From Lama glama (taxonomy: Eukaryota): a DNA stretch of 64,000 bases. The position numbers were made by a program, and so were the translations under genes. The notes beneath the pieces were generated by a model. That model did no database searches and was not told where the DNA came from. It saw nothing but the letters and a program-made list of their open reading frames with translations. Of the stretch, positions 1 through 64,000 are shown one piece after another; position 1 is the stretch's first letter; each line of letters begins with the position of its first letter. Location: positions 434,001-498,000 of the forward strand of contig CM052849.1 in NCBI GenBank assembly GCA_028534125.1, in the 5' to 3' direction.

Positions 1-57
1 GGCTGGTCCCCTCGCCCCTGCACACCCGGGAGACAGGTGAACAGCCACAGCACCCAC

Positions 58-340
58 CTTTCTTGTCGCCCACGTTCATGGCCCACTCCTTGGTCAAGCA
101 GTAGGTGTCGATGGCGCGGACCACGCTCTGCGGGTCGCCGGCCACCGCATGTTGCTGTACGTAATGCAGGATGCGCTGCTCCTTACTGTCGCCCATCAGG
201 AGGTTGCAGATGGGGTGCAGGAATAGCTCGTTCCAGCCAAGGAAGACGATGCCGCAGCGGCGCAGGACCGGCAGCACCAGCAGCAGCAACACCAGGCCCA
301 GGGAGACAGCGACCAGCAGCAGGGGCGGGCCCTCCAGCAT
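58..340 (-). CDS. COMT: COMT first coding exon (MB-COMT ATG at 340, in-frame S-COMT ATG at 196); gene continues beyond the window start
   Basis: Reverse strand translates [94 protein letters not shown]. This is a signal-anchor followed by the recognisable COMT N-terminus. Acceptor CAG lies directly before the ATG; donor G|GTGGGT at 57. Confidence 0.96.
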
Positions 341-1639
341 CTGGTGAGGGGGCGGGCAATGGCAGGGTGAGGCCTGCAGGAGGCCAGGTGGACCCAAGGG
401 CTCCCGTGGTTAGTGCCCCCTGCCGTCCTGGCTGACCCACCCATGCACCCCTCAGTCGGGGGTGGTGCTGCCACGGACCCCTGTGCTGACGGGGGCCCAA
501 GGTTCAAGGGGCCAGCCACCTGCCAGGTTGTTAGCTCCAGGTGTGCACAGCCCCACTCACCCGCAAACAGCTTCCTGCTGGGGCTGCGCCCTGGGTGGGG
601 AGCAGCTGTGTGTCTGGCGGTCCTGCCCAGGGGCTGCAGGTCACAGCCCCCCACCCCTGGCCCACCGTGTTTTCCCAGGAAGCCCAAGGTGAGTTGAGGC
701 TCCTGACACTCAGGGCAATCCCAGAGCACCTGCGGTTCTGTGAGTGTTTCCAGATAGGACACAGGTGGCCCCCATCTGAGGGACACAGGGCACACCCCGC
801 TGGCCACTCCCTTAAGGGATGACCACACAGGGCGCATCTGTCCCTTGAGCAGGAAGGCCACCTGTCCGCCTGTACCACAGTGTGAGCCAGATGTGCCCTC
901 CCCCTCGGCAAGGGGCCCTCCGGGAAGGTAGCCCAGGCCCCAGGCAGACGGATGGGCCTGGGGACCCTGTGACATTGCAGAGCTGAGCCGGCCCAGAGCA
1001 GAGACCTTAACATGGAAAAGGATGAAAGGAAGAGGCAGATGTGATGCTTCCACTGGGGCCTGTGGTCACTCACGGGCCACGCACAGGAAGCAGCCTCAGA
1101 ATCCCAGTGGCCACACAGGCCCCTGCTCTCCGAGAAGCTCCTGAGCAGAAAGGCTCACCCGGGACAGCAGGCAGGGCAGGGCTCTCGGAGGGGAGACCCC
1201 TGGAAGACAGCTCTGGGCTCCAGATCCCAATGACCAGGACCATGAGGGGCTTGGTGGGCAGAGCAGAGGATGAACAGGGGTGCTGAGACCCTGCCCGTGG
1301 ACACCCAGGCTTTCGGGAGGTCTTGGGCCACACGGCCTGGTTACACAGTGAGCACATAACCAGCAGGTTAGAGTCCACACAGTGGAGGTGGGAGCCTCGG
1401 CCACACCAATCCCTCCAGCTCCAGCACGGCCTGGACCAGACCTGGCCTCCCAGGCGGCCCTGCCGTCCACACCCCTTCTCTGGGCCCAGCAGCAAAGCAG
1501 ACAGAAACTCTGTGTTCTCTTGCCTTTAGACCATCAGCAGCAGGAACCACAACCTGCAAGTGACCAAAGCCCTGGAACATGGGCCCCTCCCCAAGGCCAG
1601 GCTCACCGGGCCTCCCTCCCCTCGCTGCCCGCAACGACC

Positions 1640-2430
1640 CAGTTGGGAAATGGGCACAGGACTTGAGCAGACATCTCTCCAGAGGAGACACGCCAGTGAG
1701 CGAGCATCTTCTCAACATCACTAGTCACTAGGGAAACGCGAATCAGAACCACACGGTGCCACTTCACACCTGTGAAGATGACTTCCCCACCCCGGCCTCC
1801 AAAAAGGGGACACAAGTGCTGGTGCAGACGTGGAGGAACCAGAAACTCGTGCCCGCGACAGGGGCATGAGACGGTGCAGCTGCTGTGGAAAATAGTTGGC
1901 GGTTCCTCAGAAAGTTAAATATAGAGTCACCGTGTGACCCAACAATCCCACTTCGGGGTGTGTCCCCAAAAGGGCCGAGAGCAGGGAGTTGACCTGATCC
2001 TTGTCCACCGTGCTCACAGCACGGGTCACAGCAGCACCAAAGCGCCAAGCGTGGTCCGTCCACACAGCGGGTGGTGCTTAGTCATCAGAGTGAGGGAAGC
2101 CCTGAGCCGGGCTACCCACAAGGACGCACACTTAGGACTATGCTAAGTGAAATAAGCCAGACACAAAGGGATGATAAATATTGTGTGAATCCACTCATAC
2201 GAAACACCTAGAAAAGGCAGATTCAAAGGGCCGAAGTCGAGCAGGGGCTGCTGGGGCTGGGGAGGGGAGGGAGCTACTGCTGAATGTGGGCAGAGTTTGT
2301 TTTGGGTCGTGAAAAAGTTCTGAAAACAGTGGTGTCTGTTACACTGTGTGGACGCACTTAATGCCGCCCCACTGTACGCTTAGAAATTGCTAAAATGGTA
2401 AACTTTAACTTACGCATATTTTTCTACAGT
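1640..2430 (+). mobile_element. Old LINE-1 3' fragment (end of ORF2 plus 3'UTR)
   Basis: Typical L1M 3' motifs: ctcaacatcactagtcactagggaa, gttcctcagaaagttaaatatagagt, ctaagtgaaataagccagacacaaag, aaaatggtaaacttt. Boundaries approximate. Confidence 0.75.
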
Positions 2431-4423
2431 AAAAACAGTGGGACACCAAGAAAACAAGCACCCCTGCTCCTGGTCCTCCCTGTTCCCAAACCAGAAAAAG
2501 TCACACCACTCTCCGCAGGGGAGCAGGGGCCAGAAAAACCAGCACAGCTACCACCTCCGCGGGGGCCCAGGCACTGGAGTCCCGCTCCGGGGCAGACGCC
2601 CACCCACGCCCTTCTGGGAGGAGGGGAAGGGCTTCCTTCCAGTGCCCCTAGCGTGTGTCCTCAGAGATGGCACACAGACCTGGGCAACCTGGCAAGGGAC
2701 AGGCCCTCTTTCCCAAAACTATAACAGCAACACCCGCCCCCACAACCTTCCTTGCTATCGGCCCATTCTTAAGTGTTCTTCCTGCACTCAACTCTGATCA
2801 CCACTTATCCTCCTTGAGATAGAGCCCCCAAAGAGGGCAATGGAGACCCTTGGCAGCTGGGTAATGACCTTGGCCCACCAGGCCTAGGTGGGTGGGGGAC
2901 AGGCAGACCGGCCTCTGACACCCGGAGCCATCAGGTCTTCATTCTGAAAACATCCATTCAGCACTAGGAATGCCTTTGGCTGCTTTGCAAAGATTTGAAT
3001 CTGCCGTGGGGCCCAGGTGGCCGTGGCCTCCGTCTGCAGAGCAGCGGACACTGGGCTCTCTTGGCCACACGCATCAGGAGGCCAGGGTGAGGAGAGACGG
3101 CACTTTTGCCGAGCTGAGTGGCAGGTGGGGGGCCAGAGACCTCGGCCCCACCTCCCGTTTGCTGTGATGCCAGACATCCAGGAAGACAGCGGGATGGGTG
3201 CTGTCCCCAAAGCAGGGGTAGAGGCCAGGTTTCTCAGGAAGGCATCTCCTGGCCTAGAAGGAACCCCCCGGGAGCATCCAGTGCCCCTGCGGACGATGTG
3301 CCAGCGCAGGGCCCACTGCCCACTTCCTTCCGGTTGGATGACATCCTTGCCAAGGATGAGGGGGGATTGTAGGAGCTCCTTTGGCGACTCCAGCCCCCCT
3401 ACCCCAGCGTGCTCCCCACAGGCTTCTCATTCCTACCACATCCCTCCTCCCTCCAGCCCCTGCCTCCTCCGCTCTGTCCACCCTGCCAGGCCTTTCCCTC
3501 CCTTCCACCCTCAACCCCACAGCCACCGAAACCTTGGGCTCCCGCCCCATGGGGGGCTCTCAAGGGACTCAAGGGACCCCCAAAAGCAACCACCTGAGAC
3601 TGAGAAGACAAGGTCCAACTCTCATATAAACTAGTGAGTCTTACACACCCGGTGTTCACACCTTCCATGCCTCAGGATGGTGTTACCAAACTAAGCTATA
3701 AAATCCCTTAAAGGAATTCTACCCTAATTGGCTTACAAAGAAACAGGCACTTACACAAAGTAAATCTTCCTAAAACTCCCAGAAATATAAGAACCAAGGC
3801 ATAGGCACAATCATATAAAACTCAGTTTCTGTGGGAGTTGGGTCTTGTCTTTGCTCTATTTTATATTTTTATCCAAGTTGTATTGTGGCACATGGAGCAG
3901 GCCCTCGATCCACGTGAGGGTTTAAAGTTTTCCACCAGCGCCTGTGGGGAGACCTTTGAGATCTTTTTTGCCCTGGTATATGAGCTTAGAGAGGCGTGGA
4001 CCCAATGTTTCCAGTTCCAGGTGGTAGCTCTCAGGGGTCCCTGAGTTCCCTAAGAACCAACTCAACTGTTTTTCAAGTTCATGTAATTTGGTAAATCTTT
4101 GGTTAATGAGACTAGTTTAATATTGTTGATTTCATAAAACAACCCTAGAGCTATCAATGGTAAATATGCAAACATATATTTTTATTCTATTTGGTTTACT
4201 AAACAACCCAATACTATATCTGTTAGATGTTTGAGATTATACAAATGATAAATTTGCTTTTAATCAAATTTGGTTACTATTCTGAGAAGCTTTATTTCAA
4301 CAATAATTGTGTTTTATAGTATGTCTACCTAAAAACAGTTTCCAAAGTCTTTTCGGTAACTTGCAACTCTAGAGTTAAGCCAAATTAAGTTAAATAATAC
4401 ATATTCATTAAATATCTTAATAA

Positions 4424-4590
4424 ATTTTTTTTAATGTTTTAAACTATTTTTAAATTGAGATATAGTCAATTTAACATGCTGTTTCAGGTGTACAGCAACC
4501 TAATTGAATTATACATATATATGTATATATATTCTTTTTCAGATTATTTTCCATTATAGGCTACAGCAAGATATTGAATATAGTTCCCTC
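4424..4590 (-). mobile_element. Short antisense L1 3'-end fragment nested in the ERV-like block
   Basis: T-rich start followed by tttcaggtgtacagcaa...attctttttcagattattttccattataggc...gatattgaatatagttccct, which resembles artiodactyl L1 3' ends. Confidence 0.6.
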
Positions 4591-5628
4591 TAAATAATTT
4601 CTCATTAAGTTAAAGTGCTGAAACATTCATTACTGGTTGGTCATCAGTTGAAGTTTGTATACTTTTGGCTCCTCATCCATACATGATACAAAGAGACTAA
4701 AAGACATTTGGGTGCGTTAATAAATACATTCTTGCTGCAGCCAAACACGCAGTACCAGGAGCATCTACCTTACAGATCATGAGAGGCTATATTCATAACA
4801 TTTGCTAATCTGCTACAGAACCCTGGTATAATTTGCTAATCTGCTACAGAACACTGCTACAGAACCACTGCAATTCGCAGTGGTCAACTTCCTAGTTTTC
4901 CTGGTCAAGTAACGGTCGCTAACAGGTAAACATCACAAACCATGTGTGAGAATAAAACCACCACCAGATACACCCAGAGCAGAGTGAGCTGCCTTTGTAC
5001 ACAACGTAGCGGGGAAGACAGGACGTGTTTTGTCTTTTGTTCTACAGTGAAATGAGGAATTTTGTGCTGTGAGGTCAGAGCTAAGATGAGCCAGGTGGAA
5101 GGGAAAGCTTTTTCTTCAGTGAGCTTTAACGCCAGCAGTGTGCTGATACCAAAGTGGGGTCTGGTTCCCTCTCTGTTAAAACAGTATGATTTCTTGGGTT
5201 ATTGGTTTGCTTTTAGTAGGAGATTGTAAAAGGATTCTCTTTACCTTCTGGAGCATCTTTCTAGGAAACAAAACTTCTGGCTTTAATATAACCCCCGTGC
5301 CACTTGACGTCACTCAGGAGGCCCGAGTGTGCTGGCTGTCAAGAGCCCAGGGTTTTTCGGGCATGTCCCCTCCTACATCTACGTTTGGGCTTCTGGGTTG
5401 TTGCTCGGGAAAGCGGATAACTATGTATTGCTCTGCAGTGAGCTGGGATCGTATTTAATCAAGCGTTCACACCTTCCAATGTTTTTGACAACAATCTTCC
5501 CCAAATCAATCCTTAATGAAGTCTTGATCTCAAAATGGTTTGGGGATTTCTCAGAGGGTCCTCGGAAAAGCTCACTGATTTGTTCTCTCACACTGTAAGA
5601 GGAGGGATGTTAAAAATAATTAGGTTTA

Positions 5629-5764
5629 GGTGGGGAGAGTATAAGTCAGTGGTAGAGTGCATGCCTAGCATGCACAAGGTCCTGGGTTCAATCCCCTGTA
5701 CCTCCATTAAAAAATAAATAAGCCTAATTACCTACTCCTCTAGCAAAAATTTTTTTTTAAATGA
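5629..5764 (+). mobile_element. tRNA-Ala-derived SINE (vic-1-like, camelid) with a 17-bp target-site duplication
   Basis: tRNA-like head 5632-5706 with A box (TCAGTGGTAGAG) and B box (GGTTCAATCCC), then an AT-rich tail. Exact TSD AAAAATAATTAGGTTTA at 5612-5628 and 5765-5781. Confidence 0.88.
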
Positions 5765-8199
5765 AAAAATAATTAGGTTTATTCGTTATGTTAAGTTGCA
5801 CGAGAAGCACTGTCGAATGAGAAGAGGTGCGTAGCCTTCCCTAGGTGAACGTGTGCGGGTAAATGCTATTCACAGACGTATTTCAGAAGTTTGTCAGTGC
5901 TCTTGCTTCCCACGTGTCCGGGTACAACGCTATCACTCACAGCTCCACACTGAACGTGGTGTGTGTGCTGCAGGAACAGCCACATGGCCCTGTCAAGGGT
6001 GTTTTTATAACATACTCTCCCCAGCTCGTTAACCACAGCCACTTGGAGTCTTTCGTCATCTGCAGGTAATTCTGTTTCACTCTGATGCTTCTCCAAAGCA
6101 TCTGCAACGCAATGCAGGCCAGAGCACGTCCTCAGCCACAACAAGGGCCTGATTTGAGATGCACCACACGGGAAGGGCTGACCAGGGACCCCGATGGCAC
6201 CGCCCCACCGGCCTGACCAAGGGTCCCAGTGCAGAGACCAATGGGCTCATGAGCTGCGAACCAAAGATAAGGCAGAACAGAAACGGACAAGACTGAGTGC
6301 ACTGAAAAAGGACGACTGGAATTTTTCGTGACTTTTGTTTAGAATACCGTTGGCTCTTTAACGTTCCCTTTTCTTGATATTAAAAAAAAAAACCCATCCT
6401 CTTCTCTCTTAAGCGAGCTATGACTCATAAAAATCTAGTAAGTTATATTTCTGTAAACAAAATTGAAGCATTTATCTTTTTCTCCCTGTCTGATCCTCCA
6501 AAAATCAGAAACTACATTGTGTATTGCTATATTGCACATAAATAGTGATCTGCATAGTTTAACAAGACTGCCCTCCTCGTGACAGGACATGATTGAAAAC
6601 CCTGGTTGTATTACCAAGGAATGTCATGAATGAAAATGACTCATAGAGGAACTGTGGTCACTTTCTGAAGCAAAGGCTTACAAAGCCCTCTGGGAAAATC
6701 CGGCCTGGTGCCCGGCATCCAAGGTCCTCAGCCTTCCAGTGAGCAAGGAAGGTCACCTCCTGCAGCCCAGGAACCCTGGGATATTGGGGGGCCTTGACAA
6801 GACAGGAATTCACCCGCGTCTGCAAGTGAAGTTGATGGCAAGTTCTTGGATCGACCTCCCACGGTGGAAGGTTTTAAACGCGCATCTGAGATTTCCCTAT
6901 CTAAGCTTCCAGAGACCAGCTGAGAAAGGGCTGGAAGTCAGTCACCATTCTTGCTGCACGCATGGAAGTTATCAGCCTTGCCTAATAAGACCAGAACTAT
7001 TTTGTAAACAAGGATATTCTTCCTTTGATGATCCCTGATCAAAAAGGGAAATGACAGCAGAGAGAGATTCTGGCTCAGTGGAGAATATAATACTCTCGTG
7101 GGCCACTGGAGCCCAGCCCCGCCGGCATCTCTGAGGCCCTGTTGGCCACCTGTGACCTGGACTGCGTCCTGCCACCTGCCGTGCTTGGTCAGCCCTCCCT
7201 CCCCAAACCTCTGACTCTTTCCGCCTCCTCGAGGACCCAGTACAACTCTCCAAATTGTTGCTCTCCATTTCCCTCCCTCCCAGCTTGGTGTCCCTGAGAA
7301 CTAAAATCTGGCCGCCAGACCCTTCCCGGGACTCAGCTGTCCTGTAGCTCCCCTTCGTCTCCAGGGTCTGGAAAAGCTCTGGAAGCTGAGGCCAGACAAG
7401 GTGGCGGGAAAGTCCGAGAACTCACCACCCAGCACGTGGGGGCCACTGCAGAACCCCCCTAGGGTTCCCACATCTCCCGGGCTCTGCTCTGGGACACAGA
7501 TGTCTATGCCGTCACCAGTCACACCACACACCTGGAAAGCCCGCGAGCGGCCTGCCACTGTTACCTCATGCCACCACCTAGAGACACTCAGAGCTCAGTG
7601 TCTTCCCGACGCCGTCCCAGGACTCAAAACCACTCACTAAGGAGACTCCCTCCCTCTGATCCCCCTTCTCCACCAGGCCTGACAGTAGAAACACTAAGGG
7701 TGGCGCCTCACAGTACTTCCCTAAAATGCCGCAGCTCCCCAGGGTGACTGCCTGACCACACTCATGGCTTCCAAAAGGGAAAAAGCCAAATTCTACAGGT
7801 GCCAGTTAGCAAGCCCCGGCCGGTGTTCCAGGGACCCACGCCTCTTCCCTCTTTTTGTAAATTTTCACTCCCCCTCTCAAGCCCAGATGCACCCCCACCC
7901 CCACCCTCCCTTTAAAAGGCCCAGTCACCTCTGAGCAGGGCTGGAGGGGGCTCAGGTCTCTCGTGTCCTGGGTAGTCAGTGTCCACTTTGTTTACCGGAC
8001 CCCACTCTGCAGGCCAGCCCTTTGGAGCCCCTCCAGGAGTGGAGGCAGAGGAGCTCAGGGAAACAGGCTGGGAAAACCTGAAAGGCTGGTTTGGGGCAGA
8101 TCTTTCCTGATGGAGGTGGCCACACCCCTGAAGGAAAGGCCCAGGGACCCCAGGGCCTGCCAGTAGGAGCCATCTCCAGCTGAGCCCCACCCAGTTCTC

Positions 8200-8770
8200 C
8201 CTCTGCGAGGAACCAAGGGCGGAGTCAGGCCCTGACTCTGCAACCTGGTCCCAGATCTGAGAACTCCCAGGAGACTGGAGGCCCTCGGGTCCGGGTCCCC
8301 TAGCCCTGTTGCAGCCCCTGTGCCTAAGCAGACCTTCCCCTGCAGTACGACACCCCTCCGTCCACCAGACTGGCACCACCCACTGCCCCCACCCACTGCC
8401 CCCATCTATGTCCAGTGACCCCATCTCAGAGTTCCCATCCCAGGTCAGAGACCCTCCCCCAGGTCCCTGAACCCCTCCCCACCCCAAGTCAGATTCCCCC
8501 ACCCCAGGTCCAGAGACCCCACCTCATGTCCAAAGTCCCTGTCCCAGAGCCAGCATCCCAGGTCAGAGCCCTCCATCCATGTCTAGAGACCCCACCCCAG
8601 TTCTGGGGGGTGGTCCTTGGACCCTCCACCCGAGACCGGAGCCCCCAGCTCATGTCCGGAGCCCCAGCCGCATGTCCAGAGACCCCACCCCCCACCCCGG
8701 GCCGGAGCCCCCAGCCCAGGGGGAACCTGTCATCAGAGTCCTAACTCCCCCGACACCCGGGCTCCTCACC
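8200..8770. repeat. Degenerate C-rich minisatellite (units resembling CCCAGGTC/CATGTC-CAGAGACCCCACCC)
   Basis: Recurring cccaggtcagagaccc, ccaggtccagagaccccacc, catgtctagagaccccacccc, catgtccagagaccccacccc; strong C skew on the + strand. Confidence 0.6.
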
Positions 8771-8943
8771 GAAGCCGGACCCCTACCCTCGGTCTGCACC
8801 GCACCAGGTGGGCCCCCAAGCGCACACACCTCGCCGCGTCCCGCCGCGCCCCGAACGCGCGCCTTCCGCGCCCGGCGGGTCGTCGCAGGCAGTGCGGCGG
8901 GCAGCCCGGCGGCCGAGGCCCCAAGGCGGCGGCGGCGGCGGCG

Positions 8944-39533
<30,590 letters not shown>

Positions 39534-39555
39534 ACAGCCATCCCTCAGGGCCCAG

Positions 39556-39583
39556 GGCACACGGCACACGGCACACGGCACAC
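39556..39583 (+). repeat. (GGCACAC)x4 perfect tandem repeat in the TXNRD2 3'UTR
   Basis: Four exact 7-mers directly visible. Confidence 0.9.
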
Positions 39584-40669
39584 CTGCTACCCCCCAGCCA
39601 GGCTGGGCAGAGGCTCAGATCCAGGTAGGCACGTGGGGTAGGTCCTGTGTGTGAGGGGGTGGGTGCCTCTGTGAACTGCTCTCCAGGTGCGGGAGAGGCT
39701 GCACCTGCCGTGCAGGTGACCTCAGGCAGGTGGGCCCTGTGCCCAGGTCACACAGCTGGGAAGGGAGGCTACCAAGGGCCCCACCCCCCATGGAGCACTC
39801 CCAGACCCCCACTGGGCTGCTGCTGCAGGAGGTGCGGGAGGCCCACCCCACAGTGCCAGTCTTGGGGGACATGGGTGTGGAAGTCAACCCCCAGGCTGAG
39901 CTCAGCAGGCCTCCCTCCCGCCTGTCCTGCTCAGAGCTGTGCCAGCACCTTTCTTTCTTGCCCAGAAGGTGGAGACGCAGCCTTGTACATGTAGCTGCCT
40001 GCACATCTGGTTCTGTTAGGCTTTGCAGAGCTGGGCTGGGTGGGTGGCCGGAAACCCCGGGTGTGATGTTCGTCCTGAGCCTCCTCTAGGTGGAAATTAG
40101 TGAGTCCCTGCCTGACCCTAGCCAGAAGGATGCATGTGGTCAGGGCCTTTCCACTATTGGCCTGAGGGTGTGTCCCCTGGCTGTCAGCCCCTCCTGGGTT
40201 GAGGTCCAGAGGGCTGAAGGGGACTGTGGACACAGCAGTGAGTGCCCACAAGATGCCCGCAGGCAGGCGTGAGGGGCCTGGCTGAGGCCAGGGTCAGTGG
40301 GTAGTGGGCCAGCCCCAGGGCCTCTCCTGGGGCACTCCAAGCACCCGTCCCCCAGAGCCCCCAGCCAGGGCTGCCTCTGATATGGACAGGCCAAGGGCAC
40401 CCAGAGGAAACCCTCCTCAGGGTATCACAGCCTACACAGCCCCGAATTCCAACATCTTAGAGTATTTGTGACAGCAATGTGCCAGCTGGTGGGGGTGGGA
40501 AAGTGTGGGGCCACAGGGACACCCCCTGATAACCCCCATCCTTGGCAGGACGCTGGAGCCTAGGCCACGTCACCTCTGCCTCATGCATCTGGACCAGCTG
40601 CTGAGTGCCCTGCAGGGATGGCTCCGGGGACTGTCGCCCCAGGCCTGCTCCTCGCACCCCCAGATGCTG

Positions 40670-40736
40670 ATGCCAGCCCATGACGACCTGGGCAGAAACC
40701 CCACCGTGGGCTGCCCTCGTCCGAGCCCCCTGGCAT
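40670..40736 (+). promoter_or_regulatory. SECIS element
   Basis: Helix I ATGCCAG (40670-76) pairs with CTGGCAT (40730-36). Core ATGA at 40680-83 with GA at 40723-24. Helix II GAC..GGGCAG/CTGCCC..GTC. Apical AAA at 40696-98 with a CCCAC/GTGGG mini-stem (type 2). Confidence 0.93.
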
Positions 40737-40748
40737 TTCCAGAGCGCA

Positions 40749-40754
40749 AATAAA
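40749..40754 (+). terminator. TXNRD2 polyadenylation signal AATAAA
   Basis: Canonical hexamer 12 nt after the SECIS, followed by GT-rich sequence. Confidence 0.88.
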
Positions 40755-41099
40755 GAGGGTGTTTTTCTAAAGTGTGCTCTGCCTATGGTGTCCCCGACGT
40801 AGCCCTACGACGGTCACCCACCTGTCACCCCCCTGCCAGGTTTCTGTGTGCCTAGTGGCAGGCGGGGAGGCTGGGGAGGGGTGGGAACACCGGCTCTGTT
40901 CCAGAGCCACCTGCCAGTGGTGTAGCTGGCGACAGGAGCTGGAGGGCCTGGAGGCTCTGCCCCCCATGGCTGGCACCTCCTCATTGTGCCCCCATCCAGC
41001 CTGTCGGCTGAGCCCGCCGCCAGGCCAGGGAGGCCCGCCGGCACCACCGTACCTGTCAGTCAGGCGGAGAGACAGCGCTGACAGGGACGGGCAGGGCCG

Positions 41100-41850
41100 G
41101 CATTGTGCTGGGGCTTTAGCGGCGGTTAATCTCGTGTCTTCCCTAAGAAAACATCACTTAGTCTGCCGCCCGGGAGCCCTGGGTGGGACCCCGCTTGTCA
41201 ACGAACAAAGGAATGTCTTTGCACCTTAATGGGCCTGCGGGAGCCTCAGACACTGCTGCTCGCGTGAAGCGTGTGCGGCGGCCCTCAGACGCCCAATTAG
41301 GACGCCAAGTGCTGGGCGGGGCCGGGCCTCGGACAAGTGCGGCGCGAGATCAGCCGTGTCCCATTTAACGCACGGCTGGCGGAGCCCCGCCAGGGACCCT
41401 GGGGGAGGGCGCGCTCCACGCCGGGCGGGGCCTCCCCTCCAGGGAGGAGGGGCGGGGCCCGCGGGGGTCAGCTGACCGGGGCGGGGCCTGAGACGGCCCC
41501 CTGCTTCCCGTGACCACGTGGGCGTTGCAGCGGGTCGGGGAGTCTCCGTGTGCACAGGGCAGCTCCTTGAGGCAAGTGCCGCGCCCGGTCCGGGCCCTGC
41601 ATCCCCTTTCCCAGAGCGGCCTTCCTCCTGCCGTGTCCGCGACGTCCTTCCGCAGGTTCACGCAACCGGTGTGTCTCCCTAGGAGGGAACGAATCACCCA
41701 TGGTGCCCGGGACAGCCCTGGGGCGCCGCCTGGGTTGGGGTCCCTCCCCTGCACCGGGCACACACGCCCTCAGGTCAGCGTGGGCAGGGCCCTGGCCCAG
41801 TTTACAGGCACCGGGAGCCCCAGGATCCTGCCGTGAAGGGTCTAGCCCGG
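41100..41850. promoter_or_regulatory. Orphan CpG-rich element downstream of TXNRD2
   Basis: High CpG, several GGGCGGGGC boxes, CCAAT, AACAAAG and GGAATGT motifs. Confidence 0.45.
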
Positions 41851-44800
41851 CGACTGCTGTCACCTGGGCCACCGTGGGGCCTTGCGCTGGTCTTTCCACG
41901 TGCAGGGAGGGGGACCACTGGAGCAGGGTTGCAGACCCACACTTCCCTTGCCCAGGCCCTCTGCCCCACACTTAAGGAGGGGCCGTGAGCTTGTGTCTCA
42001 GGTGTGAGTCAGCATGGGGAGCAGGACATGTGCATGCCCTGGGCTGCATGGAATTCTCTCTTGCATATCCCTCGGGACTCCCTGGCTCCAGGGTCACTAC
42101 ATGGTCACCAGCCCCCTCTCAGGGCCCAGCCATGCCCAGTCCCTCCTCCCAGATAGCGTGGAGAGGGGCCAGAGCCCCACAGGCCAGGTGCTCTCCACCT
42201 GGGCCCAGGGCCGCCTTCCTGCGCCTTGGCATGTTTTTATGGTGCAATGAAAATATGATTTTAATTCCTCAAATTGTTCCTTGTAACCTACAATTACCCC
42301 CGACGTCCTGTGCTCATCGCTTATGGCTCTGATTGCGCAAGAAAGTGGGGCGGCTGCTGCTGGGGGCAAGGCCCACCCCTCCCCTGCCTCACCCTCTTCT
42401 GGGAAACCCTCCAGCCACCAACCCCGCCTTCCTCCAGCCCCCTGAGGCCCCTAGGAGGGCAGATACTCAGGGAGGGTGACCAGTCCTGGAGTGCTGGACT
42501 GCAGACTCAGCCTGGTCCCCCTGCACACTTTGCACAGGCTGCTGGTGCCCCCCAGCCTCTCCTAGCTTTGCTGGATGCATAGCAGGGAACACCCCTACCG
42601 CCATACATGCCAGCCACGCTTTCACGTGGCTGGAGGCCCAGCTGAGGAGGTGACCACAGTGCCCAGCCAGGGGCCCTCACAGGCGGAGTTGCCCCATGAG
42701 AAACTGGCATCAGGTGGTGCCTGCAGGTCAGGGGGTCTGTCCTGTGGCCTCAGGTCTGGCTCACCTCACCTGGCCCAGGCAGCAGCTCAGGGTACCCTGG
42801 CCCCAGCACACTCCCCAGGGTTGGGCCTGAGCCCCTCACCCACCGCTCACTGCTGGATGCAGAGCTGCCAGAGCCCGTGGCCCAGGGCCCCACAAGAGGG
42901 CCACCCTGAGTGGACCGGACCATGTGCTGGTTCAGAGACCCAGGGCCATCAGGCCTGCTCAGACTCCGGGTGCCCAGCCCACCCTGGCCAGGGGCCCCTT
43001 GTGGGGCTTCACTGCCCAGTGCTCACGCTGCGCACATTCTTACAAGTCCATGTGAGAGGCTCCTCTGTGCTGGCCAGTCTGAGGCAGGAGCCCCAGGCTG
43101 TTCCCACTTGTGCCTGCCCTGTTCCCCTGCCATCCGCCCAGTGCATCTGCTTAGCCGGCAGCCGCCTCGTGTAGGGAGCGGGCTGACTCCCCCAGAGCTT
43201 TGCCCAGCTCCTGCTTCCTGGGCTTTCATGGAGCCCCAGGTCCTCCTTGGGGGTCACCAGCACAAAAGACCCTCTCCCAGGACTACAGGCAGTAAAAGCA
43301 GCCCCTGTAGCCTTTGGGCTGGCCTGCACTGCCTCTGCCTCCTCCCACTGCTTTCTACCCTCTCCTGGCCCTCCCCCCACCCCCACATCAGGTCTCCCCA
43401 GGGCTGCAGGAGAGGTCTCCCAGAGCCAGGGGGCCTCATGGGACAGCACCTTGTGCCCTGACCTTGCTTTGTTCTTCCCCCATCGGAGCCCGCTGTGCTC
43501 TCTCTGGATGCTGAGTGGCCCTGGGAGCTGCCTCAGGTCCTTTCTGTACCAGGCAGGGGCATGAACACTGGCCTGGCCCCCTGGAACAGAGCAGGAGGGA
43601 TGAGGAGGGGCAACTGGAACAGGCTCTGCGCATCCCAGGCCTGTCTGCACACCAGCCAGGGGAGGTGCCTGACACTGCTGGCTAGTGTCTGCTGGGCCCT
43701 CTCCAGGTAGAAGGGGCATTGCCCAGGCCAGGAGTCCCAGTTCCAACAGGGCTGGATCGTGGAGGGGTTGGGCTGCCAGGAGCCTCCCTGGGAGAGCCTG
43801 GGGAAGGAAGGAGGCACACAGGCACCTTTGGGGCAGGTCCAGCCAAAAGTATCTGGCTTTGGAGACAACGAGACAGTTCTGAGATTCTTCTGCCAAGAGA
43901 CTGATAACTGGGAGACACGAGCTCACGCGTACAGGCCACTCTGATGGTGCACACGTCCAGCTGGGGGTCCCCAGGGGCAGGGACAGGGCCGGATGATGCC
44001 AAGAGGGACGGCCTGGGCTCCCATGCCCAGCACTCCAGCATCGCTGCCAGGCCCACCTCCCTGCCCAGCAGATGTGGCCAGAGTTACCACTCCCTGTTCC
44101 AGACCCGCATGACAGGGAAGCTACCCTGACGGCACCTGGGCAGCACCCCTTCTGGCTGGTGCCATGGTGCGCTGGGAATGAGAGGGACAGAGGCTGTGTG
44201 CCCGCCCCCAAGTAGCCTGGGCCCGACAGGAGGTTGAAGCCTGCTTCTCCTGACACGCTGGGAGGGAGAAGACTGTTATACAGATGCTGCTTCTTAACCC
44301 GCAGGAGCGCGGTCACACGTGACAGGTGGGCGGCCTTCAGACCTGGGTCTGCCGTCTGTGGAGCAGCACGGCCAGGGCCATGCTGCTGAGCAGGCCTGGC
44401 CAGCCGTCCTCTCTCCCCCAGGCCCGGTCTTTCCTGCGGCCCAGCTTCTGGAGCTCTCGGGTTTCTGGTCCCGCCCCAAGGACTCAGGGAGCCCTGCGTG
44501 TCCTGGGCCCCAGCCAAGCACCTGTGCCTCCCCAGGGCCCTGCAAAGCATCTTAAAGCTGAGCTCCCCTAATCCCAGCCTGACGTGGTTTATGGTGCTCG
44601 GGTGTCCCTAATCCCGAAACCCAAGCAGGGTCCCAGCAGCCATCCCAGCGCCATCCAAGTGGGCAGGAGGAGGACGCCGTCCCTCGTGTGCCTGCTGTTT
44701 AGAGCTGGCCCCCACCAGGGACAGGGCAGGGAGCTGGGCCACAGGGTGAAGATCTCTGGAAACTGTGGAGGCCTGGCGGGTCCTCTCCAGCCTCTACCTG

Positions 44801-46189
44801 GGTGCCCAGTGGCAACAGGCCCCACTCAGGTCTTGAGGCTCCAGCCTCTAGGGTTTCAGGGGATGGTGATCCGGCCCTGCAGTTCCACTGAGTTAAGTTT
44901 TGTTTTGTCTTTTTTTCCCTAATAAAATCAGGATCTTTATGGCTTATGACTGATGATCAAATAACACCAAAGCTTGGGAACAAAGTGGGACCACAAACGA
45001 GAGGCGCTGTGGCCCTGTAATGTAGCAGCTGGGGGCCAAGAGCCTGCAGGGTCCAGCTCCCCACCCTGCCCTGACCCAGTCAGGGCACCAGCCAGTGGGC
45101 AGGGCACCCACAGGCCCCCTTCTCATCATAGTGAGCAACGCGGCCCCCATGTGGTGAGAAAGGCTAGCGGCCCCTCGTGGTCTTAGCATCTTTTAAGAAT
45201 TTTACACCCCTGAGTTCCCCCAAAGCAGACGTAAGAGGCTTCTGAGCAACAAGAGTCAAGACGGGACAGAGTGGGAGGCGGTGACAGCAACGTCTGGATG
45301 TGTTTCATTGGACGAGTGAGAAAACTGATGCCCAGACCGCCTAGGAGCCCTGTGGGCGAGGTGGTGCAGCCAGGCCCCTGCCTGTGGGAGAGGCTGGACG
45401 GCAGGTGAGCCCTCAAAGCTGCATTGTCCTGCCCTGGTGGCTGGAAGTGGGCTGGGTGATTGTAATAATAATGTCCTGACAGCCCACCAGCGGCTGGGTT
45501 TCCATAGCTCGGACGGTATTTGGTTTTCAAAGTCCTTGGCAGGGAGATGGCCTACAAGTGGAGTGTTGTTCATGTCGGCCTGTTCTCAGCAGCTCAGAGG
45601 CCACCCGGCACCCGGCTCCTCTGCAGAGGTGCTTGGGCACGCAGGGCAGGGTGCTGCGCCAGGGGGCCCGCCCACCACCCTCCAGGGCCGCCATGAGGAC
45701 CCCGCCTGTCCTGGGAGGCCCTCTGGGAGCAGGTCACTTCTCCAGCTGCCACCTTGCCTCCCCCCAGCAAACACCTGGCCCGCAGTCCTCACCCAGGCTG
45801 CTCCCTCACTGCTGCCTCCCCCTCCAGGAAGAACACCCTGAACAGCGTTTCTGTCCTGCCCTGAAAGAGCCTCCTCTTCACGTCTCTGTCCCCTGTGCGG
45901 TGCCCGCATACACACTGAGGCACAGCAGTTGGTCACGTTGGTGGGAAATCTTTCTGGCCATGTTTTCTGCTGGAGGCAGCTCAGAGCCTAGTCACACCTC
46001 CCTCGGCTCCCCAGCTCTGGTTCTCGTGTGCCAGGGCCACACAGGGGAGCAGGACGCCAGGTTGGCGGTTTCACTAACCCTGCAGCAGGCACAGCAGGAC
46101 TGGTGTTTGTCAAGCAAATGGCGGTGCTGGAATGGGCAGTGACTGAGCAGCTTGTATAAAGCTGCCTTTTTCACAGACAAAAGTGATCA

Positions 46190-48790
46190 ACTCTACACAA
46201 AATAGAAGATACCTGTTTGAAGACACAGAAGATCACCCAAAGCAGTCAGAAACTAGAGGGAATCCACCCACTGGAGAAAAGAACACACTGGGTGAGATCC
46301 ACGTTGGAAAGTCTAGTGTAACGGTGCCTGAGAGGGAGGAAGGGGCTGAAAAAACATTTGAAGAAACAATGACCAATGTCATGAGTTTTGGATCAACTTA
46401 CAGATACAAGAATCTCAGCCAATTCCACACAGTATAAACCCCCAAAGCCCCAAACACTAAGGCACAGCATAGTCAAACTCTTGAAAATCAAAGATAAAGA
46501 TAAAATCTTGGAAGCAGCCAGGGAAGTAAGGACACGGTACACATGTCTGATTACACAGCAGAAAAAATGAAGATGGGAAGAAACAAAACCAAATTTATGT
46601 TTGGAAAGAAAGCCGTCCCGGAAATTTATGTGCAGCACAAACATTATTCAAAGGTAGGAGAGAAGTGAGGACACTTCGGTGACAGCCGGGGTAACTGCCA
46701 CCCGTTGTGTGGACTGCAGGGACTACAGCAGGAGGTTCCTTGGGCTGAAGAGAAATTACACCAGGAAGAAATGAAGAGATGGTGGATGAGCAGGTAAATT
46801 TAAAACACTATTTTTCCTTCTCTTATTTTCTTTAAGACACTGATTAATGCAAGAATTATAACAACGCACAATTTGGGTTTATATGAATGAGAACCTACAA
46901 CAACAGCAAAAAGATGGTTGCAAATGGAATGTTACAGTTACAAGATTCTTACACTTAATGCGGAGCAGTACAGCGTTAACTGTAAGTAGGTTATAGTAAA
47001 TTAAAGATGCATGTTTTAAACTCCTAGGGCAACTACTAAATATAACACAAAGAGGTACAGCCTCTTTGTGGAGTAAACACATTTGACCACATTCAGCACC
47101 TATTTATGAAAAAAACAAGGCTCGTGCAACGTAGGACTCAGAGGAAACTCCCTCGCCTAATAGATGGCATCTGTGAAAATTGTCGACAACTCCCACTGGA
47201 CTTTACGGCGGAAGAACAGCCACTGTCCTTCCGAGACAAGGAACAGGTCAAGGACACCTGCTCCTGCTTTTACCAAACTTTATTCCTGAAAGTCCCGGCC
47301 ACTGTAATGGGAGGGGAAATCACAGTTATACGCACTGTGTGTAGGTACACATGTACCTGTTACAGACAGGCATACAAATGACATTTGATGGGACAGAAGA
47401 AAGCACAGCCGTCTGTATTTGCAGATGACATGGTCACGTACACAGAAAACCCCGAGGAATCTATAAAATGACTACTGGCACTAATAAGTAAATTTAGCAA
47501 AAGCTCAAGATAAAATGTCAATTCTATTTTTCTATACTAGCAAAAACAATTGGAAAATTAAAAATTGTAAATACTCTTTACAATAGCATCAAAAACCATA
47601 AAATGCTTAGAGGTAAATTTGACAAAATTTGCCAAACTTGTGCCCTGAACTCTATCACGATTCCTTGAAAGAAATTGATAAAGACTTAAATAAATCAAGG
47701 GATATAATCTGTGCATGAATTGGAAGACTTGACACTGTTAAGATGCTCCCTATCTTCAAATTTATTTATGGATTCAACACAATCCCAATTAAAATCCCAT
47801 TAGAAACTGACAAGCTGATTTTTCCTATAAATCGACAAGTTGATTCTAAAACATGGATGGAAATGCAGAATTAGAATAGCCCAAATAATTTCGAAAAAGG
47901 GAAAGAGGTTAGAGGACTTGAACTATGTAATTTTAAGTCTTACTATAAAGTTGCAGTACATAAGACAGGATGAGTTGGGACTAAGGACAAAGATCAGGGG
48001 ACCAGAATAGAGGGTCCAAAATTAGACCCACCCACCCAATCACAGCCATCAGATTCTAATAAAAGTGCCAAGGTGAGGTGGCAGAGAAGAGGATAGGTTT
48101 TTCAAAACAAAAGCTCCTAGAACTATGGGATTTCTCTATGGATAACAATGAACTTTAACCCGTAACTCACACCATACATGAAAATTAATTCAGAATACAC
48201 CACTGACCTTCATGTAAAAGCTAAAGTGGCAGAACTTCCAGAAGTAAACAAAGGAGAATGTATTTATGACACTGGAGTTGCATCATTTCTTAGGGTGCAA
48301 AAGCACTAGCCATCAAAACGTTAAGCTTCTGCTCTTCAAAAGACACCAGGGAGAAAATGAATAGGGAAGTGACACACTGAGAGAACGCTTTTTCCATCAT
48401 GCATCTGACACTTTGAAATTCAGAATGTGTGCAAAAACTCTCACAAATTAACAAAAGATGATTAACAATCACATAAAAATATGGACATCATTCGTTACCC
48501 AGGAGACAAATCGAAACCACAATGACCGATCACTCGATTCCTGCCAGAATGATTAAAATTAAAATGATTAATGATACCAAGTGTCAGCATGGACGTGGAG
48601 CAACTGGAATTTTCATGCATTGCTGGAGGAAGTGTAAAAGTTCCAACTGCTTTGGAAAACTCTTGGCAGCTTCCTATTAATATATGCACCTACCCCATGA
48701 CCCAGCAGGTCCACTCCCAGGTATTTACCCCAAAGAAATGCAACCTTATATTACAAAAAGCACTTGTTCAAGAATATTCATAGCAGCTTG
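46190..48790 (+). mobile_element. Fragmented old LINE-1 (ORF1 and ORF2 remnants)
   Basis: A-rich. ORF 46388-46570 (LRHSIVKLLKIKDKDKILEAARE) is L1 ORF1-like; tttgcagatgacatg (F-A-D-D-M, RT motif) at ~47418; ORF2 C-terminal motifs to ~48780. Confidence 0.85.
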
Positions 48791-48894
48791 ATTAATAGTA
48801 GCTCCGTGCTGTTAAGATCTGTGCACTTCACTGAAGTAAATCTTACATCAATTGGGCGGGGGAGGGGCGGGGGACCCACAGCAGCAACACTGGC

Positions 48895-49212
48895 TTCCAA
48901 AAGCTTGTCTCAGAAACAAGGCTGGTGGCTTATAAGCAACAAAAATTTATTTCTCACAGTTCTGGAGGCCAGGAAGTCCAGGGTCATGGCACTAGCAGAT
49001 TCGGTGTCTGGTAGGAACCCACTTCCTGGTGTATAGACGGCTGACTTCCTCTGGGTCCTCACATGGTAGAAGGGGTGAGGGAGCTCTGGGCTCTTTGATT
49101 AAGGGCACTAATCCTATTCAAGAGGGCCCCACCTCCTGATACCATCACATGGGGGATTAGGATTTCAACATAACACATTTAGGGGAGGGACACAAACATT
49201 CAGTTCATTACA
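48895..49212. mobile_element. MaLR (MLT1-like) LTR
   Basis: ggtggcttataagcaacaaaaatttatttctcacagttctggaggcc...aagggcactaatcc...gacacaaacattcag. Confidence 0.8.
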
Positions 49213-49249
49213 AGACCGAAGCACAAGGAACCCCAGGGGCACCAGGCTC

Positions 49250-49700
49250 AGTTCCTCAAAAAGTTAAATGTAGTGTTACCCTATGACTCACCAATTCCAC
49301 TCAAGGAATATGCCCCAAAGAAGTCAGAGTAAGGACTCTGATACATGTACACCCATGCTCACAGCAGCGTTAGTCACAGGAGCCAAAAGATGGAAGGCAC
49401 TCAGTGTCCACCAACAAATTTATGGATAAACAAAATATGGTACATACATGTAAAGAAATATTACTGAGCCTTACAAAGGAACAAAAATTCTGATAGGTGC
49501 CACACCATAATTAAACCTTTAAAACATTCTAAGTGAAATGACAAATAGTGTATAATCTCCTTTATACAAGGTGCTTAGGCAAATTAACATAGACAAAGTA
49601 GAACAGAGGTTACCAGGGGCTCAGGAAAGGGGTGGTGGGGAGAAGTGTTCTGGGGACAGAATTTCTTTTGGGGGTCATAAAAAAGTTCTGGAAAGGCATT
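49250..49700 (+). mobile_element. L1M 3'-end fragment
   Basis: gttcctcaaaaagttaaat...caattccactc...atggataaacaaaatatggtacatacat...gaggttaccaggggct. Confidence 0.75.
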
Positions 49701-50149
49701 TTTTGATGGCCTGGCCCAGTTTGATCAAGGTTTAGCACAAGCCTGCTGCCCACTCTCTGCTAACCACACTGAGTTGCCCTGAGCTGCCAAACTGTCGGCA
49801 ACTCCCCCTCTCCTTTGAGGCAAGGAAGTTTAAATTATCAGGTCAATTAGGGAAGACACAACCGAAAAATACAAATTTCACTCACTTCCAGAAGGCGCTT
49901 CCTGGCTGGGTGCCACTTCTAGCATTTTTGGCTAGGCAGCTGAAAGCCCCGCAGACCCTGAGAAGATACAATGTAATCGTTGATTCGTTTCGATGATCAA
50001 AGCGAGTAAGTTTGGGTGTAAATGCAGATAACATTTCAGGGATGGTTTTATGAAAGGAGTCGCTAGACCAGGGCAGAAAGGGAGCTGGTGTTAACATCAC
50101 TTCCAGTGACCTCTGCCACCTTGGTCCTGGTAACCCTCCCCGACCTGGG

Positions 50150-51350
50150 GTCCCCGAGGCACGAGGTCCTGGGGTGGCTTCCCCCTGCTGCGTGGGCACC
50201 GCGAGAACGCGGGGCGGAAGCAGGGGCCGCGCACGGAGGGCATCAGCTCCCCCGGCACCGGCCTTCCTAGTGTCGGGGTGCAGCCTCGCTGGGTGAGCGG
50301 CGCCCACGGCGAGGGAGCCGGGCCCACAGGGGACAGTCTCCGGGCCACCCTTCCCTGTCGCTCCTGGGCGGCAGGTGCGCAGCCCGGGCCCCAGGCAGGT
50401 CTCCAGCGAGGCGCACTCGGCGAGCACACCGGCCGGTGAGCGCTGTAGCCCCTGAGTGACCAACCCTGTCTGGTGCCCTCGGCCCCCAGCACCCCTCTTG
50501 ACGCTCAGAAGGAACTCAGGGCAGTGACCTGGGGTGAACCAGGTGGGCGCCACAGCCACTCGTCAGTTAACCAGCCCTCAGCGCCAGGCCTCGCCTTGCG
50601 CCTGCGCGCGCGGCCCCGCCCGCCGGACGGACACAGCCCTCCCCGCGCCTGCGCCTGCTCGCGCGGCCCCGCCCTCTCTCGGGGCACTCGGCGCGGCGTC
50701 GGGCCCGGCGCGCTCCCATCGCCCCCCGCGCCACACTGCCCCGCTGTCAGGGCTCGGAAGCGCCTGCGCGATCGCGTCCCCAAGGCGCACGGCGCAGGCG
50801 CGGCTCGGCCGGTAGCCCAGCGTGGGGCGAGCCGGGGTCCGGCGCGGGAACGTACGGGACGGCGGCGCGCACGCAGGGGGCGTGGCCGCGCGACACGGCC
50901 GGCGGAGAGTCGGGCTGCTCTCTCCGGGCGTCGTTAACTGCGGCCGGAGGGTCAGTGGGGCAGGGTCTCCGCCTTTCGGTCCCTTCCTGACTCCCGGTCC
51001 GCGCCGGGACTGTGCGCTTCGAGCCTCCTACCGGGCCTGGCGTCGCCTCACGGCGGCCGGTCTCGTCCGCTTTGTAGGTGCGCTCGGGCTCGCCGTCGAG
51101 GGAGCCGGGCCGTCGTGGCCGGACCTTGCGCGGCCGCAGGTAAGTGGGCTTCGAGCCGCGGCGCGTGACCCCTGGCCCGCGGGTCCGAGTCCGGGTCGGG
51201 GTCGCGGGAGCACACTCCCCCTTCGGGGGATGGCTGAGGACCCCGCTCCCTGAAGTAGCGAGAGCTGGGCGGGTCCGTCCTGGGAGGGAGGGCGTCGGCA
51301 CGCGGGCGCGCGTGGTCAGTCACCACCTCACCTCGCGGATGGCAGGAGCG
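50150..51350 (+). promoter_or_regulatory. CpG-island promoter of GNB1L/RTL10
   Basis: Dense CpG; several NRF1-like GCGCCTGCGC/GCGCAGGCGC motifs (~50597, 50645, 50760, 50792); synteny with RTL10 just downstream. Confidence 0.85.
51000..51139 (+). other. GNB1L: GNB1L/RTL10 non-coding exon 1 (5' end approximate); no GNB1L coding exons found in the window
   Basis: Consensus donor CAG|GTAAGT at 51139/51140 inside the CpG island. Identity rests on the conserved order COMT-TXNRD2-GNB1L/RTL10. Confidence 0.6.
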
Positions 51351-51380
51351 AGAGTGGTTCGCAGTCATTGCTTTTTCCAG

Positions 51381-51463
51381 AGCTCGGTGAGGAACTGGAC
51401 TGGGCTTGGCAGTGGACAGCATTCACTCGTGTGCTGTCTCTTTGGCCACTGGTGCCCTAGCAG
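51381..51463 (+). other. GNB1L: Probable GNB1L/RTL10 non-coding exon 2 (3' boundary uncertain)
   Basis: Strong acceptor ttgctttttccag|AG at 51380. Donor ambiguous (51463 or 51556). Confidence 0.4.
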
Positions 51464-52971
51464 GTGTTTTAGTGTTAGGATGACACGGGCTTTCAGGTCG
51501 AAGACCCCCCAGGGTGGGGGGTGTATCTGAGGTTCCAGAAAGCCTAGGTGGCCGAGGTAGGTGCTGGGGGCTCCTGTGGCTCCGAATGCTGCAGGCTACC
51601 CAGAGAAGTGCTGGGTGGAAAGACCAACAAGCCGTGCCTTCCCGGAGGAGCTCCCATGGTGGGGATAGGTAAACAGGTAGGAAGCTGCCCCGAAGGTGAG
51701 TGCAGACCGGTGCCCCTAGGTAGGAGTCAGTGGAGCCTTGGGGTATTTGTTGAGGGGGGGATTGTTGGTAAGATCGCACAAGGGGTGAGTGAAGCCTCTG
51801 TGGAGGCCACGAGTGGACCTCTCGTTGCAGAGAGACTGGCGAGATGGCTCCCCTCAGGCTGAACAGTGGGAGGGCTCCTTGCACTGGAAGGGAACCTTAC
51901 CTCCCGACCTACAGCCTCCTTTACTGTGTCTTTGCCTCTTTGGGCCACTCAGCGGTGGTGATCACTGCTCTCCAGGCCCTTTGCAGGGGTGATTTTGGGG
52001 CAGTGAGAGTACACAGTGCAAGTGGGATTTAACTTGGGGGATCAGGTGCTGGGCTGTTGGCAGGGATGGGGATGCGGGGAGCTTATTTGAGGTGGGGGTG
52101 GCTGCACGCTGGGTAGTGAGGTGAGTCTCAGAAGCCTGGGAGAAGGCAGGCAGGTGGCACCTACACTGTCACGGTGCTGTGATGTAGAAGGCAGTCATGA
52201 TGCCGGCAGTGTTCTTAGCGGTGCTGTGTTTGGGGCGGTTGGGGGATGGTTCAGAGGACAATGAAGTCCGTAACTGGCCTGGTAACGCGTGGTGACGTGT
52301 GTGGTCTCTAGAGCCGGGTCAGCTGCCTCCGCCACTTGCTAGTTGGTGTGTGGCTGCAGACAAGAGATTTCACTCACCACTCTGCTTCAGGGTGGTAAGA
52401 GTATCAGCCTCGTCCTCGTCGGGGTCAGCGTTGGGCATGAATAGAGCGTTCAGTGAATGGGTTACTGTTGTTATCCTTCTCCTGAAATTCCCCAACAGCC
52501 ATCCAGGCTGTCTGGGGAAGCCCAGGGGCTTCTGGTCTGGCCCCTTCCTTTTCCTGGGACTGACATCACTGACATCACATCTGGCTCTTACAGCATCACA
52601 GGTGGTGTTTGCCACCTTCTCAGGCCTCCCAGCCTTCTCCCACTCAGAGCTCTGGGTGGGGTGCCCAGGTTGGCCCCCTGTTGCCCAGTGGTCATGGTTG
52701 GGCCTAGTTCCTGCTCTTCTCACCTTGTTTTTGGACAGATTGCCTTGGATGGTGGCCTGCATCTGACAGTCCCATCGCTCCTCTCTGCTCTTCTGAGGCC
52801 GCAGCTGTCAGCCCTTCAGCGCTTGCATGGAACGCCAGGGTTTGCCACAGCCTCTCCAGCCACCTCTGTCCTGTTGTGTCCCGTGTGCCTTCTGCCCACC
52901 CTGCCTGGACGTCTCTTCCTTTCTCCTCTTCCTTCGCGCAGTTGGCGGGGCAGCTTGTGCCTGCTTCCAGC

Positions 52972-54209
52972 ATGCCTCAAGGCTGGTGCCGTCGGCAGGG
53001 CCCTCGCAATCCTATCTGGGTGGCAGCCAATTACGCCAGTGCATGCCTTTGGCAGCAGGTGGATGGGGCCTCTCCTGGGGTCACACATGCACCATTGGTG
53101 GATCTCTGGATCGAGCAGCCCTGCTGTGGGGACCTTGTGTGCGTGCGCACAACCACGGAGCAGATGAGCACAGCGGGCCCTGCTCCTGGCGGTAAGCCTA
53201 CAGAGAGTGGGCCCCCAGTGATGCGCATACTCTGCCCATGGCCCCCTCTGGGTGGACTTCCACTGGGTGCCCGACTCAGACCCAGGCACCTTCGATGGTT
53301 CCCCTTGGCTGCTGAACCGCTTCTTGGCCCAGCTGGGTGATTTCATGTCCTTCCACTTTGAGCACTACCAGGACAACCATGCCAGCCCTTTGGGCTTGAT
53401 TCTTGTGTGATACCTGCCTGGACCCCTGCCTCAGTGTTCACCACGTGTAATCTCTGTCCTGTGGGCTGGAAATTAAGGAAGGCTGCATGGAGGAGGCAGC
53501 TCCTTTCATTATCCAGTGTGAGGTTCTTGGGCGCCTGATGGGCCAGGCCTGGGCGTGGGCAGCCCCCTAGCTCAATGGGGACCTGCCCTTGCCTGACAAT
53601 TGTGAGCTCTTTTGCCAGGATCCTGAGGAAGTTATTTAAGCCCTGAACAACTTCGCTGAGTACCACGCTGCGGTTCCCCACCTTTTGACTCCGGCCTCGA
53701 GCCAGCCGCCCATAGCCCCGCAGCTGCCTGTGCTAAGACAGTACTTAGCTCGGTTCTCTGAGGCCCTGGCACTCAACGTGGGCTCTCCTCCCAGGCCTGT
53801 CCCAGCTGCTCTGGCCACCTCTGCTGTTTGTAGTTCTGACTCCACATCCAGAGATGCTCTGTCCAAGCAGCAGCTAGCCACGGAGAGCAGCCTTAGGCCC
53901 GCGGAGCCTCCTACCTGGTCCAGTTCTGCATGCAACACCGTTCCTGGTCCTGGGGGGTCAGCTTCCTCCCAGCCAGGGGTGGTGGCCTCCAGACTTCCCT
54001 GCCCTTACAGAGTCTACTAAACCCTCTGCCCAGAAACCAGGTCCCGCTCACCCAAGGGGTCCAGAACGCCAGAAAACACAGGAGGTCTCTGAGACAGAGG
54101 GAGACCAGGAGGCACCCTTAGGTACCCCACAGAGGGCAGTGGACGCCTCGGAGACCCCAAGAGAGCCACCATGTCCTCCCGTGCCCCAGCCCACAGCCCT
54201 GGATTCTGA
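52972..54209 (+). pseudogene. RTL10: RTL10 (C22orf29/BOP, retrotransposon Gag-like 10), disrupted
   Basis: [22 protein letters not shown]... then, across frames, [105 protein letters not shown] and [14 protein letters not shown]...SPGF*. These are collinear with recalled human RTL10. Likely acceptor at 52738. Confidence 0.88.
53377..53522 (+). repeat. 146-bp direct repeat, copy 1 (inserted in the RTL10 CDS)
   Basis: Identical by eye to 54649-54794. Confidence 0.95.
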
Positions 54210-54648
54210 ATGTGCAGGTACAGCAGTGCCCTCTCATGATGAAGTGGCCTGCATAGCCAAGGAGCCCCCAGCCCCCTGTCAGGACAGTGGCATTGCCAGA
54301 TGACTGTAGATGTAGCACCAGGTGTCTCTCTGTACACTTGCCCTGTTACTGGGCATTGGTGCACCTGTCTGAGCATACACGGCTCCTTAGCACCACACCC
54401 CCAGCACAGGAGGACACTGGCCTCTGTCCTGCCCCTCAGGCCCCAACTCCCCCAGTGGCCCAGAGGCTGCCTCCCCCCCAGCTCTCAGCTACATCTTCAC
54501 ATCTTATTGGGGAGTGCCGTCTCACCTGGCCTGTTCCCACTGGTCGATCATTTCCCCACCTGCTATTTGTACTGTCCTTGTGACTGTCTCCCTCCTTCCC
54601 CCCCAAAACTGACTTCCTTCCATGCTGGCTGGGACTGGACTGGGTCTG

Positions 54649-54794
54649 CCATGCCAGCCCTTTGGGCTTGATTCTTGTGTGATACCTGCCTGGACCCCTG
54701 CCTCAGTGTTCACCACGTGTAATCTCTGTCCTGTGGGCTGGAAATTAAGGAAGGCTGCATGGAGGAGGCAGCTCCTTTCATTATCCAGTGTGAG
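54649..54794 (+). repeat. 146-bp direct repeat, copy 2 (presumed donor, RTL10 3'UTR region)
   Basis: Identical by eye to 53377-53522; offset 1272 bp. Confidence 0.95.
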
Positions 54795-57599
54795 TAGGGT
54801 GTCTTGGCAGAGGAGGGCGCTTCCCTGTGGGCCTCCTGGCATCCCTGCCTCACAAGAAGGCTTGGACACAGGGAGGTGTGGTGGGCACCTCCTTGCCAGA
54901 CCAGCTCCTCCCAGGCGTTTGCCCTGCTGTAGGAGCTTCTAGTCATGCCGGGTCTTCAGGAGGCGGCCCGGGCCTGTGCTGCCCTCCCTCCTGCTCTCCA
55001 GCAGTCCTGCTCCCCTGCCCGTGTGTGCATGGCTTATGTCACTGCTCAGACCCCAACACAGTAATGACTCATGTCTCTGGGTAGACTGAGCTCTAGGGCA
55101 GGGGCTCTCCCTCAGTCAGCTTTGTGCTCCTGGTACACAGTCGGTGCTCATTAAATGTGTGTGAGCCCATGGCTGAGCTGTGGTGTGGTGGCTGCTGACT
55201 GAGCAGAGTCCTTGCCCATCATCAGGAGCAGAGGCCTAGGCCCCAGTGCCCAGTCAGCGTTGCACGTGTGATTTCTGATGGGGGCTTGGAGCATCGCAGG
55301 GTCTGGCTGAAGGGGTTGGGACAGAGTGGGTGGGAGTAGGAGGCTCGGTGGGGGCAGTGTGGCTAGAGGTCGAGTGGGGAGTAAGCAGTGGACCAGAACT
55401 GTGGGGCTGCAGGGCCAGAGGGCTGGGGTGGAGAAGGGCTCACCCTGCACGGGGCAGGTTTCCTAATGACCAGTGAGGTCAGCACCGGACAGACACAGTG
55501 CCCCTGCACAGAGGGCAGGTAGGCAAGCATTTCCAGTCCATTTGGGTTTTGCAATTGTGGAAACAAAGCAGAGCACCTTTTTGGAAAGTAGGAGGGAAAC
55601 ATAAGTGGAAATGTGAACTGCAACTGAAACGATTCATTTTAGGAAAAACAGTAACAAGTGGGTAAAACGTTTTAAGTCAAATAGATATCTTTGGGATTAT
55701 TTCATTCAGTAGTTTGCTGGAAAAGGCCCTGGGTCCGGGTGGTGTTACTTGAGAGTTACTCTAAGGCTCAGACATCCAGTAAGTACAGCACTTGTAGCTG
55801 TGCATCTTGGAAAGACTCTTAGGCGGCGGTGGCTTTTACTGATCAGGTGTGAGATCTGGACGGTCCTGCCCAGCCTGGTCGCACTGCTGCCCCCGTGCTG
55901 TCACTCAGGCCCGGCCCTCCTGTGGGTCCAGGGTTGTTGGCAATGTCAGGACTCTTGTCTGAGCTGGTGAGATGCCTCTGGCCACAGAGCCTGGAGCCGC
56001 CCTCGGACAGACACCCAGTCAGCGCCCCTCTGCCCAGCCTGCCCTTTCTGCTTCCACTTAGTGGACCTGGAGTGAATTCCTTCAGCTCGAGATTGTCCTC
56101 TTCCCTGGTGACTCCTGGGCCTCTTGGGACCTGTCCTCCCAGACAGCTCCTGGGGCCTGGGTTGTGGTAGCACACCTCTCCTGAGGGCTGGCTCTGCGGG
56201 ACTGGCCTGAGGGGACTTGGGCAGAGACCAGACAGATGGCCTGTGAAGAACAGATCCTGCCATCGGGCCTGCACCATGAAGGGAGGGGCAGGAGGGCAGG
56301 CTTGGTGGCCAGGCTGTAGGCTGCCCATTCCAGGGTGCCTGCGTGGTGCAGTCAGGGGAGTCTGGAAGGGAGCTGTGCCCTGCCTTTGGACAGAGGTGAT
56401 GACCCACCTGCTTTCCCCTTGTCGGGGGGAGGAGCACACGGCCAGGAGTGAGCCCTGCGCGCACGGTGGCAGGAAGGCCCTTGGGTCATTCCCTACTCTT
56501 GGCTCTGCACAGGCAGGCAGGCAACCCGGGGGTCGGTGCTCTAGGGACACAATGCCTGGCAGGGTTTGCTGGGTGTGCTCAGGGTGGGCTGGGGTGTTGG
56601 GGCCTGCTTTCCAGATGGTCGTGTCTGTCCCTCACTCCCTTGGAAATACCCGGAGGTTTCATTTCCTAAAGCTACGACACGGGGCACTGTGGGAGGGCTT
56701 TTGAAGCACCTGACTCCACGGAAAATTCTATGTCTGGAAGTATGGAGGATGAGGTCCTGTTTTGTATCTCACATTTTTTTAAAGCTGCAAGAATGAGAGG
56801 ACTTCGAAATCGGTGTGGACAGATGAGCAGCGGAGGACGGAGAACTCTGAGATAAAGTCAAACGAACAGAGGGATTTCGTTCACACACGTGGTGCTGCTC
56901 CTTATTAACGGGGGTAGGGTGGACCATTCTACGAAAAGAACTGGAGCAACGGGTCAGTCACCGGGAACAGTGACACCGGGCACCTGCCTCTACCAGCCAT
57001 ACTCTGGGACAGAGTTAATGTTAAAAAGTCTTAAAAGTACACAGGGAGATTGGGGGTGAACTGTTTCTCTGCTGTGATTCCAGAACTTGGATGTCCTAGG
57101 TGCCTGGGACTGCAGGAGGCGTGGAGGTGCTCTTTGGCACTGTTGGTGGGAGCATCACAGGCCAGGATTGGCCGTAGCAGCCGTGGGCCTGCCTGCGGAT
57201 GGATGCTGCTTGCTCTGTGGCGGCATTGACCTCCAAGCCATCGGAGTAGCTGGTCCTCACGGGGCGGGGGGGAGGGCCGAATGCCACCACGTTGTGCACT
57301 GGCCGGAGCCCCAGCAACTGTTAACAGCCCAGAGGTGCAGCGGGGAGGAGCAAGGTGACGGGGCTGCCGGGGCCGAGTTGTCAGGGTGGGCACCAGTACT
57401 GCAGAAAGGAACCTCCGGTGTCTCCGCAATCCCGTCCATCGCTGTCCCTCGGCCGACGTGGATGGTTCCTCCGGACACATCCCTCCACCACTGTGAAGCA
57501 CAGGTGGTGCGCTTGACTGCCCCGTCTAGCGGCCCAAGAAGCCTCTGCCCCTTTCGTGAGCACTGATCTCCACAGGTGGGTGGGCTCTCAGCATGGCCC

Positions 57600-57970
57600 A
57601 GCCCCGCAGCCAAGTCCCCACTGTCCTCTGCGGGCCTCTGCTCGGGCAGCGGGGCTTAAACGACAGTGTGTCTCCTCCTGGTTCTGGGCCTGGATGTCCG
57701 AGGTCTGGGTGTCATGAGGCTGTTCCTCCTGAGGCCTTTCTCCTTGGCCTGTGCACACCCTCATCTCCCTGTGTCCCCATGGCCGTCCCCAGGGTGCCTG
57801 CATCCTCCTCTCATGAGGACACCAGTCCTGTTGGATTGGGACCCACCCGTGTGACCTCATTTAACCTTAATTACCTCCTTAAAGGGTCCACCCCCAAGCA
57901 CGGCCACGTTGAGGTGCTGGGAGTAGAACTCAGTGTCAGGGGAGGGAGGCACAGCTTAGCCCACAGTAAC
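57600..57970. mobile_element. MaLR (MLT1-like) LTR
   Basis: ggggcttaaacgacag...gaggacaccagtcctgttggattgggacccacc...tgacctcatttaaccttaattacctccttaaag. Confidence 0.75.
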
Positions 57971-58099
57971 GCCTGAGCTGAATTCCTCTCTCGTTTTTGC
58001 AGTTTGGGGCAGTGCTCGTCAGCACCCTTCCACGTGGTCCCTGTGTGCAGAGCTGTCCCAGCCCCCGACGACGTGCCCCACTGTCCCGTATCCAGGACT

Positions 58100-58365
58100 C
58101 CTTTTCCTAAGAAGCCTCTCCCTGCCTGAGGGTGCACAGACATTACCATGTATTTCCAAGTTCGGATGTTTCCTTTTACGTTGACTCTGGAATCTCCTTG
58201 TAACTAACAGAGACGATCTGCTGCCATCACAACCTGTGAAGAGCAGACCCGCCCACCTGCGCCTCACCTGTAACACGAGTGGGGAATAAACGTTGGATGT
58301 GTGAAGCCACAAGTTTTGGGGCTTGTGTTTTCCACAGCATGACCTAGTCAGTCCTGACCGATAGC
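58100..58365. mobile_element. Degenerate MaLR/ERVL LTR fragment
   Basis: ggaataaacgttggatgtgtgaagccacaagttttggggcttgtgtttt resembles an MLT LTR 3' end. Confidence 0.45.
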
Positions 58366-61300
58366 ACCCTGCTTCACCTCCCCACAGGGCACGGGCTGCC
58401 AGCATCAGGCTGGTGCTAGGCTGGCTGCACCTGTCCCTGGTGCCCTGCCCTGTACATGCCTGGCTCTCTGGTCTGGCCTGTCCCCACTAATTAAGTGGCT
58501 CTATACTGAGTCTTCATTATCTGATAGAGAAACACCACCCCTCTACCCTTGTTCTGCAAATCATCTTAGCAGGTTTTTGCAACATGTTTTATCCCAAACA
58601 CAGAGTGAGAGGGTGGGACAGGGGACCACGGTGTGGCCGTCACCCAGCTCTAGGGGTGGTCAGCCCTCACCCTGGGGGCACCGTGTTGCTGGACTGCCTA
58701 GCCCAGCACGATGTCTGGGATGGCAGGCGCCCTGAGCTCACTGTCTCTCTGGGCTATAGATGGGTGGTCTGTTCCAGGGCATGAAGGGTGAGCCAGGGAT
58801 GAGCCCCTGGCCTGCAGGGCACCCTGTTCCTTGTCCTCCTGCTTTGGGGGTGCTCGTCCACCTGCCCAGCACCCTGTCTCCCCATTGGCGGGGCCGTCCG
58901 AAGGCAGGGAGGGACGTCTCTGGGCTGCTCTCCACCCATGGTCTGGGCAGGGAGCCTGGGCCAGTGGTCAGGAGTGAGCCCACGCCCTGCCTGGTGGGTG
59001 CCACTCTTCATGGCTGAAGTGTGGCTGCTGCGTGACAGCCCAGACCCCTGCTCCTCCCCGCTGTGCCTCTGGGCTGTTAGCCCCAGGAGACAGCAAGCTC
59101 AGCATTCCTGCCAGCCAGAGACTCTGCTAGGCCAGGCAGACTAGTGACACGGTGCCCCCAGGGCGAGGGCTGACCACTGTGCCACCACACCACGTGGTGG
59201 CATTTGTCTCTCTCACCCTCCTGTGAGGAGAGACAACTGTGGCTGCTGGAAGCGCCACATTGCCCCCCACGAGTCCTCGGGCAGACTCTCCACTGTATAC
59301 TTCTATGCCGTAGGCAAGGCTTTCTAAAGGCCATGTGTGGGTGGGGAGGTGGGAGGCCCATGAGGGCCTGCAGGGTAGGGATCCAAGAGGCACGGGCTTG
59401 GCCAGGCACCTGGTCAGTGTGCTGTCCCCTGGGGCACAGCAGCCTCACCACCTTGGCCCAGTGATCTCCAATGACAGGGTGCAAAGGGGCTTCAGGTGGT
59501 GGCACCTGGGAGGGTGGCCTGGGCCAGTGCGGTTTTGCCCCTGCGCCTGCCATGGCCTCCCGGTCCCTTCATTGTCCCCCAACTCCCAGCAAGTTGCTGA
59601 ACTTCTCCAAGCCTCTCTCTTGCCTCCTGTAAACTGGAGAGAGTCTGCCTCAGGGCTGCGCCCTGCCCACCGTCCCTCCCGTGAGGTCAGTGTGAGTGTA
59701 CGTGTACCAGACAGGTGTGGGCACGGTGCACAACTGGGGATGTGTGGTGCATCCCTGGGCGTGTTCCCCACTCGAGGTGGCCTCTGCCACAGGAGCAGCC
59801 ACTTGCACCCCGGAAGAACATGCCCCCCAGCACCACCCTTAGGGGCCCCCTGGCACCAGCCCCTGGGAGCATTGTCTGGGTGCAGCCGTCAGCACTAGGC
59901 AGCTGGCCCCAGTGGACCAGACCTCCTGGAGGAAGTGGCCCCAGAAGCTGGCAGTAGCCCTAGGATGGTCACGTTTCCTGTAAAACTCGGAGCTCTTCCC
60001 CAGGAGCAAGCAGGCCGCAGCCTCTTGTTGGCCCAGGTCCCACCCCTGCCCGTAAGTGCCACAGGCCGACTGAAAACGCCCAGTGGGCTTCCTTCCTGCC
60101 ATCCCCAGGCTCCATGGACCCGGCAGCCCTCACCCTGGTGTTTCCTCTCAGCCCAGCCAGGACGCCCGTCCCCCAGTCCCAAGGAGTCCCACTCGCAGCT
60201 CAGTGCCCGCAGCTGCAGGAAGCACCTCTCACACCTCGTGTGTTCACGCCTTGCCCGCCACGCGAGGCTCCAGGAGGCTCACTGCTGCTGTGGTGGTGGC
60301 GGGTTAGGGGAGGTCGGGTGCGGTGGGCTGGTGGGAGGGGCCTACTCAGCTCTGCCCGTGCACCCAGTGCAGCACGTGGACCTTGACCCCCAAAGAGGAG
60401 CCTGGTCCCAGGAGTCTGCCCTCTGCTGTGTTCTTCCCCAAACGCGGGGGCAAGTCAGGAGGGGCGCACAAAGCCCCAAGGGGCTCCACGGGATTCAGCT
60501 GCCCCGGGGGGCCTGGGATGCTGCCCTAGGGAGGTGAGGTCGGTGCCGCTGCTGCTTGGGGTGTGGGGCCTGCTGGAGAGGCAGTGTCCCCTCCTGGGAG
60601 CCGGAAGCAGCCCAGCTTTGTGGGAGAAGTGACTTGCTTCTCTTGGATGGAATACGAGGCTCGGGCCCAGGACGAGGGGGTGGGTGGCCATCTTCCCTGG
60701 GGTCTTCAGGAGCACAGCACCCGGCTGCACCCCAAAAACCGTGTACATAGCTGTCCTCTGAGTTCGCTGTGCAGTTCACAGGTCACAGGGAGATGCCCTG
60801 CCCACGAGGGGCCCAGGCTGGGCTTGGGAGTCTTCCCTGTGCCCCCAGAACAGCCGGCACCAGGCCTGCCAGCCCCGGGCCCAGCACAGTCAGGCACCAC
60901 TGAGGCTGCCCCCCAGCTGCTGGGCAACACTGTGCCAGAGGCAGGCAGGCCTGGGACCCCACCCCCAGGAGCACACAGAGGTACATCAGGGCCGGGGGAG
61001 GTGGGAAGGGCCTGTCCTGGGGAAGGCGGTACAGGGATGGCGCCCGGTTCCCTGTCCGCACTGGGCTCTGAGGCCCGCAGTGCACAGGGCTGCCTGTGGC
61101 ACCGTCCCCCCCCCACATCCCCCCCACCCCCACCCTGGGATGGGATCTCCATCTTTGAAGCCACGGATACTGACAGAGGATTCAATGAATCCAAGGTCGC
61201 CAGCCGGGCGTTGACAGATGCCCGGCCACGATTCTATTTCTGATTTAATAACCGAATGGGAGGCTGGCCCTCGGTAATAATTAGGGCTAATTACTGAGGA

Positions 61301-62689
61301 GGTGTTGACAGACGGGCTGAGAGGAGACAAACTACCTTTATCCCGGGGCTTAGAGTCGGGTTACCGGCCGGCGCTTTCTGCCCCTCAGAAGGAGACGCTT
61401 CAATCACTCACCGAGGCTTCAAAGGGGAAGGGGCCCTGACAACGCCCGGGCCTGGAAAGGAGCGATGAAGTGGGCCTTTGACTCGGACGGCCACATAGAG
61501 CCCCGTCCAGAAATGGTTTCTTTGTGAAGTTTGAGTTCCCCGGGCAAAGCTGCCCCTGCGCTCGGGCCAGGAGGGGCTGCGTGGGTGCGGGCGGGCTGCT
61601 GCCATGGCAGGCCCGACCCTCCGGGTCCCTCCCCGGCTGGGCCTGCGCCGGCAGCCCACAGGGTGGCGGGGCGGCGCGGCGTGTTTTCCTGGGCCCGGGA
61701 GCGCGTGCAGTCCTTTGTGGCCGAGAATGGCAGGTAACGGGACAGAGATGGTCATCTGCTCCCTCAGGCCGCTCCCCACCATCCGCCCTGTCTCACCTGG
61801 AGCACAGCTTCTCCACAGCCCTCATGGGCGGGCCTGGCCTCTCTGCAGGGGGCTGTGTCCTCACGGGCAGGCCTGGCCTCTCTGTAGGGGCAGGGTGTGT
61901 GTCCTTGGCCTTATTTATGGCCTGGGTGTCACTCGCAGGGTGCCCCCACCCCGTCTTGAGCGGTGAGCCAACATGCTGGCTGGGCTGCTGACCCCGGGGC
62001 CTCAGTCATGAGAGGGGATGACTTGGAGGATCGCCCTGTGTCGTGGGCTGGTGGTCGATGCTGTGTGTGTGTACCTGCTGACTCACCTGGTCTCCCTGCA
62101 CTTCAAGGACCCCAGTTCCTGGTGTGAAGCAGAGGTTTCCCAGTGACTTGGCCTGGACCATCCAGGCCACTGCATCTGTAATGTGGCATTGAGGGCCAGT
62201 TCTGGGATTCAGGCCCTGCTGTGGTCTGCCCTGCTCAGGACAGCCTGTCCAGGTGTGGCCTGGGTGGTGCGGAGGGAGGGGGTCTCTTCCTCCTGGCCTG
62301 AAGTCTTCCCACCAGAATGACTGTGCTGCTGTGGAGAAGACGGTGTTGCTGGATCAGCATCCCCCTTTCCCGCGTGCCGCCCTGCTCCTGGGAGGAATAG
62401 GGTGGAGATGGTGAAAGATCCCAGGAAGTTGCCTGACTGAGTACCGACCGCCCTGTGTCGGCACTACTGATGAGTCTAAGTCTGTTTACATTAGGGCAAA
62501 AATAGGATGGTATATTTATTTCAATACGGGAAGCACTTAAAGAGTGGCCTTACGTCTGTTTAAATTCACCTGGACTGGATTAGAAACTGGCTCTAAAGCC
62601 AGAACAATCCATGCAGAAGACTGGGTTTTCATGACATATTAGGTAAATAAAATACCACTAAATGCAGCTGGAGAAAAAACAGCCTCCAA

Positions 62690-64000
62690 ATATTGTCCAG
62701 TGTATTTTATTTGAAAAGTAGCCTCCCAGAAGATGGCGGAGAGGGCAGCGGCCCAGTACGGTACCAAGCGGCGGTGGAAAGGTGCCCACAGAGATGGGCC
62801 AGTGCCTCACTGGTGGGAGCCCAGCCCGGAGCTGGTTCAGATGTCCGTAGTTTTCTCTCAGCCCTCCTCCCGTCCAGGACCCACTGGGGACTCCATGACG
62901 TTTGGTCGTCACATCTCCTTTGGGTCCTCTTGGGGTCCTCTTGGCTGTGAGCCTCCCATTGCCCCTCATTCATGAGGGCCCTCCACTGGGACTGTCACAT
63001 CTTTTTCTTGAGATTAGACTGGGGTTTGGGTTTCAGGAGCCATCACGTCATATCGGGGGTGTGCTGACCTCGATCACCTGCTGGTAGCAGGGGTCAGGGC
63101 CCCTGGTGAAGCTGCCCCCTCCAGGCTGCTCTCTTAGGAAGGCAGCCCCCCACCCCACCCCGCACACCCCTGCCAGGGTGGGAGTTCTGCACAGATTTGA
63201 CTCCTCTCCCCTTTGTGTATTTCTTGGATCATTTCTCCCATCGCTGTGGACTCGTGGGTCCTTCCCACAATCGTGACTGTCCTGTCACGCACTTACAGGG
63301 AGTCTTAACACGTGTCTGCAAACCACACCTCTGCCTCAGAGCCCTCCTCTCACTTCCCCGGTGGTCAGCTCGCCCCGGCCCTGGCCCCGGCCCCGGCCCC
63401 GGCCCCTCCAGTCTCGCCGTCCACCTGGCCCCGCCCTTTCTAGAACTCTGTGTGAAGAAGGCCACGTAGTTGTAGCCTGCCCCTCCACCCCGTGATTCTC
63501 TGGGGTTCGTCCACGGCGCTGCACCTATCAATACTTGGTGCCTTTTGTTATTGCTCAGGAATGGGGTCATTTAGGTTATTTCGCATTTGGGCAGATTCTG
63601 AGTGGAACCTTGAGGAGCAGCCAGGGACGGGCTTTTGTTTACACATCGCTTTCATTTCTCTGGAATAAATATCCGGAGGCAGGGTCTCCGGCAACGTGAC
63701 ACTCAACTTCGAGTTCCCGGAAGCCGCCCAGGTGTTGTCCAGGGTGCTGTGCGCAGGATGCACTGGGTGTCCCCACCAGCGTCCCCACCCGCACTTGGTT
63801 GCCTCCTGAGCCCCGAGGGCTGCTGCTGCCGAGCACCGTCTTGTGCTCCCAGCTTCGCTGCTCTGTGCATTTCTAAACTGGGTCGTTTAGTTCCTGTTGA
63901 ACTTTTTAAAAGTATTACTGATACACAGTGAAGTGCACATATTTAAAGTGGCTAATTTGACAAGTTCCGGCACCTGTGTGAGCATCGCCACACTGGAGAC
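62690..64000 (-). mobile_element. Antisense old L1M fragments
   Basis: ctttttcttgagattagactgggg, gctttcatttctctggaataaatatccggag and gtgaagtgcacatatttaaagtg are antisense L1 3'-region motifs. Boundaries approximate. Confidence 0.5.

Follow-up and report, generated by a model that had tools for sequence, protein, structure and literature searches.

How did 146 bases come to stand twice, letter for letter, at the RTL10 locus of the llama, once within the coding sequence and once downstream of it? An initial annotation of the 64-kb stretch of Lama glama DNA analyzed here (the window) read the first copy as a recent insertion templated by the second. We examined the origin, age, and spread of this segment, along with the state of the gene that received it.

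The copied segment and its host locus

Gene order in the region is TXNRD2 with a SECIS element, a CpG-rich promoter region, RTL10, and then WD40 exons 10-27 kb past the end of the window. A TXNRD2 exon was 98% identical to Vicugna pacos and Camelus ferus and at most 85% identical to the other 39 of 41 matches, which marks the genome as camelid. Known motifs and the human gene order lead us to take the WD40 exons as GNB1L. A common promoter is listed for human C22orf29 and GNB1L (PMC2568002). The main features of the neighborhood are as follows:

15724-39524 and 40672-40734 (+): thioredoxin reductase 2 exons, ending GC-TGA-G, with the SECIS downstream
52972-54300 (+): RTL10 (Bop, C22orf29) pseudogene, retrotransposon-gag-derived, located by tblastn with whale, bat, and squirrel RTL10 and by the names from protein searches
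L004:9880-10000, L005:4240-4360, and L006:131-562 and 7151-7429 (+): WD40-protein exons past the window

Several repeats were also observed in the window. A tRNA-derived SINE with an A-rich tail lies at 5632-5750 (+), and its head resembles the camelid Vic-1 family. An inverted pair of about 98 bases with 80% identity (58656-58753 and 59082-59177) has a further partial match at 57322-57366; these are probably old repeat copies. The GC-rich promoter region contains a 25-base direct repeat (96%; 50597-50621 and 50650-50674) with TGCGCCTGCGC-like words.

Self-matching upheld the annotated pair as a direct, nontandem duplicate. Bases 53377-53522 and 54649-54794 were identical at 146 of 146 positions in direct orientation, with the match ending at both edges; the copy starts are 1272 bases apart, 1126 unique bases separate the two copies, and no tandem array over the segment was found in the window. 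The pair was the sole 100% self-match within the window (E <= 1e-5; E = 9e-71 for the pair). A search of the llama's own genome (E <= 0.001, skipping very common words) covered 2.35 Gb in 1,072,352 pieces, with the window on a 21-Mb piece, and returned only two matches, which were the two copies; no second assembly of the region was found. A dispersed repeat as the source of the identity, which the initial annotation had named as a possible objection, was rejected on the basis of these two genome matches. The features of the duplication are:

53377-53522 (+): acceptor (derived) copy, 146 bases in place of about four codons, from the self-match and orthologue alignment
54649-54794 (+): donor (ancestral) copy, 3' of the RTL10 frame, from whale gene models
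53517-53522 (+): 6-base junction microhomology TGTGAG, present both at the donor end and in the Cys-Glu codons of RTL10

As a separate observation, 30 of 32 bases at 53469-53500 and its twin in copy 2 matched another locus in all four sequencing runs described below. We presume from its resemblance to the 3' end of ancient LINE-2 elements that the donor may contain an old repeat relic. Such a relic cannot account for a 100% local copy and was rejected as the source.

The insert is located between the QDN and CEV codons of RTL10, with TGTGAG serving both as the end of the copy and as the resumed codons, as annotated, except that the copy takes its first base from the Asn codon, whose C is at 53377. 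Left microhomology thus amounts to 1 base, or to 2 bases if C was also the first letter of the lost Leu codon. Four residues were indeed missing from the acceptor site, as the initial annotation had proposed, and their identity is LSRV or a close variant rather than the ISRV given there: this was found between DN and CE in 37 of 37 pattern-matching orthologues among the 46 RTL10 proteins fetched, none of them human; the other 9 were variant, incomplete, or read in a different frame. Provided that these four codons were still present in the camelid ancestor, the acceptor lost about 10-12 bases, and the net change was +127 bases and a frameshift. By sequence inspection, neither a polyA tract nor a target-site duplication was visible at either junction of 53377-53522, as annotated.

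Whale gene models identified the ancestral copy. Three of the 46 proteins, all of them whale models, carry the translation of the segment 3' of the RTL10 frame: fin whale P0002 and beluga P0069 place it downstream of the frame, and narwhal P0068 continues from the segment into the right flank of copy 2. Because these models read the segment downstream, and in the narwhal into the copy 2 flank, copy 2 is the donor, in line with the annotated direction of copying. At the protein level, the acceptor site was empty in whales, bats, and rodents; among metagenome contigs, 254 pattern matches for outgroup DNA gave none that was confirmed.

The finding of 0 differences in 146 bases limits pair divergence to at most 2.0% (95%) and agrees with the annotated recency of the event. 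At the rate of 2.2e-9 per site per year given in PMC2671141, a divergence of 2.0% equals 4.6 million years; at 1.4e-9 per site per year, derived from 7e-9 per five-year generation (PMC7331169), it equals 7.3 million years. Judged from sequence identity, the duplication would thus be younger than about 5-7 million years.

RTL10 itself is decayed. Its lesions are frame changes near 53243 and 53995, the insert, and two in-frame stops:

53568-53570 (+): in-frame stop TAG, Tyr in orthologues, with no other letter in four of four runs
53637-53639 (+): in-frame stop TAA, Gln in orthologues, with no other letter in four of four runs

No further RTL10 copy was found in the genome, indicating a single locus. 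Pfam searches of six window fragments returned no families, and intact whale RTL10 matches PF16297 at residues 90-174, a range covering the insertion site. Against 10 intact orthologues from whales, bats, and rodents (10 of the first 17 fetched), the pseudogene core showed 84-89% and 67-80% identity; those orthologues average 97% and 89.5% identity to each other. Loss of RTL10 coding capacity has occurred repeatedly in mammals, and only 3 of the 18 genomes in one survey retain an intact frame (PMC11011659); the pseudogenes described there, like the one here, carry frameshifts and stops in the capsid-derived frame. The passages of that survey considered here make no mention of the camelid RTL10 state or of the insert, and its figure 3D may list a camelid. 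We claim no protein product for the llama locus.

Independent sequencing runs and the likely empty allele

Among 24 public runs listed, 14 contained 0.92-0.98 of the sampled words and carried five organism labels. Four of these 14 were compared, all as contigs, over 53378-54640: X1 and X4 (label A, two samples), X6 (label B), and X14 (label E). Six RNA runs contained 0.14-0.27 of the sampled words and were not counted as evidence.

In all four runs, contigs crossed the right junction of copy 1 and both junctions of copy 2, and the segment assembled into its own 146-base unitig without a single letter difference. Relative to the single-copy mean, the depth of this unitig was 1.75-fold in X1, 2.16-fold in X4, 2.21-fold in X6, and 1.58-fold in X14. 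A single-copy segment would be expected as one continuous contig. The left junction of copy 1 is supported indirectly, by the 146-base unitig terminating exactly there, which implies a second neighbor. The insert is present in several animals under three organism labels and is not private to one assembly.

These data bear directly on whether the first copy is an assembly error or arose from a chimeric read, the objection that the initial annotation had tied to reads spanning copy 1. The genome assembly is of a short-read type in 1,072,352 pieces, the segment length is near the read length, and no run contained more than 0.98 of the sampled words, all of which would suit an artifact. The right junction and the raised depth were nonetheless recovered in four of four runs from four samples and four studies; misassembly was rejected on this evidence, and we give it next to no credence.

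We modeled k=31 unitig boundaries for seven genotypes. X1, X4, and X6 each yielded unitigs of 146 and 1186 bases, the exact prediction for two insertion alleles. X14 instead yielded unitigs of 146, 71, and 1145 bases, the 71-base unitig being at half depth with one differing letter:

53533-53533 (+): variant of the X14 insertion haplotype relative to the window, at half depth, marking a second insertion haplotype

With the variant on the insert side, this pattern was matched by only one of the seven modeled genotypes, an insertion allele paired with an empty allele. A heterozygous SNP on two insertion alleles predicts unitigs of 40, 61, 61, and 1145 bases, which were absent from X14. From its unitig boundaries and a depth of about 4 per allele, X14 is likely a heterozygote with an empty allele, a genotype reading that contig simplification could mislead. 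Should this reading hold, the insert is polymorphic and has existed long enough for two haplotypes to form. We accordingly hold the polymorphism that the initial annotation had suggested as probable, with the insert likely still segregating among closely related camelids.

Alternatively, the duplication could be older, with gene conversion or selection on a copied exon having preserved its perfect identity. The copies were indeed identical in the window and in four of four runs, as such maintenance would leave them. Against this, an apparently empty allele is still present in X14, and the compared animals differ at only 0-2 sites per 1.1-1.2 kb, so that the identity requires no conversion. We regard an older, maintained duplication as scarcely credible.

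The runs also address the order of events. The divergence of the pseudogene core is in excess of that among intact orthologues, set against 0 of 146 differences between the copies, and this excess cannot have accumulated after the insertion. Furthermore, both stops in X14 lie inside a full-depth unitig common to both alleles. These two lines of evidence agree with the annotated view that the insertion came later than the point lesions, and on both we rejected the insert as the inactivating lesion; RTL10 had decayed long before the insertion. The insert bounds the death of camelid RTL10 as earlier than the insertion, and with the gene already dead, the insert is likely neutral.

Probable templated repair and a candidate exon

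Taken together, the duplicate probably arose in one germline DNA-break repair that was templated by the nearby downstream DNA, a repair-mediated duplication. In this model, a break would have opened between the Asn and Cys codons, with 10-12 bases trimmed. The 3' end of the right arm would then have annealed via TGTGAG to the same word 1272 bases downstream, on a sister chromatid or in a loop, and 140 bases would have been synthesized from this downstream template. The new strand would finally have been released and joined to the left arm by 1-2 bases of microhomology, in an SDSA-like manner or by synthesis-dependent end joining. The annotated proposal of a templated, microhomology-linked insertion with a small deletion is supported to this extent; the product is identical under SDSA, polymerase-theta joining, and FoSTeS/MMBIR, and the sequence cannot choose among these pathways.

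Ten instances of TGTGAG or its complement lie within 5 kb, so that microhomology alone cannot account for the donor choice. Extended flank homeology was not significant, with 8.8% and 71% of random 20-mers scoring equally well. A G4-like motif lies at 53529-53559 (+), 7 bases from the right junction. Since 13.5% of the 50-58 kb interval is within 10 bases of such a motif, this proximity is not above background, and a G-quadruplex was rejected as the cause of the break.

Fork template switching of the FoSTeS/MMBIR type would give the same product without a two-ended break, by a jump of about 1.28 kb forward, copying of 146 bases, and a return at TGTGAG. The direct orientation, the two microhomology junctions, and the local donor all fit this pathway. 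The G4-like motif beside the right junction could be read in its favor, but against the background just given it carries no signal. No extra switches or clustered point changes were seen at the junction, and a return to no more than 10-12 bases from where the copying left off is the outcome expected of a two-ended break. We consider fork switching unlikely.

A two-step origin would involve a 1272-base tandem duplication at TGTGAG and then the loss of about 1.14 kb, with 146 bases remaining in duplicate. This history yields the same two junctions. It also needs the deletion to start within about 12 bases of the edge, roughly 1 in 100 by our own estimate, and the full tandem allele, expected to bring the 1186-base unitig to twice its depth, was absent from four of four runs. 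Such a sequence of events seems to us very unlikely. A future 1272-base deletion between the two copies, as foreseen by the initial annotation, is possible, but none was seen. The homologous recombination threshold in mammals is about 200 bases, and the 146 bases fall short of it.

The copied unit brackets a candidate exon with both splice sites, as predicted from exon joints in three whale protein models mapped on the window:

54707-54789 (+): candidate exon in the donor, with AG before 54707 and GTGAGT after 54789, from whale models
53435-53517 (+): duplicate of the candidate exon in the insert, with the same acceptor context and a donor site of GTGAGG, not GTGAGT

The whale models splice from window position 54218, the end of the RTL10 body, to 54707 (narwhal and beluga) or to 54658 (fin whale), the latter following an alternative acceptor in the donor copy, and two of the three exit at the donor site after 54789. 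The start of the copy precedes one acceptor by 9 bases, and its end lies 5 bases beyond the whale-model donor site. GTGAGG in copy 1 is weaker than GTGAGT, and GT[AG]AG words occur 24 times in 8 kb. Among 9 candidates, a region search for other proteins with the whale downstream exons gave P0002 only; the other two whale models with the segment came from a protein cluster list. Segments at 55002-55090, 55133-55162, and 55226-55303 form last exons in beluga, bat, and fin whale RTL10 models. The models suggest varied splicing of the RTL10 3' region.

The bracketed candidate exon raises the alternative of RNA-templated repair, in which the break would have been patched from a nascent RTL10/GNB1L transcript or from cDNA made on it. 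The copy is in sense orientation with ends near whale-model splice sites, and class 2 templated insertions have been proposed to derive from RNA (PMC5110952). Conversely, the intron bases before the acceptor are identical to the genome, no exon-exon joint or polyA is present, and an unspliced RNA would leave no mark beyond what DNA leaves. The right end is moreover fixed by TGTGAG, and it looks like a splice donor because this microhomology is itself a donor-like word. We find an RNA template highly improbable. It is very unlikely as well that a patch from a nascent transcript captured a whole working exon, splice sites included, with camelids now segregating for an extra copy of a conserved alternative exon in the RTL10/GNB1L transcription unit. 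Were the transcript-patch and exon-capture reading true, spliced forms with changed 5' or 3' untranslated regions would result, and the locus would offer a recent natural experiment, open to typing, on how repair gives rise to exons. The duplicated segment would matter more if spliced, as a polymorphic exon copy can be tested allele against allele.

Comparison with known duplication and insertion classes

Among the papers listed for RTL10, camelid pseudogenes, and repair-mediated duplication, no report of this locus was found, which is not proof of absence. Inserts made by polymerase theta or synthesis-dependent MMEJ tend to measure from a few bases to some tens of bases, with the template beside the break. 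The llama insert shares microhomology-primed synthesis, a local template, and a small deletion with these products, whereas 140 bases from 1.3 kb away is long for them. The features of L1-mediated retroposition and class 1 TSIPs (a polyA tail, a target-site duplication, and a TTTT/A site) were not found at the insert. Class 2 templated insertion polymorphisms (Onozawa and Aplan 2016, PMC5110952) also occur without a target-site duplication or polyA and, like the insert, are germline events with a microdeletion and microhomology; they are polymorphic, which is likely here. They differ in having a distant template, proposed to act via RNA, whereas the donor here lies at a distance of 1.3 kb and the insert bears no RNA mark.

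The closest known system is that of Pace, Sen, Batzer, and Feschotte (2009), who described 824 proximal repair-mediated duplications in human transposon remnants (PMC2671141), with 202 repair-mediated duplications in cow and 192 in dog and with camelids outside the survey. The 'doublets' of Thomas et al. 2004, cited in that report, are a related known system. The human cases have a median of 147 bp and a distance peak near 1,200 bp, which according to the authors may partly be an artifact of method; the llama pair measures 146 bp and 1272 bp. Microhomology of 2-9 nt and deletions of 1-15 nt are typical of the class, 9 of 39 proximal breakpoints combine microhomology with a small deletion exactly as seen here, and polyA was found in 0 of 39 inspected. 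As in that class, the segment is present in two copies only (at least 50 bp, in one other place), the donor lies more than 50 bp and less than 5 kb away, and no polyA/T tract or target-site duplication is visible; an outgroup empty site with an ancestral donor is likewise present, here at the protein level. Of 10 human loci typed, 1 was polymorphic, and identical pairs can be polymorphic (PMC2671141). Two differences stand out: acceptors in the human survey lie in transposon remnants by design, whereas the acceptor here is a dead domesticated gene, and a donor holding intron-exon-intron occurred in 2 of 824 human cases, with the exon here only a candidate.

The copy at 53377-53522 agrees with proximal repair-mediated duplications on every sequence criterion tested, and its size, distance, microhomology, and deletion lie near the center of the class. 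The rarity implied by the initial annotation is thus not supported, as the insert is a near-median case of a class described in 2009. It can be used as a presence/absence marker free of homoplasy for closely related camelids, a group with extensive hybridization (PMC7331169). The insert is otherwise one more repair scar, most likely neutral, in a class that has hundreds of members per mammalian genome.

Follow-up and report, generated by a model that had tools for sequence, protein, structure and literature searches.

The question raised by this locus is whether the forward-strand interval 52972-54303 of the window (by which we mean the whole 64-kb stretch of GC-rich mammalian DNA analysed here, with one run of Ns at 20789-20952) still encodes the protein RTL10/BOP, or whether only the remains of that gene are left. 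RTL10/BOP (C22orf29) belongs to the SIRH/RTL family of domesticated Ty3/Gypsy Gag genes. The initial annotation of this DNA, made from the letters alone, had proposed a disabled gene. According to our analysis, 52972-54303 is very probably the orthologous, single-exon RTL10/BOP coding region, located at its native position and now a pseudogene.

Identity and genomic setting of the locus

An exhaustive phmmer search with the N-terminal block of the locus (52972-53241) against 1.84 billion representative proteins returned 23 matches. Their cluster names include "Protein Bop [Saguinus oedipus]" (KAK2107391.1; P0003), "protein Bop [Castor canadensis]" (P0038, an intact protein of 379 aa) and "human C22orf29", a low-quality model (P0012), in agreement with the identification proposed initially. 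Two further relatives with uninterrupted reading frames were found in Logan assemblies, P0002 (396 aa) and P0029 (301 aa, cut by the end of its contig). The DNA is not human, as the identity of the N-terminal block to every full-length relative found was 56-67%, the lowest value (56%) being that to the tamarin protein P0003, the single primate among them. The window matches intact relatives, the named beaver Bop among them, colinearly and from end to end, provided that three changes of reading frame and read-through of two in-frame stops are allowed; the frameshift-aware alignments then give 64% identity over 376-391 codons (64% over 376 codons for the beaver protein). The locus differs from a typical RTL10/BOP gene in that its frame is broken at five places and no single piece of it reaches a Pfam match.

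Some of the phmmer matches require comment. P0018 is spurious, as it is a bacterial repeat protein. The first 33 of the 96 residues of P0021 are what we take to be a human- or ape-like sequence, and the remainder, an unrelated sequence, possibly reflects a spliced isoform; P0021 was excluded from all comparisons. The tamarin Bop is only 210 aa long and appears to be read out of frame past about residue 170, which could be due either to an assembly error or to a loss in the tamarin, although primates reportedly retain RTL10.

The Pfam domain DUF4939 (PF16297) was detected in residues 98-177 of P0002 and 93-178 of P0029 (36.9 and 38.2 bits, respectively, against a curated cut-off of 29), and both proteins also gave a weak match to Ty3_capsid. 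These matches fit the derivation of RTL10 from a Gag/capsid gene, as described in two publications (PMC11011659, PMC11299033). A Pfam scan of the five scannable pieces of the window (22-126 aa; a 17-aa piece was too short) gave no match; the capsid pieces of the window are nevertheless 71-89% identical to the DUF4939 domain of the relatives. PDB sequence searches with two pieces of the window and with P0002 gave no match, and none of eight window open reading frames (ORFs) was present in the protein collection by exact look-up. A word search with the N-terminal block and the 122-codon ORF was also blank, which for this eukaryotic query is not evidence of absence: from that very collection, exhaustive searching recovered a dozen relatives whose length qualified. 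One scan each of viral contigs and of metagenome contigs for RTL10 loci yielded no relatives, the patterns used for the metagenome scan being ones that the window's own capsid block also matches. The AlphaFold2 model of P0002, based on a 9-row alignment, had a mean pLDDT of 35, too poor for a fold search.

The genomic context supports the same identification. In other mammals, RTL10 lies downstream of TXNRD2, and in the window the RTL10 remnant was found in the expected position, on the same strand as TXNRD2. TXNRD2 was searched exon by exon; its active-site exon, its last coding exon (best PDB match: mouse TXNRD2, 1zdl, E 1.4e-18) and its SECIS element were checked and are intact, so that the earlier description of this gene as error-free stands for these parts. 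Exons of GNB1L were not recognised between 54.3 and 64 kb by a heuristic based on splice sites and ORFs. A CpG island lies 1.5-3 kb upstream of the RTL10 ATG and is likely to be a shared promoter region; immediately before the coding exon, a polypyrimidine tract with an AG at 52940-41 resembles an acceptor site. The features of the region are presented in Table 1.

Table 1. Features of the RTL10/BOP locus and its surroundings (positions refer to the window).
Feature	Position	Strand	Remarks
TXNRD2 active-site exon	15784-15927	+	Intact
TXNRD2 last coding exon	39405-39524, then TGA-GGT-TAA to 39533	+	Ends Gly-Cys-TGA-Gly-stop; intact
TXNRD2 SECIS element	40672-40734	+	Intact; 12 kb upstream of RTL10 ATG
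CpG island	50001-51500		GC 0.68-0.77; CpG observed/expected 0.6-1.0
N-terminal RTL10 block	52972-53241	+	ATG frame; residues 1-90 of P0002/P0038/P0029, 62-67% identity
C-run with one-base frame change (lesion 1)	53242-53246	+	Intact relatives switch from ATG frame to frame +1; placed at 53239-53246
First capsid-like (DUF4939) block	53246-53377	+	Frame +1; 86-89% identity to intact relatives
BH3-type 12-mer	53312-53347 (LAQLGD 53324-53341)	+	Frame +1; inside first capsid-like block
Inserted segment	53377-53522	+	146 nt; 100% identity to 54649-54794
Second and third capsid-like blocks	53517-53636	+	Frame +2; separated by in-frame TAG 53568-53570
In-frame TAA	53637-53639	+	Near C-terminal edge of capsid-like domain
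Proline/serine-rich middle region	53640-53975	+	Frame +2; 65-72% identity to P0002, P0029, P0036, P0037
Last frame change	53976-54006	+	Frame +2 to ATG frame; at 53982-53996 by different relatives; frames overlap at 54004-05
C-terminal block	54004-54303	+	ATG frame; stop 54301-03; aligns to C-termini of P0002, P0037
Donor copy of inserted segment	54649-54794	+	1272 nt downstream of the copy in RTL10; flanks of the two copies unrelated

Reading frames and disabling lesions

The reading frames were compared with those of P0002, P0038, P0029 and P0037 by tblastn and by a custom frameshift-aware protein-to-DNA alignment, and the four references agree on each lesion within their span. With P0002 and P0029, tblastn delineated colinear blocks at 52972-53244 (ATG frame, 66% identity), 53243-53377 (frame +1, 87%), 53517-53975 (frame +2, 68%) and approximately 53995-54300 (ATG frame again), with E-values of 1e-48 to 1e-58. 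RTL10 blocks thus occupy all three forward frames, as had been noticed in the initial annotation. The 3' limit given there, 54209, was wrong: the homologous frame extends as far as the stop codon at 54301-03. The C-terminus of the window corresponds to the longer form seen in P0002 and P0037, whose frames extend beyond the human-type stop, as opposed to the human form of 364 residues; P0037 and the window share their last five residues (...SGIAR).

The ORF starting at ATG 52972 has 122 codons and ends at TGA 53338-40. In comparison with the four relatives, a one-base change of frame was found in the C-run, and both proposed stop codons, TAG and TAA, lie in the frame homologous to that of the relatives. 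The second frame change, noted initially near 53990-54003, falls within 53976-54006; protein alignments do not resolve it to a single base. Besides the five breaks, the frameshift-aware alignments required a few in-frame differences in length. Four of the five lesions, namely the C-run change, the insertion and the two stops, are located within the DUF4939 region or at its edge. The reading frame of the capsid-like domain is not open in the window, considering two frame changes, the insertion and two stops.

The BH3 motif of human BOP comprises residues 114-125 (PMC9171138). The BH3-type 12-mer of the window is identical to it in 10 of 12 residues, and it lies in a frame that is not reached from the ATG; the earlier statement that the capsid-like block and its LAQLGD motif are out of frame with the ATG is thereby substantiated. 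Programmed frameshifting was considered as an explanation of the frame changes and was ruled out by the in-frame stops and the insertion. The limit of RTL10 homology at 54303, the donor of the insertion and the match to the C-run in another sequence (P0006, see below) are additions to what had been noted before.

The 146-nt insertion and its donor

The insertion had been annotated as 146 bp at 53377-53522. This extent was reproduced as a perfect direct repeat, both by BLAST against the window and by a repeat search, and the inserted length had to be corrected. The RTL10 homology breaks off at 53377 and is picked up again at 53517, so that a stretch of about 130-139 nt at 53378-53516 lies outside codons and interrupts the capsid-like domain. 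Approximately 139 nt have taken the place of 12 nt (four codons), a net gain of 127 nt, and 7 of the 146 nt represent microhomology at the junctions: 1 nt on the left and 6 nt (TGTGAG) on the right are common to the target and the donor.

A templated insertion is recognised by an identical sequence close by that could serve as donor, by microhomology at either junction and by the loss of target bases, and all three were found here. We infer that the segment was inserted in a microhomology-mediated, templated event that deleted 12 nt of the target, through repair or template switching. It resembles known insertions of this type (template switching or synthesis-dependent end joining) in its exact donor, which has the same orientation and lies at a distance of 1.27 kb, and in its junctions and target deletion; in the present case the junctions point to this as the probable mechanism. 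The exact identity to the donor is also compatible with a local error of assembly; such an artefact is less likely, because assemblers need far longer overlaps than 1 nt and 6 nt.

No differences were found between the two copies over 146 nt. At a neutral rate of 1-2.2e-9 per site per year, this corresponds to an age of roughly less than 5-10 My. Since it is an exact copy of nearby DNA, the insertion must have arisen long after the C-run frame change, which is shared with a related sequence, and it probably landed in a gene that was already dead. The five lesions described initially are all present in the sequence, and the exact copy warns that they are not of equal age. A clean germline templated insertion with readable junctions is also the point of wider interest at this locus. 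The possibility that the insertion serves as a new intron was examined and rejected: its 3' end is acceptor-like, but the sole in-phase donor site, at 53405, is a weak one, and the two stops would in any case remain downstream.

Age of the lesions, constraint and loss of RTL10

Across the capsid blocks (83 residues), the window and beaver Bop agree at 69 positions, whereas intact relatives are identical to beaver Bop at 81 and 79 positions (Fisher p = 0.003 and 0.02, respectively); in other words, the window has 14 differences, as opposed to 2-4 between intact relatives. In the disordered middle region, divergence is about equal in all pairs. An excess of divergence in the capsid blocks together with an evenly diverged middle region is what a lost constraint on the domain predicts, and this amino-acid comparison points to relaxed selection on the capsid-like domain in this lineage.

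These data also bear on the proposal that the locus is still used, whether to encode a short N-terminal protein (the 122-codon ORF), to produce a non-coding RNA or to contribute to the 5' region of GNB1L. The ATG, the 122-codon ORF and the upstream acceptor-like site have survived, the CpG island is still present upstream, and the mouse has an annotated product of 146 residues, a comparable short form. In Henriques et al. 2024 (PMC11011659), mouse RTL10 is described as frameshifted, knockouts are reported nevertheless to show phenotypes, and a non-coding role is raised. A residual role of the locus as a short protein or a non-coding transcript may be envisaged by analogy. However, the N-terminal block shows 62-67% identity here, compared with 74-85% among intact relatives (Fisher p = 0.0006), N-terminal fragments from other species carry frame changes of their own (P0005, P0011), and an ORF of 122 codons is unremarkable in DNA of 60% GC. 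We therefore consider continued use of the locus unlikely.

The proposal that the animal carries an intact gene and that the lesions are errors of sequencing or assembly is less plausible still. It is true that the first frame change is located in a homopolymer run, that the insertion copies a neighbouring sequence and that the assembly has at least one gap, the run of Ns mentioned above. Against this, the five lesions fall into three kinds, and two of them are substitutions to stop codons; the junctions of the insertion are too short for joining by an assembler and typical of repair, the capsid blocks have diverged in excess at the amino-acid level, and no error was seen in the TXNRD2 exons examined.

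Another argument against sequencing error comes from P0006, a 68-residue ORF that lies on an independent Logan contig and is, among the relatives found, the closest (82% identity to the window). It tracks the ATG frame to approximately 53226 and then, colinearly, the third frame over 53232-53312 to the same stop. As deduced from this colinearity, its DNA has the same length across the C-run as the window, one base more than the intact genes. The Asp-to-Asn change in the BH3 12-mer is also common to both, and P0006 has in addition a length difference of its own just upstream. Because P0006 has the same DNA length there, the C-run change seems to be inherited and not a slip of assembly. Judging from this one 68-residue fragment, it appears to predate the split between the two lineages, whose divergence, estimated from amino-acid differences at about 6% at the DNA level, would suit a split of the camel-llama type. 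The C-run change is the only lesion of the window that is mirrored in independent sequence data. The earlier view that poor sequence quality is an unlikely cause is thus upheld, by the two substitutions, the C-run in P0006 and the drift of the capsid blocks. The statement that five lesions had accumulated is likewise upheld as to their presence, with the reservation that their ages differ.

A duplicated or relocated copy, with a functional orthologue elsewhere in the genome, is very unlikely: nothing positive speaks for it, the position downstream of TXNRD2 is the expected one, and the upstream sequence is homologous to that of fragments P0004, P0005 and P0033, which fits a native exon and not a retrocopy. 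Within the 64-kb window, tblastn found no second RTL10-like locus.

The reading that best accounts for the data remains that of an RTL10/BOP pseudogene at the ancestral locus, where the alignments to intact orthologues and the synteny with TXNRD2 place the disabling lesions. In the sequence of events that we propose, a host gene of Ty3/Gypsy Gag origin would have lost purifying selection on its capsid-like domain in this lineage, and would afterwards have gained the one-base frame change, the two stops and the second frame change; the templated copy from 1.27 kb downstream would be a recent step. Translation from the ATG cannot yield a product containing the capsid-like domain or the BH3 motif, and we infer that the locus has no remaining protein function. 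A further reading, which we consider improbable, is that the loss in this lineage was an independent event (separate, if the DNA is camelid, from those in pigs and ruminants, since cetaceans keep the gene according to PMC11011659) and that the 122-codon ORF or its transcript retains a role, as suggested for the mouse; the locus would then provide a natural test of RTL10 function without the capsid and BH3 parts.

The initial annotation had regarded the locus as a case of lineage-specific gene loss. The gene is indeed disabled here, but the loss is not a special event. According to PMC11011659, RTL10 coding capacity has been widely lost in mammals: the ORF is intact in only 3 of the 18 mammals surveyed (cow, sheep and pig being among the 18 genomes), and retention under purifying selection is limited to primates, basal glires, cetaceans and some bats. 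The pseudogenes described in that survey resemble the present one: frameshifts and premature stops have destroyed the capsid frame, and the locus has been kept. Frame changes of their own were also observed in fragments from several other taxa (P0004, P0011, P0013, P0014/P0035 and P0017), and the lesions of such fragments differ from those of the window, with the exception of the C-run change, found in P0006 and possibly in P0011. In the light of this survey, the kind of event is already described, and the present case is real but ordinary.

It adds one more carefully mapped example to the published pattern, in which no other domesticated capsid gene is lost as often in mammals as RTL10. For annotation, it follows that no RTL10 protein should be called at 52972-54303. 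Upon comparison with sister genomes, the locus could also help to date the loss in the clade.

Two other features of the window were observed. On the reverse strand, a stretch of 532 codons at 43009-44607 is free of stops and contains a 513-codon ATG ORF (43009-44550). It is longer than any stop-free stretch in 200 shuffles of the region that approximately keep the dinucleotide content (mean 206, maximum 386). Its translation, rich in Gly, Pro, Ala, Leu and Ser, has no match in Pfam, NCBIfam or PDB and is absent from the protein collection by exact look-up; the stretch may be due to chance in GC-rich DNA. On the forward strand, 5635-5706 gives an Rfam tRNA match at the gathering score (29.1 against 29) and no ARAGORN call, and probably represents the head of a tRNA-derived SINE.
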